Assembly (NCBI GenBank): GCA_041742355.1
Contig: JBGSIV010000299.1
Span: 1-64,000 of the forward strand
DNA from: Candidatus Zixiibacteriota bacterium
GTDB taxonomy: Bacteria; Zixibacteria; MSB-5A5; GN15; FEB-12
DNA: 64,000 nt
Reading direction: 5' to 3'
The position numbers and the translations under genes were made by a program. The notes below the pieces were generated by a model that saw nothing but the letters and a program-made list of their open reading frames with translations, made no database searches and was not told where the DNA came from. Below, piece by piece: positions 1-64,000 of the stretch (positions within the stretch are counted from its first letter, which is position 1; the number at the start of each line of letters is the position of its first letter).

Positions 1-921
1 GATGGCCAGACGGCTGGCATTGGGGGCACCCACGCCGCCGCCGATGAAGGTGGCGTTGTAGATGGTCGGGATGGCGTAGGGCAGGCCGTCTTCAGGCGTC
101 GTGCCGCCGTCCCACTCGCCGCCGCGGTCGCCGTCGGTTCCCTCGTGGATCGTGAACCAGAACTGGCCCTTACCACGGAAGCCCATGTCGTAGTCGAAGG
201 AGTCATCGCCGCAGAAGGCAGCCACGAGGTACTTCGTGTTGACCGTGCCGCCGAACCACTCGAATCCATCGTCGAGGTTATGGTAGACCTCGATGTGTTC
301 GATAACCGTGCCGCGACCGACCGCACCCATGGTGAGGCCGTTGATTTCGTTGGCTTCGGCAATCGACACGCCACCGTGGCGGATCGAGACGTAGCGGAGG
401 ATACCGCTGTTGTCGTCGTCGTTCGGAGTGGCGCCGCCGCCGTAGGTGCCGCCGGTGCCGGCGGGGATACCTTCGATTTCGCCGGTGGTGGCGGTGGTGT
501 TGAGCTGGGCATAGCCGCAGACGATGACGCCGCCCCAGAGGCCGCGACCGTTGATGCCGAATTCGATGTCGTTCGGGTCATCGACGTTGTCGAGGATGGA
601 GGTGAAGATGATCGGGTTTTCGGGGGTACCTTCGGCGTAGATCTTACCGCCGCGGGAGACGAGGAGCACGGCCGCGTTGGTCAGCGTGCCTTCGTCGCCT
701 TTGATAATGGTGCCCGGCTCGATGATGAGCACTTCACCGGACTCGACCTGGACGCGGCCGCTGAGCACCCAGACGGTGTCGTTGGCCAGGACGCGGGTAC
801 CGACGATGTCGGCCGCGGTGATCGTGACAACCGGCTTGCCGGCCTCGGTCGGGTACGCCGAGGCGAGCACCGGGGTCAGCATAAGCGCAAAGAGCGCTAT
901 GAGACAGGCTTTACGAAACAT
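1..921 (-). CDS. Secreted right-handed beta-helix surface protein, TBDR partner (partial, runs off the window start)
   Basis: Not in the ORF track; read manually. ATG at 921 with AGGAGG RBS. Signal peptide MFRKACLIALFALMLTPVLASA, then IEPGTIIKG, GGKIYAEGTPENPIIFTS, GLWGGVIVCG, DNSGILRYVSIRHGG, NEINGLTMGAVG, DDGFEWFGGTVN, DDSFDYDMGFRG. Open to position 1. Confidence 0.85.
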   Translation of the reverse strand, partial: MFRKACLIALFALMLTPVLASAYPTEAGKPVVTITAADIVGTRVLANDTVWVLSGRVQVESGEVLIIEPGTIIKGDEGTLTNAAVLLVSRGGKIYAEGTPENPIIFTSILDNVDDPNDIEFGINGRGLWGGVIVCGYAQLNTTATTGEIEGIPAGTGGTYGGGATPNDDDNSGILRYVSIRHGGVSIAEANEINGLTMGAVGRGTVIEHIEVYHNLDDGFEWFGGTVNTKYLVAAFCGDDSFDYDMGFRGKGQFWFTIHEGTDGDRGGEWDGGTTPEDGLPYAIPTIYNATFIGGGVGAPNASRLAI

Positions 922-1217
922 GATGAGTAGATGCCTCCTGTTTAACCATTCCAATGCTAAAGTGAAGTCCAATTTCGGATCTGTGGCCACCACCACAGTG
1001 CAATCGAATCGTGATCTCGTCGGTCCGGGGATTGCCTCCTTTCGCCAAAGCTTCTTCAACCCTCGACGAGCAAGGGTGACTATCGTCCAGTGAGGTTCGG
1101 GGCGGCCGGGCGCCGGTTCTCGTTGTGGCTCTCAAACCGGAGTCCGTCCTTGACACGCGCTCAAATATGGTAAAAAGGCTTTTCTTCATCATGATTCGCA
1201 CAGGCTGTCGGTCGCCC

Positions 1218-4200
1218 CTAGAGGCTGACCGACAGGCCGATTTTGTACGTCGTGCCTGTCTCGTACAGGCGGTAGTAGTAGTCCTTGCCCAGGAACTCCT
1301 GGGTCATTTCAACCTTCTCGTCGAGGATGTTCTCCACGCCGAGCTTCAACTGGGCGCCGCCGAGTATCCGCTTCTGCGCGGTGAAGTCCACCATGTGACG
1401 CGGCTGCTCGTAGACGTCGGGCGTGCCGCCCTTCCCGTTGATGATGAACCGCTCGCCGAAGACGTTGTACAGGAGCGTCGCCTGGAAGCCGTAGCGCTCG
1501 ACCCCGTAGTTCAGATCGAGGTTGACGATGTAGGGCGACTGGCCCTGCAGCGGCCGGGTATCTTCCGCACCCGGATCGAACGCCCGGATGTTGTTCAGCT
1601 CGAATTCAGGAATGTCCACCGCCGAGTGCACGAACGTGAGGTTGCCGCCGAGGGAGAAGTTGGACAGGCCCCGGTAGAGGCGGCCCACACTCTGACGCCA
1701 TTCGAACTCGACTCCGACCACGCCGGCCTCGTCGACGTTCTGTGGCTTCATTTCGCCGTTCTCGGTGATGATGGCGAGTTCGATGGGATTCTTCAGCTTC
1801 TTATAGAAGAGGCTGGCGGAGAGCACCTCGCCGGGACCGGTGAAGTACTCCCACCGGAGATCCCAGTTGGTGACCGTCGTATATTCGAGGTCGGGGTTAC
1901 CGGTGAACAGGTACCCGCCGCGGTATTCTTCGTTGGTATATGGAGCGAGTTCGCGCATGGTGGGCCGGGCGATAGTCCGGCTGACTCCGGCCCGGAGGTT
2001 GACGTTGCCGCTGAAGCTGTAGCGCACGTTGAGCGACGGGAGCCATTCCCCTTCGTCGATGAGCTTCTCCTCCGTGACGGCCGAGTCCTGCTTGACCGGC
2101 GCGACAAACGGCTGACTCAGATCCATTTCCGTGTTCTCGTAGCGCGCACCGGTGATGACCTGAATGCGGTCGAACAGAGGGAACTCCACCATACCATACC
2201 AGGCCCAGACCTTTTGCTCGGCATCGTAGTTGTTCTTGTCCTCGGTAGCCGGCGTGATCGAGTTGCCGTTGACGAATACCGGCCGGGTCGAGTCGAGGTT
2301 GCTCTGTGACTCGACCATGCCCATGTTGTCAGGCGAGAAGAACCAGTCCGGGTCGCCGCTATAGTACAGCCGTGACTTGGGGCTGATCGAGAAGCCGGAC
2401 TCGCGGAACGTGCGCTCCTTGTCGGAGAAGGCCATACCGGTCTTGAAGGACCCCGCCGCCGGCTGGTTTTCCTGGAAGCGGAAGAGCAGGTCAAGACGGC
2501 CATCGCGGCTGGTTTCTTCCAGTTCGCGGTACCGGTGATCGGGCAGCCGGTAGAGGTTGGACTGAATAAAGTAGACGGTATCGGGATTGCCCAGCGAGTC
2601 GTTCTGGACGAGGAAGTCGTTGGTGAACATGCGAACGTCCGGCTCATCCTGCTGCGTATTCGCCGACGAGTACTGCCACTCGGCGCGGAGCGGGAGCCCC
2701 ACCTTGACATCGTGACTGCCGAGAATTTGATGTGTACTCAGCCGGCGCTCCGCGTATTCGAGCACGCGCGTTTCGAGGGCCTGGTTGTTTTCAAAGGTGA
2801 TTTGCTGTTCGCCGAATTCGCCGATCATGTATCGGGCAGAGGATTCACCGCTCTGATTGTGCATGAAGTCGTAGCGGATCCGGTGACGTGGGTGAATTTG
2901 GTAGGCGAACGAGAGCAGGCCGCCCCAGTGGACTTCTTCGACACCCCGGGTATCGCTGAGCGACATGTCGGCCGCAAGTTCAGTGCTCCCGGTGGTTGGG
3001 AGGCGGAACCGGCTGACCTGACCGCCTTCGTACATCGAGAAAGTGCGGCTGTAGGTCAGGCTTCCCTGGACGCCCAGCGGCTTGTCGAACAACTGGAACC
3101 GGTCGCCGTAGTTGAAGGCGTAGCTCTGGTTAAGCGGCACGTCGCGCGTCTTCGGGCTCATCTCGGTGCTCAGCGCTTCGGCCGCATCATCATAGACTGC
3201 CGCGAGGCGCTTCCCCTCAGCGACTGAATCCGGATAGGCCGTCTTGTTGAGCAACTGACGGATCCGGTTCACATTGGGGATAGCCAGGCCGGTATCGGAC
3301 AGGTATTCGGGCAGGCCGCGCGTACCGTCGTCGTAACCAAGCCAGTCTTTCGATCCACTGGTGGAGGTCGGCAGATTATCGTTGAAGGTGACCAGCGAGT
3401 TATACGACGTGGAAGTCGAAAAGCTCAGGGTGCGGCCATCGGGGAGATACTTGGTCGTCATGTTGACGCTGCCGCCGGTGAAGTTGCCCGGTTTGTCCGG
3501 GGTGAAAGTCTTCTGCACCACGATGTTGTCCAGCAGACCGGAGGGAATCAGGTCCATCTGGACAGCCTGCTTGTCGGGATCGGGGCTGGGCAGCGGGGAG
3601 CCGTTGAGCTGGGTATTGGCGTAGCGGTCGCCGAGGCCGCGGACATACACGTACTTGCCACCCACAACCGAAGCGCCGACCACGCGCTCCATTGCGCTGG
3701 CGGCATCCCCCGCGCCGGCGCGAGAGATCTCGTCCGCGCTGACCGCGTCGCCGACAAAGTCGGCCTTCTGCCGGTGCTTCAGCATGCTGGCCTGGTTGTC
3801 GCGGTGGAGCTTGCCGACGACCACGATCGAATCGGTCTGGACCGTCTGGCGCTCCAGCGCGAAATCCATCGTCTGGTCGACACCGGCGGCGATAGTCAGC
3901 TCGGTCACCTTGTACTGCTGGAAGCCGATGCCGGAAACGATGAGGGTATAGGTTCCGGGGGTGATGTTCTTAATAACGTAGCGTCCGTCCATGTCGGTCT
4001 TGGCGCCGGTGGTGGTACCTTCGAGATAGACGCTGAAGCCGATGAGTGCTTCGCCCGATTCCGCGTCGTGGACAGCCCCGATAATGCGGCCGGTCTCGGC
4101 GGCCCGGGGCGAAGGAACGACGAGCGATCCAAGGGCCGCTAGCAGAAGGGCGGCAAGAACCATCCGGCAGGCCCGCATCCGTGCGGGCAGTCGATGGGCT

Positions 4201-4226
4201 GATTTTGGCTTGAGCGACGTCTTCAT
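1218..4226 (-). CDS. TonB-dependent receptor with N-terminal carboxypeptidase-regulatory-like domain
   Basis: Signal peptide; GRIIGAVHDAESGEALIG...TDMDGRY domain; plug motif YVYVRGLGDRY; barrel motifs ARPTMRELAP, GNPDLEY, LGVENILD; C-terminal amphipathic strand. Confidence 0.93.
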   Translation of the reverse strand: MKTSLKPKSAHRLPARMRACRMVLAALLLAALGSLVVPSPRAAETGRIIGAVHDAESGEALIGFSVYLEGTTTGAKTDMDGRYVIKNITPGTYTLIVSGIGFQQYKVTELTIAAGVDQTMDFALERQTVQTDSIVVVGKLHRDNQASMLKHRQKADFVGDAVSADEISRAGAGDAASAMERVVGASVVGGKYVYVRGLGDRYANTQLNGSPLPSPDPDKQAVQMDLIPSGLLDNIVVQKTFTPDKPGNFTGGSVNMTTKYLPDGRTLSFSTSTSYNSLVTFNDNLPTSTSGSKDWLGYDDGTRGLPEYLSDTGLAIPNVNRIRQLLNKTAYPDSVAEGKRLAAVYDDAAEALSTEMSPKTRDVPLNQSYAFNYGDRFQLFDKPLGVQGSLTYSRTFSMYEGGQVSRFRLPTTGSTELAADMSLSDTRGVEEVHWGGLLSFAYQIHPRHRIRYDFMHNQSGESSARYMIGEFGEQQITFENNQALETRVLEYAERRLSTHQILGSHDVKVGLPLRAEWQYSSANTQQDEPDVRMFTNDFLVQNDSLGNPDTVYFIQSNLYRLPDHRYRELEETSRDGRLDLLFRFQENQPAAGSFKTGMAFSDKERTFRESGFSISPKSRLYYSGDPDWFFSPDNMGMVESQSNLDSTRPVFVNGNSITPATEDKNNYDAEQKVWAWYGMVEFPLFDRIQVITGARYENTEMDLSQPFVAPVKQDSAVTEEKLIDEGEWLPSLNVRYSFSGNVNLRAGVSRTIARPTMRELAPYTNEEYRGGYLFTGNPDLEYTTVTNWDLRWEYFTGPGEVLSASLFYKKLKNPIELAIITENGEMKPQNVDEAGVVGVEFEWRQSVGRLYRGLSNFSLGGNLTFVHSAVDIPEFELNNIRAFDPGAEDTRPLQGQSPYIVNLDLNYGVERYGFQATLLYNVFGERFIINGKGGTPDVYEQPRHMVDFTAQKRILGGAQLKLGVENILDEKVEMTQEFLGKDYYYRLYETGTTYKIGLSVSL

Positions 4227-4323
4227 GGCGATTCTTCTCTCCTCTTGATCATCCGCCGGTTACGGCGGTGCGTTCATATACTCAGGTAGAACAGGTAATC
4301 CTCGTCCGTATGGAATCATTGGG

Positions 4324-4341
4324 CTGTTAAGTCTGTGTTAC
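4324..4341 (-). promoter_or_regulatory. Pho-box-like direct repeat upstream of the TBDR
   Basis: Minus strand reads GTAACA-cagac-TTAACA (11-bp period), about 100 bp upstream of the TBDR start. Confidence 0.5.
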
Positions 4342-4471
4342 CACTATGTGCTAATCCTGCGAGAAATGCAGGGGCGCGGTGGCAGAGCAGCCCGAACAAT
4401 CCGATGAAAGGGCGGAAATGATAGGGTTCGGTTAGGAAGAGCCTCGGATTCGATGAGAAGAACGCCGGCGG

Positions 4472-5161
4472 TCAGTGGGACCGAAGACGGTAACCGATGC
4501 CACGGACGGTCTCGATCCGGTTGCCGTAAGCGCCGAGCCGTCGCCGCAGCCCGGCGATCTGGACATCGACCGCCCGCCTTGAGGTCAGGTGCTCGTTTCC
4601 ACGCAGCTGCCGGAGGATCTCCTCGCGACGGAAAGCGTGGCCGGGGTGGCTGGCCAGGAAGTGCAGCAGTTCGAACTCGGTCGCTGTCAACGCTACTCGA
4701 TTGCTGCCGACGAAGACGTCGCGGTGCCCCGGGTTGATCCGGATGCCCTGGATCTCGATGGCGTTGGTCTGATCGGCAGGTATGTGGGCGACCTGCCGCA
4801 CCAGGGAACGGACGCGGCTGGCGAAGACCCGGGGGCTGGTCGGTTCGACGAGGTAGTCATCGGCGCCCAGCTCAAGTGCGGCCACCACATCGGTTTCATC
4901 ATCATTGGGGCCGAGGATGACTATCGGGACCGTCGCCGTGCGCGGATCCCGCCGCAACACGCGGAGGATGTCGTAGCCGGCCATATCGGGGAGAGTAAAG
5001 CCGATGACGACGAGCGACCAACGGCGAGTCACAGCGGCCCCGAGGCCTTCCGCTCCGGTAGCCGCAAGGGTCAGCGGGAAGCCGAGTTCCCGGAGAAGGG
5101 AACTGTGTTCTTCCACCATACTGCCGGCGGTGACAATGGCGAGGACAGCGTGCCTGCTCAT
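4472..5161 (-). CDS. OmpR/PhoB-family regulator with degenerate receiver domain
   Basis: Winged-helix motifs LTATEFELL, RAVDVQIAGLRRRL, IETVRGIGY; receiver-like ALELGADDYL. Start could be 5161 or 5212. Confidence 0.9.
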   Translation of the reverse strand: MSRHAVLAIVTAGSMVEEHSSLLRELGFPLTLAATGAEGLGAAVTRRWSLVVIGFTLPDMAGYDILRVLRRDPRTATVPIVILGPNDDETDVVAALELGADDYLVEPTSPRVFASRVRSLVRQVAHIPADQTNAIEIQGIRINPGHRDVFVGSNRVALTATEFELLHFLASHPGHAFRREEILRQLRGNEHLTSRRAVDVQIAGLRRRLGAYGNRIETVRGIGYRLRSH

Positions 5162-5224
5162 ACCGGTGCAGCCATCGGTCGGGTGCCAAATGAAGTGATC
5201 ATCGATCACCATACAATGCCGACT

Positions 5225-5275
5225 TCGTTAGGAAAATGTTATGACTGGTAAAAGGAAGAGTTAGATTTCTGTCAG
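5225..5275. promoter_or_regulatory. Array of GTTA/GTCA direct repeats with 11-bp period (candidate OmpR/PhoB sites)
   Basis: GTTA at 5227, 5238 and 5260, GTCA at 5271, GTAA at 5248, in the divergent intergenic region. Confidence 0.5.
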
Positions 5276-5354
5276 GGCGGTCATGAGCATGAGATATGAA
5301 GCGGCAGCGCGCGCCCGCTTGTGTTTTCCACGCTCACTTCTGATATTGGGGGCG

Positions 5355-7049
5355 ATGATGCGAAGAATCTTCACCATGCTTGTGCTGGTCGTGTGCGTCG
5401 TGCTGGCCGGTCACCTGCCGGGGTGCAGGGAGAAAGACGTGCCCAGGCAGCTTGACCGATACCTGGCGGAAGCCCGGTGGGCCTGGGGGTTCCATGGCAG
5501 CGCGCTGGTGGCCTACGACGGGCGGGTGATCCTGAGCGCAGGCTACGGCCTAGCCAACCGGGATTTCGGTGAATTGAACACACCGCAGACCAAGTTCTTC
5601 ATCGGGTCGGTGACCAAACAATTCACGGCTGCGGCGATCCTGCTGTTGCAGGAGCAGGGGAAGCTGGGGCTGGATGATCCGATCAGCCGGTACCTGCCGG
5701 AGTATCCAACGCCGGCCGGGGACATTATCACGATTCGCCACCTGCTGACCCACACGGCGGGTCTGCCCGACTATACGGCCAGTCCCGAGGTCGTGCTGAA
5801 CCGCACCGCCCCCATGTCCAGCGCGGTGCTGCTCGAATCGTTCTGGCGGCGGCCCCTGGAATTCGCCCCCGGGGCGGCGTTCCGGTACAGCAGTTCGGGG
5901 TATATCGTGCTCGGAGCGATCATCGAGGCAGTCTCGGGGCAGTCGTACGAGGCATTTCTGCACCACTGGATACTCGGGCCGCTCGGCATGCACAACAGCG
6001 GTTATGCGCGGCGCGAAGCGGGACTGCCGGATCGAGCCGACGGCTACACGACCGACGAAGACCTGCGCATGCGGGCGGCCGCTCCCATACACTACTCCGT
6101 ACTTCACTCGACGGGCGCCCTCTATTCGACAGTCGAGGATCTGCTCAAGTGGGACCGGGCACTGGCGGAGGGAACGGTGCTTTCAAAGGCGTCGATTGGG
6201 AACATGCTCACTCCGCAAGCCGGGGAATACGGGTTCGGCGTCGTGATCGATTCGCTGTTTGGAAGGCGGCATATCTACCACGGCGGCTTTCTCGATGGAT
6301 TCAATTCGACCCTTGAACGATGGCCCGACCAGAAGCTGTGCGTGATCATTCTCTCCAATGATGATGTGGCGCCCGTCAAGAAGATCGCCCACGGTCTGGC
6401 CGCTATTGCGTTCGGCGAGCCGCATGATTTCCCGATCCGGCGCGAAGCGATTCCGATGGAGCGCGAGGCGCTGCGGGAGTATCAGACGGTGTTCGCCCTC
6501 GGTTCTGGCCGGTATCGCCACATCCTGCTTGACGGCGACACGCTTCACACCTGGACCACCGGGGAGCCGCGCGTGCACCTGTTCCCCCTGGCGTCCGATA
6601 CGTTCTTCCTCGAACCGGACAACACGCTGCTCCTGACGTTCGTGCGGGACACTGCGGGCCGCATCGTGGCCGCCGATTACACCGATGAGGGCCGCGTCTA
6701 CCGTGCCCCTCGGACCGCCCCCGATCTCGAACGCGAGTTGCTCCTCCGCTGGCGGCCAATTCAGATCGACCCGGCTCTTTACGAGGAATACACCGGCACC
6801 TACCGACTGGAGACCGGGCTGTCCGACGATGCCGAAAGGTTTGCGCTAACGGTGACCCGGCAGGGTGACCGTTTGTTCGTCACAGGCACTTACACCGAAG
6901 AAGTTGAGCTCTTCCCACGAACCGAGACCGACTTCTTTCATCAGACGGCTGACTTTGAGCTGACTTTTATCAGAAACGAACTGGGAGAAGTCACCGGGTG
7001 CGTTGTGCGCATGGCCGGAGTGGAAATTTCGGGCCGAAAGGTCCGGTGA
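5355..7049 (+). CDS. Serine hydrolase, beta-lactamase/AmpC-like family, lipoprotein with C-terminal DUF3471-like domains
   Basis: Signal ending ...LPGC; SxxK (GSVTK), LLTHTAG, FRYSSSGY, HGG; two C-terminal Y.G.Y...LFP...FF modules. Start chosen at ATG 5355. Confidence 0.88.
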   Translation: MMRRIFTMLVLVVCVVLAGHLPGCREKDVPRQLDRYLAEARWAWGFHGSALVAYDGRVILSAGYGLANRDFGELNTPQTKFFIGSVTKQFTAAAILLLQEQGKLGLDDPISRYLPEYPTPAGDIITIRHLLTHTAGLPDYTASPEVVLNRTAPMSSAVLLESFWRRPLEFAPGAAFRYSSSGYIVLGAIIEAVSGQSYEAFLHHWILGPLGMHNSGYARREAGLPDRADGYTTDEDLRMRAAAPIHYSVLHSTGALYSTVEDLLKWDRALAEGTVLSKASIGNMLTPQAGEYGFGVVIDSLFGRRHIYHGGFLDGFNSTLERWPDQKLCVIILSNDDVAPVKKIAHGLAAIAFGEPHDFPIRREAIPMEREALREYQTVFALGSGRYRHILLDGDTLHTWTTGEPRVHLFPLASDTFFLEPDNTLLLTFVRDTAGRIVAADYTDEGRVYRAPRTAPDLERELLLRWRPIQIDPALYEEYTGTYRLETGLSDDAERFALTVTRQGDRLFVTGTYTEEVELFPRTETDFFHQTADFELTFIRNELGEVTGCVVRMAGVEISGRKVR

Positions 7050-7307
7050 AGTGTGGGGCGCTGGTTCGATGCGTGGCTAAGCGACGAGTAGCGTCAGGCA
7101 ACCCGATAGCACCTGAACGTCGCGGCGGAGGTTCTACTTCCGATTCGGGGAGCCTGTTTAGGCCGCATTCACAACGACCCAGCTGCGAAACGCGTCTCGC
7201 AGATGCCGCCATTATTGATAAGCCGGTGCTATGCATCGGCCTATTTCGTTAATTAAGAATGGCTTAGGTGGGCGCCCTCTTCGTCCGAAAATGTTCGGGA
7301 AGTTCTC

Positions 7308-8489
7308 CTACTGCTCGCATTCATAATTATCGAGGATTGTGCGAATCGCCTGCAGCTGTTCGTCGCTCATCGGGATTTCCCGTCTTGCAATGGCCTTACC
7401 AAAGAACTCGAAGTTCTCATCAGAGGAATAGACCTTCATCGAGTCGGCAATGTGTCCCTCTAGCTTCTCGTGGGTATCAATCATCATGTCCGGCGCCTGA
7501 AATGAAAGGTCGAAGTCGTTCAGCGAGAGGTATCTGATCGCCCGGTGCGACTTTGTGCGGAAATAGACTGTCAGGTCATGCGTGTCAAAGACGATGCTCC
7601 ACAGGGTGGCGTCTCCGCCGACCTTATCCAGAATGTCGAACGCATACTTCACGGCGTTTTCCGCACCGGCGGGCTCAAATGCTTTCACCTGTTCCGCCGC
7701 GATCAGGAAGCGGCGGAGCGAACCGGTAACATTCTGGATACCGTTTCCAACGCTTGATCCTTTCGTACCTCCGTCCAGCAAGCCCACAGATTCGGAGTAT
7801 GTGCTGTTAGTCAGAGCTGCCACGGGAAGCCTCTGACCGGCATGCACGACCATCTGACCATCGAGGACCTCGATGGCGGCGCAGTCGCCGGCCCCATCGG
7901 CAACCAGGTAATGATCGACCGTCTCGAATACTCTGACCATGGAATCGGCCGCAACGATCTCCTTCACGGAGCGGCAATTGTCCAGCATGTATTGCATCCA
8001 GTGCGGGGAATGCAGGGGTGCGCGTTCGTCCGGGCTTGGGTTTTGCGTTTCGCCGAGAGCCATGGTGCTCATCACCAGCCCTTTTTCATTCATGCCGGCC
8101 CAGGCCAGCTGGTGGCCGACCACCGTGAAGGTGACGCAGGCGTAGTTCGATGTCCACCGGGCAACCTGCCCGGTTGTACCGGGCATGAAACCGGACTCAA
8201 TGATACCTCGCTTATTGATAGATACCATGCCCTCGGGTATATCGTTATCATAATTGGATCCGAAGACGGCATGGCCACTGTCGGACAAACAGAACGACGT
8301 GCATGATCGGCCATCGATCCGCAGGAGCAATTCTGTAGCAGGTCGACCACAAGCTGTTTCGCTCGGCACTTCATGCGCGAGATTTGGCTCATTGGATACA
8401 GGGCAACTACCTTGCCGGCCATTGACCCCGGTGAATGAAACGGTGAAGAGAAGAATAGCAACGAAAGCAGTGAAGGATCTCATAACCAA
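7308..8489 (-). CDS. Linear amide C-N hydrolase (choloylglycine hydrolase / penicillin V acylase-like Ntn hydrolase)
   Basis: Signal/propeptide followed by nucleophile CTSF, GSNYD, GMNEKGL, HYLVAD, LTNS, TLWSIVFD. Confidence 0.85.
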   Translation of the reverse strand: MVMRSFTAFVAILLFTVSFTGVNGRQGSCPVSNEPNLAHEVPSETACGRPATELLLRIDGRSCTSFCLSDSGHAVFGSNYDNDIPEGMVSINKRGIIESGFMPGTTGQVARWTSNYACVTFTVVGHQLAWAGMNEKGLVMSTMALGETQNPSPDERAPLHSPHWMQYMLDNCRSVKEIVAADSMVRVFETVDHYLVADGAGDCAAIEVLDGQMVVHAGQRLPVAALTNSTYSESVGLLDGGTKGSSVGNGIQNVTGSLRRFLIAAEQVKAFEPAGAENAVKYAFDILDKVGGDATLWSIVFDTHDLTVYFRTKSHRAIRYLSLNDFDLSFQAPDMMIDTHEKLEGHIADSMKVYSSDENFEFFGKAIARREIPMSDEQLQAIRTILDNYECEQ

Positions 8490-8739
8490 AACCTCCCTGC
8501 TGGTGTTTCATGTATGATTGCGCGGACGAAGGCACCCGAGTCGCAGATCAGTTTGTTGCTTTCCAACGATTTCCGTTGATTCAGGTGAAGCATAACTGGA
8601 TTCTGAACTGGAATCTCGCAAAGTTTTGGGGAGAGTGATATTGGAGTCGCTTGGAGATCCCGCGCTGCTCGTTTGTTCAAACAACACCGGTCATACTACC
8701 GTTCCTCTGACCATCAAGGAAGTCAGCGCTATCACCGCC

Positions 8740-10092
8740 CTAGCTGACTGAACCCTTTTCATTCGACAAACGAGCAGCACCTTTTGGGTGTTCACGAGAT
8801 TGCCACAGCGCCGGAAGGTGCTCGATATAGATAGCGGCGAGCAGGAGAGCCGTGGCTAAGAAGAGAAATCCTCCGTATCCGTAGAGCGAGAAATCACCCA
8901 GCAGGTCAAAGAAGACAACGTTTGAAATGAGAATTGACAGCAGGACAAGATAGAATGACGTTGTGCCTTGTGTATGAAGTGTTCGAGCACCCCGCGAACC
9001 TGTCCACGAACCCGCCTGCCGGACGTGCCATAGCAGGAAAGACTGAACAAATGGAAGAAAGGCAAAATCAATCGGCCACGATGTTTTCAGTACGAATGGA
9101 GTGGTAAGAAAAACTATCGAAAAACTCCACAGATTCACTTGGTACACGCGTGCACGCTGTATCCGGTAAACGAAGACGAGGTTGGTAGCTGCAATCGCGT
9201 ATGAGAGTATCCATAGTACCCAATGTGCAATCGGCGCGTCAGTGCCGTCTGCCCCTAGCAGACGCAGAGCGACATGTGGAAAGAACTGCGAATGTGGGTT
9301 CGCGGTGACCCAGTCGGACTCTCGAAATGACGCGATGAGAGCACCGTAAAATTCAATTGCACCGTCCGTGCCCAGAACCGCACTTGGAATCAGGCACAGC
9401 AATAGAATCAATGGTGCTGCGCCCAGAAGAGCGAAACGAGCGTTACGGCAGGCTAAGAAGGGTACGAGGAAGATGACGGGGTAGAATTTGAAACTCGAGG
9501 CGAATGCCAGGAGAAACGCAGCAGTGATGTAGTGACCGCGTTCGACGGCCCACAGTGCTCCGATAAGAGCTACCATTATGAAGGTGCTAGTATTTCCAGT
9601 GAGGAAGTTCAGCCACAGTGGGTAAGAGAATAGAGTGAGCGAAACGACAAGAATGTGGAATGGAAGCGCCCCCGGCAAGAGGCGATGTAATAGCAGCAGG
9701 CAAAGTACAATTGCGGTTGCCTGCAGAATTCCCCAGAGAATCAATGATACGTCGAGCCCCAGTGGCGGAAAGGCCGCCAGGAGGATAGCGTTGAAGGGTG
9801 AATAAAGAAAGCCGTCCACCGGCAATCCGGTGTGGAATATAGCCTTCCCCATGGGAAGGTAATAGTCTACGAAATCGCAGAACAATTGTGGGCACACGCC
9901 AACATTAGCGACGAATCTATTCCAAGTGAGACTACTGTAGGCAAGAAGCAATATCGCTATCCCAAGCCCTCCGGCGATGAACAACTTAGGGCGGGTGTGA
10001 GACACTGCCAGAGAAGAACCGGATTGCGTCTTCCGAACGTGTTGCTCATGTCTCTGCATAGTTCTTACCACCTCAGCTAGCCGGGCCTTCAA
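8740..10092 (-). CDS. Glycosyltransferase family 87 (DUF2029-like) polytopic membrane protein
   Basis: DF..YY, FLYSPF, GN, FKFYP motifs and many TM helices. Start uncertain; visibly more AT-rich than its flanks. Confidence 0.75.
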   Translation of the reverse strand: MKARLAEVVRTMQRHEQHVRKTQSGSSLAVSHTRPKLFIAGGLGIAILLLAYSSLTWNRFVANVGVCPQLFCDFVDYYLPMGKAIFHTGLPVDGFLYSPFNAILLAAFPPLGLDVSLILWGILQATAIVLCLLLLHRLLPGALPFHILVVSLTLFSYPLWLNFLTGNTSTFIMVALIGALWAVERGHYITAAFLLAFASSFKFYPVIFLVPFLACRNARFALLGAAPLILLLCLIPSAVLGTDGAIEFYGALIASFRESDWVTANPHSQFFPHVALRLLGADGTDAPIAHWVLWILSYAIAATNLVFVYRIQRARVYQVNLWSFSIVFLTTPFVLKTSWPIDFAFLPFVQSFLLWHVRQAGSWTGSRGARTLHTQGTTSFYLVLLSILISNVVFFDLLGDFSLYGYGGFLFLATALLLAAIYIEHLPALWQSREHPKGAARLSNEKGSVS

Positions 10093-10394
10093 CCGGCCGC
10101 CCTTTGCTCTCCTTCATGAAGTCCATCGCGTAGTAACCTTTATTATATAGCATATATCATGAGACAAACCCAGAATTCCGGCGTGATGGGCCTTCATGCA
10201 TTCCAGAAGATGCGGCGGGATAGGTCTGGCGACGCGACGTCATGTGCAAACTTGAGTCCAGCTTATTGCCTCCCGTCAACGGAGGTCACTCCAGATTATC
10301 TTCATCCACGCACTTCCTTGTTCCCCGACGACGTCCGCCGATCTTGGCATAATGTGACTGGAACGGAAAGCTGAAAGTCACCAAAGTTTGGGGA

Positions 10395-10489
10395 CAGTGA
10401 GGTCGGGGCCTCTTGGATTCAGAAGAAGCCCCTTCGGCAAGTATGTCGAAAGGCTTTTCATATGTGGGACAATGGGCCTTGTGGGTCAA
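10395..10489 (-). pseudogene. Possible remnant of a large serine recombinase C-terminus
   Basis: Translates as CPTYEKPFDILAEG...KRPRP, resembling a recombinase C-terminal tail as I recall it; no upstream catalytic domain. Confidence 0.3.
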
Positions 10490-10676
10490 GGTCGCTGTTT
10501 GCCGGTATCCACTCGGCAGCCAAGTCGGTGGGACGAGTTGGTGCTGGTCCGGGTCAAGGCTTGTGGAGTCTTGATATGGCTTTCCAGAGGCGGTATATTT
10601 TGCCGTTCACACTACCGGTCCAGCGCCCTGACGCAGGACTTTGGTCCAATCACCTCGATTCGAAGGGCGGTCTGAT

Positions 10677-11441
10677 TTGAGCGAGCCGACACCACGCTTT
10701 TGGCAGATATTTTTCGAGGTTTTTGAGTCGCTGCCGAGGCAGGGACCGGGTAACCGAACCTGTGCTGCCAAGGCGCTTGCCATGTGTAGCGGCCTGCCGC
10801 CTTTGCCCAGAGTGTTGGATCTCGGCTGCGGTGTCGGCGGGCAGACGATTTACCTTGCCGAACTGACTTCGGGTGCTGTTGTGGCTATCGACAACCACGT
10901 TCCCAGCATCGAGCGATTGAGGGTAAAGGTGTCAGAGTTAGGGCTCTCCCAACGAGTTTCGCCGGTGGTCGGCGATATGGCCCACCCGGGACTACCGCCT
11001 TCGAGCTTTGACCTCGTCTGGTCGGAGGGGGCGCTCTATAACATTGGCATTGAAAGGGCCCTGGGGATCTGTCATGGACTTCTTCGCCCCGGAGGGTACC
11101 TCGCCTTCACCGACGCAGTCTGGCGCAAGGAGAACCCACCGGTCGAAGTGAGAGAGAGCTTTGACCTCGATTACCCGACCATGGGTACGGTCCCTGATGT
11201 TCTGGCGGCCATTGAAGGTTCCGGGTTTTCGCTGATCGGGCACTTCACATTACCGGACGACGCCTGGTGGGAGGATTTCTACACGCCGATGGAGCTTCGC
11301 ATCGAGGAGTTGCGCGGCAAGTATGCGGCCGACAACGAAGCGCTTGCTGTGCTTGACCAACTCAAGCAGGAACCCGCGATGCACCGGAGGTACTCAGACT
11401 ACTATGCCTATGAGTTTTTCGTGTTGTGCCGGGTAAAGTGA
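10677..11441 (+). CDS. Class I SAM-dependent methyltransferase
   Basis: VLDLGCGVG, SFDLVWSEGA, LRPGGYL; TTG start at 10677 inferred. Confidence 0.9.
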   Translation: MSEPTPRFWQIFFEVFESLPRQGPGNRTCAAKALAMCSGLPPLPRVLDLGCGVGGQTIYLAELTSGAVVAIDNHVPSIERLRVKVSELGLSQRVSPVVGDMAHPGLPPSSFDLVWSEGALYNIGIERALGICHGLLRPGGYLAFTDAVWRKENPPVEVRESFDLDYPTMGTVPDVLAAIEGSGFSLIGHFTLPDDAWWEDFYTPMELRIEELRGKYAADNEALAVLDQLKQEPAMHRRYSDYYAYEFFVLCRVK

Positions 11442-11690
11442 ATGAGCCGGAGTCCTTGTTCCTCGAGTACTATGGCCTGTCGTGAATGCATCCACCTGAG
11501 TATTTGTGCAGTCAGGTAATACCGGATTGGGAACCGGAACGTCACAAGGGCGTGGAGAGGGTGGACTGGCGTTGCTACAGAGCGCAAGAACTCCTGCCGG
11601 AGTGATTGAGCCTTCTCCTTCCATGGATGGCAGGAGTGTATGTCGCAGGCGGCGCCGACGTTATCCGCAACCGGATGTCTCCAGAAAGCC

Positions 11691-12311
11691 CTACCCCTTT
11701 CGCTGCCCCGCCAAGTACGCCCGGATCAGGCAGTCGATCGTTTTTTCGAGGCGCCCCCAGCCGAAGTTGGAGTGCAGGTCTATGCCGAGGTACTTGTCGG
11801 CCGTGCGCGAACACAGCACCATGTGGGTGAGACCGGCATGGACCAGGGCTATAACCGCGCCGACGTCGATCTCCGGGTAGGCGGCCGAGTCGATCGAGAG
11901 TGCCGCCAGGAGTTCCGACCCTCGCTTTTCGCGGACGGCGGCGAACTTCTCAGTCAGTTCGTTGCGCTCGAAGAGCTCCCAGCGGGCCACTTCCTGGGTC
12001 GGCTTGCGGCGCCGCAGTTCCTTCAGGCTGTTGGTGAGCACACGGATTAGGGCATCCTCCGGATCCGCCACGCGGCGCGGGTTAACGCCGGGTCCGAACA
12101 AGTCAACGGTCGAGGGCCAGAGACTGGTCTCTTCGCCGATCGCCCGCAGCACCTCCGACAGGCTTCCGAAGTAGCGGTAAATCAGGACTTTGTCAACTCC
12201 GGCTTCCCGCGCGAGAGAGTTGATGCCAAAATCCCGCCCTCCGGACTTTGTCAGGAGGCGCTCGGCCGCCTTGAGTATCCGCTCTCTGGTCTCCACCTTG
12301 TCACGCTTCAT
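11691..12311 (-). CDS. TetR/AcrR family transcriptional regulator
   Basis: TRERILKAAERLL...INSLAREAGVDKVLIYRYFGS HTH; GAGGAGG RBS before ATG 12311. Confidence 0.92.
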   Translation of the reverse strand: MKRDKVETRERILKAAERLLTKSGGRDFGINSLAREAGVDKVLIYRYFGSLSEVLRAIGEETSLWPSTVDLFGPGVNPRRVADPEDALIRVLTNSLKELRRRKPTQEVARWELFERNELTEKFAAVREKRGSELLAALSIDSAAYPEIDVGAVIALVHAGLTHMVLCSRTADKYLGIDLHSNFGWGRLEKTIDCLIRAYLAGQRKG

Positions 12312-12568
12312 GGCGACATCCTCCTCGGGACACGAAATCTCGACGTCATCTGTCCGGTCTGGCACAGGATGCCGGTCTGTAAGTGATGCGATGACCGGTC
12401 AATGGTCCGTTTATCGTGAAGCGGACGGTTGCCCCAGAGCGCGAAAAGTGGGGCACCCGTTCGTTGATTGCGATCAGACGACACTCGTCCCTGCCGATAG
12501 GACGGAAACGAGGCGGTGGCGCTTGCAGGTTCGGCAGGGAATGTGGCGCGCGGGCGGACTCAGTTTAT

Positions 12569-12677
12569 GTCACCGCCCAGCGACAGTTAAAATCATCGTC
12601 ACCTAACGGTGACTTGTCAAGTTCTTTCGGGGGCTCTTGGCCTGTTAGGGAGCCGAAACAATTCACCGATCGGTGAC
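12569..12677. promoter_or_regulatory. Three GTCACC-N4-GGTGAC palindromes (candidate TetR operators)
   Basis: GTCACCgcccAGCGAC 12569-12584, GTCACCtaacGGTGAC 12598-12613, TTCACCgatcGGTGAC 12662-12677. Confidence 0.6.
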
Positions 12678-12875
12678 ACCGGGCTCCACGTTATCGGCGC
12701 AACTCAAATATGGATCGTAACCTACACGAATCCGGCATCGCTGTCGTTAAATTTCACCGAAAAACTCCGCTATCGCTTTCCTGAAGTCAACTGATTGTAT
12801 CCTAATTCGCTTCTCGACCCCTCATTGGTATACTGCAGTCGCTTCCCCTCTCCAACCCGCTTGTCCAAATCTGTC

Positions 12876-12904
12876 TTGACATGGATAATGCGCTCGATTA
12901 TATG
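12876..12904 (+). promoter_or_regulatory. sigma70-type promoter of the hdr-mvh operon
   Basis: TTGACA 12876-12881, 17 bp spacer, TATATG 12899-12904. Confidence 0.55.
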
Positions 12905-12990
12905 CGTAACAGAAGGCTGACTCGTATGGGTCAAGCCGGCGTCAGGGACTACCGATCGCAGTCAAGAACCTGAATCCTCGCGGAGGAGTT

Positions 12991-13581
12991 GTGGAAGAGA
13001 AGACCTCTCCCTTTCCCAGAAAGGAAGCCGAGCTTCGCGCCGCCTTCTGGGATCAAGTAAGCAGTTTTCCCGAAGGCCACAAGGTCAGGCTCTGCCTGCA
13101 GTGTGGTACCTGCACCGGGGCGTGTCCGGTTTCGTACGCGATGGACATCACCCCGCGCCAGACAATCGCCCTCTTTCGCGCCGGCCACCTCGAGGAGATC
13201 CTCAACAGCCGCGCGATCTGGATGTGCGCGTCCTGCTACTCGTGTACGGTCCGCTGCCCCGTCGGGATCAAGGTCACCGATACCATGTATGCGCTGAAGC
13301 GTGTGGCAATGGACAAGGGGATCTACCCGCGGCAGTTCCCGGTTCACACGCTGTCCCGGATATTTGTGAACTACATCAAGAAGTACGGGCGCAACTATGA
13401 GTTGGGACTGGGTACGCGGTATCTGCTGGCCACCCGACCTTCGAAGATGTTGGGAAGCGCCGGGCTCGGCCTGTCGCTCATTCGCAGCGGCCGGATGGGG
13501 TTGGTCCCGAAGAAGCTCAAGCGGGTCAACCAGATCCGTGCGATTATCGAGAAGGCGAATCAGTTCGGGGAGGGTGTATGA
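12991..13581 (+). CDS. hdrC: Heterodisulfide reductase subunit C
   Basis: CLQCGTCTGACP and IWMCASCYSCTVRCP; GGAGGAG RBS before GTG; directly upstream of hdrB. Confidence 0.92.
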   Translation: MEEKTSPFPRKEAELRAAFWDQVSSFPEGHKVRLCLQCGTCTGACPVSYAMDITPRQTIALFRAGHLEEILNSRAIWMCASCYSCTVRCPVGIKVTDTMYALKRVAMDKGIYPRQFPVHTLSRIFVNYIKKYGRNYELGLGTRYLLATRPSKMLGSAGLGLSLIRSGRMGLVPKKLKRVNQIRAIIEKANQFGEGV

Positions 13582-14468
13582 TGGACTTTGCCTACTATCC
13601 CGGCTGCAGCCTCGAGCACACGGCCAGTCCTTACGACAAGTCGATCCGGGCGGTCTTTTCCTCCCTGGGGATCGGGCTGCATGAAATCGAAGACTGGAAC
13701 TGTTGCGGCGCCACGATGTACATGTCGGTCAAGAAGATCGTCGGCTACTCGATCAGTGCCCGCAACCTCGCCCTTGCCCAGAATATGGGAATGCAGATCT
13801 GCGCCCCCTGTTCGAGTTGCTACACCATTCTCCAAAAGACCAACCGGCACATCGCTTGGGATCCCCGTGAACGCGCTAAGATAAACCAGGCACTGGCGGC
13901 GGCCGACCTGTCCTACGATACCCTCGTGGAGGTGCGGCACCCGCTTGATATCCTTGTGAACGACTATGGCCTACAGGAGATCATCGGCCGGGTGACAACC
14001 CCCCTGACCGGACTCCGTGTGGCGCCGTACTATGGCTGCCAGGTCGTGCGGCCGCACGGCTTGTTCGACGATGTGGATGACCCGGTGACCATGGACAAGC
14101 TGCTGGCCTGTGTTGACGCCGAGGTGGTCAATTATCCCTGCAAAGTGCGCTGCTGCGGCGGGATGCTCATGATCACGCAGGAGGACCTTGCGCTCGGATT
14201 GAATATGAGACTGCTCGAAGCGGCGGTGGAGAACGGCGCGCAGGTGATTGCGACTGCCTGTCCGCTGTGCCAGATGAACCTCGAGGCTTACCAGAAGAAG
14301 ATCAACGCGATGTTCAACCGCAACTTCCACATCCCGATCGTGTACTTCAGCCACCTGCTCGGGCTTGCCCTGGGACTCGATGCGAAGACTCTGGGGCTCG
14401 ATCAGCTGTATGTCCCGCTGGATCTGTCGCGGGCGGCGGTGCTTCAACCTTCAGAGGTGCACTCATGA
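13578..14468 (+). CDS. hdrB: Heterodisulfide reductase subunit B
   Basis: Two CCG domains: YYPGCS/WNCCGA/PCSSC and YYGCQ/RCCGG/ACPLCQMNL. Confidence 0.95.
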   Translation: MMDFAYYPGCSLEHTASPYDKSIRAVFSSLGIGLHEIEDWNCCGATMYMSVKKIVGYSISARNLALAQNMGMQICAPCSSCYTILQKTNRHIAWDPRERAKINQALAAADLSYDTLVEVRHPLDILVNDYGLQEIIGRVTTPLTGLRVAPYYGCQVVRPHGLFDDVDDPVTMDKLLACVDAEVVNYPCKVRCCGGMLMITQEDLALGLNMRLLEAAVENGAQVIATACPLCQMNLEAYQKKINAMFNRNFHIPIVYFSHLLGLALGLDAKTLGLDQLYVPLDLSRAAVLQPSEVHS

Positions 14469-15442
14469 GCAACACACCCGAACACAACGGCAACGGCATC
14501 CGTGTCGGCGTCTATGTCTGCCACTGCGGGAGTAATATCGCGAAGACGGTCGATGTCGTCGCGGCGGCTGAAGCGGCAGGCCAACTCCCCGGTGTGGTAG
14601 TCGCGCGGCACTACCGCTTCATGTGTTCCGACCCGGGACAAGAATTGATCCAGAAGGATATCAAGGAACTGAAGCTGAACCGCATTGTGGTCGCCGCCTG
14701 CAGCCCGCTCATGCATGAGCAGACGTTCCGCAAGGCGGTCGAAGGGGCCGGCCTGAACCGTTATTTCTTCGAGATGGCCAATATCCGCGAACAGGTCAGC
14801 TGGGTGACGATTGACTCCCGGGCTGCCACGGAGAAAGTGCACCGGTTGATCCGCGGGTCGGTCGCGCGCGTGCATTTTCATGAGCCGCTCGAGATGCGCC
14901 GGGTGCCGATCAAGAAACGCGTGATGATCGTCGGCGGCGGTATCGCCGGAATCGAGGCTGCCCTCCAGATCGCCGACGCCGGATTCGAGGTCGTCCTGGT
15001 GGAACGGGAGGCCTCTATCGGCGGTCACATGGCGCAGTTCGACAAGACTTTTCCGACGCTGGATTGTGCCGCCTGCATTCTCACCCCGAAGATGGTCGCA
15101 GTCGGGAAGCACCCCAATATCCGCCTGATGACCTGGGCCGAGGTTGACCAGGTGACCGGCTTTGTGGGGGATTTCAAGATCAAAGTGCGCCGGAAAGCGC
15201 GCTACGTCGATGTGGATAAGTGCAACAGCTGCGGCTCGTGCTACGAAGCCTGTCCCAGCCAGCCGTCGCCGCGGTTCCGCCGGCTCAAGCTTGGCTCGCA
15301 GGTAATCTGCGAGGGCAGGGCGCTGCAGATTCGCCATCCCAGCGTCCTTGGCCCCGAGCACGATCTGACCATGCTGACAGGCGCGCAACCGATGCCGGAG
15401 TCGGTGTCGGTGCCGGTGCCGGTGAAAGGAGGCGCCCGGTGA
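14465..15442 (+). CDS. hdrA: Heterodisulfide reductase subunit A, N-terminal half (325 aa)
   Basis: GVYVCHCG, MCSDPGQ, AACSP, NIREQ, GGGIAG, IGGHMAQFDKTFPTLDCAACILTPKM, then one CNSCGSCYEACP motif and a divergent tail. ATG overlaps the hdrB stop. Confidence 0.92.
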   Translation: MSNTPEHNGNGIRVGVYVCHCGSNIAKTVDVVAAAEAAGQLPGVVVARHYRFMCSDPGQELIQKDIKELKLNRIVVAACSPLMHEQTFRKAVEGAGLNRYFFEMANIREQVSWVTIDSRAATEKVHRLIRGSVARVHFHEPLEMRRVPIKKRVMIVGGGIAGIEAALQIADAGFEVVLVEREASIGGHMAQFDKTFPTLDCAACILTPKMVAVGKHPNIRLMTWAEVDQVTGFVGDFKIKVRRKARYVDVDKCNSCGSCYEACPSQPSPRFRRLKLGSQVICEGRALQIRHPSVLGPEHDLTMLTGAQPMPESVSVPVPVKGGAR

Positions 15443-15960
15443 AGACCGCAGTTGACAATCACTATGACCTGGCCGAAGCGATCGATGCGATCGTAAGCAG
15501 GTATGAGGCGAAACAAACCGCCCTCATCATGATCCTTCAGGATGTTCAGAAGCACTACCGCTACCTCCCAGTCGAAGCCCTTCGGCTGGTGGCGAAGAGA
15601 ATGGATCTGCCGGTCGCGCAGATTTTCGGAGTGGCTACATTCTACCGGTCATTCAGTTTGAAGCCCAAAGGGAAGAACCACGTGTGCGTCTGCACCGGGA
15701 CTGCCTGCCACGTGCGGCAGGCCGGGGTGATTGTGGATCGCCTGGAAACCGCCCTCAAAATCAAGGCGGGCGAGACCACCGGCGACCAGCAGTTCAGTCT
15801 CGAGACGGTAAACTGCCTGGGCGCCTGCGCGCTTGGTCCGCTGGTGACGGCCAACGAGCAGTACTACGGGAATATGACGGTACGCAAGGTCGATCGGATG
15901 CTGGCGGAACTCCAGGGAACAATAGCCGAAGCAGACCCGGATGAAGAGGAGGAGGCATGA
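15439..15960 (+). CDS. NuoE/HydC-like [2Fe-2S] subunit
   Basis: LIMILQDVQ, VATFY, VCTGTACH, VNCLGACALGP; GTG overlaps the previous TGA. Confidence 0.92.
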   Translation: MKTAVDNHYDLAEAIDAIVSRYEAKQTALIMILQDVQKHYRYLPVEALRLVAKRMDLPVAQIFGVATFYRSFSLKPKGKNHVCVCTGTACHVRQAGVIVDRLETALKIKAGETTGDQQFSLETVNCLGACALGPLVTANEQYYGNMTVRKVDRMLAELQGTIAEADPDEEEEA

Positions 15961-17966
15961 GCGACATGCGATTCACTTCAGCCGCAGATGTCGACGAGTA
16001 TCGCCGGAAGCTGATCAGGCAGAGGAATGACGACAAGACGATCATCGCGCTCTGCGCCGGCACCGGTTGCCTCGCGTGCGGCTGCGAAGCGGTGAGCGAG
16101 GCTTTCCGAGAAGCTCTTGCCGGCAGCAACCTCGAGCGAGAGGTCGAACTCAAACGCACCGGCTGTCACGGCTTCTGCGAGCGCGGTCCGCTGGCCGTGA
16201 TCCAGCCCCAGGGGGTCTTCTACCAGAAGCTCAAGCCGGCCGACGCGAAGCTCATTGTCGAGCAGACAATCAAAGGGGGGCAACTGGTCAAGCGGCTGCT
16301 TTACCGCGATCCGCAAACGAAGGAGACGATCGTCCACGAGAAGGACATCCCTTTCTACAAGAAGCAGATGCGCCTAATATTCGGCAAGAACGGCTTCATG
16401 GACCCGACCGCGATCAACGACTACATCGCACTCGGTGGGTACAGTGCTGTCGTCAAAGCGCTGCGGATGAAGCCCGAAGACATCATCAAAGAAATCACTC
16501 TCTCCGGCCTTCGCGGGCGCGGCGGCGGCGGGTATCCGACGGGACGGAAATGGGCTTCATGCCGCAAGGCCAAGGGCACCCCGAAGTACATCATCTGCAA
16601 CGCCGATGAAGGCGATCCCGGCGCTTTCATGGACCGTTCGCTTTTGGAGGGGAATCCTCATTCGGTGGTCGAAGGGATGATTATCGGCGCCTATGCGATC
16701 GGCTGCAGCGAGGGGTTTGTGTACGTTCGCAATGAATATCCCCTTGCGGTGAAGAATCTCGTACACGCCATCAAGACGGCGCGTGAGTGCGGCCTGCTCG
16801 GCCAGAACATTCTCGGCACCGGCTTCAATTTTGACATTGATATATCACGCGGCGGCGGCGCTTTTGTCTGCGGTGAATCGACCGCCCTGATGGCGTCTCT
16901 CGAAGGAAAGACCGGCGAGCCTCGCGCCAAGTACATCCACACGGTTGAGGCCGGCCTCTGGGACAAGCCGAGCTGTCTGAACAATGTCGAGACCTGGGCC
17001 AATGTCCCGATCATCATCGAGATGAACGCGACCAAGTACGCCGAAATCGGCACCTCGGGTTCGAAAGGGACCAAGGTCTTCGCCCTGACCGGGAAGGTAA
17101 ACAACACCGGTCTCGTCGAGGTCCCGATGGGGATCACGTTGCGCGAGATCCTCTACGATATCGGCGGCGGCGTGCGGGGGAAGAAACGCTTCAAAGCGGT
17201 CCAGACAGGCGGGCCATCCGGCGGCACGCTGATAGTGGAAACGGGGGAGAGGGGGATCCACGACAGCATGGTCGCCCACGGTGACCTGCGGGAGGATGAG
17301 GAAGCGGTCAACCTGCTCGATCTGCCGGTCGATTTCGATGAGCTGACCAAGGACGGCTCGATGATGGTCTCTGGCGGCATGATCGTAATGGACGAAGACT
17401 CCTGCATGGTCGATGTCGCCCGGTACTTCCTGACCTTCCTCAAGGAGGAGAGCTGCGGCAAGTGTCTTCCCTGCCGCGAAGGTATCCGGCGGATGCTGGA
17501 GATCCTCACGCGCATCAGCGACGGCGAGGGGGCAATGGAGGATCTCGCGGAGCTCGAGGAGATGAGCCAGGTGCTGATCGACACCAGCCTGTGTCAGCTC
17601 GGCGGAAGCGCGCCCAACCCGATCCTCTCGACGATCCGCTACTTCCGCCAGGAGTACAAGGCGCACATTCTCGACAAGCGATGCCCGGCCGGCGTGTGCA
17701 AGGCCCTGGTCTCGCACGCGATCACCGAGAAGTGCACCGGCTGCCGCTCCTGCGCCAAGCCCTGTCCCACCGCGGCTATCATCGGCGAATCAAAAGGCCT
17801 GCACCACATCATCCAGGAGAAGTGCATCCAGTGCGGCGCCTGCTACCAGATCTGCAAGCACGATGCCATCGTGCGGGTGAAGCGCGGCGACGGTGATGCG
17901 GTACAAGCCCGCGCCGCCGGACTGTGGAAAGGTAAACCCAAAGCCGAACCCGTGGCGGTCGCATAG
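15957..17966 (+). CDS. NuoF/HydB-like FMN/NADH-binding subunit with N-terminal [2Fe-2S] and C-terminal 2x[4Fe-4S] domains
   Basis: CAGTGC/TGCHGFCE, GLRGRGGGGYPTG, NADEGDPGAFMDR, AFVCGESTAL, GGPSGG, ESCGKCLPCREG, H..DKRCPAGVC, two CxxCxxCxxxC motifs. Confidence 0.95.
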   Translation: MSDMRFTSAADVDEYRRKLIRQRNDDKTIIALCAGTGCLACGCEAVSEAFREALAGSNLEREVELKRTGCHGFCERGPLAVIQPQGVFYQKLKPADAKLIVEQTIKGGQLVKRLLYRDPQTKETIVHEKDIPFYKKQMRLIFGKNGFMDPTAINDYIALGGYSAVVKALRMKPEDIIKEITLSGLRGRGGGGYPTGRKWASCRKAKGTPKYIICNADEGDPGAFMDRSLLEGNPHSVVEGMIIGAYAIGCSEGFVYVRNEYPLAVKNLVHAIKTARECGLLGQNILGTGFNFDIDISRGGGAFVCGESTALMASLEGKTGEPRAKYIHTVEAGLWDKPSCLNNVETWANVPIIIEMNATKYAEIGTSGSKGTKVFALTGKVNNTGLVEVPMGITLREILYDIGGGVRGKKRFKAVQTGGPSGGTLIVETGERGIHDSMVAHGDLREDEEAVNLLDLPVDFDELTKDGSMMVSGGMIVMDEDSCMVDVARYFLTFLKEESCGKCLPCREGIRRMLEILTRISDGEGAMEDLAELEEMSQVLIDTSLCQLGGSAPNPILSTIRYFRQEYKAHILDKRCPAGVCKALVSHAITEKCTGCRSCAKPCPTAAIIGESKGLHHIIQEKCIQCGACYQICKHDAIVRVKRGDGDAVQARAAGLWKGKPKAEPVAVA

Positions 17967-17969
17967 GAG

Positions 17970-19733
17970 ATGAATATGGCACAGGTTCATGTCAACATAG
18001 ACGGCCACGATATCGTGATGGAGGAAGGGGCTTATGTGCTCGAGGGAGCACGATCGCTGGGTATTCGCATCCCGACCCTCTGCCACTACCCGTACATGAC
18101 GCCGTATGCCGCCTGCCGCATTTGCGCGGTGGAGGCCCGCGACGGCAAGGGCTGGACCAAGATCGTCACTGCGTGCAACTACCCCGTGTGGGACGGTCTG
18201 GAAATTCACACCGGCACCCCGCGGGTGATGAACGCCCGGCGAGTCAACCTCGAGATGCTTATGAGCCGCAGTGCGCCGGTTCCGGTGCTGCAGCAACTCG
18301 CCGATGAACTTGGTATCGAGAAACCCCGCTGGGGCACGGGCGACGATACCTGCATCCTGTGCGGGTTGTGCGTGCGCGTGTGCGACGAAGTCGTCGGTGC
18401 GCACGCGCTGGCGTTCAGCGACCGGGGGATCTTCCGCAAAGTAGCGACTCCCTTCGGCGGCCAGAGCGATGACTGCATTCTCTGCGGGGCGTGTGCCAAA
18501 GTCTGCCCGACCGGGCATATCGCCCTTGACGATATCAACCAGCGGCAGGTGGTTCACCGGGATATCAGCCTCGCTCCCAACTCGGCGATCAGCCTGCCGT
18601 TCCGACAGGCGGTGCCCAACGTGCCGAGGATAGAACCGGAGCACTGCATTCACTTCAACACCGGCGGCTGCAAAGTCTGCTCGCAGGTGTGTCCGAAAGA
18701 CTGCATTCAATACGATGACACCGAACAGATCGAGGAGATCGAAGTGGGGGCGGTCATTCTCGCGACCGGCTTCGACAGCTTCGATCCGAGCGTGATGAAG
18801 CAGTACGGCTACGGCCGGTATCCGAATGTGGTGACCGCCGAGCAGTTCGAGATGATGAACAACGCGGCCGGTCCGACCGGCGGGCGAATCCTGCTGGAGA
18901 ACGGGGAAGAGCCGCGGGCGATTGGCATCGTCCACTGCGTCGGCAGCCGCGATCAGAACCATCATAAGTACTGCAGCCGCGTCTGCTGCATGTATGCCTT
19001 CAAGTTCTCACATTTGGTCAAGGAGAAGACGAAAGCCGAGGTCTACCAGTTCTACATCGACATCCGCAGCTATGGCAAGGGCTACGAGGAATTCTATCAG
19101 CGGATTCTCGATGAGGACGTGAACATCATCCGGGGTCGCGGCGCCGAGGTCGTTCCGGCTTCGTACCGTCGGACCGAAGAGGGGCAACTCCTCGTGCGGT
19201 GTGAGGACACGCTCATCGGGAAATTCCGCGAGGTGCCGGTCGATATGGTGATCCTCTGCACCGCGCTGGAGGCCCGGGCCGACGCCAAGGAGGTAGCCCG
19301 CAAGTTCAATATCTCCACCGGCGCGGACGGCTGGTTTATTGAAGCTCACCCGAAACTCGGGCCGGTGTCGACGACCACCGACGGCGTTTACCTCGCCGGC
19401 GCCTGCCAGAGTCCGAAGGACATTCCGGACACCGTCTCGCAGGGGGGCGCGGCCGCCTCGCACGTGCTCAAGCTCCTCTGCCTTGGCGAGATCCTGCTCG
19501 ACGCGGCCTTTGCCGAGATTCGCGAGGAGAATTGCAGCGGCTGCCGCATCTGCAACGGGTTGTGTCCGTACAACGCCATCGATTTCATCGCCGAGAAGAA
19601 GGTGAGCAAGGTGAACGCGGCGATGTGCAAAGCCTGCGGAACCTGCGTGGCGGCCTGTCCCACCGGGGCCATTGTGGGCAAACACTTCACTGACGAGCAG
19701 ATTTACGCTCAGATCGAGGGGATACTCACATGA
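17970..19733 (+). CDS. Fusion of a NuoG/HoxU-like Fe-S N-terminus with the HdrA C-terminal half
   Basis: N-terminal IPTLCH...ACRICAVE...TAC, CILCGLCVRVC, CILCGACAKVCP. From about 18579 it is HdrA: PFRQAVP, EVGAVILATG, YGYGRYPNVVT, CVGSRD, YCSRVCCMYAFK, FYIDIR, HPKLGPV, AGACQSPKDI, terminal ferredoxin. Confidence 0.92.
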   Translation: MNMAQVHVNIDGHDIVMEEGAYVLEGARSLGIRIPTLCHYPYMTPYAACRICAVEARDGKGWTKIVTACNYPVWDGLEIHTGTPRVMNARRVNLEMLMSRSAPVPVLQQLADELGIEKPRWGTGDDTCILCGLCVRVCDEVVGAHALAFSDRGIFRKVATPFGGQSDDCILCGACAKVCPTGHIALDDINQRQVVHRDISLAPNSAISLPFRQAVPNVPRIEPEHCIHFNTGGCKVCSQVCPKDCIQYDDTEQIEEIEVGAVILATGFDSFDPSVMKQYGYGRYPNVVTAEQFEMMNNAAGPTGGRILLENGEEPRAIGIVHCVGSRDQNHHKYCSRVCCMYAFKFSHLVKEKTKAEVYQFYIDIRSYGKGYEEFYQRILDEDVNIIRGRGAEVVPASYRRTEEGQLLVRCEDTLIGKFREVPVDMVILCTALEARADAKEVARKFNISTGADGWFIEAHPKLGPVSTTTDGVYLAGACQSPKDIPDTVSQGGAAASHVLKLLCLGEILLDAAFAEIREENCSGCRICNGLCPYNAIDFIAEKKVSKVNAAMCKACGTCVAACPTGAIVGKHFTDEQIYAQIEGILT

Positions 19734-20173
19734 GCTTTGAACCGAGAATCATCGGCTTCCTCTGCAACTGGTGCAGCTACACGGGAGCCGATCTGGCCGG
19801 TACCGCCCGGATGAAGTACCCGCCCAACATGACCAGCATCCGCGTCATGTGCAGCGGGCGTATCGACCCCGGGTTCATCCTGAGCTCGTTTCGCAAGGGG
19901 GCCGACGGCGTGCTCGTGTGCGGCTGCCATCCGGGCGACTGCCACTATGTCGAGGGAAACTACAAGTGCCTGCGCCGGATGCTCCTGACCCGACAGCTGA
20001 TCAAGGACTTCGGTATCGATCCCGTCCGGCTGCGCCTTGAATGGGTGTCGGCCTCGGAGGGAGCCCGCTTCCAGGAAGTCATTACCGAATTCACCGAGCA
20101 GATCCGGTCGCTCGGTCCACTCAAACTCGGCGGCCTCGTTCCCGAAGTGGAACGGACCGCAGTGCACACCTGA
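19730..20173 (+). CDS. mvhD: Methyl-viologen-reducing hydrogenase delta subunit
   Basis: FLCNWCSYTGADLAG, RVMCSGR, GCHPGDCHY, WVSASEG. Confidence 0.95.
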   Translation: MSFEPRIIGFLCNWCSYTGADLAGTARMKYPPNMTSIRVMCSGRIDPGFILSSFRKGADGVLVCGCHPGDCHYVEGNYKCLRRMLLTRQLIKDFGIDPVRLRLEWVSASEGARFQEVITEFTEQIRSLGPLKLGGLVPEVERTAVHT

Positions 20174-20184
20174 GCGAGGCATAC

Positions 20185-21156
20185 ATGGCAAAACCGAAAC
20201 TGGCCATCTACTGGGCGGCCTCCTGCGGCGGCTGTGATATCGCCATCCTCGATATCGAGGAGAAGATCCTCGGGGTGGTTGATTTCTTCGACCTGGTTTT
20301 CTGGCCGTGCGCAATGGATATCAAGTACGACGATGTCCGGGCTATGCCGGACAAGTCAATTACCCTGACGCTTTTCAACGGCGCTATCCGCAACTCGGAG
20401 AACTATGAGATGGCCCACCTGCTGCGGCAGAAGTCGGTGGTGCTCTGTGCGTTCGGAAGCTGCGCTGCCGACGGATGCATACCGGGACTGGCCAATTTCT
20501 GCCACAAGCAGGACATTCTCGAGTATGTCTACCACAAATCCCCATCCCTGGACAATCCGAACGGGACCATTCCGCAAGTCGAATGCCGTGTCCCCGAAGG
20601 CCGGCTGACTATTCCGGAGATGTGGGACAGCGTCTTCTCGCTCGGCCAAACCGTCCCGGTCGATGTGATCATTCCGGGCTGCCCGCCGCAGTCGGACCAG
20701 ATTGCAGCGGTGGTAGCGACGGTGATCGACATCCTGAAAACCGGCAAGCCGCTGCCTCCTGCCGGAACCGTTCTCGGTGCGACCGACAAGAGCTGCTGCG
20801 ACGAGTGCCCCCGCGAACGCAACGTCAAGAAGATCAAGAAATTCGTCCGTCCATTCGAGGTGGTCACTGATCCCGATATCTGTCTGATGGAGCAGGGGAT
20901 CATCTGCAACGGCCCTGCGACCCGCTCCGGGTGCGGCGCGAAGTGCGTCAAAGCCGGCGTGCCCTGCCGTGGCTGCTACGGCCTGCCCATTAACGTCCGC
21001 GATCAGGGGGCCAAGATGGTTTCCGCTATCGCCAGTGTCATCGATTCCAACGATCCGGAGGAGATCGAACGGATTATCGCCACAATCCCCGATCCGGTCG
21101 GCACATTCTACCGATTCAGCCTGCCCGGCTCGATGTTGCGGAGGGTGCAGTCATGA
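20185..21156 (+). CDS. mvhG: [NiFe]-hydrogenase small subunit, group 3c
   Basis: WAASCGGC, FGSCA, PGCPP, CCDECPR, CLMEQGIICNGPATRSGCGAKC...CRGCYG. Confidence 0.92.
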   Translation: MAKPKLAIYWAASCGGCDIAILDIEEKILGVVDFFDLVFWPCAMDIKYDDVRAMPDKSITLTLFNGAIRNSENYEMAHLLRQKSVVLCAFGSCAADGCIPGLANFCHKQDILEYVYHKSPSLDNPNGTIPQVECRVPEGRLTIPEMWDSVFSLGQTVPVDVIIPGCPPQSDQIAAVVATVIDILKTGKPLPPAGTVLGATDKSCCDECPRERNVKKIKKFVRPFEVVTDPDICLMEQGIICNGPATRSGCGAKCVKAGVPCRGCYGLPINVRDQGAKMVSAIASVIDSNDPEEIERIIATIPDPVGTFYRFSLPGSMLRRVQS

Positions 21157-22634
21157 AGGAAATCGTCATCGATCCGATCACCCGCCTGGAGGGACACGGC
21201 AAGATCCACCTGTTCGTCAAGGACGACGGCAACCTGGCCAACGCCTATTTCCAGGTGCCCGAGCTCCGGGGTTTCGAACGATTCTGCGTGGGGCGGCCGG
21301 TCGAGGAAATGTGCCGCATCACGACGCGCATTTGTGGCGTTTGCCCCGATGCCCATCACATGGCGGCTGCGAAGGCGGCCGACGCGGTCTACGGCGTAAC
21401 CATCCCATCGGCAGCGCGGAAGCTCCGCGAACTCATGTACAACGGCTTCTACGCCGGCGACCACACGACCCACTTCTACGCCCTCGGCGGACCAGATTTC
21501 GTGTGCGGTCCCGACGCACCCAAGGCCGAGCGGAATATCCTTGGAGTCATTGCCAAGGTCGGGCTCGATGCCGGCAAGGCGGTGATCGCCCAACGCGCAC
21601 GAGGCCAGCGGATAATCGAAATCATCGGCGGCAAGAAAGTCCACCCGGTGACCTCCCTGCCCGGCGGGTTGTCGAAGCGGGTCACGAAAGAAGAGCAGCA
21701 GGAAGTTATCGAGATCGGCCGCCAGATGGTCGAGTTCGGCAAGTTCACGATCAAGGTTCTCAATGACATCGTCCTCGCCAACAAGGCCTACGTCGATCTC
21801 ATCCTGTCCGACATGTTTACCCACAAGACCTACAACATGGGCCTGGTCGACGCCAACAACAAGGTGACATTCTACGACGGCATGGTCCGGGTCACTGGAC
21901 CCGACGGCAAGGAGCGGCACAAGTACGAGCCGAGGGACTATCTCCAGTATGTGGCCGAACATGTCGAGCCATACTCTTACCTGAAGTACCCGTACCTCAA
22001 ACAGGTTGGATGGAAGGGGATGGTCGACGGAATCGAATCGGGTGTCTACAAGGCGAGCCCGTTGAGTCGGCTGAACGTATCTGACGGCATGGCGACGCCG
22101 CTGGCGCAGGCCGAATACGAGCGCTTCTACGAAACGCTGACCGGCGATCGCTCAGGCCGTACGCCGGTCCACTCAACGCTCGCCACCCACTGGGCCCGCG
22201 TGGTCGAACTAGTGTTTGCCTGCGAGGCCGTTCTCCAGCAGGCTCAGGACGATGAAATTACGTCCGACAAGGTGCTTAATCCGCCGACGGGGATTGTCGG
22301 CGAGGGGGTCGGCATTGTCGAAGCCCCGCGCGGCACCCTCACGCATCACTACAAGACCGACGGGAACGGTATCATCACAGAGGCCAACCTGATTGTCGGC
22401 ACGACCAACAACAACGCCGCCATTTCGATGTCGATCAAGAAAGCGGCGGAAGGTCTTATCCGAGCCGGTCAGCCGATAACCGACGGCGTGCTCAACAGAA
22501 TCGAAATGGCGTTCCGGGCGTACGACCCGTGTTTCGGTTGTGCCACTCACAGCCTGCCGGGCGAAATGCCTTTGGAACTGATCATACATGAGGCGGAGAG
22601 CGGCGAGGTGATCCAAACCGTCAGGAGGTTCTGA
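21153..22634 (+). CDS. mvhA: [NiFe]-hydrogenase large subunit, group 3c
   Basis: ITRLEGHG, L1 RICGVC, EAPRGTLTHHY, L2 RAYDPCFGCATH followed by a cleavable C-terminal extension. Confidence 0.95.
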   Translation: MKEIVIDPITRLEGHGKIHLFVKDDGNLANAYFQVPELRGFERFCVGRPVEEMCRITTRICGVCPDAHHMAAAKAADAVYGVTIPSAARKLRELMYNGFYAGDHTTHFYALGGPDFVCGPDAPKAERNILGVIAKVGLDAGKAVIAQRARGQRIIEIIGGKKVHPVTSLPGGLSKRVTKEEQQEVIEIGRQMVEFGKFTIKVLNDIVLANKAYVDLILSDMFTHKTYNMGLVDANNKVTFYDGMVRVTGPDGKERHKYEPRDYLQYVAEHVEPYSYLKYPYLKQVGWKGMVDGIESGVYKASPLSRLNVSDGMATPLAQAEYERFYETLTGDRSGRTPVHSTLATHWARVVELVFACEAVLQQAQDDEITSDKVLNPPTGIVGEGVGIVEAPRGTLTHHYKTDGNGIITEANLIVGTTNNNAAISMSIKKAAEGLIRAGQPITDGVLNRIEMAFRAYDPCFGCATHSLPGEMPLELIIHEAESGEVIQTVRRF

Positions 22635-23140
22635 TGAGTTCGACGCTGGTGCTGTGCCTTGGCAACGACGTCCTGTCGGATGATGCATTCGGCTTTCACC
22701 TGGCCCGGCGACTGCAGGAACAGGAGGAACTGGAGGGCAAAGCGGATGTGCAGTTTGCCCCGTTGGCAGGCTTCAATCTGCTGCCGCTGCTCCAGAACCA
22801 CGAACGGCTCCTGATTGTCGATACCATCGTCACCGGTCGGGCGCTGCCGGGGACCATCCACTTCTTTCCGATGGGCGAAGAGACTCCCTCGCGTCTGTTG
22901 ACCTCCAGCCACCAGATCAGCCTGCCCCACGCGCTTGCCCTCGGACGGGCGCTCGGCATGGCCATGCCGGAGAGCATCGATGTTCTGGCGGTGGAAGCGC
23001 AGGATGTGTGCACGCTCAGTGAGGAGATGACTCCGCCGGTGGAGGAGGCACTCGAACCGGCCCTCAGCCGGGTCGCCGAATGGATCGCCACGTCACTATC
23101 GGAGGAATACCATGGAGGATTCGAACCGCAGGTCAACTAA
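22634..23140 (+). CDS. Hydrogenase maturation endopeptidase
   Basis: LGNDVLSDDAFG, IVDT, SSH motifs; directly after mvhA. Confidence 0.92.
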   Translation: MSSTLVLCLGNDVLSDDAFGFHLARRLQEQEELEGKADVQFAPLAGFNLLPLLQNHERLLIVDTIVTGRALPGTIHFFPMGEETPSRLLTSSHQISLPHALALGRALGMAMPESIDVLAVEAQDVCTLSEEMTPPVEEALEPALSRVAEWIATSLSEEYHGGFEPQVN

Positions 23141-23417
23141 GCCGCCCGACTGCACCCCGCAGCGATGTCCCGAATGCCAGGGACGAGGATGGACCGACAA
23201 CCGCTGCCTGACGCCTGACCATGCGCACCGGTGCTCGTACTGCGACGGCAAGGGGTTTAATGCCCTGGAAAACACCTGTTTCGCGTGCCACGGTACGGGG
23301 CAGATAGAAGTGCGGCAAATCGATAAAGCGCCTTGCCCGCTCTGCTCCGGAGCCGGCGTCTACCCGGTGCCGGAATCTATGACGCTGGCCGAATTCGCTT
23401 TTCGTCCGCGTTCCTGA
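23112..23417 (+). CDS. Stand-alone DnaJ-type zinc-finger protein
   Basis: Four CxxCxGxG motifs (CPECQGRG, CSYCDGKG, CFACHGTG, CPLCSGAG); GGAGG RBS. Confidence 0.8.
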   Translation: MEDSNRRSTKPPDCTPQRCPECQGRGWTDNRCLTPDHAHRCSYCDGKGFNALENTCFACHGTGQIEVRQIDKAPCPLCSGAGVYPVPESMTLAEFAFRPRS

Positions 23418-23613
23418 AGCTGGATCAGCGATAGGAAACCGGCCGGTTCCCCCGGGAAACGGGGAGCCCGGGGTTGCGCTGTAGTCTGGTGCAGTCGCAC
23501 GCTACCGCCGCCGTGAGTTCATACTGCCGGGAGATCTCTGCGGGGAGGATCCGGCGATGGCGAGTCACATGACCATCCGCCGGTCCATTATCAAACGCAC
23601 GGCCGTCGTCCGT

Positions 23614-26600
23614 TCAGCGTTGTAGCTTGAAGATGAAATCGAGCCCGCTCGTCTTGCTGTCCCCTTGAAGAAGCTGCAGAAAGAGATGTTTGTTCAACTC
23701 GTACTCCAGCGTGACTATGTCTGGAGTCGCCTCCTGTCCCGGCGCGCTGCCGAGCGAACGCTGGTAGCTCATGAAGAGATCGTTGGTCAGGTACTTGCCG
23801 ATCGTCATCGTAGCTGAGGCCAGGCTGCCCTGTGAATTGATATCGACGACATCGAGACCAAGCTTGCTGCCGAGGGTCTGGGACAGCTGGTTGGAGAGCA
23901 TATTGGCGGCAGCCCCTTTCGCCAAATCAGCCTGCGCCGCGCCGGCATCGGACTGCTGTCCCGACGTCAGCTCGTCCATGCTGCGCCCGTACATGACATA
24001 GGCGATGGCGTCTTTCTCCTCGATCGCGGCATCATCAAGCGTGAACTGGAGCACCGGCGTGAACGCCTTGCCGGAGACCTCGAGCTTGAGGGTTCGCTTC
24101 TCACGTTCCGCCGTGCGAAACACGTACTGCGCCTGCATCGAGACCTCCGGATTGTACTCCGCGCCCCCCTGGAACAGCAGATTCCCCTGCACGATCGTGA
24201 AGACCTTCCCGTAGAGATTGTACTGGCCGCGTACAATCCGGAGCGGTCCGAACAGCTCGAAATCGGGGCCGTTCTTGACCAGATCGAGATCTCCGTCGCC
24301 GATTTCAAGATTCATATCCGGGCTGCGCAGCCAGGTATTGCGTGGTATCAGGACTTTGAAACTGCCGCGCAGGTTCTCGAACCAGTCGACCTCAGCGGTG
24401 TCAATCTCGGACTTGTCGACCACGAGGGCATTTCCCGTGGAGTCGGCCAAAGAGTCGGCTGGCAGCGTGGCCCTGACCAGCATCGGCATCGACTGGTCGG
24501 CCATGGCCTGGGCGGCGGCGGCTTTCTCCATGAGGGCCGGGAGAAAGAAGCTCGATCGAAGAATTGTGATATTGCCCGAGTACCTCGGCTCCGCGCTGTT
24601 GCCGGTCAGACGCGCATCGCCGGAGATGGATACCTGATAGTCTTTGTGCTTAATCACCTCAAACGAGTTCGCGAGGAAATCAAATTCGGTCGTCTTGATC
24701 ACGCCGGTGAGGAGGTCCCGCTCGAACTGCAACGATCCCGAGCCGGTCAATATTCCCTTGTCCCTCACAGCCTGCAGGGTGTCCAGGGTGATGACGGCGT
24801 CGTGTACCGAGAGACCGACCAGCATGTCTGAGTACTCGATACCGTGCGCCGAAATTGAAACCGAGCCGTCGCGCAGGCCGAACTGGCCGCCCACTTTGGG
24901 AGCATCAATGGTTCCGGCGATATTGATATCGGCGGTGATCAACCCCGCGACATTGCTGAGCGGTTGGCCGGAAGCCTGAACGACCGAAAGGGGGAGGCCG
25001 GAGGTCCTGACATCGACTTCAAATGGCCGGTCCCGGTGAACTGCGTCCCCGGTGTTGTCGAGCGCAAGGTTGACCGGAAGGAGGCCGGTAATGGCCAGGC
25101 TGTCCGCTTGGTGCGGCACCAGCGACAGGCTCCAGGCGAGGTTCTCGGCCTCGTAGTCGAAACCGGCGTGAATGGCGCGATACGAGAACTGGTTGACCAG
25201 GCCGCTGTCGATCGCCATCCGTCCGGAGAGAATCGGCGACGACGCCGATCCGCCGAGGTGCATACTGGCGGTCAACAGTCCGGCTACGCTGTCCGGGATA
25301 TCGAAGGCCGCGACCAACGGCCTGAGGTCGAGACGATCGATAGCCAATGAGAGATCCTCGGTTCCGGTCATCGAAAACAGCCCCGCCACTGAAATGGTTT
25401 GCTGCTCTCCGGCAGCGGCGACAGGTGAACTCAGGATCAGATTCTCGATACGGTAGTCCTCGCCGATCACGGCAAGACGCGTTTCCGGACTGCCTCCGCG
25501 CCACTGCTGCGTCCCGAAGTCAAAGGCGATAGCCGGAACCACCGCGCTGATCGTGCTGTCGATAGCCACCATGCTCTCGAAGTGAGCGCTGATTCCCGGT
25601 CGGTAGAATCCATCAAGGACAATGGCCGCCGAGGCTCCGGTGAAATCCGAAGTGGCGATAACCGAATCCAGCACGAGGCTACCGGCTATCAGGCGATATG
25701 CCGATATCCGAGCGTTGCCGCTCAGGCTGTCCCCCAGCGACAGCGCGGTCAGTTGTGCCTCCACCGTTTCGACGCCGGACGTGTTATACCACAGGTTATT
25801 CAGGGCCAGGTCACCACCAATCGACAGCGAATCAAGAGCACCATTGACAGTTCCGTCGAGCGTGCCGGCTCCCGAGAGCGTATCGATACCGGTGAGCATT
25901 TCTCGCAGGGGGGAAAGGGACTTCAAACGCACCGCATACATCAGGGCGTGGGTGCCGTCGACCTCTCCCTGGCCGACCGCGCTCAGGCTCCCCACCGCCG
26001 ATGCGGTATGCAGAGTATCCAATCGATAAGAGTCGGCAGTGAAATCCAAACGCGCGAAAGCTGTGTCAACGTTCACGCCGGAAAACGTCGACGGCGAGAG
26101 ATGGAGTTGCGCGTTCCCGCTCAGACGCGTCGTATCAAAGCCGCTGCCGTTCACCAGCGCGGTCAAATTCAGGTCGGAGATCATACTGTCCGTCTGAAGC
26201 AGGGGGGCCAGATTGAGGTGCGAGAATGTCAATCCGATTTCGTAGCTCTGGGAATCGAGTATGTCGGTTACGCTGAAGACAGAATTCAGGCCGCCAAAGG
26301 CACCGGAGGCGTCAAGTGAACCAACGAGATCCCCCCCCGCGTAGCGGGCGGTGCCGGTCATCTGGCCGAGCGACCGGCCGAGAGCACCAACATCTCCAAG
26401 GGCAATATCCATTGCGACATCTGCGTCCTCGGCAGTAAATCCACTCCCGGCCAGCGTGATCGTACCGTTCGCGCGGTAGTCGGCAGCGGTGTCTCCCAGC
26501 CAGTGGGCCAGGTCGAAGTTCGTTAGGCCGATATCGAGGTAGTACCGCACGAGATCATGCGTAGCGACGTTCATTGCTTTGCTGACATTGGCGACACTGA

Positions 26601-27513
26601 GGCCGAGGTCTATTCGCTGCGGGGGTTCGATGATACCGAGCGTCGCCTCAAGGGAGTCCCGCTCCAGCCGTGCCTCGATTTCAAAGAGGGGGCTGCCGTG
26701 GATGCTCAGGGCCGGCACAAAGGCGGCCAATTCGGTGAAGTCGAAAGGCTCGCTGGCCAATTGGCCCGAGGATGTCGCGCTGTCGGTGGCGACATAAGTT
26801 CCCTCGCCGCCGAGCTTGTTGCGGGCGGTTCGAATCACGAGATTTCCGAGCGTGATCCGGTTGCCCCGTCGCGATGCATCGACCGACAACTGCTCCAGGC
26901 GGAACGGGGGCTTCTCCATAGCGAAGGACAGCCCCTTCAGGGCAAACTGCTGAGCGGTGTCGGAGTACTGCAGTGCAAAACGCACACCGATTTCCTCTAT
27001 GGCCGGCGGCAGGGCCGTATCGAGCGCCGTCAGTGCAATGGAACCGTCGCGGAGGATGAAGTCATTCAGCAGAATGAGCAAACCGGATGTGTCCGTTTCT
27101 TCGGGCGTATCCGGCTGAACCACCGTGTCGGTCCGGATCAGGTTGGCGAAATTCCAACTGCTGTCCCCCGTCTGGATCAATTTGGCGTACGGTGCATCGA
27201 TCGTGATCGAGTCGATCAGGAGTTCCCAGTGGAGTAACCGCGACGGCGTCAGGTCCACTCTGACACGCGGCACGAACATCACGGTGTCGTCGTGGGCGGT
27301 GATCAGCATGTCGAGCACCTGAAGGTGGGTGAAGAAGTTCCCCTCGATAGCTTCAATGCTCAACCGGCCATTCAGGTGCTCGTTTCCGGCCGCGATAATC
27401 CGGTTTTTCAGCCAGTCGCGAAAGAACGCCGTCTGAGTCAGCCCCAGGAGCAGGCCCATCATCAGGACGAAGGCTCCGAACACTACTGCTATGCGTTTTA
27501 ACCAGCGTTTCAT
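23614..27513 (-). CDS. tamB: Translocation and assembly module TamB / AsmA-like protein
   Basis: N-terminal TM anchor, long beta-rich body, DUF490-like end (GLDVVDI, TIGKYLTNDLFMSY, GLDFIFK); downstream of an Omp85 gene. Confidence 0.88.
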   Translation of the reverse strand: MKRWLKRIAVVFGAFVLMMGLLLGLTQTAFFRDWLKNRIIAAGNEHLNGRLSIEAIEGNFFTHLQVLDMLITAHDDTVMFVPRVRVDLTPSRLLHWELLIDSITIDAPYAKLIQTGDSSWNFANLIRTDTVVQPDTPEETDTSGLLILLNDFILRDGSIALTALDTALPPAIEEIGVRFALQYSDTAQQFALKGLSFAMEKPPFRLEQLSVDASRRGNRITLGNLVIRTARNKLGGEGTYVATDSATSSGQLASEPFDFTELAAFVPALSIHGSPLFEIEARLERDSLEATLGIIEPPQRIDLGLSVANVSKAMNVATHDLVRYYLDIGLTNFDLAHWLGDTAADYRANGTITLAGSGFTAEDADVAMDIALGDVGALGRSLGQMTGTARYAGGDLVGSLDASGAFGGLNSVFSVTDILDSQSYEIGLTFSHLNLAPLLQTDSMISDLNLTALVNGSGFDTTRLSGNAQLHLSPSTFSGVNVDTAFARLDFTADSYRLDTLHTASAVGSLSAVGQGEVDGTHALMYAVRLKSLSPLREMLTGIDTLSGAGTLDGTVNGALDSLSIGGDLALNNLWYNTSGVETVEAQLTALSLGDSLSGNARISAYRLIAGSLVLDSVIATSDFTGASAAIVLDGFYRPGISAHFESMVAIDSTISAVVPAIAFDFGTQQWRGGSPETRLAVIGEDYRIENLILSSPVAAAGEQQTISVAGLFSMTGTEDLSLAIDRLDLRPLVAAFDIPDSVAGLLTASMHLGGSASSPILSGRMAIDSGLVNQFSYRAIHAGFDYEAENLAWSLSLVPHQADSLAITGLLPVNLALDNTGDAVHRDRPFEVDVRTSGLPLSVVQASGQPLSNVAGLITADINIAGTIDAPKVGGQFGLRDGSVSISAHGIEYSDMLVGLSVHDAVITLDTLQAVRDKGILTGSGSLQFERDLLTGVIKTTEFDFLANSFEVIKHKDYQVSISGDARLTGNSAEPRYSGNITILRSSFFLPALMEKAAAAQAMADQSMPMLVRATLPADSLADSTGNALVVDKSEIDTAEVDWFENLRGSFKVLIPRNTWLRSPDMNLEIGDGDLDLVKNGPDFELFGPLRIVRGQYNLYGKVFTIVQGNLLFQGGAEYNPEVSMQAQYVFRTAEREKRTLKLEVSGKAFTPVLQFTLDDAAIEEKDAIAYVMYGRSMDELTSGQQSDAGAAQADLAKGAAANMLSNQLSQTLGSKLGLDVVDINSQGSLASATMTIGKYLTNDLFMSYQRSLGSAPGQEATPDIVTLEYELNKHLFLQLLQGDSKTSGLDFIFKLQR

Positions 27514-27541
27514 CTAGGTCTGCACTTCTCATCAGCTATCA

Positions 27542-29392
27542 CTAGAAGGCCTGCCCGATACTGATGTGAAACTGGGTCCCGTCATCGTCGTCGGCCACCG
27601 GCCGGGCAACATCGAGCCGGACCGGGCCGATAGGCGTGGCGACTCTGATCCCGGCGCCGACAGAATAGCGAAGATCCGCCGGGTCGTAGGAGAATGATTC
27701 GGTCCAGACGTTTCCCAAATCACTGAATACGACGCCGGACAACATGCCGATAATCGGGTACCGCAGTTCGATACTGGCCTCCATGAGCGACTGCCCCCCG
27801 ATCGGCTCGCTATCTTTCTTCGGCCCCAGGTCCGAGCGTGCCCATCCGCGCACCGATGAACTGCCGCCGGAGTAGAAGAGCTCTTCCACCGGCACGAAAC
27901 TCTCGGCGCCGAAAGTCTCTATGCCGCCCAGTTTGATTCGCGTTGCGAGAACGAGCACCGAGAGCGAGCTGTACCGGCGGAGGTCGATCAGCAGTTTCAT
28001 GAAGCGCGTATCCCCGCCGAAACCGAGGCCGCTGAAGGCGATCGTATTGGCATTGAAGAAGCCGCGGCGCGGATTGAACAGGGGGCCGGAATTGTCAAAG
28101 GAACTGCCCAGGATCAATTGTGATTTGTTGTACAGCCCCGGAAGAGCAGTGCTGTCGGTCGACTCCGAAAGGACCGACTCCGAGACATCGACCTGTTCCA
28201 GCGCGTAGGTGATCGAGCCGTTCAGCGACGAACTGAACTGATGGGCGGCCCCGAGTGTTGCGCCCGTTCGATTGATGGTGTAGGCCGGTTCGCGCTGCCG
28301 CCTCGCAAAGGGGCCGAAACTCAGGGTCGTGCGGGGCGTTGGGAAGGCCGGCTGTGTCAGGGTCAGCGCGACGTGGTACGGCTCCAGATATGAGTGTTTC
28401 ATGAAGAGCTGCAAGCGGCGGGCGCCCCCGAGAAATCCGAGCAGCCGTGTCTCCGATGACACCCGGATGTGATCTTCGGTGCCGTATCCGACTCCGAACT
28501 TGGTTGTGAACCGTTTGGCGTCCTTGACAAACGCCTCAACCGGAATCACGTTGCCGCTGTCTTTGGCGAGAACGGGAGTAGCTGTGGCCACCTGGAATAC
28601 TCCGAGTCCATACACCTGCTGTTGTGTCTGTTCTACCGAGCGCAGGCGAAATACGTCGCCCGGATGGAAGGCAACCTGCCGGGTGATTACAGGCTCCGAG
28701 ACTTTGCTGACCCCCAGGATTCGCACGTCGCCGAAGAAGCACTCCGGGCCGCTGTCGATCCGCCAGTCAATCGCCACGGACAGATCTTCAGCAGAGACCG
28801 CCAGCTCCGGCTCGATTTCCGCATACGGGTATCCCGCGTTGCCGAGCGCCCGGGCGAGCAGCAGCTGGTCGAGCATAACCGAGGAGTCGCGGAATCTGGT
28901 CTCCGGGCGAAGAGCCACTTCGCGCGCAATTCGCTTGAGAATCTCCTGGAAGACGATATCAGGAACGGAACTGGATTCGGAGCGGGTGTAGGCGACCCGA
29001 TGCACGGTGATAGGCTCACCTTCGGTAATGGTGATGGTCAGTTTGACCGTCTTCTCTTGCGGGTCGGTCTCCTCTCGCACCGGTGCGACAGCGACGTACA
29101 GGAAGCCTTCGCGCTGGTAAAACGCCTTGATGCGATCGAGATCCTGCGCCAAAACCTCTCTGGAGTATTCCGGCCCCTTCTTACCGAGCAGTTTCGACAG
29201 CCCTCCGACAGATTCTGTCTCCATCAGCAGCGTAAGCGAATTGGCCGGGATAGATTCGTTTCCTTCAAACGCGATCTTCTGAACGGCAAATCCATCCTGG
29301 GCTTGAAGCGGCGGCGCGATCACCAGCACAACGGCCAGGCTGGGGACGAGAAGGATGAGGGGAAGAAGTCCCGCGATTATAGAACGACTCAC
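27542..29392 (-). CDS. tamA: Omp85-family outer membrane protein, TamA-like
   Basis: About three POTRA domains, GGSSSVRGW, TPIGPVRLDVA, C-terminal SIGQAF. Confidence 0.85.
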   Translation of the reverse strand: MSRSIIAGLLPLILLVPSLAVVLVIAPPLQAQDGFAVQKIAFEGNESIPANSLTLLMETESVGGLSKLLGKKGPEYSREVLAQDLDRIKAFYQREGFLYVAVAPVREETDPQEKTVKLTITITEGEPITVHRVAYTRSESSSVPDIVFQEILKRIAREVALRPETRFRDSSVMLDQLLLARALGNAGYPYAEIEPELAVSAEDLSVAIDWRIDSGPECFFGDVRILGVSKVSEPVITRQVAFHPGDVFRLRSVEQTQQQVYGLGVFQVATATPVLAKDSGNVIPVEAFVKDAKRFTTKFGVGYGTEDHIRVSSETRLLGFLGGARRLQLFMKHSYLEPYHVALTLTQPAFPTPRTTLSFGPFARRQREPAYTINRTGATLGAAHQFSSSLNGSITYALEQVDVSESVLSESTDSTALPGLYNKSQLILGSSFDNSGPLFNPRRGFFNANTIAFSGLGFGGDTRFMKLLIDLRRYSSLSVLVLATRIKLGGIETFGAESFVPVEELFYSGGSSSVRGWARSDLGPKKDSEPIGGQSLMEASIELRYPIIGMLSGVVFSDLGNVWTESFSYDPADLRYSVGAGIRVATPIGPVRLDVARPVADDDDGTQFHISIGQAF

Positions 29393-29812
29393 AATGCACC
29401 AAATCTGTTTGTCGAGCTACGGTAAGTTGAAGAGTTCACACAGGAAAAGGTATCTGCGTAACCGCATAGATGTCAAGCGAAAGCGGGCGATGCGCAAAGA
29501 ACGCACCCCCCTGAACCCCGCCTGCCGTTGTGTGTCAATTCGGTATCTGGGCGCCTCGCCAGAACGGGATGGCCTTGGTGGCGAAGGTTGGTCTGGTGAT
29601 TCGGTAAGAGCGGATGGGCTGCAACTGGTGGCTGCCATCACTTGGGTTCGCGGCGTCAGGGAACGGCCGTTTGGCGGCCCGGCGGCAAATTAACCGGCCG
29701 ACCAAGCAGAAACGCTTTGCACAGCAGGCCGAACCACATTAACTTAGGCCACAATATGGAGTGAATGCACCTCGCTCGACCGAGACCGACCAACTCGCAA
29801 GGAGATCAGCTT

Positions 29813-31768
29813 ATGGCGATGGATCAGCAGACAGAGCACGCATCTGAGCGTGACAAGACCCCGGTAACGCACGATGCCTACGACAACTACGAGTTGCCTG
29901 TCGAAGGATTCAAGGGGACCGCGGAGGAGATCGAGCGCCAGTGGTACGAGAAGTGCTACCGCGGGCGCGGCGATACCATTAAACAGCTCACCTGGCGTGC
30001 TGTCATCATGGGATCGGTGTTGGGGGGAGTTTTGTCGCTGACCAACATCTACATCGGGCTCAAGGCCGGATGGGGGTTCGGTGTGGCCATCACCGCCTGC
30101 ATTTTGTCGTACGCGATCTGGACCCTCCTCTTCAAGATGAGGCTCGCTCACACCCAGATGACCATTCTGGAGAACAACTGCATGCAGTCTACCGCCAGTG
30201 CCGCGGGCTACTCGACCGGCGGTACTCTGGTTTCGGCTTTCGCCGCCTACATCCTGCTGAACAATCAAACGCTCCCGATCCCGCTCATGCTGGCCTGGGT
30301 TTTCTTCATTGCCATTCTGGGCGTGACCATGGCCGTCCCTATGAAGCGGCAGATGATAAATGTCGAGCAGCTCCGCTTTCCCAGCGGGATCGCCGCAGCG
30401 GAAACGCTTCGGGCGTTGCATGCCACGGGGCAAAAGGGAATGCGCGCTGCGCGTGCCCTCGGGATCTCCGGCCTCCTGGCCATGGTAAGCGCCTTTCTAA
30501 CCGATGGACTCAGGCTTGTAAGCACTCGCCTTGAGTCTCTCCAACTCTCATCTCTGGTGGCCCGCTTCAGCTCGGCGACCCTTGGCGAGACCTGGATCGG
30601 CCGGACTGTTACCTTCGCCTGGGATCCGATCTTCATCGCGGCCGGCATGTTCGTCGGTATGCGAGTGGCGATCAGTATGCTCGTCGGTTCGATTACCTGC
30701 TGGATGATTTTCGTGCCCTGGCTTCAGGCCAATGTCCCTGAGGCTGCCGGAGTGACCGGTTTCCGGTCCCTGGTTCAGTGGTCGCTCTGGGCCGGCACTG
30801 CCTGCATGGTCACATCCGGGATCCTCGCGGTGGGTTTTGAGTGGCGCAGCGCCCTTCGTGCATTCCGCGGTCTCGGAGATATGTTTACGAAGCGCGGCGG
30901 CAAGAAACTGGATGAGCTCACTGCGATCGAGACGCCTGGCTCGTGGTTTGTCATCGGACAGGTGGTTGCGCTGATCGCCCTGGCAATCCTCTCGCATGTC
31001 ACCTTTGCCATGCCCTACTGGCAGAGCTTCGTCGCCGTACTCCTCAGTTTCGCGCTCGCTCTGGTCGCCTGCCGGGTCACGGGTGAAACCGACACCACCC
31101 CGGTCGGGGCCATGGGTAAGATTACCCAGTTGACCTTTGGGGCTCTCTCGCCCGGCAACATGAATGTCAACCTGATGGCGGCCAACATCACCGCCGGCGC
31201 AGCTACCTCCTCGGCCGACTTGCTTACCGACCTCAAGAGCGGATACCTGCTGGGTGCCCACCCCCGCAAGCAGTTCATCGCTCAGTTCGCCGGGATCTTC
31301 GCCGGAACCCTGGTCACTGTGGCGGCCTTCAGCATCCTGGTTCCGAATGCCAGCGTGCTTGGCACGGATCAGTTCCCGGCTCCGGCCGCGCAGACTTGGA
31401 AGGGCGTCGCTGAGGCCATGGCGCAGGGCCTCAGCACCATGCACCCGGTCAAGATCTGGTGCATCGTAATCGGCGGTCTCGTCGGGCTCATCCTCCCGAT
31501 TCTTTCCCGTCTCTTCCCCAAACAGAACAAGTGGATTCCGTCGGCGGCTGGTATCGGTCTGGCCTGGGTTTTCCAGTGGTTCTACGGCTTCCTGTTTTTC
31601 CTCGGCGCCGTGATTGGCTGGGTCTGGCAGAAGAAGAACCCGAAGCAGAGTGAGGAGTATCTGTTCCCGGTAGCGTCCGGTATCGTTGCCGGCGGCGCAC
31701 TCATGGGAGTCGTGCTGGTCTTCTGGGAGAGCGGCTGGGAGATCATTCGTCAGTTCCTCGGTCTGTAG
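29813..31768 (+). CDS. OPT-family oligopeptide/metal-chelate transporter
   Basis: QLTWRAVI, NIYIGLKAG, LENNCMQSTASA, LRFPSG, DLLTDLKSGYLLG, FPAPAA; AAGGAG RBS before ATG 29813. Confidence 0.92.
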   Translation: MAMDQQTEHASERDKTPVTHDAYDNYELPVEGFKGTAEEIERQWYEKCYRGRGDTIKQLTWRAVIMGSVLGGVLSLTNIYIGLKAGWGFGVAITACILSYAIWTLLFKMRLAHTQMTILENNCMQSTASAAGYSTGGTLVSAFAAYILLNNQTLPIPLMLAWVFFIAILGVTMAVPMKRQMINVEQLRFPSGIAAAETLRALHATGQKGMRAARALGISGLLAMVSAFLTDGLRLVSTRLESLQLSSLVARFSSATLGETWIGRTVTFAWDPIFIAAGMFVGMRVAISMLVGSITCWMIFVPWLQANVPEAAGVTGFRSLVQWSLWAGTACMVTSGILAVGFEWRSALRAFRGLGDMFTKRGGKKLDELTAIETPGSWFVIGQVVALIALAILSHVTFAMPYWQSFVAVLLSFALALVACRVTGETDTTPVGAMGKITQLTFGALSPGNMNVNLMAANITAGAATSSADLLTDLKSGYLLGAHPRKQFIAQFAGIFAGTLVTVAAFSILVPNASVLGTDQFPAPAAQTWKGVAEAMAQGLSTMHPVKIWCIVIGGLVGLILPILSRLFPKQNKWIPSAAGIGLAWVFQWFYGFLFFLGAVIGWVWQKKNPKQSEEYLFPVASGIVAGGALMGVVLVFWESGWEIIRQFLGL

Positions 31769-31812
31769 ATTTCGTCCCCGCCGCGCAATGCGCGATGGAG
31801 GCAGAGTACCTA

Positions 31813-31848
31813 AAGAGGGCAGGTCAGCCGACCTGCCCTCTTCTTTTT
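31813..31848 (+). terminator. Rho-independent terminator
   Basis: AAGAGGGCAGGTC-agcc-GACCTGCCCTCTT followed by a T tract. Confidence 0.85.
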
Positions 31849-31963
31849 GGGCAATCGGGCTGTTGAAACGGGTCGATTTCCCTACCCGGGACTGTCCGTG
31901 CGGTCCTGAATCATGGCTGCGGGGAATAGCTGGGGGAGGGGATGCGGTACGGAGTGGACTGCC

Positions 31964-33571
31964 TTAGACCGACGGGAATGATATCTGGATCCGGGTGTAC
32001 GAGCCCGGTTCGGTGTCGACGTTGATAGTGGCGTGATGACCGGCAATGATACGGGCGCAAGTGACCAGACCGAATCCATGGCCATCGCGCTTGGTGGTGA
32101 ACCGCTGCAGGAAGAGCTTCTCGCGAACTTCGGGCGGCATGCCGCAGCCGTTGTCGGCCACCAGCAGTATCACGCGGTCCCGGTCGACAGTGGTGCGAAC
32201 CGTGATCTCCCCTTCGCTGCGACCCGCTTCACGAATAGCGTCGGCTGAATTATTGATGAGGTTCATCAGCACCTGGGTGATGCGGTCGGTATCGACCTCA
32301 ACCGCCGGAAGGTTGGGATCGAAATCACTGATCACCCTGATTGCCTTGAAACGGCTCTGAATCCGGAGAAAGGTGATTACGTTCGAGGCCAGGTCATTCA
32401 ATGAAGCGAGCTGTGTCTGCAACTGCCCCTTCCGGTTGTCCATGAGTTCGGTTGTGAACCGATCAAGGTGACGGACATTTTCGAGGACTCGGCCCAGGTA
32501 GCTCTCCGCTTTTGCTCTATCACCGCGCTTGATTGCGATCTGGGTCAGTTCCACTCCCCCGTGCAGCACCGCCAGAATGTTGCGGATCTCATGCGCTATG
32601 GAAGACACCATGGCGCCCCGTTCCGCTAGTTTCTCCAGTTCCAGAAGTTGAGACTCAGTCTCCCGCGCATGCGAGACATCGTCGAGCAGGAGGACCTTGT
32701 CGCAGTGAGAGGCGGCGCCACCGTAAATCCGCGCTAGTGACAGGCTGTACACCCGCCCCGATTGGCTGTCAAGCACGGTGCACGGCTCGGGCTGGCCGGC
32801 CGATTCCTCCGTGAGGAAGCGACGAACCGCCCGCGGCAGTTCTATGGTGGTCAGGATTTCGGTCAAGGGTGGCGTGGTGTCGCCGAGATCCACTTCGCCG
32901 CCGGTCATGTCCAGGACCAGCGTGCGTGCCGTCTGATTGAGCATGCGCGGTTTTCCCGTGGCGCTGCACACGAACATGGCCTGCGGTACGTCGTCGAGCA
33001 GCGACGCATACCACTGTTTGGTAGCCGAGAGATCGGACAGCAGGTATGAGTTGGTCAGCAGAGGGGTGACGGACGCCACGACCGCTTTGAGCCGGGTCAC
33101 GTCATCCTCATCGAGCGTCTGGCCATCGTGCTTACGGCCCACTCCGATGAAACCGAAAAGAGTCTGCTTGTGCACGAGCGGAACGACGGCACTCAGGCCG
33201 TACCTCTGGAGGAGGCAGATACTTTCGGGTGCTCGATCCGACCAATCATCAGTGCAGTGGCCCAGGCAGGGCGAGGATTCATGCTCCAGGCACCTCCAGC
33301 ATCGGACGGAGCCGGTATCGGGCAACTCCCGCTCCCGGTTCGCCAGGGGACCAACAGCGTATACGGTGGGATGGACGGACGGGATGCCCAATCTGCGAAT
33401 AATCGCCATGACGCCGGGAACTGCAACCTGCCCCGACAGTGTCAGGAGCAGGGAGTGCATCAGCTGCCCGAAATCGGAGTCAGCCGCAAACTGGGCCGCG
33501 AGCTGATGCAGCGCGCCAAGCGCCAGTGCGTCGCGTTCCATAGCCGCAGTGGGTTCAGTCGTCGGTAGCAC
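31964..33571 (-). CDS. Cytoplasmic sensor histidine kinase (GAF-like, PAS-like, HisKA, HATPase)
   Basis: SIAHEIRN, QVLMNLINNS, DNGCGM, FTTK, GHGFGL. Confidence 0.9.
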   Translation of the reverse strand: MLPTTEPTAAMERDALALGALHQLAAQFAADSDFGQLMHSLLLTLSGQVAVPGVMAIIRRLGIPSVHPTVYAVGPLANRERELPDTGSVRCWRCLEHESSPCLGHCTDDWSDRAPESICLLQRYGLSAVVPLVHKQTLFGFIGVGRKHDGQTLDEDDVTRLKAVVASVTPLLTNSYLLSDLSATKQWYASLLDDVPQAMFVCSATGKPRMLNQTARTLVLDMTGGEVDLGDTTPPLTEILTTIELPRAVRRFLTEESAGQPEPCTVLDSQSGRVYSLSLARIYGGAASHCDKVLLLDDVSHARETESQLLELEKLAERGAMVSSIAHEIRNILAVLHGGVELTQIAIKRGDRAKAESYLGRVLENVRHLDRFTTELMDNRKGQLQTQLASLNDLASNVITFLRIQSRFKAIRVISDFDPNLPAVEVDTDRITQVLMNLINNSADAIREAGRSEGEITVRTTVDRDRVILLVADNGCGMPPEVREKLFLQRFTTKRDGHGFGLVTCARIIAGHHATINVDTEPGSYTRIQISFPSV

Positions 33572-33596
33572 TATCGCATTCCTCGGCCGGCCGGTG

Positions 33597-33944
33597 TCAT
33601 GACTGCGGAACCGCTTCCGTCAGCGTCACCGCCTCTTCGAGCGATTGCCTGACCGTGAAGTAGGTATCCAGGTCCAGTACTTTCAGGACGTGCAGAACCG
33701 TCGGGGACACCTGACACAGGATCAGGTCGCCGCCCTGATCCCTGAAGGTGTTTACCGTTCCCAGCAGCGCGCCCACCCCGGCCGAAGAAATGAACTCGAG
33801 CCGGGCCATATCGATGATGACGAAGCGAACTCCGCCCGCCCTTGCCGAGACGAGCGACTCCACCATGCTCGATGCATTGTAGTTGTCCAGCATTACTCCC
33901 GGTGAGATCACCAGTACCTGGCTGGACAACAATCTCTTATCCAT
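33597..33944 (-). CDS. STAS domain anti-anti-sigma factor (RsbV/SpoIIAA-like)
   Basis: IIDMARLEFISSAGVG with the phosphoacceptor Ser. Confidence 0.92.
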   Translation of the reverse strand: MDKRLLSSQVLVISPGVMLDNYNASSMVESLVSARAGGVRFVIIDMARLEFISSAGVGALLGTVNTFRDQGGDLILCQVSPTVLHVLKVLDLDTYFTVRQSLEEAVTLTEAVPQS

Positions 33945-33960
33945 AGCCGATCCTTTCGAA

Positions 33961-34701
33961 TCACGTTGACCATTGCTTTACTGCGGTGCAGACGTTCAGT
34001 ACTCCCAGATGGCGCTCATACGAAACGCTATCGGCCAGTTTTGCTATCATTGTCAGGCCGTACCCCCGGGTTCGTCGGCTTTCGGCGGCCTCGAGAGGCA
34101 TCACCCCGGCCCGTCGGACCGTAGGGTCGAACGGCACGCCGCCGTCGATGAATTTCAGGCTGATCGAATGCCGGTTCTCTGATGTAGATACGACGGCCGT
34201 GACGACGATTACGTCGTTTGAGTCGAGTTCGCCGTGGTACATGATGTTCGAGGCCATTTCATAGAAGATCGTGCGAATATCCATGGCGGCCAGTTCCGGC
34301 ATCGGCAGCTGCCCGAGATACCGCTCGAACCGCTCCAATGCCTCACGAATGGACGTGTCCGCAACCGGGATGGTATCGGCGTAGCCCGCCGTGGTATCCG
34401 ACACTTTGAACGGGAAGAAGGCTTCCAGGTCGAGCAGCCGGAGCACCCGGATGAGCTCTGGACGCACGCCAACCAGCCGCAGAGTCGAACCCCGTTTCGC
34501 GCTCAGATCGCGGGCGATCCACATGAGGCGAATATGACCGGAGTAAACGACCCCTAAATCCGAGCAATCCAGCAGCAGTTCATGCGGCTTCGCCATGAGC
34601 GCTCGCATGACTGCAGACTCGAAGTCTTGCCCGGACCGATCCTCTACCGAAACCGGCAGCGCAACCACCACCCGCTCCGATATGTCAGACGGATGCAGCA
34701 T
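33961..34701 (-). CDS. STAS plus RsbW-type serine kinase fusion
   Basis: Degenerate STAS (LLDCSDLGVVYSG) followed by EMASNIMYHG, DGGVPFDP, RGYGL. Confidence 0.85.
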   Translation of the reverse strand: MLHPSDISERVVVALPVSVEDRSGQDFESAVMRALMAKPHELLLDCSDLGVVYSGHIRLMWIARDLSAKRGSTLRLVGVRPELIRVLRLLDLEAFFPFKVSDTTAGYADTIPVADTSIREALERFERYLGQLPMPELAAMDIRTIFYEMASNIMYHGELDSNDVIVVTAVVSTSENRHSISLKFIDGGVPFDPTVRRAGVMPLEAAESRRTRGYGLTMIAKLADSVSYERHLGVLNVCTAVKQWST

Positions 34702-36283
34702 ACCAGTCGATCTCCTGTCCGGTTCGCGCTATCGGATTTCCGCGCCACTTCATGGCCACCAGCGTGATATCGTCAAACTGGGGCGCCGAGCCGACGAAAG
34801 TGCAGTGGTCCTCCAAGGTGCTGTTGATGAAGTCGGCCGGCTCCAATTGCCGCTTTGTCAGCAACGCCTGTGTCAGGCGGTCCATGCCGTACTCCGTTCC
34901 TTCCGGGTTGCGCGCCTCGTTGACACCATCGGTAAATTGCACGAGCCAGTCTCCGGCGGTCAACTCGATCCTTTGGCTTTCGATACGCTGATCGAACACC
35001 GCCGGCTCCATGAGCCCGAGGGGATACCCCGGCGGTCGCACCAGGGAGGTCGTCCCTTGGGTCGATGAAATCCAGATGATGGGATTGTGGCCGGCGGACG
35101 CCACGGCCACGTGCCCGGTACGGAGATCCAGCAGGCCGTAGAGCATGGTGACGAACATGCCTTTGCGAATTGTTCCGAGAAGTTCCCGATTCAGATCGCA
35201 CATAACCTGGCGAGGATCGCGGTCGGGCGTGGCCACACTGCGGATTATGTCGCGGGTCATCAGCATGAACAGCATGCCGGGGAGGGACTTGCCTGACACA
35301 TCGGCGATCAGAAAACCCAGTCGATGATTGTCGAACGGCAGGAAGTCGTAGTAGTCCCCACCAACCTGATTGGCGCTGATGTAGGTGCCGCAGAACTCAT
35401 AGCTCGGCCCGGTGGGGAACTTGCGCGGGAGAATGCCAATCTGAATTTCGCGGGCAATCTCCAGTTCGCGCACCATGCGGTCTGTCTGAAGACGCTCCTC
35501 CTGGGTCGTCCGCAGATGGATGCCCATGACCCTCAGTGTCTCGGCTAGATAGGCCAATTCGTTCTTCCCTCCGACAGGAATATCCAAGGACGGATTGGAC
35601 GGATCGACATTGCGCAGGTGCGTGACAATCGTGCTGATCGGCCGCAGCTTTCGGCTGACCAGCCAGAGAACCATGGGGATCCCGATGAGAATCGTCACCA
35701 GCGTCACCGTGGTAACGGTTACGATCGAGTTCGTCCGGGCCTTTTGGATCTTCTCCGTCGGGAAAGCCAGGGCCAGATGGCCGATGGTCACCTGGCGCTC
35801 CCGGATCGGCACGTAGATGTAAAGCGTGTCCTGCACGGTATACGCCCGAGAGTCGTACGGGCCGGTCTGAACGTCGGCTGGTGTGACCGGCAGTCTGAGC
35901 CGGCCGCCGCCGGTTAGAAGCCGAATGTCAGTATGCGCGAGAAACAGCCCCTGGTCATCGGCTACGCCCGACCAGTACAGCTCGGGGTTGGTGGCCGCAA
36001 GCTCACGACACAAACTGCTTAGTCGGAGCACATCGGGGCCATCGGGGCTCAGGATATCCTTGGCTGCCGAGGCCGCATGGGACCGCGCCTGGATCAGCAA
36101 CTGATTGACGACATTCGACGTTACCTCCGTCACATACTGGCGGGTGAAGAGGTAACCGGCAACAGACATCAGGACCGTCACCAGTACCACCAGGTACAGG
36201 GGGAATTCCCACCGCAGTGAGCGGCGGTACTGACGGGCATCCGGCCACTCTGGAGATCGTTCGACAGCGGGATTAGTCGCCAT
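34685..36283 (-). CDS. Membrane PP2C/SpoIIE (RsbU-like) phosphatase with periplasmic sensor and HAMP domain
   Basis: Two TM helices, HAMP, ELEIAREIQ, VGGDYYD, ADVSGK, FTDGVNEA, DDITLV. Confidence 0.92.
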   Translation of the reverse strand: MATNPAVERSPEWPDARQYRRSLRWEFPLYLVVLVTVLMSVAGYLFTRQYVTEVTSNVVNQLLIQARSHAASAAKDILSPDGPDVLRLSSLCRELAATNPELYWSGVADDQGLFLAHTDIRLLTGGGRLRLPVTPADVQTGPYDSRAYTVQDTLYIYVPIRERQVTIGHLALAFPTEKIQKARTNSIVTVTTVTLVTILIGIPMVLWLVSRKLRPISTIVTHLRNVDPSNPSLDIPVGGKNELAYLAETLRVMGIHLRTTQEERLQTDRMVRELEIAREIQIGILPRKFPTGPSYEFCGTYISANQVGGDYYDFLPFDNHRLGFLIADVSGKSLPGMLFMLMTRDIIRSVATPDRDPRQVMCDLNRELLGTIRKGMFVTMLYGLLDLRTGHVAVASAGHNPIIWISSTQGTTSLVRPPGYPLGLMEPAVFDQRIESQRIELTAGDWLVQFTDGVNEARNPEGTEYGMDRLTQALLTKRQLEPADFINSTLEDHCTFVGSAPQFDDITLVAMKWRGNPIARTGQEIDWYAASV

Positions 36284-38279
36284 AACCGGCCTCCGCCAGG
36301 CGAGCCATCTCCCCGCGCGTTCTGGCAATGTAATTGCTGATCTCGGGGTTGCCGGGGACCATTCGAAGGGCCTTCTCCCACACCGCAATGGCCTCGGGGA
36401 GGCGATTCTTCCCGTAGTAGTCAATGCCGGACAGCTTGTAGGCCTGGAGCAGGTAGTCCCGGACCGAACGATAGTCCGGCGCCAGCCGATGGGCCAGTTC
36501 CCAGTGTGAGATCGCTCCGCTCAGGTCACCCTGGGCGAAGGCCTGCTGCCCGGCCAGGTAGGATGCCTCGGCCTCTTTCCGTATGGTGGCGCTGAGTTTC
36601 GTTGGAGCAGTTGTTTCTTTCACCGGCGCGACCGCCGCAACGTCGCCGTTCACCTTCTTCATATTCTCCCGGAAGATCGCCGGCCAGCCATGATCCGGGA
36701 ACGACAGACTGACGGAGTCGGCGAACTGCGCAGCGAGAGCATAATTGCCGTCGCCCGCGGCCCTCTCAGCCTCGGCTCTCCAGGCTTCGAATCGCAGCCG
36801 GCTCCCGGCCCCGGAGATGCCCGGATACCGCGATGCGTAGGGCGCGATCGTGCGGTGCAGCGCCCCCGCCTCTTCGATCTTGCCCAGACTGACGAGGGAA
36901 TCAAGCGTGAAGAGCGCATTCGAAACCATGCGTTCCTGTGCGGCGGCATCCTCCAGGGCCTGATCGGTGCGCGCTATCAGATCCAGTGCAGCAGGGGAAG
37001 AGGCGTCCAGCGCCAGGGCCATTCCGGCATAGTGTCGTGCACCCAGGAGATCTCCCTGCCGGAATTTCGCTGTGGCCGAATCGACGAGCTGCCCGAGCTG
37101 ACGGTCGCGGTCTCTCCTCTCCCGCAGATTGTGTGCCTCCGTCGCCAGCGCGGCAACTGCGGCCGTATCACCACCGGACACTCGAGTCAGGAACAGGGCC
37201 CGGTCAAGACTAATCGATGCGTCTGTCAGGGCGCCGGACGCCAGTGCCGCCTGTCCGGCAGCAATCAGGTCGTGAATCATCGCCTCCTGCTGGCCCTTGA
37301 CTCGAGAAGCCATAATCCGGTTGAATTCCTGCTCGCGGCGCTGATCCCGGGCCATCCGGCGATCGTCGGCGGACGAGCCGATAAGCGTCGTGATCGAGAA
37401 CATGTGGACGCTTCCCAGATCCCGGTCGACCAGCGCGTAATCGAACGTCAGGGGACCGGCACGGAAGCCCGCTCCGCACGACAGCTTCCCGGACTCCCAT
37501 CCGCCGCGGAGCGTCAGCATATCCTGGAAGCCGTACTCTGCTCCCACCGAGGTCTGAACATCCGCCCCATCGCTCGCGCCCGCGCTCATGAGAATGCCGG
37601 CACTGTGGTCGCCGTGGTTGGGAGCAAGCTCTATTCGGGTACCGAAGTCGACGCGGAAAGGCAGCTTAACCGCGTCGTCCAGGAGCGTCAGCCGCGGACT
37701 CACCACGTTCCGCAGCACGACGGTCACATCCACCGATGGTGACCATGCAAACGGCGGCGTGATCGTTCGGCCGAACGCGACACTGATCCCGGGGGATGAT
37801 GTCGCCGACCGGTCGGCCAGCGCATGGTGTTCGAAGTGGGTCGCCACACCGAGCCGATAGCTCCCCAGCATCCGGCCGTACGCAGCGTACAGCGCAAGCC
37901 GCTGCTCCGAAATGTACCCGAGCATCAAATTGCGGTCGTCACGTTTCTCGATACCGTCGACTCCAAGGCGGAAGACGCCTAGGCCGAAGGTTCCCATATC
38001 AAGGGTCGGCCAAGCTGCCCCGGCGTACTGGTAGGCGACGTCAGAGTCGAACAGACGGCTGTAGAACCCGGCGGCGGTCAGGTACTGTGCGGAGGCAAGG
38101 TTCGACGGATTCCAATAGGGCGCCGTGGCCGCGTCGGACACGACGACACCGGCGCCGCCGAGAGACAACTCCCGTGCCCCTGCGCCGAGGCTGAACGGGG
38201 AATCACTGCCTCCGTCGTCGGCGCACACGGTCCCGGCCAGCAGGCCGAGCAGCCCGATGAGAAGCCCTGCCATCTTCAT
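36273..38279 (-). CDS. PorV/PorQ-like outer-membrane barrel fused to a C-terminal helical/TPR region
   Basis: Signal peptide; GAGARELSLGGA...YWNPSNL; AEYGF...LRGGW...DYA; TPR-like C-terminus (AIAVWEKALRMVPGN). ATG overlaps the upstream stop. Confidence 0.8.
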   Translation of the reverse strand: MKMAGLLIGLLGLLAGTVCADDGGSDSPFSLGAGARELSLGGAGVVVSDAATAPYWNPSNLASAQYLTAAGFYSRLFDSDVAYQYAGAAWPTLDMGTFGLGVFRLGVDGIEKRDDRNLMLGYISEQRLALYAAYGRMLGSYRLGVATHFEHHALADRSATSSPGISVAFGRTITPPFAWSPSVDVTVVLRNVVSPRLTLLDDAVKLPFRVDFGTRIELAPNHGDHSAGILMSAGASDGADVQTSVGAEYGFQDMLTLRGGWESGKLSCGAGFRAGPLTFDYALVDRDLGSVHMFSITTLIGSSADDRRMARDQRREQEFNRIMASRVKGQQEAMIHDLIAAGQAALASGALTDASISLDRALFLTRVSGGDTAAVAALATEAHNLRERRDRDRQLGQLVDSATAKFRQGDLLGARHYAGMALALDASSPAALDLIARTDQALEDAAAQERMVSNALFTLDSLVSLGKIEEAGALHRTIAPYASRYPGISGAGSRLRFEAWRAEAERAAGDGNYALAAQFADSVSLSFPDHGWPAIFRENMKKVNGDVAAVAPVKETTAPTKLSATIRKEAEASYLAGQQAFAQGDLSGAISHWELAHRLAPDYRSVRDYLLQAYKLSGIDYYGKNRLPEAIAVWEKALRMVPGNPEISNYIARTRGEMARLAEAGYGD

Positions 38280-41200
38280 CGAATCACCGCCACTTTCCGC
38301 TGCAACGACTCTTCCCCTCCCGACAGGTATCGTATCGTCAGCCGGCACAGGTAGGTCCCGGGCAGCACCTCGCGCCCCTTCTGGTTTTCGCCGTACCATT
38401 TGTCGGCCTGATGCTGCCCCGTCTCGCGATATTCATCCACCGCGAGGTCGGTGACCAGATCGCCCGTGATGGTATACAGAGAGATCGACACATGAGCCGG
38501 TTCGGCCAGCATGTAGGTAATTGTTGTCCCGTTGCCGTCAGCAGCGTTGAACGGATTGGGGTAATTTGTAAACGACGCTGCAATGGTCGCCGCCGTGACC
38601 GACAATTCGGTCCCGCGAAGTGGATAGGTCCCCTCTGCAACGAGTGGAAGTACCGCAGTGTGCAGCAGCGGATCCTGAAGCGTCAACGAGAGCGAATCCA
38701 TAAACGCAAACGAGTAATTCGCCGGTGTGGCGGTCGACTTGATATCGCCGGTCAGCCTGAGTTGGTGACTTGCTCCGGCTGTGAGTACGACCGGCTCGGC
38801 CAGGGCGAAGGTCAGCGGCTGATCGGCCGCCACGGGGAATGTCGCTACCGGGGACTCATCGAGCCACACGCTCACACTGGACACCAGATCCGTCAAATCC
38901 GTTGGGATGAACCCGGCCGCTGTGCGCGTGAACACCTGACCGCTCAGCCCCTGCAACTCGACATCCCCCTGCTGCCCCAGCAGGCTGTAGTCGACATTCA
39001 GTTCCATCAGCGGAACTCCGAATTGTCCCTGATGGACTATGATTACCGAATGGTCCTCGGCCGAAAGCGATGGACGCCCCGCCGGCTGAATGATCGCCGC
39101 CGGACCGATTGCCATGGGGAAACTGAGATCACAGGCCGGGTTGGCCACCACGCGGAGGTCGTGCGCTGGATCGGCGAGATCGCTCAATACGAGGCGGTCG
39201 GACGACTCCACGACGAGCACAAGGCTGTCATGGGGTGCCAGCGCTTCGATGTCGGCCACCAGGCGGACCCTGATCGAATCCTCGGCGCTCAACTGCAGGC
39301 CCGTTTCGCCGAAGCGGAAGTACACGGCGCCGTTGACCAGTTCGACGTACGGCTGGTACCGGGCGGGCTCCCCCTCCACCGAGACGCCTATGCGATCTAA
39401 AAACTTCTGCGGGTCGAGCGGCACACCATCGGTATTGAGCAAATTGGTTTTCACCCCGTCGACCTGAGCCGGCGAGCAATCCTCGCAGGGCGGATAGACG
39501 ATGCTGAACTCTACCAGCTGAACTTCCTCCGAGCCGGCCACAATTGATCCCGGCATCATCGCGGTAACGCAAACTGAGGGTGGCAGGGCGGGTTCGTTGA
39601 TATCCACCCACCCGCCTGCTAATGGAAAAGCCGACGCTGTGCTGAGCACGGTGGTATCGGTGACCGCCAGAATGGTTGCGCCCGAGCCTATTTCCCGAAC
39701 CGACAGGTACGAGCTGTCGGCGATGACCAGCCGGAACCCGCTGTTTAGGGCCGATGAACCAACATCACCGATAAGTTGCAGTGTGCGCGCTTCGCCTGGC
39801 CCGAGTGTGAGCGGTGAGCCCAGGTCGATCTGCACGGGAGTGGTGCTCAGGCCAGCGCCTGACACCGTTCCGTATTCGGTCCCGGCCGACCGCACTGCCA
39901 GGAGGCGGAGCACGGTGGAAGCATCGATAGGATTGCTGTCGCTGTCGACAAAAGCGGCGCGGAGCGATGTGATCTGTATGGGCGACGCACCGACCTCGCC
40001 GGGATGCCGAACTGTAATGTCCATGCATACCACGCCGGTTTGCCCCTGGTTGGCCTGGCGGTCGGTCTGTACCGGACCGGCCACAGCGAGGCTGCCCGCG
40101 GGCAGATCCACCCGGCAAATCGCGGTGCTCAGCGGGAAAGTTTCGGCTGATTGCACGGTTGCCGGTGATCCCGCGTTCGCGTCGTGCACGACGAAAGCCT
40201 CGGGTCCATCGATCGACAGAACAAACGTGGAGGCTTCACAGGCAGAGTCAACATCCACCAGCAGTGCCAGCCGGGCGTCAGCGCCCGGAGTGATGATCAC
40301 CGGCGACGGGAAGGTGAGAGTAACCTGGCTGTCAGCCGGGACCGGGAGCGCCATCGCGTAGTTGGAGAATCCGACTCCCAGCGCCATGAGCGAAAACACC
40401 TGATTTGCGGGTCGGCCTGTCCCGGATGCGTCTCTCACCGTTATGCGCACAGCATCCAATTGCAGCGGAGAGACCGATGCCCCGGTGTCCGGATGAGAAA
40501 CGGTAATCGTGAGGGGAAAGACATTTCGCTGGCCCTGTGTTACCGAGGCCGGGGCGGAGTTCAGCAGACTGACGACTGCAGTCTCGGCCCGCTCCAGGAT
40601 GATCGCCGTCGAGGACACGATGTATGCCGATGAATCGGAGACGGCCGGCGCCACCGCTCGCATTCGCCAGGAAACCTGTCCGGTCTGGAGGGAGGTGAAA
40701 TAGCACCTGAGTTCTCCTGTAGCTCCCGGGCTCAACGTCAAGGTACCGCTGCAGCTGTCCAGTCGGACCGCGGCGATAGTTCCCTCCGGAATCACTTCGG
40801 CCGCGAGGCCGGGCACAGTCACGCCGTAGAGGTTCTGCACATTCAAGCGGACTGCAATCGTCTCTCCAACCGAGTACGTCGAACGAATTTGACCGCAGGA
40901 CACCTGAAGCTGCGATGCGTATACGGTCAACGACGCACCTGAGGCCAGCACGGAGTCTCGGGGGCCGTCGTTGTTCGAGGCGTAGGTGCAGCCATTGAGG
41001 GGAATCCAGGTCTGAATAACGGTCCCCGAAGCGGCATCGGCGGCGATATCGGCGGTAATGATGAGGTAGGGGGGAGATTCCAATATCGGTAAGCCAAGGT
41101 AGGCACTCGTCCACAGGCCGGCGGCATAGAAGCATGGGCCGAGCAGGGAGTCTGTTCCCTGCCAGATCGCGTCGCCGTTACGATCAAGCCAGATCTTCAC

Positions 41201-44200
41201 AGATAGCAGGTCTGTCGGTGCACAACTTACCCCGAGCGCGACAGTCTGTAGTGTATCGATCAGATCACCGTTATGAGCCGGACGGAGCGAGACGAGCACC
41301 TGCGACGTATCGCCGGCGCGGACTGTCCGCGAGGCCATCGCGAGAACTTCGTACTGCGACGCCACGGAACCATCGACCACTAATGTCCGGCCGGTCTGGA
41401 CGGGAAGATCGCCGTTGAGGGCGACGGGCGTGGCAAAGGAGAAGTCGGCGGCATCGAAAGCCGCGACGATAAGCGTGTCGGAGTCGGCTGCATCGTCCGC
41501 AATTTCCGCCGTCACGAACAGGTACGAGAGCGATTCGGCCGGCAGCGCTGCCGTAAACCCATCCAGTTGAAGCGTGTCATCGGAGAAACTCCGCGCCGCC
41601 GCGAGCGAGTTCTCGTCGAGGCTGAAGGAACTGGATCGGCCATAGTACAAGCGCACGAGGCCGAGCAGGCGGTCCCGATAATCATCGTCTCCACCCGACA
41701 CGCTCCGGTTGTGGAGACGCAGCCCGCTCAGTTCTTTCTGAACCGTATATCCGTTGTAGAGCGCAAAGGCCAGTATCCGGGTGTTGTTGGCGCCGGGCGC
41801 CACCGCGCCGCTGATGTCACCGAGAGTAACAATGGTAACGCGATCGGGCGGAAGAAGCAGCACGGGATCGTCTGCGCTGACGGCCGCGTCATCGGGGCCA
41901 TTCAGGCCCGACCGATAGGTTACTCCGCCTATTGGAACTGACAGAAAGAGTGTCCCGGCCCGGAAAGATTCCGGAGTGATGCTGGCAGTCACAATGAACT
42001 CGACGCCGCCTGCGAATACCCCTGTTCGCAGGTTGCCGGCCGACCAGTCGGTGCCATTCCATGTCAGTTCGGCACACACTATGTCGTCCGTAGTAAGTCC
42101 GTTGCCCGTCACATCATGCCACAATCGGAGCGTGCTTACCGCGCTTCCGTCACTCAACGACCCCAGATTCATTAACCGGATCGACTGTAGTGTGTCGGCG
42201 GCATACCCATTGCCCGGGAGGCGGAAGCGGAACACGGGGCTGTTGGTCCGCCCTCCGGTAAGGTTCAGGTCGTCAACAGAGGAGACTCCCACCGCCGAAG
42301 CGGGGAAGCCGCTGATTGTAGCGAAGGAGGGATTCACCGCCGGAAATGTCCCCGTTACCTGAATCGGTTCATGGCAGTAGACATGATTTTGTTGGTCGAT
42401 GCCGAACCGAACCTGTGTGCCGGCCCGCGCGAGATTTCTGGACACGGCTGCCAGAACGGTCAATTGGATGTGGCTGTTGCTCCATGGCAGTAGCAGGCCA
42501 GGCGTTCCCACGACCGCCGTCCCGGCCTCCACAGTTGCGACAGCGATCAACGTGTCGGCGGCGCCGATCACCATTGGATTGCCATCGAGGTCGTGATACA
42601 CCATGAGGCTGTCGAACTGCCCATCGAGTTCATCCTGGGTTGCTCCGAGCGGATCCACGGCATAGGAAGTCAGCACGAGGCTGTCGATTTCGGCCGGAGC
42701 ACCACTGTGGTTGACCAATTGCAGTGACAGAAGAGGCGGCGAGACAGCTCCCCAGACTATAGAGGACCCGGGGATCGGCTGCACGGATACCAACATCTCG
42801 CGCTCGCTGAGAATCGTGAGACCGCCTTCGGCGGCAACTTCGTGGTCGAGCGGGCCATCATTACCCGAGGAGACCCCGATGCCGTACTGGGGAATGCCCA
42901 GTTCAAGCGTTGCCCCCCGGGTAGCAAAGCGTGACGCTGTGGCGATTACGAACAGCCTGGTCATCCCGGTGTTCAACGGAACCCGGAGGGCACTGCGACT
43001 CCACCACGCCCCGTGGTTTACAAGAGCCGCGACCCGGTGGTCGCTGCTTCCTCCATCCCAGGTGCCGTCCCCCTCATCAAGGTAGACTGTCAGCGAATCA
43101 AGATCCGCTGCTCCGGCAGTACCGGTATTGGCTACCGCGAGCATGGTGAGGGTGTCGGGGAGGTAGCCATTGCAGGGGATATCAATGGTGAGAATTCGTA
43201 CCGGGCCGTCGGCCCACTCAAGGGTGTCCTGATCGGCGCCGGTGAGAGCAAGCTGCGCGGCAACCATACCATCGATAATACACACACCGTGCGAGTTTAC
43301 CGTATCCGGCCCGTCGGCCGGCGTGGCATCCAGCAGCTGCAGGTCGGCTGAGGGGAGCAGACTGAAGTCGAGTGAATCGCCGTCGTGCGGATGCGTGGCT
43401 ATGTCGGCCACTACCAGCAAAATGGCCCGTTCGCCCGGCGCCAGCGCAAGGGAGCAGGCGCTGATGTGTCGATTGTCGGTTCCCGCAAACGGTGTCGCCA
43501 GCAGCGTATCCCACAGTGACAATTCGAGGTCGAGGTCGCGGTCAAGGTAGATTGCCACCGAATCGAGATTGCTTCCCACCTGTTCCGCTGTCCCGTTCCC
43601 GCGTGACACGTTCCTGACCGCCAGCGAACTAATGGTCTTGGGTTCCTGGAAGTAGTTGCCAACCTCGATCGCGAGGAGCGTCTGATCCTGCTCGCCGGGA
43701 TACACCGAGGTTGTCCCCAGGGCAATCTGATCAATCAGCACTGACTGGATCACAATCAGGCCGGTGGTATCGACGGCGCCGCTGCCGTCAGTGGCGACCG
43801 CAATTCGGCCCATGCCGGGAACATCAGCGGACAGCTCGCCCCGCTCATCAAGGGTGCCGATCATTCCCAGAAGCGACCAGGCAATCTCGCCGGCGTCAGC
43901 GAGGTTCGAATCCGCATCGTAGGCCGTCACGGAGAAACCAATCGTATCATGCAAGACACCGGTAAAACTCTCCGGCGAAATTCGAATTCGGGCAGGCAGT
44001 CCGGGTACCAACGTCAGGATCCCGGAAGTGTCGGCAGTGATCAGATCGAAGCTCGCAGCGATTCTCCCTGTACCAGGTCTCCTGAAATCCAGGGTAACCG
44101 ACGCGCTGACGGCGCCCGGCGATTGCGCTATGGAGTCCTCGCCGATAATCGTCCAGAGAACGGCAACGTCTCCTAGAGACACGCTGTCGCTGCTATACCC

Positions 44201-45535
44201 CCGGCAGTACACTTCTATCTCCTCATCGGTGGAGAGAGCGGTGTCGCCGACAGCTGTCCCGTCGGCCAACTCCACGCGAATGAAACTCAGGAGCGCGGCA
44301 TCCAGCACCGTGATCTGCACGGTTTCCGAGTCAGCCAGAATTCCGTCGGATGCAACAAATGTGACTTCGATTGAACCTACCTGCGAGGAGTTAGGAACAA
44401 ACCAGAAAGTGCCTTGACCGTCGCCGTGGTCAGTGAACGACGCCCCCGGTGGCAGGGGAGCGGCCGACAGCACGGGGACGGCGCCGTCGGCATCGGATGC
44501 ACTGAGCGTGAACTCCAGTGTATCTCCCGCCGCGATCGATTGGGGCCCGATGTCCTCGAGCACGGGGGAGACGTTGGCCGTATAGACCGTGATCGTTACT
44601 ACTTCGGTGTCGGCAAGCTCACCATCGCTGGCAGTGAAGAAGATTTCGTAAATCCCTGCGGCGTTCTGTGAAGCCGAGAAAACGAAATCTCCTGTGCCGT
44701 CGCCGTTATCCTTGAAGGAGGCGTCCTTGGGCAGCGGAGCAGCTTTCAGCACGGGGATGGTTCCGTCGCCGTCCGACGCTGAAACCGTGAACGTGACTTC
44801 TTCACCTTCGGCGATAGTTGCGGAACTGAGCGGCGCAAGGTTGGGTGGCTCGTTCAGGTGCCTCAAGCTGGCGCCCAACTCCACCCACTCCTTGTTCTCG
44901 GTAAAGGCCCAACCTATGCCGACCGACACCGCGCCACTCTTGACGCACCCTTGTCCCCAGTGCTCGTCCCTGACTTCCAGCGACCAGATCCGGGTCGAGC
45001 CAATACTTGGGTCGGGTTCGCCGTTGGAGAGCGACAGAGACGAGGCAAGCACCATGTTGCCCGGGTTGCTGGGTACAACGATACTTCCTGTGTTACTCTT
45101 GCCTGATTTGGTAATGATTGTGTCTACCGGGTGACTCAAGTCAACTCCGGTGAGGGCGACAGCCGACATCGCTGCCTTGACATTGCCGTCGGAAAGCAGC
45201 ACCAGTTCAGCCTCACCAACCGGGGGATTCACATACTGCCACAGCTCAATGCGCGGTTTGCCGATCGCATGGATGACTTTGCCGACCAGCGTGAGCGGGA
45301 GGCCTCCGTACGTGACCGTCTCGGCCGAGTCGTCCTTGTCGGTGTACTGGACGGTCACCAGGAGAAGCATGTCCGGGTCACGGGTCGTATGCATGAGAAC
45401 CAGCGAATCCGTGTCGTCACTGATCGAAATGGCAGTGTCGACGACTACCGGAACTGCGCTGACGATGCATGGCATAATCACCGCCCAAAGCAGCGCGATC
45501 GCCAGGGTGAATGCGGAATTGAGCCTCAATGACAC
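38276..45535 (-). CDS. Large secreted Ig/cadherin-like repeat surface protein (2419 aa) with T9SS-A/FlgD-like C-terminal domain
   Basis: Signal peptide; two N.PP.L...ASD.DG...DNGDGTG cadherin-like units; about 160-aa beta-sandwich repeats; C-terminal NYPNPFN...YTITGDLV...WYGEN...PGTYL...KVAVIR. Confidence 0.85.
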   Translation of the reverse strand: MSLRLNSAFTLAIALLWAVIMPCIVSAVPVVVDTAISISDDTDSLVLMHTTRDPDMLLLVTVQYTDKDDSAETVTYGGLPLTLVGKVIHAIGKPRIELWQYVNPPVGEAELVLLSDGNVKAAMSAVALTGVDLSHPVDTIITKSGKSNTGSIVVPSNPGNMVLASSLSLSNGEPDPSIGSTRIWSLEVRDEHWGQGCVKSGAVSVGIGWAFTENKEWVELGASLRHLNEPPNLAPLSSATIAEGEEVTFTVSASDGDGTIPVLKAAPLPKDASFKDNGDGTGDFVFSASQNAAGIYEIFFTASDGELADTEVVTITVYTANVSPVLEDIGPQSIAAGDTLEFTLSASDADGAVPVLSAAPLPPGASFTDHGDGQGTFWFVPNSSQVGSIEVTFVASDGILADSETVQITVLDAALLSFIRVELADGTAVGDTALSTDEEIEVYCRGYSSDSVSLGDVAVLWTIIGEDSIAQSPGAVSASVTLDFRRPGTGRIAASFDLITADTSGILTLVPGLPARIRISPESFTGVLHDTIGFSVTAYDADSNLADAGEIAWSLLGMIGTLDERGELSADVPGMGRIAVATDGSGAVDTTGLIVIQSVLIDQIALGTTSVYPGEQDQTLLAIEVGNYFQEPKTISSLAVRNVSRGNGTAEQVGSNLDSVAIYLDRDLDLELSLWDTLLATPFAGTDNRHISACSLALAPGERAILLVVADIATHPHDGDSLDFSLLPSADLQLLDATPADGPDTVNSHGVCIIDGMVAAQLALTGADQDTLEWADGPVRILTIDIPCNGYLPDTLTMLAVANTGTAGAADLDSLTVYLDEGDGTWDGGSSDHRVAALVNHGAWWSRSALRVPLNTGMTRLFVIATASRFATRGATLELGIPQYGIGVSSGNDGPLDHEVAAEGGLTILSEREMLVSVQPIPGSSIVWGAVSPPLLSLQLVNHSGAPAEIDSLVLTSYAVDPLGATQDELDGQFDSLMVYHDLDGNPMVIGAADTLIAVATVEAGTAVVGTPGLLLPWSNSHIQLTVLAAVSRNLARAGTQVRFGIDQQNHVYCHEPIQVTGTFPAVNPSFATISGFPASAVGVSSVDDLNLTGGRTNSPVFRFRLPGNGYAADTLQSIRLMNLGSLSDGSAVSTLRLWHDVTGNGLTTDDIVCAELTWNGTDWSAGNLRTGVFAGGVEFIVTASITPESFRAGTLFLSVPIGGVTYRSGLNGPDDAAVSADDPVLLLPPDRVTIVTLGDISGAVAPGANNTRILAFALYNGYTVQKELSGLRLHNRSVSGGDDDYRDRLLGLVRLYYGRSSSFSLDENSLAAARSFSDDTLQLDGFTAALPAESLSYLFVTAEIADDAADSDTLIVAAFDAADFSFATPVALNGDLPVQTGRTLVVDGSVASQYEVLAMASRTVRAGDTSQVLVSLRPAHNGDLIDTLQTVALGVSCAPTDLLSVKIWLDRNGDAIWQGTDSLLGPCFYAAGLWTSAYLGLPILESPPYLIITADIAADAASGTVIQTWIPLNGCTYASNNDGPRDSVLASGASLTVYASQLQVSCGQIRSTYSVGETIAVRLNVQNLYGVTVPGLAAEVIPEGTIAAVRLDSCSGTLTLSPGATGELRCYFTSLQTGQVSWRMRAVAPAVSDSSAYIVSSTAIILERAETAVVSLLNSAPASVTQGQRNVFPLTITVSHPDTGASVSPLQLDAVRITVRDASGTGRPANQVFSLMALGVGFSNYAMALPVPADSQVTLTFPSPVIITPGADARLALLVDVDSACEASTFVLSIDGPEAFVVHDANAGSPATVQSAETFPLSTAICRVDLPAGSLAVAGPVQTDRQANQGQTGVVCMDITVRHPGEVGASPIQITSLRAAFVDSDSNPIDASTVLRLLAVRSAGTEYGTVSGAGLSTTPVQIDLGSPLTLGPGEARTLQLIGDVGSSALNSGFRLVIADSSYLSVREIGSGATILAVTDTTVLSTASAFPLAGGWVDINEPALPPSVCVTAMMPGSIVAGSEEVQLVEFSIVYPPCEDCSPAQVDGVKTNLLNTDGVPLDPQKFLDRIGVSVEGEPARYQPYVELVNGAVYFRFGETGLQLSAEDSIRVRLVADIEALAPHDSLVLVVESSDRLVLSDLADPAHDLRVVANPACDLSFPMAIGPAAIIQPAGRPSLSAEDHSVIIVHQGQFGVPLMELNVDYSLLGQQGDVELQGLSGQVFTRTAAGFIPTDLTDLVSSVSVWLDESPVATFPVAADQPLTFALAEPVVLTAGASHQLRLTGDIKSTATPANYSFAFMDSLSLTLQDPLLHTAVLPLVAEGTYPLRGTELSVTAATIAASFTNYPNPFNAADGNGTTITYMLAEPAHVSISLYTITGDLVTDLAVDEYRETGQHQADKWYGENQKGREVLPGTYLCRLTIRYLSGGEESLQRKVAVIR

Positions 45536-46202
45536 TCCAATGCTGTCGGACAGATGTTTAGCATCCCTTTACTTAAGCAGGTCGGTAAATCAGGGTGTAC
45601 ACTTTACCCGGTCGAGGATTCCCCTGTCCTCTTTTGACGGCGAATGCTGCCCGTGTTGAGCTCGGAGCAGGGCACACATTATATGGGTATACTGGGTATC
45701 GCTTCTGGGTCGGGAAGTGGATATTTCGGATGCACCCGGTGTTGCGCCTCTGAGGGTACACAGCGACAAGGTCTTGAATGTCAGCGCCTTGCTATGGACG
45801 GTCAACCTGAGATGGGGCTGCTATGAGATTGATCTGAGTCTTTTCGGTACTCCATGGGCACCTTGGGCGCGCAAGGAAAAAGATAGGCACAAGCCAATTG
45901 AGATGAGGTGCCACATGGCCGGATCTGTCGGATTCCTGCACTTATGGTGTTGGATGGCTTGATGTTAACTGGCGCGAAGAGGACTCCGGCCCCAGATAGC
46001 GCTAAACTCCTCCTCGAACTCTGATCCCCATGGCGGTTTGGGCTGCTTCCTTCTACCGAAGGCATATTTGCGACCAGCCAGCGTCAATCCACTTCCACAA
46101 GTGCGCCAATCTGTCCGGCGCTTGGCGGCTTCTCTCAAGGACGCTTGTAGAATGGACCATAGGGATAGATATTATCGCAATTCTTGAAGGACCTGAATTT
46201 TC

Positions 46203-47030
46203 ATGGCTATCGACAGACTCGGCTACGAATACCTCCTCGGCGACAGCGACCGGGAAATCGACCGGCTCCGCTTCCAGCACTCGGTCTGGGGGCCGGTGAC
46301 CCATCGCTTCTTTGACCGCCTCGGCGTGCAGCCCGGATGGCGGTGTCTCGATGTCGGCGCAGGGCCGGGGTTTGTCTCGATGGATCTGCGCGACCGGGTC
46401 GGCAACTTTGGCGAGGTGACCGCCCTCGAGCCCTCGGAGACGTTCCGAGCGTGGTTAACCGATGAAGTCAGGCGTCGCGGCTGGATCAACCTGCACATCG
46501 TCACCGGCACGTCCTACGAGGTCGACCTGCCACATGAGTACTATGACTTGATCTTTGTCCGCTGGGTGATCGGTTTCGTCCCCCATCCCGAGCCGTTTCT
46601 CAAACCACTGCTGGCCGCCCTCAAGCCCGGCGGTATCGTTGCGTTGCAGGATTATGTCCATGAGGGATGCTCCCTTTTCCCCGAGGGTGGGGCTTGGGAC
46701 AGTTTTCCTGAGATGATGCGCCGGTGGTGGCGCTCCGGAGGGGGCGATCCATTTGTGGCGGCGCGTTTGCCCGGCGTCATGCGCCACCTCGGCCTGACGG
46801 TGATCGATTACACCCCGACCTCGCTGACCGGCGGACCGGGCAGCCGCGTGATGGAGTGGATGGAGCGCTTCCTCGTCAGCCAGCTCCCGGTCATGGTGCA
46901 GCGCGGTATCGCCACGCAGGAGGATGCCGATGCGATTCTTGCCGACTGGCAGGAGCACCAGGCGAACGCCGAAACCGTGTTTTTCTCACCCTTCGTGGTG
47001 GACATCGCAGGGCAGAAGCCGCGCGCCTGA
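46203..47030 (+). CDS. Class I SAM-dependent methyltransferase
   Basis: CLDVGAGPG, YDLIFVRWV, LKPGG. Confidence 0.9.
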   Translation: MAIDRLGYEYLLGDSDREIDRLRFQHSVWGPVTHRFFDRLGVQPGWRCLDVGAGPGFVSMDLRDRVGNFGEVTALEPSETFRAWLTDEVRRRGWINLHIVTGTSYEVDLPHEYYDLIFVRWVIGFVPHPEPFLKPLLAALKPGGIVALQDYVHEGCSLFPEGGAWDSFPEMMRRWWRSGGGDPFVAARLPGVMRHLGLTVIDYTPTSLTGGPGSRVMEWMERFLVSQLPVMVQRGIATQEDADAILADWQEHQANAETVFFSPFVVDIAGQKPRA

Positions 47031-47144
47031 GGCCGGCAAACGGCCCGGGAACACGCCTTCCCGAGACGGGTCTTCTCCCAGCGAATCATGAGAGCGGGGG
47101 GCCTGCCATCGTCCGCTTTCGTGTTCGCCACCCCAAAAGAATCA

Positions 47145-47172
47145 TTGACTATATTGGGCCATATAGTATCTT
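47145..47172 (+). promoter_or_regulatory. sigma70-like promoter containing a palindromic operator
   Basis: TTGACT-N16-TATCTT, overlapped by ACTATAT-N6-ATATAGT (47148-47167). Confidence 0.5.
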
Positions 47173-47260
47173 ATTGCCGTGCGAACGCGAGCTGCCCGGC
47201 CACCCGGCAATCGCCCTGAGTTGGACCTGTTATCTCAAACAACCTTACGCGGAGTGCAGT

Positions 47261-49585
47261 ATGCGCTACCTCACTATCGTTCTGGCCCTTGTGTGCCTGT
47301 TCGTCGTGATGTCGTCCGTCTCGGCCGGCACCGTCAAGGACTCTATTGCCTACCAGGGTCGGCTAACCGACGCCTCCGACAACCCGGTCCCCGATGGTCT
47401 GCGGGATCTTGTCCTGACTTTCTGGTCCGATTCGGTCGGCGGTACCCTGCTCTACACCGAAGTCCGAGCGGTGAGCGTCAAGAACGGCCTTTACTCCGCC
47501 TGCATCGGCTGCGACAACGATTCGTTTTTCGATATCTTCACCGACTCCTCGATTTACCTTGAAGTGCAGTTGACCGGCGAGCCGCCCATGACCCCGCGCA
47601 CGCCCATCCGCTACGCGCCCAAGGCGATGATGAGCGCCCGGGTGCGCGGCGACATCTCCACCTCGCCCGACCACCTCACGATCGGTGATCTTGACGGTGA
47701 CGGCGCGTTGGATCTCGTTTCGTCCGCGGATCAGTCCGAGCTCCGGGTAATCAAGAAGCGACCCGGCCGGACCACCTTTTCCAATATAACCCTGCGCGCC
47801 TACCCCGATTCCGTCAGTGACTCACGCGACTGCGATGACGATGACGACGGCGACCCCGAAAGCGCATACGTACAGCGTCTGACGCCGACTACCGCGAGTC
47901 TGGCCATCAAGACCAAGGGGACCAGCGCCCAGCGCCTCGGTATGGGGGGCGACTGCGACGACACCGACGCCTCTGTATATGTCGACGGGGACGACGACGG
48001 CGACGGCATCCCGGAGCGTGACGCCGAACTACGGATCACCCCGACCACGGCCAGCCTTGCGATCAATTCGAAGGGGACCAGCGCCAAACGCCTCCGGGCG
48101 GGCGGTGACTGCGATGACACGGACGCTTCCTTCTACCTTGACTATGACGATGACGGTGATGGCGTATCCGAAACCAGCATGACCTCCACTGTCGAGCGCA
48201 AGTCCGGGTCGATCATTTACCTCGACCGCGAGGGAAACGAGGTGCTGCGCAGCATGATGGGGGTCGATAGCACCCGCTCGATCGTGACGCTCGATCGGGA
48301 TTCCGACGGCGACGGCGTACCGGAAGAGGAAGTAACCGCAAAGATCACCCCGGGCGTCGCCGCCCATGCCATAAACACCAAGGGGACGGGCGCGCAGGGG
48401 GGACGCTCGGTCTTGATCAGCTCCACTACCGACCAGTTTAGCGCTGTCCATTCTTGCGACATCGATGACGATGGCGACGGGCTGTCCGACGCTGATATCT
48501 CCTCGACCGTGACGCCGACCAGTTCCAGCTTCGCCGTCAATTACAATGGAACGGGGGGCTCAGGCAACCGTTCGGCCGGCACTACCGCAGACGATTCCAC
48601 CGTTATCGACTACCTCGACATGGACGATGACGGTGACGGCATTGCCCAGGCGAAGGCAGTGAGCTCCGTGTCCTCCCTGTCCGGCAGCGGCGGCGGTGCG
48701 GCTGCAGCCTCTTATGCCGCGACCGGACGCTGGTATACCGACAGCGACGATGATGGTGTCCCGGAAGGGGACATCGAATCAATCGCCACCCCGCTGACGT
48801 GCAGCGTTGCGATCAAGACCAAAGGGACCGGCGCCGATCCCAATCGGACATCCATTACCCAGTCGACCGATACCAGCCATGTCGGGCTGGCGCTGTCCGG
48901 AATCAGCACCGGCGGCGGTTACAAGCTGTTCTCGGTCACCGGCCAGCCGACTCCCGTGGGCGGGCAGGTGAAGTCCCGGATGGAGGTCGGAGACCTGGGC
49001 AATCCGGCAGATGTTTCCATCGAACATACATGCGATACGTCGGGGGCTGTGATACTCCTCGCGGGGAAGAAGGGCTACGATTACTACCAGTCTTCCAACT
49101 CTCTTGGCGCACGGATGACTATCCGCACCGATGCCGCCGACACGACCATCGATATTGATGGAGACGGCCGGATTGGCATCGGCAAACCGGCCGATGCCGT
49201 CAAGAGAATCGATGTTGATGGCGGAGCATACTGCGACGGCTCAAACTGGGTGAATGCATCCGACGCCAACTCCAAGGAGAACTTCGCACCGGTCGACGGC
49301 CAGGAACTGCTGGAGAAGATCGGCGATCTGGAAATCACGAAGTGGAACTACAAAGGTGATCCGGAAACCGAGCACATCGGGCCGACCGCCCAGGACTTCA
49401 AGGAAACTTTTGGTGTCGGGGCCGACGACCGGTCGATTTCGACCATTGACCCTTCCGGGATTGCCCTCGCCGCGATAAAGGAGCTTTCGAAGCAGAATCA
49501 GGATCTTCGCAGTCAGAACGCCGACCTGCAGAAGCAGCTGGACGAGCTCAAGCGCATGGTCGAGCAACTGGCCGCAAAGAAATAG
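47261..49585 (+). CDS. Secreted fibre-like protein with acidic repeats and C-terminal peptidase S74 (intramolecular chaperone) domain
   Basis: Signal peptide MRYLTIVLAL...VSA; IAYQGRLTD...NGLYS...PRTPI N-domain; GRIGIG...WVNASDANSKEN...WNYK...HIGPTAQDF...AAIKEL, then coiled coil. Confidence 0.85.
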   Translation: MRYLTIVLALVCLFVVMSSVSAGTVKDSIAYQGRLTDASDNPVPDGLRDLVLTFWSDSVGGTLLYTEVRAVSVKNGLYSACIGCDNDSFFDIFTDSSIYLEVQLTGEPPMTPRTPIRYAPKAMMSARVRGDISTSPDHLTIGDLDGDGALDLVSSADQSELRVIKKRPGRTTFSNITLRAYPDSVSDSRDCDDDDDGDPESAYVQRLTPTTASLAIKTKGTSAQRLGMGGDCDDTDASVYVDGDDDGDGIPERDAELRITPTTASLAINSKGTSAKRLRAGGDCDDTDASFYLDYDDDGDGVSETSMTSTVERKSGSIIYLDREGNEVLRSMMGVDSTRSIVTLDRDSDGDGVPEEEVTAKITPGVAAHAINTKGTGAQGGRSVLISSTTDQFSAVHSCDIDDDGDGLSDADISSTVTPTSSSFAVNYNGTGGSGNRSAGTTADDSTVIDYLDMDDDGDGIAQAKAVSSVSSLSGSGGGAAAASYAATGRWYTDSDDDGVPEGDIESIATPLTCSVAIKTKGTGADPNRTSITQSTDTSHVGLALSGISTGGGYKLFSVTGQPTPVGGQVKSRMEVGDLGNPADVSIEHTCDTSGAVILLAGKKGYDYYQSSNSLGARMTIRTDAADTTIDIDGDGRIGIGKPADAVKRIDVDGGAYCDGSNWVNASDANSKENFAPVDGQELLEKIGDLEITKWNYKGDPETEHIGPTAQDFKETFGVGADDRSISTIDPSGIALAAIKELSKQNQDLRSQNADLQKQLDELKRMVEQLAAKK
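47828..48850 (+). repeat. Intragenic tandem repeats of about 52 aa (D-x-D-D-D-G-D-G-x-P-E...TPT...AIxTKGT)
   Basis: Acidic boxes start at 47828, 47984, 48140, 48293, 48458, 48617 and about 48740; the first three are spaced exactly 156 bp. Confidence 0.85.
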
Positions 49586-49598
49586 TCTGACCAAAACG

Positions 49599-49629
49599 AA
49601 AACGGGCAGGCGCGACGCCTGCCCGTTTT
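49599..49629. terminator. Bidirectional terminator between convergent genes
   Basis: AAAACGGGCAGGCG-cga-CGCCTGCCCGTTTT. Confidence 0.85.
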
Positions 49630-49659
49630 GCTGTCTAAGTACATAGCTCGACGGCAGCC

Positions 49660-52332
49660 CTACCGCTCCTTCAATTCCTCCAGCCAATTCTGCACAACCA
49701 CGAACTCGGCCGTTCCGCTCCGGCTCTCAGTCGTGATAATCAGGAATTCCAGACCATCCTTGCTGACCTGGTAAGAGGCGTGTGAAGCGCTGGCCTCGAA
49801 GTAATACGGCCGGTTGAACAGGATCTTCGGCTGGCCGAAACTCAGCCCACCTTCCAGATTGACCGGCACCGCCAGAAAATCGCTCTCGTAATTGACGAAG
49901 AACAGCTCCTTGCCGTCGGCCCGCCACTGGGGCATACGTCCCCGGTTGGATGACACCTGCCACTTTCCTCCGGTCGGACTCAGTTCCCGCACGTAAATCT
50001 CGGGACGACCTGATTCGTTGCAGGTGTAGGCGAGGTACCGGCCGTTGGGCGAGAGCGTCGCCCAGCGTTCAAAGAATTGCGAGGTCAGCAGAGGTTCGAT
50101 CGCGCCACTTTCAAGATCGACCCGGTGGATATCGGCCCCTCCTGTGGCGCTCATAACGATCATCGTTTTGCCGTCGGTCGATAATGACTGCGTCAGTACT
50201 CCCATCGAGTCGTTCACCGTAATCCGCTGATCATCGCCGATGCCGTTGGCCTGACGCCGGTACAGATCCCAGCCGTTGCTGTTAGTGCCTCCCCTGCGGT
50301 TCGACGTGAAGTAGATGCTGGCTCCGTCCGGGTTCCACACCGGCCAGGCATCGATTCCCGGATCAAATGTGAGCCGCGACGAGACATCCCGCTCCAAGTC
50401 GCGCACCCATATATCCGCTGTCGTCAGGTTTTCCCCCGTGACGTCATAGGCGAGTCGCTTGCCGTCGGGGGAGAGGGCGATGTTCTCGTACCGCTCGGGG
50501 GCACCGATACGCCGGAGTTCCTTGCCGTCGCGGTCGCACACGACAATCTCCCTCGCCGACTCCGCGGTTCCGCGCAGATACACGAGCTGGCCCCCGTCCG
50601 AGACGCTGAACAACGCGCGCTCGCTCGCTGAAGTTACGTCGTTGGCCACCGGGATCGGATCCCCGGTGAATTCGAGCTTATCGGCGTCAAACGGATGCGC
50701 CACGAGGATCTTGTCCTTGCGGTAGAGGATGTGCCCGCTTGGATGGTACACGGCCCGCGAATCGGAAATCCCCAGCTTCTTCGTCTCCTCCGACTCGATG
50801 TTGCCGACCATCAGGAGCGTCTCGTCGCCAGCACTAACTGAATCGGAAAACGAAAGGAAGAGAAAATGCTTTCCATCGGGCATGAATGAGGGCCACGAGT
50901 GGCCCGTTTCGCCGCCCGCCCGATTGATGACTGTGGCAAATGTCACCGGCCCGCCTGCCGCCGGTACCTGGCAGATGGAGTCGGCAAAAGCTCCGTCAAA
51001 CAGGATGATCCCGCTGCTTCCCCAGGTACCGTCGGCGCCGCGCTGAGCCTCGCAGATGAACTGCGTCGGCCCGCCGCCCACCGGGATCCGCTTGAGCTGA
51101 TTCCTATTATCGAAGAAGGCAAGATACTTGCTGTCGGGCGACCAGAACGGTCGTCGGGATTCTTCCGTTCCCACCAGCGGATACGGATCGAGCGAATTGA
51201 TCGGCCGCACCCAGATCATAAATGTGCCCGCGGTGTCGCGCGCCTGAAATGCCAGCGTTTTGCCGTCGGGCGAGATCAGCGGCCAAGTTACCGAGGCGAA
51301 ACGCGCGTCCTGTCCGATCGCAAACCGGGCCACCGGTTTTTCGGGCGCCGGCTGCATAAACAGCATCCACGCCATCGCGGCGGTGGCCACCGCCAGAACG
51401 CCCGCCGCGGCCCACAACACCCGCTCGCGCGCCTTGCGACGCACCGACACCTGCAAGGGGACGCCTACCTGCGACCCTCCCTCGTTTATCCACAACAGCG
51501 CCCGCTTCAGGTCGCCGGCCGTGTGCCAGCGGTGTTCCGGGTCCTTCTCGAGGCATTGACGAATGACCCGTTCGAGCATGGGGGGAGACAGCGGCTGGGT
51601 GTCAATAATCGGCCGTGGCTGTTCCTTGATAATCGATGCAATCAGGCTGGCCTGGCTGTTCCCCTCGAATGCCCGCCGTCCGGTGATCATCTCATAGAGA
51701 ATCGCCCCGAAGGCAAAGATGTCGCTGCGGGCGTCGGCCTCTTTCCCTTCGAGCTGCTCCGGGGCCATGTACTGCAGTGTCCCGATAATCGCCCCCTCGC
51801 CGGTCAGGGGCGTGGTCCGGGTGATCCCGCTGACACCCTGCACTACGCCCGCCACCTCCTGCAGTTTGGCGAGACCGAAATCGAGCAGCTTGGCCCCTCC
51901 CTTGGTCAGCATAATATTCCCCGGCTTGAGATCCCGATGGACCAGTCCCTGACGGTGCGCCTTATCCAGCGCCTCCGCAATCTGCATGGCAATCGCCAGC
52001 AGTTCTGGCACCGGGAGCGGCCCCTTGAGCAGTCGGTTCGCGAGCGACTCCCCTTCGAGGTACTCCATCACGAGGTAGTCGACGCCCTCGTGGTGGCCAA
52101 TGTCGTGGAGTGTGCAGATATTGGGGTGGTTCAGGCTCGAGATCGCTTTTGCCTCCCGCTCGAACCGGAGCTTCATGTCCGGATCGCTGGCAACCTGTGC
52201 CGGGAGGATCTTGATTGCGACGGTGCGATCCAGCCGCACATCCTTTGCCTTGTACACCTCGCCCATGCCTCCCGCGCCGGCCGGGGATTCGATACGATAG
52301 GGACCTAACTGCGTTCCACTGGGAAGAGCCAC
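49660..52332 (-). CDS. Hanks-type Ser/Thr kinase with TM helix and TolB-like (PD40) beta-propellers
   Basis: [29 protein letters not shown]; repeated WSPD/SPDG units. GTG start at 52332 with AGGAG RBS. Confidence 0.93.
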
Positions 52333-52763
52333 GTTTATTCTCCTAAAATGTGGTTGGGCCGTTCGAATCGGCCACCGGGGGCGCACTGCGCGTCTGTGTA
52401 AGATCGACAAATTTGATCCAATTAGCAAGGAAAACCCTCCGGTTGAGGGTTTGGTCCCGGCAACCACAATGTAACATCATGCTGGTTTCGCTGATCTGCT
52501 GCCAGGCTGGCCCTGCTGTTCATTTTTGGCGCAGAATTGGCCAGATCCTGACAAATCATAGACACCGTCATCGACAACAGGCCCGGCCCCCTGCAGGTAC
52601 TCCCCGCCGTAATCCGATAGTATCCCTACCGATTCTGTAATCAGGTCGTGATGAAAAAGGGGACCCAGACCAGGCCGCCGCGGCAGTCCTTCCGCGACAG
52701 GCCGGGTGATAATGACAGGCTGATTCATAACCACTACCTATAACCAGGACCAGGGGATACGTT

Positions 52764-54218
52764 ATGTTCAAAGTCATCATCTTCGTGCTCTCGCTGCTGC
52801 TGCTGGGACAGGCCCAGGTTGCGGCACAGGACTTCAAAGCTCTGCTGGATGCAGTAGACAAAGTAGCTGCCGACTTGAAGACGCTCGTGGCGAAAGAAGC
52901 GCAGACGCGGCAGCAGGAGCTGCAGTCGGTGCGAAAAGATATCGACCAGCTGAAGACGGCCCCCGGTGCAGGATCGGCCGATCCGACGGTGGCCGCCCTG
53001 GCTGCCGAGGTTCAGGCGCTGAAGGCTGAAGTGCAACGCCTCTCCTCTCAGCCGACATCGGCTCCGGCCAACAGCGACCAACTGGCCGCTCTGACCGGCG
53101 AGATCACCGCGTTGAAGGCCGACCTGAGCGCCCTGCGCGCCAGTACGGAAGAGAACCAGAAGATGCTGGTGTCACTCGACGAAGAGGGATTCTACGTACC
53201 CGAAGAGCAGAACCAGATGCTCGAACAGATTTACCAGCGCCTCGGCTCTATCAATGAGCAAATGGCCGGGCTGAAATCCACCACCAGCTCCTCCACCACC
53301 TCCGGCACGACCAATCCGGCGATCATCAGCAAGGGGAAGATCTCCGTCTACGGTTTGGTGCACGAGCACTTCACCGATCAAACCAACGAACGTTCCACCT
53401 TCACTGCCAAGCGGGCTCAATTCGGTCTGCTCGGCGAACTCAACCGGTATGCTCAGATCAAGATAATCGCCGATCTGGCCGGCACGCCGTCGCTGCAGGA
53501 TGGCGAACTGACGGTCTCCCCACACAAGCGGTGGTCGCTGACTGTCGGTCAATTCAAGACTCCCTTCGGGACCGACTTCCTCACCGGCACGCCCGTGCTG
53601 CCATTTGTCAACGTCGCTATGGCCACCGGCCTTGGCCCTAGCAGGGACATCGGCGCCAGCCTCTCATTCCGCACGCCGCTGGGGGCCGCCCACAGCCTCA
53701 AACTGACCACCGGTATCTTCAACGGCTCAGGCATCAACACGACCGATGCGAACGCCCATAAGAATTTTGTCTTTCGAAGTGAGCTGTCCCTCTTCAAGAT
53801 GTTCACGTTCGCACCAAATGTCCTCGCGGGCAAGACCAATGCCGCCGACAGCGCAGCCCTCGACCTGACCACCTACGGCGCCTCGCTCGGCTGGCAGCGC
53901 GCCCGCACCCAGGTGATCGGCGAGTACACCTACTCGACCGTGGGTGACCAGGACAAAGCCGGCTGGTATCTCTGGGCGTCCCAGGGTGTCGCCACCGGCT
54001 GGCAGTTCCTGCCCGTGGTGGAATTTCTCACCCGGTTCGAACAGCTCGACCCGAATCGTGCCGTCGCCGAGAACACGCTTTCGCGGCTGACCTTTGGGAC
54101 CAATCTGCTCGTTGACGGCAAGTACACCAAACTCCAGATCAACTATGAACTCGACGACGATGGGGAAGGGCTCGGCCAACAGAACCGCTTGGCTATGAAC
54201 CTGCAGGCCAGTTTCTAA
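52764..54218 (+). CDS. Outer-membrane porin (OprO/P-like) with N-terminal coiled coil
   Basis: Signal peptide, heptad-rich region, [26 protein letters not shown], terminal Phe. Confidence 0.75.
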
Positions 54219-54276
54219 TACACGGGACACTGATGACATCGTAGAGAAGAAACAACAAGGAGAAAGGGAGATACGG

Positions 54277-56256
54277 ATGGGGTGGAGAGACTTGAAGGTA
54301 GGCACGAAGCTGTTCGTCGGCTTCGGTGTCCTGTTGCTGCTAACCACGGCCGTCGGCCTGGTTTCATACAAGGGATTTCATGATGTCTCCAGCTTGAGCG
54401 CCAGTGCGGATCAGGCCAACGGTATCGTCCGCGGCGTAAACGACTGTGCGGTCGCGCGCCGCGACTTCTACTTGACCAGCGACTCGAAATTCGACGAGAA
54501 GATTCAGACGACTGTCCAGAAGATCGAGCAGCAAATCGACTCACTTGTGAGCAACGTCGAGGATTCCAAGGACCAGGCGACGCTCGAGTCGTTGCGCAAG
54601 GAACTGCATGCCTATCGCGACGGCTTCAAGGACTATGCCAAGCACGCGTACGAGCAGTTCAGGCTCGATGAGGACATGGTCGCCGCCGGTCGCAAGGTGT
54701 TGGCGGCCGCAAAAGAACTCGGCGGACTCGAGGGCTACCGGGTGGAGTCCCGCATTCGCCAGTGCCGCCAGGCCGAGAAGAACTATATTCTCCGCGATGA
54801 CGAGAAGTACGTCGAGGAGATCAATAGGACGGCCGAACAAATGCTCGCTGACCTGCTCGTTATGCGTGCCGGTTCCTCAAGCGGCACAGTCGCCGAGATC
54901 ACCAGTGGCGTCCAGGAGTACCTGACCGCCTTCAAGGAGTACTACGCACAGCGTGAGGAGCAGCAGAAGGGAGGCGAGACGCTCAAGGTTCAGGCCGCCA
55001 AGGTGGTCGAGAGCTCGGACCTCATCTGGTCGAGCATCCATGAGAAAGTAAATCAGGCCGAATCGACCGCCGTATCTCTATCGATCGCGTTTGTTCTCTG
55101 CGCCGTGTTCCTCGGTATCGCCATAGCCTGGATCATCGCCCGCACCATCTCCCGGTCGGTGGTCGAAATGACCCGTATCGCCGAAGCCATCGCCCACGGA
55201 CACATCGATCATACGATCGAGATTCGGTCCAACGACGAAATCGGCTTACTGGCCAAATCGTTCCAGGAACTGATCGCCTATATGAAGAACCTAGCCGGTG
55301 CGGCGGAGCGGATAGCGGCCAACGACCTGACGGTGGCGGTACAGCCGCGCTCGGAGCGGGATGTCCTGGGCATCGCCTTTAAGACCATGGTCCAGAACCT
55401 GACCGGCATGATCCGGCAGCTTTCCGACAACGCCCGGGAGCTGGTCAGCGCGGCGACCGAGATCTCCAGTTCGGCCGAGCAGATCAGCAAAGGCAGCAAG
55501 GAGCAGTCCGACCAGGTCAACCAGGTCTCCACGGCGGTCGAGGAGATGACGGCGACCATCCTGGAGAGCAGCCGCAACGCCGGGGACGCCTCCGGCACGG
55601 CCCAGGGGGCCTCCCAGACGGCGCTGTCGGGCGGGCAGCTGGTGACCGACACCATCCACGGCATGCAGACCATTGCCCAGGTGGTGCGCGAGTCGGCCGA
55701 CTCGATCGGGAAACTGGCCAGCTCGGCCGACCAGATCGGGGAGATCATCGGGGTGATCGACGACATCGCCGACCAGACCAACCTCCTGGCTTTAAACGCG
55801 GCTATCGAAGCGGCCCGGGCCGGGGAGCAGGGGCGGGGCTTTGCCGTGGTGGCCGACGAGGTCAGAAAGCTGGCCGAGCGGACGGGCAAGGCGACCGGGG
55901 AGATCACCGAGATGATCAAGGGGATCCAGAAGCAGACGGCCGAGGCGGTCTCGTCGATGCAGTCGGGTATCAGCGAGGTGGACAAGGGGCGCAGCCTGGC
56001 CGACAAGGCGGGCTCGAGCTTAAGCGAGATCGTGACCATGGCCCAGAAGGTGACCGAGATGGTGGCCCAGATGGCCAAGGCCAGCGAAGAACAGTCCAGC
56101 GCGGCCGAGCAGATTTCCCGGTCGATGGAGCACATCAGTTCGGTGACGCGGGAATCGGCCACCGGGGCGGAGCAGGCGGCCACCGCGGCCGAGGAGCTCA
56201 ACCGCCAGGCCGAGGGCCTGCAGAACATGGTCACCAAGTTCAAAGTAAACGCCTGA
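54277..56256 (+). CDS. Methyl-accepting chemotaxis protein
   Basis: Two TM helices, helical periplasmic domain, HAMPs, [38 protein letters not shown]. Confidence 0.96.
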
Positions 56257-56283
56257 GCATAGATTCACTGCCGGCGTTGATAC

Positions 56284-56317
56284 TTGGGCGGGGAGAGCAC
56301 CCCCGCCCGATTTTTTA
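56284..56317 (+). terminator. Rho-independent terminator
   Basis: GGGCGGGG...CCCCGCCC stem followed by TTTTTT. Confidence 0.75.
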
Positions 56318-56390
56318 GCTTACAGTCCCCCCGATCTGTATCGTATCTTTGTATTCCACTGCATGCGGGAAACCTGAACAGGAGTAGGCT

Positions 56391-56813
56391 ATGCCTGTCA
56401 TGACCGTCGACCAGTTCTCGTTTCGGCTGGCCACGCTCTGCCTTCAGAGCGGAGGTATCGATCTGCCCCGAAGGCAACTGGATCGGCACGTTCTCTTCCG
56501 GAGCATCGTGCAGACACTCGATCCCTCCAGGACTTACACCGAGAACGAACTCAACCTGGCAATCGAGGCCTGGCTCTCCGAAGTCGGACAGAATATCCAC
56601 ATCGACCACGTTACCCTTCGGAGGCACCTGGTGGACGAGCGGTACCTCAAGCGAGATGCAGCCGGCGCTGCTTACCGGCTTTTCCAGTGGCAGAGGGAAG
56701 ACCTCTTTGACCCGGCGGTCAGTGGTCTGGATCCGGGCCGGGTCGTTCGGGAGGCTATTGAAACGAGAGAACAGCAGAAGAAACGGTACGAAGCGCCCCC
56801 TGACACCGCCTGA
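56391..56813 (+). CDS. DUF2087-like winged-helix protein
   Basis: YTENELN...DHVTLRRHLVDERYLKRD...Y; AGGAG RBS. Confidence 0.75.
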   Translation: MPVMTVDQFSFRLATLCLQSGGIDLPRRQLDRHVLFRSIVQTLDPSRTYTENELNLAIEAWLSEVGQNIHIDHVTLRRHLVDERYLKRDAAGAAYRLFQWQREDLFDPAVSGLDPGRVVREAIETREQQKKRYEAPPDTA

Positions 56814-56891
56814 CTTCCGTAGGATCTGCCTGAAGTCAGGGGGAATTTCACCCCGAAGTCCACGAATATTGTGATTTTTGTACGAGATTAC

Positions 56892-56942
56892 TTGACAGTT
56901 TTCCGAGCACCCCTATATTCTGTCTTGTGAAAAAAGTAACAA
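56892..56942 (+). promoter_or_regulatory. sigma70 promoter of gdh with a Rex-like box
   Basis: TTGACA 56892-56897, TATATT 56914-56919, TTGTGAA-aaaa-GTAACAA 56925-56942. Confidence 0.55.
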
Positions 56943-57098
56943 AGCCGACTAAACCGGCAATTAAAGATAGTTGAAATCTTGTTTTACGGTTCATTACTTG
57001 TACCAACAAACGCGACTCCGTTGCGGCCTGCTCTCCCGACGCAAACTGCGAAGGGAACTGACCCAACGCCGCGGCATTAGTGATGTGAGGATTCAGTC

Positions 57099-58385
57099 AT
57101 GAGTAAAGGGTCATTCAATCCATTCTTGATGGCTCAGACACAGTTCGACGGCGTAGCCGACATCCTGCAGTTGGATGGCGCTACCCGCGATCTGCTCCGC
57201 AACCCGTTAAGAGAATACCAGTTCAGTATTCCCGTCCGGATGGACGACGGATCGGTGAAGGTTTTCCGCGGTTTCCGCGTCCAGCATAACGACTCGCGCG
57301 GTCCCTGCAAGGGTGGCATTCGCTTCCACCCGCAGGAGACGATAGACACCGTGCGCGCCCTCGCCATGTGGATGACCTGGAAGTGCGCCGTGGTTGACAT
57401 CCCGCTCGGCGGCGGCAAGGGCGGCGTGATCTGCGATCCGCACAACCTGAGCCAGCGCGAACAGGAGTCCATTTGTCGCGGCTGGGTCCGTCAGTTGGCG
57501 AGGAACGTCGGCCCGATCGCCGATGTCCCGGCGCCGGACGTCATGACCAGCCCGCAACACATGCTCTGGATGCTCGATGAGTACGAACACATCCACGGCG
57601 GCAAGTACCCCGGCTTCATCACCGGCAAACCGGTGGGCATGGGCGGATCTCTGGGCCGTACCGAAGCGACCGGCTTCGGCGTTGTGTACACCGTCCGCGA
57701 AGCCCTCAAGCAGCTCTCTATTCGCCCGGGCGACACTATCGCCAGCGTCCAGGGTTTCGGCAACGTCGCTCAGTACGCCATCAAGCTGTACCAGGAACTC
57801 GGCGGCAAGGTTATCTGTGTCTCGTGCTGGGATCAGAACGACCAGACCTCGTACACGTTCCGCAAGAAGACCGGCGTTAACCTTGAGCAGTTGCTCGGGA
57901 TCACCGATCGGTTCGGCGGCATCGACAAGAACAAAGCCCGCGACCTTGGGTACGAAGTTCTGCCTGGAGATGCGTGGATCGAGCAGGAGGTTGACATCCT
58001 CTTCCCGTCGGCCATCGAAAACCAGATCACGGGCGAAAACGTCGAGAAGATCTCGCAGCGGGTGCGGGTCATCGCCGAGGGCGCCAATGGTCCGACGACA
58101 CCGGAAGCCGACCGCGTTATCTCCAAGCGCGGCATCTTCATAATTCCCGACTTCCTGGCCAACGCCGGCGGCGTTACCTGCAGCTACTTCGAGCAGGTCC
58201 AGTCCAACATGAACTACTTCTGGGAGAAGCCCGAAGTGCTCGACAAGCTGGACACCAAGATGACCTCGGCCTTCCTCGCGGTGAGCGATCTCGCCTGCCG
58301 CAAGAACCTGTACATGCGCGATGCCGCGTACGTTATCGCGGTCGGACGTGTGGCGCAGGCCTGCCGGGATCGCGGCTGGGTGTAA
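57099..58385 (+). CDS. gdhA: Glutamate dehydrogenase (Glu/Leu/Phe/Val family)
   Basis: GPCKGGIRFHP, MTWKCA, GGGKGG, DVPAPD, ITGKP, QGFGNVA, EGANGP, PDFLANAGGV. Confidence 0.93.
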   Translation: MSKGSFNPFLMAQTQFDGVADILQLDGATRDLLRNPLREYQFSIPVRMDDGSVKVFRGFRVQHNDSRGPCKGGIRFHPQETIDTVRALAMWMTWKCAVVDIPLGGGKGGVICDPHNLSQREQESICRGWVRQLARNVGPIADVPAPDVMTSPQHMLWMLDEYEHIHGGKYPGFITGKPVGMGGSLGRTEATGFGVVYTVREALKQLSIRPGDTIASVQGFGNVAQYAIKLYQELGGKVICVSCWDQNDQTSYTFRKKTGVNLEQLLGITDRFGGIDKNKARDLGYEVLPGDAWIEQEVDILFPSAIENQITGENVEKISQRVRVIAEGANGPTTPEADRVISKRGIFIIPDFLANAGGVTCSYFEQVQSNMNYFWEKPEVLDKLDTKMTSAFLAVSDLACRKNLYMRDAAYVIAVGRVAQACRDRGWV

Positions 58386-58612
58386 TACCCCTTCGATCCG
58401 GCCTTTTCGAGAACTGACTATCGGCCGTACGCCCCGCAGGCGTACGGCCGTTTCATTCTTGCATTCCCGTGGTCCCGCCGTGATATTGACGGTACAACAG
58501 GTACACGCCCCCCTGCACGGGGGCGCCAAGACAGTCGCCGTGTTTCTAAGGCGCAAGCAGATGCCGCAGAGCGACCGGCACGAAGCCGGGATCGCCGAGG
58601 AGAGCAGACGAT

Positions 58613-61600
58613 ATGGTTGACAAAGACCGACCCATGGGCGATTACTGGGCGCTCGACCGGCTCATCGACTCCCTGCAGGAGCGGGCCAAGGAACTTAACT
58701 GCATCTACCGCGTCGGCGCCATCCTCAGCAACCCCGACGAACCGATCGAGCGGGTCTGCCCGCGACTTATCGATGTCATTCCTTCCGGCTACCAGTACCC
58801 CCGCCTCTGCCAGGTCAAGATTATCCTCGAAGGCGACACCTACGCCTCTGCCGACTTCTCCGAGACCCCCTGGCTGCAAACGGCTGAGATCATGGTCCAG
58901 GACGTATCCATCGGCGAACTGACCGTTTGCTACCGCGAAGAGATCCCGGGCGCCAACCACGACACGTTTCTCAAGGACGAGAACAAGCTCCTGCAGACGA
59001 TCGCCGACCGGCTCGGTTATTTCATCTGCCATCAGAAAATGCGCAGCGTAACCCAGGAGTGGCAGTCGGTGAAACGCGAGGGGGGCGGGGTCGGTCGCCA
59101 CGACTGGCAGGTCGTCGTCAAGCTCCTGCGCGAGACCGACCGCGAGCTCTACCTCACGATCGCCCGCAAGATGCTCAACCATCTCTGCTGGAGCGGTATT
59201 ACCGAGGCCGAGGTGCTTCTGCAATCGTTCAGTTCCAACCAGTCGTCGGACTCCGAGGATACTCCCGAACACTGGAATCGCCCGCATCAGCGCAAACCGC
59301 TCGTCATGTCGGCCGCCTTCAGCTCGGCCGCTTTCAAGATCGCCTCGGAACATCTCGATGGCACCGAGATCCTGAAGCTCATCCAGAAGTGGATCCAGGA
59401 AGACAAGCTCAATTTCCTGGTCCAGGTGGTCAATCGCAACCTGTCCCTGCCCGAGGTGGCCGACGCCATCCGGCGCTTCCGCCACCTGACCCAGGACGAG
59501 CCGATGACGCTCTCTTCGAGCATGCGCGGGATACAGGTCTCCCTGATACGTCGTTTCCTCTCCGACCAGCAGCAGTACATCAATGTCGCCAAGAACTACA
59601 TTGAAGTCTCCGATTTCGCCGAACTGATCCAGAACATGATCTTTACGTCCGAAAGCCACGGACGTATCGGCGGCAAGAGCGCCGGATTCTACCTGGCCAA
59701 ACAGATCCTCCTGAAAAAGGCCCGGGAGAACGATCTCCTGGCCAACATTACGATCCCCAAGACCTGGTTCATTACGTCGGATATCCTTCTGCACTTTATG
59801 CACTACAACAACCTCGATGACGTCGTCGAGCAAAAGTACAAGGACATCGACCAGGTCCGCCGTGAGTATCCGCACATCGTGCAGTCGTTCAAGAGCGCCC
59901 GCTTCCCGGCGGATATCGTGAAAGGGCTGTCGATGGCGCTGGATGATTTTGGCGATCGACCGCTCATTGTCCGCAGTTCAAGTCTCCTGGAAGATCGTTT
60001 CGGCGCAGCCTTTTCCGGCAAGTACAAGAGCCTCTTTCTGGCCAACCGCGGCAGCAAGCAGCGCCGCCTTGAAGCGCTTATGGACGCGATCGCCGAGGTC
60101 TACGCCTCGACTTTCGGCCCCGACCCGATTGAGTATCGAGCCGAACGCGAACTGATCGACTTCGCCGAGGAAATGGGCATCATCATTCAGGAGGTCGTCG
60201 GCAGCCACATCGGCAAGTACTTCCTCCCCTCGTTCGCCGGTGTCGCTTTCAGCAACAACGAATTCCGCTGGTCGCCGCGCATCCAGCGCTCGGACGGCCT
60301 CATCCGGCTCGTTCCCGGCCTCGGGACCCGCGCGGTCGACCGTCTCAGCAACGACTACCCGGTGCTCATTGCACCCGGACAGCCCGGCCTCCGCGCTAAT
60401 GTCACGCCCGACGACGTTGTGCGCTATGCCCCCAAATACATCGATGTCATCAACCTCGAAGCCGAAGACTTCGAGACCATTGATCTCCTGGGCTTTCTCC
60501 GCGAAGTCGACTTCCAGGTCCCTTCGGTTCACCAAATGCTCTCCCTCTACCACGAGGGGCATCTGACCCTGCCCGGTATCACGACCGACTTTGGCAGCAC
60601 CACCCCGGTCGCGACGTTCGATGGCCTGATCAGCAGGACGCGTTTCGTCCGGCGCCTGCGCACTATCCTGCAGACCCTTGAAGAGACGCTTGTCACCCCG
60701 GTCGACATCGAATTCGCTTGCGATGGCGACGACTTCTACCTTCTGCAGTGCCGTGCCCAGAGCTACTCTCCAGAAAGCGCCCCGGCTCCGATTCCCAAAG
60801 ACATCCCGATGGAGCAGATCGTTTTCACCGCCCGGCGCTACGTCTCCAATGGCCGGGTTCCCGATGTTACCCACATTGTGTATGTCGATCCGCGCAAGTA
60901 CAACGAGATCGGGGAGCGCGCCGATCTGGTGTCGGTCGGACGGGCCGTGAGCCGCCTGAACAAACTCCTGCCGAAGCGTAAGTTCATCCTCATGGGCCCG
61001 GGGCGATGGGGCCGCCGCGGCGACATCAAGCTCGGCGTCAACGTGACCTACTCCGACATAAACAATTGCGCCGTGCTTATTGAGATTGCCATGCAGCACG
61101 GCCACTACGTCCCCGACCTGTCCTTCGGCACCCACTTTTTCCAGGATCTCGTCGAGGCGAACATCCGCTACCTGCCGCTCTTTCCCGATGACGAGCAGGT
61201 AGTCTTCAGCGAACGGTTCCTGACCCAGCAGCCGAACATGCTTCCGGAACTTCTGCCGGAGTACGGCTCCCTGGCCGATGTTCTCAAAGTCATCGACGTC
61301 CCGAAGTCGACGCGGGGAAGAGTCCTGCGCATCCTCATGAATGCCGATCTCGATGAAGCGGTCGGTCTCCTGGCCGCGCCCAACGAGGAGCTCGATACGC
61401 CCGTCTCCTACGTTGAGGCGCCTGTGCACCCGCGCGAGGACTACTGGCGCTGGCGCGTGCAGATGGCCGAACGTGTCGCCGCCCACGTCGATGCCGACCG
61501 TTTTGGCGTTGCCGGCCTGTACCTCATCGGCAGTGCCAAGAACGCCAACGCCGGCCCCGCCAGCGACATCGACATGCTGGTGCACTTCCGCGGAACGCCC

Positions 61601-61807
61601 GACCAGCTGGAGGCGCTTCGGCTCTGGTTCGAAGGTTGGAGCCACTGCCTCGACGAAATGAACTACATCCGTACCGGCTACCGGAGCGGCGGTTTGCTCG
61701 ATGTCGAGTATGTAGGAGACGACGAGATCGAGCGGAAGATCGGCTACGCCGCGCGCATCAATGCGGTCACCGACCCCGCCCGCCCGCTGGCGATGATGAA
61801 GAAGTGA
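58613..61807 (+). CDS. PEP/pyruvate-binding (PPDK_N, ATP-grasp) domain protein with C-terminal nucleotidyltransferase domain
   Basis: IGGKSAG, PLIVRSSSLLED..GAAFSGKY, MGIIIQEVVG, GLGTRAV, PVDIEFA, LLQCR, GPGRWG, SFGTHFFQDL; C-terminal IGS...SDIDML. Confidence 0.85.
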   Translation: MVDKDRPMGDYWALDRLIDSLQERAKELNCIYRVGAILSNPDEPIERVCPRLIDVIPSGYQYPRLCQVKIILEGDTYASADFSETPWLQTAEIMVQDVSIGELTVCYREEIPGANHDTFLKDENKLLQTIADRLGYFICHQKMRSVTQEWQSVKREGGGVGRHDWQVVVKLLRETDRELYLTIARKMLNHLCWSGITEAEVLLQSFSSNQSSDSEDTPEHWNRPHQRKPLVMSAAFSSAAFKIASEHLDGTEILKLIQKWIQEDKLNFLVQVVNRNLSLPEVADAIRRFRHLTQDEPMTLSSSMRGIQVSLIRRFLSDQQQYINVAKNYIEVSDFAELIQNMIFTSESHGRIGGKSAGFYLAKQILLKKARENDLLANITIPKTWFITSDILLHFMHYNNLDDVVEQKYKDIDQVRREYPHIVQSFKSARFPADIVKGLSMALDDFGDRPLIVRSSSLLEDRFGAAFSGKYKSLFLANRGSKQRRLEALMDAIAEVYASTFGPDPIEYRAERELIDFAEEMGIIIQEVVGSHIGKYFLPSFAGVAFSNNEFRWSPRIQRSDGLIRLVPGLGTRAVDRLSNDYPVLIAPGQPGLRANVTPDDVVRYAPKYIDVINLEAEDFETIDLLGFLREVDFQVPSVHQMLSLYHEGHLTLPGITTDFGSTTPVATFDGLISRTRFVRRLRTILQTLEETLVTPVDIEFACDGDDFYLLQCRAQSYSPESAPAPIPKDIPMEQIVFTARRYVSNGRVPDVTHIVYVDPRKYNEIGERADLVSVGRAVSRLNKLLPKRKFILMGPGRWGRRGDIKLGVNVTYSDINNCAVLIEIAMQHGHYVPDLSFGTHFFQDLVEANIRYLPLFPDDEQVVFSERFLTQQPNMLPELLPEYGSLADVLKVIDVPKSTRGRVLRILMNADLDEAVGLLAAPNEELDTPVSYVEAPVHPREDYWRWRVQMAERVAAHVDADRFGVAGLYLIGSAKNANAGPASDIDMLVHFRGTPDQLEALRLWFEGWSHCLDEMNYIRTGYRSGGLLDVEYVGDDEIERKIGYAARINAVTDPARPLAMMKK

Positions 61808-61904
61808 TTGATCGCGGCACCCGGCATTTCCATTCTGTTCGGTTGCGCAATTCGGAAACCCGGTACATCTGAGAACGGGCCTGGACCCACGCTAATGCCT
61901 GCCG

Positions 61905-63248
61905 ATGAATAGACTCGATGAGACCGCTCCGCAAGAATCACGGCTCCGCACGGTGTTCCGCGCCCTGCGTCACCGGAACTTCCGCTACTTCTACATGGGG
62001 CAGACCGTCTCGCTCACCGGCACCTGGATGCAGCGCGTCGCCATGGGCTGGCTGGTCTACCGCCTCACCGAATCGGCCTTCCTGCTCGGGTTGGTCGGGT
62101 TCACCAGCCAGATTCCCACCCTGCTCCTGTCACCGTTCGCCGGAGTCGTCGCCGACCGCTTCAGCCGCCATCGCCTCACTATCATTACCCAGGCTCTCGC
62201 CATGCTGCAGGCGTTCACGCTCGCTACCCTCGTTTTCACCGATGTCGTGCAGGTTTGGCACGTCATCGTTTTGAGCGGGCTCCTCGGCGTCATAAACGCC
62301 TTCGATATGCCTATTCGCCAGTCGTTCATGGTCGAGATGATCGAAGACCGCCGGGATCTCGGCAACGCGATCGCACTGAACTCCTCAATGGTTAACGCGG
62401 CGCGACTGATCGGGCCGTCGACCGCCGGTCTGCTGATTGCCGCGGTCGGCGAAGGCATCTGCTTTCTGATTAACGGTCTTAGCTATATCGCGGTGATCGG
62501 ATCGCTCATGGCGATGACGATTCCTCCGTCGAAACCGAAGCTGCGTACGACGCGCGTCTGGCACGAGCTGCGCGAGGGGCTCCAGTACGCCGGGCGGTTC
62601 GAGCCGATCCGGGCCATCCTGCTGATGTTGGCACTGGTAGGTTTCGCCGGTATGCCCTACACCGTCCTCCTGCCCGTTTTTGCCCGCGACATCCTCAAGG
62701 GGGGACCCGACACGCTCGGCTTTCTCATGGGCGCCGCCGGGATCGGCGCACTCTTCGGCGCAGTATACCTCGCGTCACGCAAAAGCGTTTTTGGGTTGGG
62801 CAAACTGATTCCGATCGCCTCAGCCGTCTTTGGCCTGAGCCTCATGATCTTTTCGTTCTCGGAGATGATGGTGGTGTCGCTGGCGCTGATGTTCCTGACC
62901 GGACTCGGGCAGATGATCGAAATGGCGACGAGCAACACGCTCCTGCAGACGATCGTCGACGATGACAAGCGCGGCCGGATTATGAGTCTCTACACGATCG
63001 CCATCATGGGCATGGCCCCCATCGGCAGTTTTATCGCCGGAAGTCTCGCCAGCAGCATCGGCGCGCCGTGGACTGTCTTCATTGGCGGCAGTACGTGCGT
63101 GATAGGATCGTACTTCTTTGCCCGACGGCTGCCCATTTTGCGGGAGAAGGTCCTCCCGGTTTACCGCCAGCGGGGGATCGTTCCCGAAATCGCGCGCGGC
63201 CTGCAGGGAGCGACCGAGCCGCCCGCCCCCGGACCGTATCCCCAGTAA
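61905..63248 (+). CDS. MFS transporter
   Basis: About 12 TM helices; GVVADRFSRH, NAARLIGP, RGRIMS. Confidence 0.92.
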   Translation: MNRLDETAPQESRLRTVFRALRHRNFRYFYMGQTVSLTGTWMQRVAMGWLVYRLTESAFLLGLVGFTSQIPTLLLSPFAGVVADRFSRHRLTIITQALAMLQAFTLATLVFTDVVQVWHVIVLSGLLGVINAFDMPIRQSFMVEMIEDRRDLGNAIALNSSMVNAARLIGPSTAGLLIAAVGEGICFLINGLSYIAVIGSLMAMTIPPSKPKLRTTRVWHELREGLQYAGRFEPIRAILLMLALVGFAGMPYTVLLPVFARDILKGGPDTLGFLMGAAGIGALFGAVYLASRKSVFGLGKLIPIASAVFGLSLMIFSFSEMMVVSLALMFLTGLGQMIEMATSNTLLQTIVDDDKRGRIMSLYTIAIMGMAPIGSFIAGSLASSIGAPWTVFIGGSTCVIGSYFFARRLPILREKVLPVYRQRGIVPEIARGLQGATEPPAPGPYPQ

Positions 63249-63271
63249 CACCGGGGGCGAACCCCCGGTGC
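63249..63271. terminator. Hairpin between convergent genes
   Basis: CACCGGGGG-cgaa-CCCCCGGTG-like GC stem; weak T tract. Confidence 0.5.
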
Positions 63272-63299
63272 AGTGATCTACAGGGAGATATTGCGAACG

Positions 63300-63770
63300 T
63301 CAGCGAGTGTGGCTGTTGTGGTCGGTGCCGCCCGCTGTCCGGACCTCCATCTTCTTCAAATAGCCTGCCGGCGCCGCGGTGAACTTGGCCATGTTCGCTT
63401 CCGACGTGAAATAGAGCCGTCGGCCCTCGTAGTCCGTGAAGATCTTCTTCTCGGCGAGCTTCTCGCCGCTCACGGGATCCGTAGTCTGGATATTCTCGTA
63501 CAGAATTCCCGCTGCGGCCGCCTTTTTGAAATACAGGTCGGGGTTATTGATGAGCTTCGTCGTGCACGCTGGGCAGCAGTGATAGACCCGCTGGCCCTGA
63601 ATGTCGGTGTACGAGGTCGAGTCGATTTCTCCTCCCATTACCGGGCAGTGCGTTTGGACTTTGAGTGTCTTCGCAGTGGCGGCGTCCGCGTTCGAGTTGG
63701 CTGCCAGCCCCGTCGAGGCAGCCGCCGTAATCAAAGCAGCTGTGGCCAAAAGGTGCTTGAATCCGTTCAT
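63300..63770 (-). CDS. Secreted protein with two YHS/TRASH-like metal-binding domains
   Basis: Signal peptide; QTHCPVMG...VYHCCPAC...PDLY and QTTDPVSG...LYFTS...PAGY. Confidence 0.8.
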   Translation of the reverse strand: MNGFKHLLATAALITAAASTGLAANSNADAATAKTLKVQTHCPVMGGEIDSTSYTDIQGQRVYHCCPACTTKLINNPDLYFKKAAAAGILYENIQTTDPVSGEKLAEKKIFTDYEGRRLYFTSEANMAKFTAAPAGYLKKMEVRTAGGTDHNSHTR

Positions 63771-64000
63771 GGTGCTCAATTCCTTTCTATGTCGGTTTGC
63801 GATCTACGATATTCTCTCTGGTACAACCCCATTCAATTACCGTGCCGGATGGTCCTGTATTCGGAAAGCGCTGAAAGGAAATGGGTTAAGGAGAGGGGTT
63901 GTCGAGGCCCCGGTTTCACTAGAGAATATTCTTCAGTAGTGAATAATATACTTCACTATTCGGGCGCTGTGAGAGTCCCAAAATCTGGTTCATCGCCCCT

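Follow-up and report, generated by a model that had tools for sequence, protein, structure and literature searches.

The closest described counterparts of the protein analyzed here are the MAT (mosaic adhesive trimer) fibers of Bdellovibrio, which sit on the surface of a predator and whose adhesive tip binds prey surfaces. In the consulted sections of the published account (PMC10769870), the S74 subgroup of these fibers is chromosomally encoded and combines a signal peptide, a conserved beta-rich N-domain of ~130 aa and an S74 domain with a catalytic Ser-Asp and Lys motif in an intertwined trimer, and the MATs form paralogue families that vary in the middle and at the tip. The gene P0001, located in a window of 64,000 nucleotides from a genome of the phylum Zixibacteria, encodes a protein of corresponding layout, with a predicted signal peptide, a conserved beta-rich N-domain of its own and a predicted trimer. 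As far as those sections describe them, MATs exchange whole adhesive tip domains, whereas the Zixibacteria shaft bears foreign pieces of 8–25 aa, here called words, that reappear unchanged in other scaffolds and phyla. Phage S74 tail fibers and tailspikes (PF13884; phrog_1980, E 4e-10) share the C-terminal chaperone and the predicted trimer, but P0001 differs from them in its signal peptide, in having no phage neighbors and in a central region without match in 50,697 phage records. Two segments match motifs of the T4 gp19-like tube protein (PF06841) well above shuffled sequences; these segments amount to no more than 16 and 21 aa and are separated by 130 residues. On the donor side, the closest system is the T3SS* that myxobacteria use in predation (PMC12075869, sections consulted): the donor of residues 466–490 and of several other words of the family heads a myxobacterial type III operon, which may be the mxan_2434-2464 cluster. 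Zixibacteria carry fragments only. Finally, reuse of sub-domain segments by unrelated proteins is known from bridging themes and fragment shuffling, which the consulted sections present as remote similarity or domain-scale phage shuffling (PMC9387206, PMC10684548), whereas the words described here are near-identical, fixed and concentrated in exported proteins.

The features of the gene are listed in Table 1. The open reading frame is 774 aa long. The S74 domain and the seven acidic boxes of the initial annotation were confirmed, and its named segments were found where it had placed them; the boxes start at 47831, 47978, 48137, 48293, 48455, 48614 and 48737, and are spaced 41–54 aa apart instead of being separated by 8–20 aa. 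Each repeat unit is a degenerate tandem repeat, with in-frame copies that are 60–80% alike in DNA (searched from 47000 to 49800). The Lys-Gly motif at approximately residues 215, 268, 370 and 517 is a piece of the constant scaffold. The S74 domain covers residues 667–717 (43.7 bits against a cut-off of 22), and S667, D668 and K672 fit the catalytic motif. The gene is covered by three contigs of sequencing run X1, possibly the source sample, with zero differing letters. One promoter-like site did not rise above chance.

Table 1. Positions of features of the fiber gene in the window.
Feature	Position	Strand	Basis or remark
Whole gene P0001, MAT-like S74 fiber with word-bearing repeat shaft	47261..49585	+	774 aa
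Predicted signal peptide, residues 1-22	47261..47326	+	Hydrophobic N-terminus by inspection; model helix 2-21
Family-wide conserved, colinear N-domain rich in beta strands	47327..47644	+	Word-order test, model
Short word, residues 88-93, within N-domain	47522..47539	+	No donor found
FG-GAP-like segment, residues 142-153	47684..47719	+	Subthreshold PF13517 match, E 9e-4
gp19 tube word 1, residues 164-179	47750..47797	+	34.0 vs shuffle top 19.8
Seven ~52-aa acidic repeat units	47831..48760	+	DNA repeats, box positions, model
Lys-Gly scaffold word, copy 1	47903..47932	+	Further copies near 48062, 48359, 48809
MopE-like (PF11617) segment, copy 1	47945..47977	+	Marginal score
MopE-like (PF11617) segment, copy 2	48101..48133	+	Below shuffle top
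gp19 tube word 2, residues 310-330	48188..48250	+	21/21 identical in P0141
Putative myxobacterial type III needle-like word, residues 466-490	48656..48730	+	25/25 identical in P0142
Possible further word, residues 554-566	48920..48958	+	No donor found
Word at residues 603-610	49067..49090	+	No donor found
Peptidase S74 intramolecular chaperone, S667, D668, K672	49259..49411	+	PF13884 E 3e-11
Predicted C-terminal trimeric coiled coil	49451..49579	+	Structure predictions
Perfect 14-bp terminator-like hairpin, between fiber gene and convergent kinase gene	49599..49629	.	

Structure modeling agreed with the initial proposal of a trimeric exported scaffold. Residues 450–774 were predicted as a trimer with a score of 0.82, the best control scoring 0.00 (the score mark was reached by 21/30 solved self-pairs and 0/23 single chains), a score that could owe something to resemblance to S74 trimers of known structure. 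The trimer model had a pLDDT of 63, and at least 68% of the contacts were shared between runs. The monomer model (pLDDT 63, pTM 0.32) is an open meander in which the acidic repeat unit forms four antiparallel strands with one acidic loop and one Lys-Gly loop, a large part of each word consists of ordinary sheet strands, and gp19 word 1 is a strand-loop-strand; residues 31–110 of the N-domain reached a pLDDT of 75–89. Single-sequence AlphaFold gave a pLDDT of 35. A fold search with the full model returned generic beta-meander matches alone (best Z 10.9 at rmsd 12.6), the ESM Atlas had no match to the long word and matched the whole protein to S74 clusters alone, under 0.9, and sequence searches of the PDB gave nothing apart from a weak Hcp1 match (E 0.28) and one coiled coil. 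We predict that the protein is an exported, self-cleaving trimeric S74 fiber. A prophage tail fiber was rejected on account of the signal peptide, the neighboring methyltransferase and kinase genes, and the location of the homologous genes among housekeeping genes, as judged by eye.

Homologues were identified in 58 of the 285 genomes of the phylum Zixibacteria and in 0/3 other genomes of the same genus. The N-domain is present in 98 of 102 family representatives, and 16 further paralogues that carry it occur in the host genome. The ends of the protein keep their order, with 1/438 end-domain pairs seen in both orders (1/201 for the N-domain and 0/237 for the remaining pairs), against 51 of 300 word pairs in the central region. 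The two refuting outcomes that had been named beforehand, colinear homologues and segment matches no better than shuffled controls, were not what we found. DNA identity between genomes is a patchwork, and the blocks exchanged between genomes have, by visual inspection, most of their ends inside the constant boxes, a pattern in keeping with ordinary homologous recombination. Within fibers, a word and its flanks travel as a module of about 50 aa; residues 312–330, for example, have one left and one right context, with flank identities of 0.66–0.73. The alignments indicate that whole repeat modules move within the family by recombination, in place of the constant scaffold with freely swapping peptides of 8–20 aa that had been suggested. 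No swapped module was seen within the population in the X1 contigs, which lose rare variants.

Where the words come from was examined with donor profiles. The two gp19-like segments noted in the initial annotation stood up well: a profile built from 25 gp19 genes scored them at 34.0 and 27.8, as compared to 19.8 for the best of 200 shuffles. The profile scores strongly suggest the gp19 injection-tube protein as donor. PF06841 gave no match to the fiber protein as a whole and none in the host genome, where gp19 was not found, and ordinary gp19 genes are at most 9/16 identical to word 1 and, among the 25 genes compared, at most 14/19 identical to word 2. The exact version of the gp19 word is found in stand-alone tube-domain proteins that contain other words.

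Residues 466–490, which are low in complexity, were the top segment against 11 genomic type III donors, with a score of 32.4 versus a shuffle top of 31.8. This donor stands at the head of type III operons in myxobacteria, which also contain SctY/SycD-like, SctJ, SctL, SctN and SctQ genes, and is weakly SctF-like (E 0.002). In this needle-like donor, the counterpart of residues 466–490 is contiguous with other donor-derived words, and three N-terminal donor variants each have their own closest fiber word (13–15/16 identical). The donor profile matches 124 of 151 Myxococcota genomes; in Zixibacteria it matches fragments inside fiber genes only, in 13/285 genomes, and no whole gene. As judged from the profiles, the link to a myxobacterial type III needle-like donor is narrow in P0001 and strong in its homologues.

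Most donors that could be identified belong to contact-dependent machines. Pieces of DUF1559 pseudopilins occur in 22/102 fibers, and the eCIS core PF13699 in three non-fiber carriers. Cytoplasmic housekeeping proteins also serve as donors, namely EF-Tu in other carriers, a kinase catalytic loop in homologues, an RRM and, as a candidate, a cold-shock domain. Two family words that may be of cold-shock and HU origin match at the expected profile positions, yet do not score above shuffles with the 11 and 7 donors used. Searches of 19 window segments (10 word-bearing and 9 scaffold) in Pfam, NCBIfam and PHROGs yielded only the FG-GAP segment at better than E 0.05, and nothing in NCBIfam. Its likeness to FG-GAP, as initially proposed, was recovered by Pfam but falls below the cut-off (13.8 bits for the whole protein versus 26.9), and the segment is likewise similar to the scaffold's acidic box. 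With this score and an open meander as its model, P0001 was not counted among the FG-GAP repeat proteins. Of the two MopE-like copies, the first is marginally above the shuffle top (23.5 versus 23.0) and the second is below it (19.6), with only the first 11 positions aligned; the segment exceeds the null in 40/102 family members and has no Pfam match in P0001. Over a stretch of 10 aa, one acidic box has a possible likeness to PF18884, the calcium-binding TSP3 repeat of bacteria (E 0.056). Among 16 word segments from homologues, only the kinase loop (E 0.001) and one PHROG of unknown function (E 0.011) were below E 0.1. A search of 81 Myxococcota genomes yielded no donor of the Lys-Gly word (best E 0.25), and four words of P0001 (residues 88–93, Lys-Gly, 554–566 and 603–610) had no donor in segment, genome and plasmid searches.

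The words were also found in proteins unrelated to the fiber. Gp19 word 2 and residues 466–490 are identical over their full lengths in the unrelated proteins P0141 and P0142, respectively (Table 1). The 19-mer of gp19 word 2 is conserved at 19/19 residues in five further phyla, at loci that share only 6–12 of the 19 codons, and this invariance across phyla in the face of codon divergence points to selection. In total, 507 exact 8-mers were common to the fibers and 308 non-fiber proteins, as compared to 1–3 after shuffling, a set that is enriched by construction because the non-fiber proteins were gathered with word-bearing queries. Word edges are sharp across scaffolds, with flank identities of 0.04–0.14. 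The word at residues 603–610 occurs in 37/308 non-fiber proteins with a word identity of 0.94 and flank identities of 0.14 and 0.08. The recurrence in unrelated proteins that the initial annotation had put forward was borne out for residues 367–382, 466–490 and 603–610. It was not confirmed for residues 88–93, which are exact in 0/308 non-fiber proteins; near variants occur in the comparison of fibers with non-fiber proteins, and the exact word is present in 17/101 other representatives, at relative positions of 0.09–0.46 and in 4 left contexts. Residues 554–566 are exact in 1/101 other representatives, at a different position (0.20) and with unrelated flanks. The Lys-Gly motif is found in 101/102 representatives, 89 of which have several copies; as a word it has 231 copies in 91/101 representatives and 30 copies in 28/308 non-fiber proteins.

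At equal synonymous divergence (0.41–0.45; the pairs are non-independent), residues changed at 11.5% of word codons, 17.6% of other central codons, 15.6% of S74 codons and 20.8% of N-domain codons. The sequence comparisons indicate that the words are a fixed vocabulary kept across phyla and not, as first suggested, a diversifying peptide library. No account of such a vocabulary was found in the open-access literature searched.

That the segments had been borrowed, as the initial annotation proposed, is supported by the identities over 21 and 25 residues and by the shuffle controls for gp19 and the 8-mers, which refute the idea that an acidic repeat of low complexity has drifted into such similarities by chance. 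Chance would fit the cold-shock and HU likenesses, and also those to MopE and FG-GAP, which are weak and coincide in part with the acidic box. An assembly artefact is contradicted by the match to the X1 contigs and by carriers whose names look like those of isolates (Sphingomonas immobilis, Macellibacteroides sp. HH-ZS and Pedobacter sp. KR3-3). We regard chance or artefact as next to negligible.

The words could instead be structural spare parts, ready-folding hairpins that are acquired through rare short-patch recombination and are kept for extending the beta-meander. The gp19 words are in register with the strands and turns of the modeled sheet, and words move with their flanks inside fibers, both as expected for such parts. 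Against this, words are more conserved than the adjacent strands and S74, they are identical in unrelated folds, and the pseudopilin word presumably stems from a helical region of its donor, making this explanation improbable.

How the words are moved between scaffolds bears on the suggestion of a dedicated peptide shuffling process, for which no machine was found. Homologous recombination alone would hardly place words in frame and with sharp edges into so many scaffolds, and capture from donor subfamilies has been repeated; both would suit a dedicated, still active machine that copies peptide cassettes from a template library in a manner resembling diversity-generating retroelements (DGRs) or gene conversion. 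Such a machine is very improbable. The diverged codons rule out a recent DNA copy from a template, the host genome contains neither a second protein-level copy of the central region nor a word template array, and it shows 1 clear cargo-word match among 72 blocks (4 shuffles per block). The reverse transcriptase RVT_1 was absent from the host genome G000 (93.8% complete) and from 3/4 other carriers, and was thus present in 1/5. For lack of RVT_1 and of a second copy, and with in-frame repeats that are 60–80% alike in place of a near-identical template and variable repeat differing at adenines, a DGR target was rejected. No conserved neighbor gene was seen by eye in 15 fiber regions. Among viral contigs, 143 pattern matches included 0 confirmed carriers, and no carrier was found in the phage records searched with the central region or in plasmids.

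Most word carriers are non-fiber proteins, many of them small and made mostly of words. The small, word-rich carriers agree with a role of the words as tags for one conserved family of receptors or enzymes, in signaling, sorting, processing or predator-kin camouflage, where the reader would fix the vocabulary. The exactness of one word version across six phyla despite codon turnover and the functionally mixed donors fit such tags, but visual inspection of the 15 fiber regions and of 5 tube-word loci turned up no reader gene accompanying the words, the words have no common sequence pattern, and word variants mirror donor subfamilies. We consider tags somewhat unlikely. An adhesin or bait resembling the MAT fibers, in which words bind their natural partners on cells, phages, eCIS particles or debris for attachment or feeding, would explain the layout shared with S74 MATs and the tandem sets of 1–4 paralogues with different shafts. 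The predominance of non-fiber carriers argues against it, as do the words lining a shaft without lectin-like tip, and we judge it unlikely.

Our preferred reading, tentative and held at a little under even chances, is that this shuffled-unit fiber with its fixed word vocabulary would act as a decoy coat, binding or jamming injection machines with which bacterial predators and rivals attack. The order test, the patchwork of DNA identity, the shared 8-mers, the sharp word edges, the lower rate of change in word codons, the prevalence of contact-dependent machines among the donors and the trimer prediction speak for it. Donor genes would have supplied words on several occasions, after which gene transfer would have spread them from one word-bearing gene to another, with the constant boxes as homology arms for recombination. 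Each word would be shown as a sheet hairpin or loop, three times per fiber. The words would imitate the subunit-contact surfaces of tube, needle, pilin and tail-fiber proteins, and the few housekeeping words the conserved targets of injected toxins. Housekeeping donors are needless for an anti-machine decoy and count against the decoy coat. The frozen words might also do so, since an arms-race decoy might be expected to follow varied enemies, and none of the 25 ordinary tube genes is more than 14/19 identical to the gp19 word. Further points against it are the four words of P0001 that lack a donor, the narrow margin and low complexity of residues 466–490, the ordinary sheet strands that make up much of each word in the monomer model, and the lack of a match in the three other genomes of the genus.

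As a scaffold, the MAT-like S74 fiber is familiar, but it does not account for the vocabulary. The 19–25 residues that stay identical in unrelated folds from distant phyla, despite diverged codons, imply that a binding partner is conserved and that sub-domain pieces have a way to move between genes. Following the words also revealed a needle-like gene whose operons may belong to the system that the consulted sections of PMC12075869 describe as needleless, and the isolate-named carriers would open the way to genetics. More broadly, and with still greater reserve, at least eight phyla may share selected words of 8–60 aa, taken from conserved parts of tubes, needles, pilins and core proteins and pasted into exported proteins, as an anti-predator mimicry with its own word capture and exchange, in which the Zixibacteria fiber would be a trimeric display rack. 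If the words are decoys, they would show where the contact surfaces of eCIS tubes and of the predation machine of myxobacteria are vulnerable, and would allow a direct test of prey resistance to contact killing.

The fibre gene lies between a methyltransferase gene and a convergent kinase-PD40 gene, and its sequence was recovered with zero differences as three contigs of one public run, possibly the source sample. The central region of the product has a net charge of -48 and seven acidic boxes, and the gene contains DNA repeats with a period of approximately 156 nt and 60–80% identity. Kinase genes akin to the neighbouring one were located near a fibre gene in two other genomes (L080 and L081). 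A family search with residues 130–640 yielded 127 matches among 8,000 candidates, of which 120 were reduced to 102 representative fibres; named homologues carried mostly Zixibacteria labels. Matches were present in 58 of 285 genomes of the host's phylum, Zixibacteria, and in none of three other genomes of the same genus.

Locations of the genes, loci and proteins discussed (L, fetched DNA loci; P, proteins; C, contigs)
Feature	Location	Strand	Description
Fibre gene	window 47261-49585	+	774 aa: hydrophobic leader, ~105-aa domain, acidic central region, S74 at 667-717, coiled coil
Ser/Thr kinase	window 49660-52347	-	PD40 repeats; downstream of the fibre gene
Exported-type protein	window 38276-45535	-	2419 aa; cadherin/Ig domains, weak C-terminal FlgD-Ig domain
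Large exported-type protein	window's genome, C279:3588-6602	-	close match to family word W131 at frame residues ~828-845
Genes sharing the fibre N-domain or S74	window's genome, C9, C262, C233, C283, C179, C227, C143, C88, C73, C107, C144, C270, C121, C15, C284, C72		
Type III operon site	L107:9713-10273	-	
Type III operon site	L105:9812-10438	+	
Type III operon site	L106:9839-10381	+	
Type III operon site, second set	L105:12117-12674		
Type III operon site, second set	L106:12066-12602		
Type III operon site, second set	L107:7469-8047		
Stand-alone gp19 tube proteins	L061-L065; P0137-P0141, P0144, P0145, P0153, P0155		

The fibre was modelled with AlphaFold2 from a 23-row alignment (pLDDT 63, pTM 0.32). 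Residues 130–535 formed a long antiparallel meander with four strands per repeat and acidic and Lys-Gly loops; residues 536–629 were unreliable. Within the model, gp19 word 1 (residues 164–179) is a strand-loop-strand, gp19 word 2 (the tube word, residues 310–330) a hairpin, and residues 473–484 of the type III word (466–490) a low-confidence loop. That such words represent structural reuse is improbable in our view. The trimeric scaffold proposed in the initial annotation gained support from the prediction for residues 450–774, which scored 0.82, whereas the highest-scoring of three controls had 0.00 (pLDDT 63; contact agreement between runs at least 68%). Among solved structures, 21 of 30 self-pairs reached the mark, as did none of 23 single chains. 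Because the confident contacts were mostly within S74 and the coiled coil, the score may reflect likeness to solved S74 trimers.

Short peptides of the fibre, here called words, recur in unrelated proteins. A search among shorter proteins gave 43 matches, nine of which contained the gp19 tube domain (PF06841). Residues 310–330 are carried by protein P0141 at 21/21 identity and residues 466–490 by P0142 at 25/25 identity; the P0142 cluster has 313 members, with names including Macellibacteroides and Parabacteroides. Residues 603–610 and 367–382 recur in a Sphingomonas-type 230-aa family. In follow-up searches with two word-bearing proteins, the best 150 of 250 and best 120 of 1,365 matches comprised large proteins of Bacteroidota, RHS proteins and numerous small proteins that start with a hydrophobic leader. 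The fibres and 308 non-fibre proteins, a set enriched for words by the way it was gathered, shared 507 exact 8-mers, as compared to 1–3 after shuffling. With these counts and the two complete identities, chance likeness is extremely improbable. Word edges were sharp across scaffolds (identity 0.94–0.99 within the word, 0.04–0.14 in the flanks), except for the left flank of residues 479–490, which continues the same word. The C-terminal tail of RHS proteins is the usual toxin position, and in five RHS-repeat proteins (P0240, P0241, P0270, P0290 and P0320) it is a string of words, including EF-Tu and cold-shock pieces. The C279 protein, with its close match to W131, a word absent from the window's fibre, would be a second carrier if it does not represent a donor domain.

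The proposal that the fibre has borrowed gp19-like segments held up. Both segments ranked top against a profile built from 25 of the phylum's ordinary tube genes, taken irrespective of operon context (34.0 and 27.8, shuffle maximum 19.8), and word 2 was identical to those genes at 14 of 19 residues at most. PF06841 was present in 26 of the 285 phylum genomes and was not found in the window's genome. A scan of 185,579 genomes placed the tube word in 42 stretches, eight of them confirmed: five in tube-domain genes and three in fibre genes. The tube-domain genes, titled Verrucomicrobiota, Planctomycetota, Myxococcota (L063, which depends on the unpublished genome G285), Hydrogenedentales and Symbiobacteriaceae, were identical at 19/19 residues, with only 12, 12, 12, 6 and 10 identical codons; hydrophobic leaders were visible by eye in L063–L065. 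Stand-alone gp19 tube proteins with one or two domains occur in five phyla, apparently outside injection operons; many of them have a hydrophobic leader and carry additional words, and they are possible exported tube decoys.

A second donor emerged from a search with P0156, which revealed a leaderless family of 170–187 aa (P0288 is named Archangium gephyra) containing several family words and residues 466–490 contiguously. Its profile matched 124 of 151 sampled Myxococcota genomes (sample centred on G285, itself counted; best rows near the full model, weaker ones partial). In Zixibacteria, its matches were confined to pieces within fibre genes and came from 13 of 285 genomes. Residues 466–481 ranked top against this profile by a narrow pass (32.4, best of 200 shuffles 31.8). 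In other fibres, the donor's N-terminal words matched at 13–15 of 16 residues, and each of three donor variants had its own fibre counterpart. Of four fetched regions, three have the donor gene at the head of an operon; in the fourth, a weaker paralogue lies close to genes of type III character. One operon, scanned gene by gene, contained SctY/SycD-like, FliA-like, SctI-like, SctJ, SctL, SctN, FliJ-like and SctQ genes. The needle (SctF) model TIGR02105 matched one of three donor copies (E 0.002, short of the cut-off). Myxobacterial type III operons displayed a weakly SctF-like first gene of 170–210 aa, with a gene for a TPR chaperone next to it, and also contained an SctI-like gene (E 0.009–0.045). 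PMC12075869 describes the Myxococcus T3SS* as required for prey lysis and needleless, whereas the donor operons here have a weakly SctF-like first gene; we do not assume that the clusters are the same.

Other pieces in the fibres derive from DUF1559 pseudopilins, recognised in 22 of the 102 fibres with scores as high as 55.7 versus a null of 23.0, and from a kinase catalytic loop. The suggested MopE-like motif was marginal in the window's fibre, although MopE halves occurred in 40 of 102 family members (profile of 25 rows, at least one in a wrong reading frame). In carriers other than fibres, pieces of the eCIS core, EF-Tu, cold-shock and RRM kinds were present. The searches yielded no donor for residues 88–93, 215–224 (a Lys-Gly scaffold word), 554–566 and 603–610.

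In colinear DNA blocks of the fibres, residues changed in 11.5% of 2,542 word codon comparisons, as compared to 17.6% of 6,786 for other central codons, 15.6% for S74 and 20.8% for the N-domain; pairs overlap, and the mask somewhat favours words. Synonymous divergence was comparable across classes (0.41–0.45). This codon pattern indicates that the words are conserved by selection on the peptide, not by recent copying. The frozen sequences and the housekeeping donors speak for a conserved reader that recognises the words, which we consider rather unlikely, or for the fibre being bait, which seems unlikely.

The initial annotation also suggested in-frame peptide shuffling. Both orders were observed for 51 of 300 pairs of script-derived, single-copy central words (in 22 of these pairs, the minority order had two or more cases), as compared to 1 of 201 N-domain and 0 of 237 C-domain pairs. 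DNA identity among seven fibre genes was a patchwork: one gene was 90% identical to a second over residues 1–280 and 87% to a third over residues 1–503. As block ends were mostly inside constant boxes (judged by eye) and words travel with their flanks within the family, the shuffled unit is the repeat module. One gene contained an internal duplication of 414 nt (95% identity). Approximately 290 nt of the S74 region was common to three neighbouring paralogue pairs with unlike shafts (89–94%; L071, L072 and L074), a sign of probable gene conversion. Thus, swapping in central order was borne out, but with flanked modules as the unit, for which homologous recombination suffices. An active template machine is highly improbable: a reverse transcriptase (RVT_1) was not found in the window's genome and was present in one of five carriers. 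By eye, no recurrent enzyme gene was seen in 15 fibre regions, which held 1–4 tandem paralogues amid housekeeping genes. In one genus, the clusters adjoin the NADH dehydrogenase operon and vary in how many genes they contain (L071–L073 and L076; names by eye), forming a variable island. The window's genome has 16 further genes with the fibre N-domain and two with S74; the word-bearing central region matched none of them. The codons of loci L067 and L068, from records titled Ignavibacteria, are identical to those of G015:C47 and G071:C5, assigned to the window's phylum; the labels disagree.

The fibre is likely a member of the S74 mosaic adhesive trimers (MAT), being of the same working type as the family for which PMC10769870 describes export, S74-guided trimer folding and self-cleavage. 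The similarity does not extend to the peptide vocabulary, of which we found no description in searches of the open-access literature. By analogy, the fibre would be exported, folded as an S74-guided trimer and self-cleaved, and its shaft would then show each word three times. Because most identified donors are subunits of contact-killing machines, and neither donor traced for this fibre was found intact in the genome, the reading that we tentatively favour is that the fibre may function as a decoy coat.

What the first reader, a model, noticed from the sequence alone, without database searches (positions are those of the whole stretch)
47753..48250. Two phage/eCIS tail-tube (gp19-like) peptide fragments embedded in a signal-peptide protein
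Seen: KKRPGRTTFSNITLR (47753-47797) and VERKSGSIIYLDREGNEVLR (48191-48250). Knowledge: T4-gp19/Afp1-type tube proteins carry RK.PG..KYSNITLKRG and VERKNGSI.LLD..G.EV.RW in this order, only tens of residues apart. Here they are about 130 aa apart with no intact tube fold and no other tail gene in the window. The second occupies the slot that TPTTASLAIKTKGT fills in neighbouring repeats, which suggests replacement of a repeat segment. Inference: tube mimicry, such as a decoy or assembly poison for phage or contractile systems, or a trace of sequence capture.
Basis: partly seen in the sequence, partly recalled or inferred. Interest (0 to 1): 0.75.

Follow-up and report, generated by a model that had tools for sequence, protein, structure and literature searches.

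The report
Surface fibre with borrowed protein fragments
A secreted bacterial fibre protein carries short pieces copied from unrelated proteins, including the tube of a contractile injection system, and the same pieces recur almost unchanged in secreted proteins of distant bacteria, pointing to an undescribed way of reusing gene fragments.

Summary
Confirmed. Both peptides lie in a 774-aa secreted fibre (47261-49585; MAT-like N-domain, 52-aa repeats, S74 chaperone). Word B matches a signal-less gp19 tube at 19/20 residues and four tube-derived proteins at 20/20. Word A matches at 11/15. B sits in register in the repeat's hairpin slot. The donor subfamily is an eCIS tube; no tube or sheath gene was found in this 94%-complete genome. 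Tube pieces occur in 31 of 133 relatives (0 in reversed controls). They are more conserved than their flanks although synonymous sites are near saturation, and their variants stay within tube-family variation.

Tube-specific mimicry is weakly supported. The same family holds overlapping fragments of a type-III-secretion-cluster protein (44 of 133, a weak one here) and a DUF1559 piece. Word B also recurs in secreted-type proteins of nine other groups.

Best reading: old in-frame capture of foreign gene fragments into a permissive slot of a trimeric adhesin fibre, kept by selection. Why donor identity is kept, and how capture happens, are open. Nine paper searches found no description; the scan noted only the MAT-like scaffold before, on other DNA.

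The parts
47261..49585 (+). Gene for a 774-aa secreted fibre protein (P0001), stand-alone between a methyltransferase gene and a convergent Ser/Thr kinase gene
47261..47326 (+). Signal-peptide-like hydrophobic helix (residues 1-22)
   Evidence: read from the sequence; helix 2-21 in the model; no signal-peptide program was run
47327..47635 (+). Beta-rich N-terminal domain, MAT-like; shared with 16 further places in the genome
   Evidence: NF053851 E 0.027, 14.2 bits, cut-off 60; of 18 own-genome matches one is the gene itself, 15 others cover the N-domain and 2 the C-terminal part; 15 NF053851 matches, none over cut-off
47654..47719 (+). FG-GAP-like acidic loop
   Evidence: PF13517 E 0.089, below cut-off
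47753..47797 (+). Word A: tube-derived fragment (tube profile positions about 50-65); loop plus one strand in the model
47826..48895 (+). Repeat shaft: seven acidic-loop units of mostly 51-55 aa (one shortened), four strands per unit, predicted trimeric beta-fibre
   Evidence: repeat spacing 156, 156, 153, 165, 159 nt; register; AlphaFold2 with 101 rows, pLDDT 72, pTM 0.37; trimer score 0.58 vs best control 0.00
48191..48250 (+). Word B: tube-derived beta-hairpin (tube profile positions about 86-105) in the hairpin slot of repeat 3
48653..48730 (+). Third foreign fragment (residues 465-490): a tile of a protein encoded in type-III-secretion clusters, in the same slot of repeat 6
   Evidence: 7.0 bits to a 6-sequence donor profile, reversed controls at most 3.4 bits; low-complexity, so weak alone; relatives carry longer tiles at up to 31 bits
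49067..49090 (+). Short recurrent word also present in the tube-derived protein P0306; donor unknown
   Evidence: 5 of 120 relatives; P0306 sequence
49259..49582 (+). S74 intramolecular chaperone/peptidase with SDxxxK motif (S667-K672) and C-terminal coiled coil
   Evidence: PF13884 E 3.3e-11, 43.7 bits over cut-off 22; motif
49599..49629 (.). 14-bp perfect inverted repeat, terminator-like, between the convergent genes

Best explanation
The protein is a secreted, S74-chaperoned, trimeric beta-fibre of the MAT-like kind, most likely a surface adhesin (S74 shown by Pfam; trimer predicted; adhesin role inferred from family knowledge). Each 52-aa repeat of the shaft has a strand-turn-strand slot that tolerates foreign sequence (register shown; structure predicted). 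Short in-frame pieces of unrelated genes were recombined into such slots several times in the family's history, probably by microhomology-guided short-patch recombination with foreign DNA, then spread among family genes by segment exchange (foreign origin and several slots shown; the recombination route is inferred). Words A and B are two such pieces, from an eCIS tube subfamily or from its secreted derivatives. They were captured long ago and are kept by purifying selection as basic hairpins and loops that both build the fibre and vary its binding surface. They are two entries of a wider vocabulary, not a rebuilt tube.
For: Donor in context: a 69%-identical relative of tube P0222 lies among Pvc16, two sheaths, two more gp19 genes and a Phage_base_V gene. 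Tube-profile hits of 6 bits or more: 37 in 31 of 133 relatives, none in reversed or shuffled sets; 67 exact 7-mers shared with signal-less tubes vs 0 reversed. Word A falls in 4 flank classes by clustering, and other tube segments occur in single members. Second donor: the N-terminal part of a 180-240-aa protein is spread over the family as overlapping fragments, 60 hits in 44 of 133; the one donor whose surroundings I read lies upstream of TPR, sigma, SctI-like (E 0.028) and SctJ (E 4e-18) genes. Third donor: a 19-residue piece hits DUF1559 at E 3.3e-4. Age and selection: amino-acid identity word vs left/right flank is 0.76 vs 0.39/0.57 (A) and 0.87 vs 0.73/0.72 (B), while identical codons at identical residues are 0.39-0.44 in words and 0.30-0.50 in flanks. 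Both serines of B use TCN codons in 9 of 9 family genes printed (two nearly identical) but mixed TCN/AGY outside the family, as expected from one capture and descent. Segment exchange: the close pair L010/L059 differs in one dense patch. Structure: B forms strands 315-321 and 327-335 in step with 212-219/225-232. Trimer of residues 140-460: score 0.58 (runs 0.58, 0.17, 0.80), best of 3 controls 0.00, runs agree in at least 51% of contacts, partner pLDDT at least 54; the mark was reached by 20 of 30 solved pairs and 1 of 23 single chains, a calibration made on two copies; S74 fibres are textbook trimers, so the pass may come from likeness. Contacts repeat at 214/266/318 and 216-218/268-270/320-322.
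Against: A structural brick need not stay 19-20/20 identical to a tube of another phylum, nor vary only within tube-column residues (A 34 of 46 substitutions, null 13.0; B 41 of 51, null 15.7; this null does not allow for conservative changes). In one slot three siblings share only 5-7 of 14 residues yet each matches a tube at 12 of 14. No donor DNA was found, so junction microhomology is untested. B forms a single flank class under my clustering. No binding or localisation data. Foldseek gave no meaningful structural match (TM at most 0.23).
Confidence: 0.5

Rival explanations
1. Epitope mimicry: the fibre displays conserved epitopes of other microbes' machines (eCIS tube, type III secretion protein, pilin-associated protein) as decoys, lures or docking sites for receptors that recognise those epitopes. 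The first reader's tube decoy or assembly poison is the special case.
For: Words more conserved than flanks at saturated synonymous sites; variation confined to the tube profile (BLOSUM null 0 of 20,000 for each of three starts); all three tool-supported donors are parts of surface or injection machines; the protein is secreted-type.
Against: Different members carry different, overlapping tiles of a donor rather than one fixed epitope; A-B distance is not kept; many word residues are at the predicted trimer interface; 102 of 133 relatives lack tube pieces.
Confidence: 0.25
2. Ongoing templated rewriting: a resident word guides repeated in-frame replacement by homologous fragments from the environmental DNA or cDNA pool, so the word tracks the consensus of a conserved donor family without needing a function of its own.
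For: Family variants of A share haplotypes with tubes more than column-shuffled variants (mean distance 2.19 vs 2.67, P 0.0005); three same-slot siblings each near a different tube; the window's B is 89% identical in DNA over 57 nt to genes of other phyla and G+C-richer at third positions than its gene predicts (17 vs 13.4 of 19).
Against: No haplotype signal for B (P 0.08); a column-profile null reproduces the 12-of-14 matches about half the time (0.47-0.52); the G+C excess is not seen across the other family genes (4 of 7 B copies below expectation); serine codon class is uniform in the family; no reverse transcriptase in this genome and in only 3 of the 12 genomes with a fibre match vs 9 of the other 49; no template copy in the genome.
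Confidence: 0.2
3. Chance or convergence: diverged repeat copies that happen to look like tube motifs, or an assembly chimera.
For: Pfam score far below cut-off; no PDB sequence match; with distant tubes only E 0.05.
Against: 19-20 of 20 identity; expectation about 4e-10; zero hits in reversed and shuffled controls; same context in independent assemblies.
Confidence: 0.03

Closest known systems
Bdellovibrio MAT (mosaic adhesive trimer) fibres, S74 subgroup (Caulton et al. 2024, PMC10769870; I saw 12 passages from a term search, not the supplements)
   Same: Signal peptide, beta-rich domain of about 130 aa behind it, long beta shaft, C-terminal S74 with SDxxxK, many paralogues per genome.
   Different: N-domain scores far below the NF053851 cut-off. 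The passages seen describe variety of domains and tips, not 15-30-residue pieces of unrelated genes. The shaft here is an acidic 52-aa repeat. Lifestyle unknown.
gp19/Afp1-type tube proteins of extracellular contractile injection systems (PF06841)
   Same: Words A and B are two conserved segments of one tube subfamily, in the same order.
   Different: About 35 of 147 residues, 131 apart instead of about 20; no tube fold; no tube or sheath gene found in the genome.
[quoted passage not shown]
   Same: Replaces a short genomic patch with ectopic single-stranded DNA at microhomologies: a route that could give in-register swaps.
   Different: Described as rare, variable and suppressed in wild type; it does not explain why the same few fragments recur across phyla and stay conserved.
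Diversity-generating retroelements (recalled, no paper read)
   Same: Templated change of a binding protein's surface.
   Different: Need a reverse transcriptase and a nearby template repeat and mutate adenines; none of this found here.

Membership tests
MAT fibre, S74 subgroup | N-terminal signal peptide | tested here: met
   hydrophobic helix at residues 2-21; judged by eye, no predictor run
MAT fibre, S74 subgroup | Conserved beta-rich N-domain (NF053851 over cut-off 60 bits) | tested here: not met
   14.2 bits, E 0.027; best of 10 relatives scanned 35.3 bits, E 9.4e-9; 15 genome matches, none over cut-off. Related, not a member by this model.
MAT fibre, S74 subgroup | C-terminal S74 domain with SDxxxK | tested here: met
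   PF13884 43.7 bits over 22; S667-K672
MAT fibre, S74 subgroup | Trimeric beta fibre | tested here: inconclusive
   prediction only: 0.58 vs best control 0.00, runs 0.17-0.80
MAT fibre, S74 subgroup | Surface location and prey binding | not testable with these tools
   needs cells
gp19 tube protein (PF06841) | Score over the gathering cut-off | tested here: not met
   12.1 vs 28.2 bits
gp19 tube protein (PF06841) | Whole tube fold with native motif spacing | tested here: not met
   148 vs 36-37 residues; beta-meander model
gp19 tube protein (PF06841) | Encoded in a tail or eCIS cluster | tested here: not met
   no PF06841 or PF04984 match in the genome, 93.8% complete; neighbours are a methyltransferase and a kinase
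Diversity-generating retroelement | Reverse transcriptase and template repeat in the genome | tested here: not met
   PF00078 0 matches in G000; no second DNA copy of the words
SPDIR product | Short in-frame patch replaced in register | tested here: met
SPDIR product | Microhomology with the donor DNA at both junctions | not testable with these tools
   donor DNA unknown, synonymous sites near saturation

The most novel reading that the evidence does not exclude
Bacteria of many phyla share a limited vocabulary of peptide fragments taken from a few donor proteins (eCIS tube, a type-III-secretion-cluster protein, a DUF1559 pilin-associated protein, and possibly abundant housekeeping proteins). 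The fragments are written in frame into unrelated secreted proteins and held at the amino-acid level, either by an undescribed capture-and-refresh mechanism or by selection from a widespread system that recognises these epitopes outside the cell.
Probability: 0.4. Interest if true: 0.93.

Novelty: categorically new. Interest (0 to 1): 0.8.

Why it matters
The scaffold is of a known kind (S74/MAT-like fibre). The content is not: pieces of 15-30 residues from at least two, probably three, unrelated protein families, recurring across phyla with near-identical amino acids but host-typical codons. If general, this is horizontal transfer below the level of the domain, with an unexplained force that keeps out-of-context fragments true to their donors. 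It gives a defined test system (one slot, many alternative fillings) to ask how new binding surfaces are built and whether bacteria display epitopes of rivals' weapons. It also warns that short tube-like or secretion-like hits in metagenome proteins need not mark such machines.

Tried and rejected
Pfam on the isolated peptides: no hit. PDB sequence search of residues 159-334: 0. Single-sequence AlphaFold2: pLDDT 33.7, unusable. ESM Atlas: no hit. Foldseek PDB: only generic beta-rich proteins, TM at most 0.23. Own-genome donor: no tube (that search's control rang nowhere, but the same family rang in 4 of 61 related genomes, none of them among the 12 with a fibre match), no sheath, no credible type-III-cluster donor (one hit at E 0.087 with three stops), no DNA copy of the words. 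Phage origin: 0 in IMG/VR by pattern, 0 in 50,697 phage records. Reverse-transcriptase link: none. The TKGT word was not found by exact pattern in 5 of 5 genomes of other phyla; its donor is unknown.

Recalled resemblances of other recurrent words in relatives to HU, cold-shock protein, EF-Tu, Hcp and PKD were NOT confirmed by any tool: whole-protein scans, a shorter-protein search on P0049 150-250 (0 of 61 candidates), comparison with 10 HU proteins from 5 genomes, and short stretches (Pfam: 1 of 9 with a significant hit, DUF1559; NCBIfam 0 of 12). The HU-, cold-shock- and Hcp-like words were never scanned as isolated stretches, and cold-shock donors were fetched but not picked up by my script, so these labels stay leads.

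No RNA holder listed. One promoter-like site at 47145-47172 vs 0.5 expected: not evidence. Co-folding with a tube hexamer was not run; the one job went to the trimer. Literature: none (motif strings and concept terms) showed a paper on such fragments; some searches were for comparators. Subscription journals are largely outside the library.

Full report
Observation. The ORF 47261-49585 (+) encodes 774 aa. Pfam finds S74 at residues 667-717 (E 3.3e-11). On residues 159-334 the only Pfam hit is gp19, at E 0.18 and below cut-off. No tube, sheath or reverse-transcriptase gene was found in the genome, which is 93.8% complete.

The protein. Relatives number 127 by word search (120 listed) and 200 by full HMMER scan. 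Where the relatives carry a taxon name it is Zixibacteria; two loci are titled Ignavibacteria. Matches occur in 12 of 61 related genomes including this one, three of them weak. The N-terminal domain resembles the Bdellovibrio MAT domain below cut-off. The passages I saw of PMC10769870 define MAT fibres by a signal peptide, a beta-rich domain of about 130 aa and, in one subgroup, S74 with SDxxxK. The middle is an acidic repeat of about 52 aa. AlphaFold2 with 101 rows gives a beta-meander of four strands per repeat (pLDDT 72, pTM 0.37). A trimer of residues 140-460 scored 0.58 against a best control of 0.00 (runs 0.58, 0.17, 0.80; at least 51% of contacts shared; pLDDT at least 54; mark reached by 20 of 30 solved pairs and 1 of 23 single chains, calibrated on two copies). 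This supports a trimeric fibre without showing it, and may reflect likeness to solved S74 fibres. Word B forms the strand-turn-strand that the TKGT hairpin forms in neighbouring repeats, in exact register and with the same inter-chain contacts.

Origin of the words. A degenerate DNA pattern for B matched 15 places in 185,579 species genomes. Five are in this fibre family. Ten are in tube-like or mosaic proteins with a hydrophobic N-terminus (by eye) in records titled with nine other groups, from Symbiobacteriaceae to Peribacteria. I saw no tail genes within 1.5 kb of them (ORF lists read by eye), and in 5 of 5 genomes tested these genes were the only PF06841 matches (one genome, G063, is unpublished). 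A search with one of them gave 96 PF06841 proteins: 32 of tube length, none with a signal-like start, and 54 of the other 64 with one. B matches the signal-less P0216 at 19/20 and four longer derivatives at 20/20; A matches at 11/15. A 69%-identical relative of the signal-less P0222 lies in an eCIS cluster with Pvc16, two sheaths, three gp19 genes and Phage_base_V. Phage collections gave nothing. The donor is therefore an eCIS tube subfamily, directly or through its secreted derivatives. The direction tube-to-fibre is inferred, because the segments are in fold context only in the tube.

Spread in the family. A tube profile hits 37 segments of 6 bits or more in 31 of 133 relatives and none in reversed or shuffled copies. 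The 133 are the 120 plus the 13 best new hits. A falls in four flank classes and B in one under my clustering; other tube segments occur in single members. Where both occur they are 148, 150, 261 or 281 residues apart against 36-37 in tubes. Words are more conserved than flanks (0.76 vs 0.39/0.57; 0.87 vs 0.73/0.72) while synonymous codons are near chance in both (7 and 8 genes with DNA, pairs not independent). Substitutions mostly use residues of the matching tube column (34 of 46, 41 of 51; nulls 13.0 and 15.7). Haplotype sharing with tubes is significant for A (P 0.0005) and not for B (P 0.08). Three same-slot siblings share 5-7 of 14 residues but each matches a tube at 12 of 14; a BLOSUM null never does this, a tube-column null does about half the time. 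So the words stay inside tube sequence space. The data cannot tell repeated capture from tube-like constraint.

Not only tubes. A recurrent family word, used as query in 151 genomes of G063's phylum, found eight matches at E 0.1 or better, six of them small proteins of one kind. The one whose surroundings I read lies upstream of TPR, sigma-factor, SctI-like and SctJ genes. A profile of six of the matches (five small proteins, one from unpublished G063, plus a mosaic protein) hits 60 segments in 44 of 133 relatives, reversed controls at most 3.4 bits; the hits are overlapping tiles along the donor's N-terminal part, and residues 465-490 of our protein are one of them (7.0 bits, weak alone). With the mosaic left out, 27 exact 7-mers are shared with 33 of 133 relatives, 0 reversed. 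The donor's last 14 residues end six of the secreted tube-like proteins (9.0 bits or more). A further word hits DUF1559 at E 3.3e-4. Some 30 more recurrent words exist. My labels HU, cold-shock, EF-Tu and Hcp for some of them are recalled and were not confirmed by any search.

Mechanism. Shown: foreign origin, in-register placement, more than one donor, conservation above flanks, near-saturated synonymous sites, patchy divergence between close genes. Predicted: trimeric beta-fibre with the words as hairpins and loops. Inferred: capture by short-patch recombination of the SPDIR kind (abstract of 10.1101/2023.11.22.568220), spread by segment exchange, and an adhesin role. I give this 0.5, epitope mimicry 0.25, ongoing rewriting 0.2 and chance 0.03. 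Uniform TCN serine codons in the family's B copies and the lack of a reverse-transcriptase link favour old capture. Donor-like conservation remains unexplained by the best reading.

Novelty. Nine paper searches showed no description of such shared fragments; I did not see the supplements of PMC10769870, and most subscription journals are not searched. Earlier scan notes gave one MAT-like S74 pair on other DNA and nothing on the fragments. The scaffold is a new relative of a known kind; the shared fragment vocabulary fits none of the systems compared.

Noticed in passing
L035:1371-1877, L037:966-2045, L042:975-1877, L048:1129-1665 and others: A widespread set of solitary gp19-like proteins with signal-like N-termini (54 of 96 hits), some with two tube domains, one even in a Peribacteria record; in 5 of 5 genomes tested they were the only tube-family genes. 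Exported tube-fold proteins outside any tail cluster are unexplained.
   Followed up: partly
L101-L106; L108:6826-7419: Small protein without Pfam match, in L108 upstream of TPR, sigma, SctI-like and SctJ genes; a likely secreted subunit of a type III system (inferred). Both its N-terminal part and its C-terminal 14 residues are reused in unrelated secreted proteins; L100 is a further mosaic carrying a piece.
   Followed up: partly
P0056, P0049, P0051, P0061 repeat cores: The fibre's basic repeat gives weak HATPase_c hits in 4 of 15 proteins (E 4e-4 to 0.17); the repeat itself may echo the histidine-kinase ATP-lid region, or this is chance.
   Followed up: no
P0120 residues 563-581: Short match to an RNA-binding regulator family (NF058537, E 0.038); a similar word appears in several secreted tube-like proteins.
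   Followed up: no
G000:C279, C88, C20; window 47522-47539: Three other long ORFs of this genome carry single words of the same vocabulary (12 of 12 residues in C279), and one such word sits inside this protein's N-domain.
   Followed up: partly
G000 contigs C227, C9, C262, C283, C143 (two), C233, C144, C88, C270, C107, C73, C15, C121, C284: About 15 further genes with the MAT-like N-domain, a Bdellovibrio-like repertoire in an uncultured bacterium; none carries the tube words.
   Followed up: partly
L010 vs L059, residues about 434-510: Dense patch of substitutions between otherwise close genes, suggesting segment replacement.
   Followed up: partly
window 38276-45535 (-): 2419-aa secreted protein with cadherin-like/Ig repeats and a C-terminal FlgD-like Ig domain, largely without family assignment.
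   Followed up: no
window 58613-61807 (+): 1064-aa protein with PPDK_N domain fused to a C-terminal nucleotidyltransferase-like domain, beside a glutamate dehydrogenase gene.
   Followed up: no
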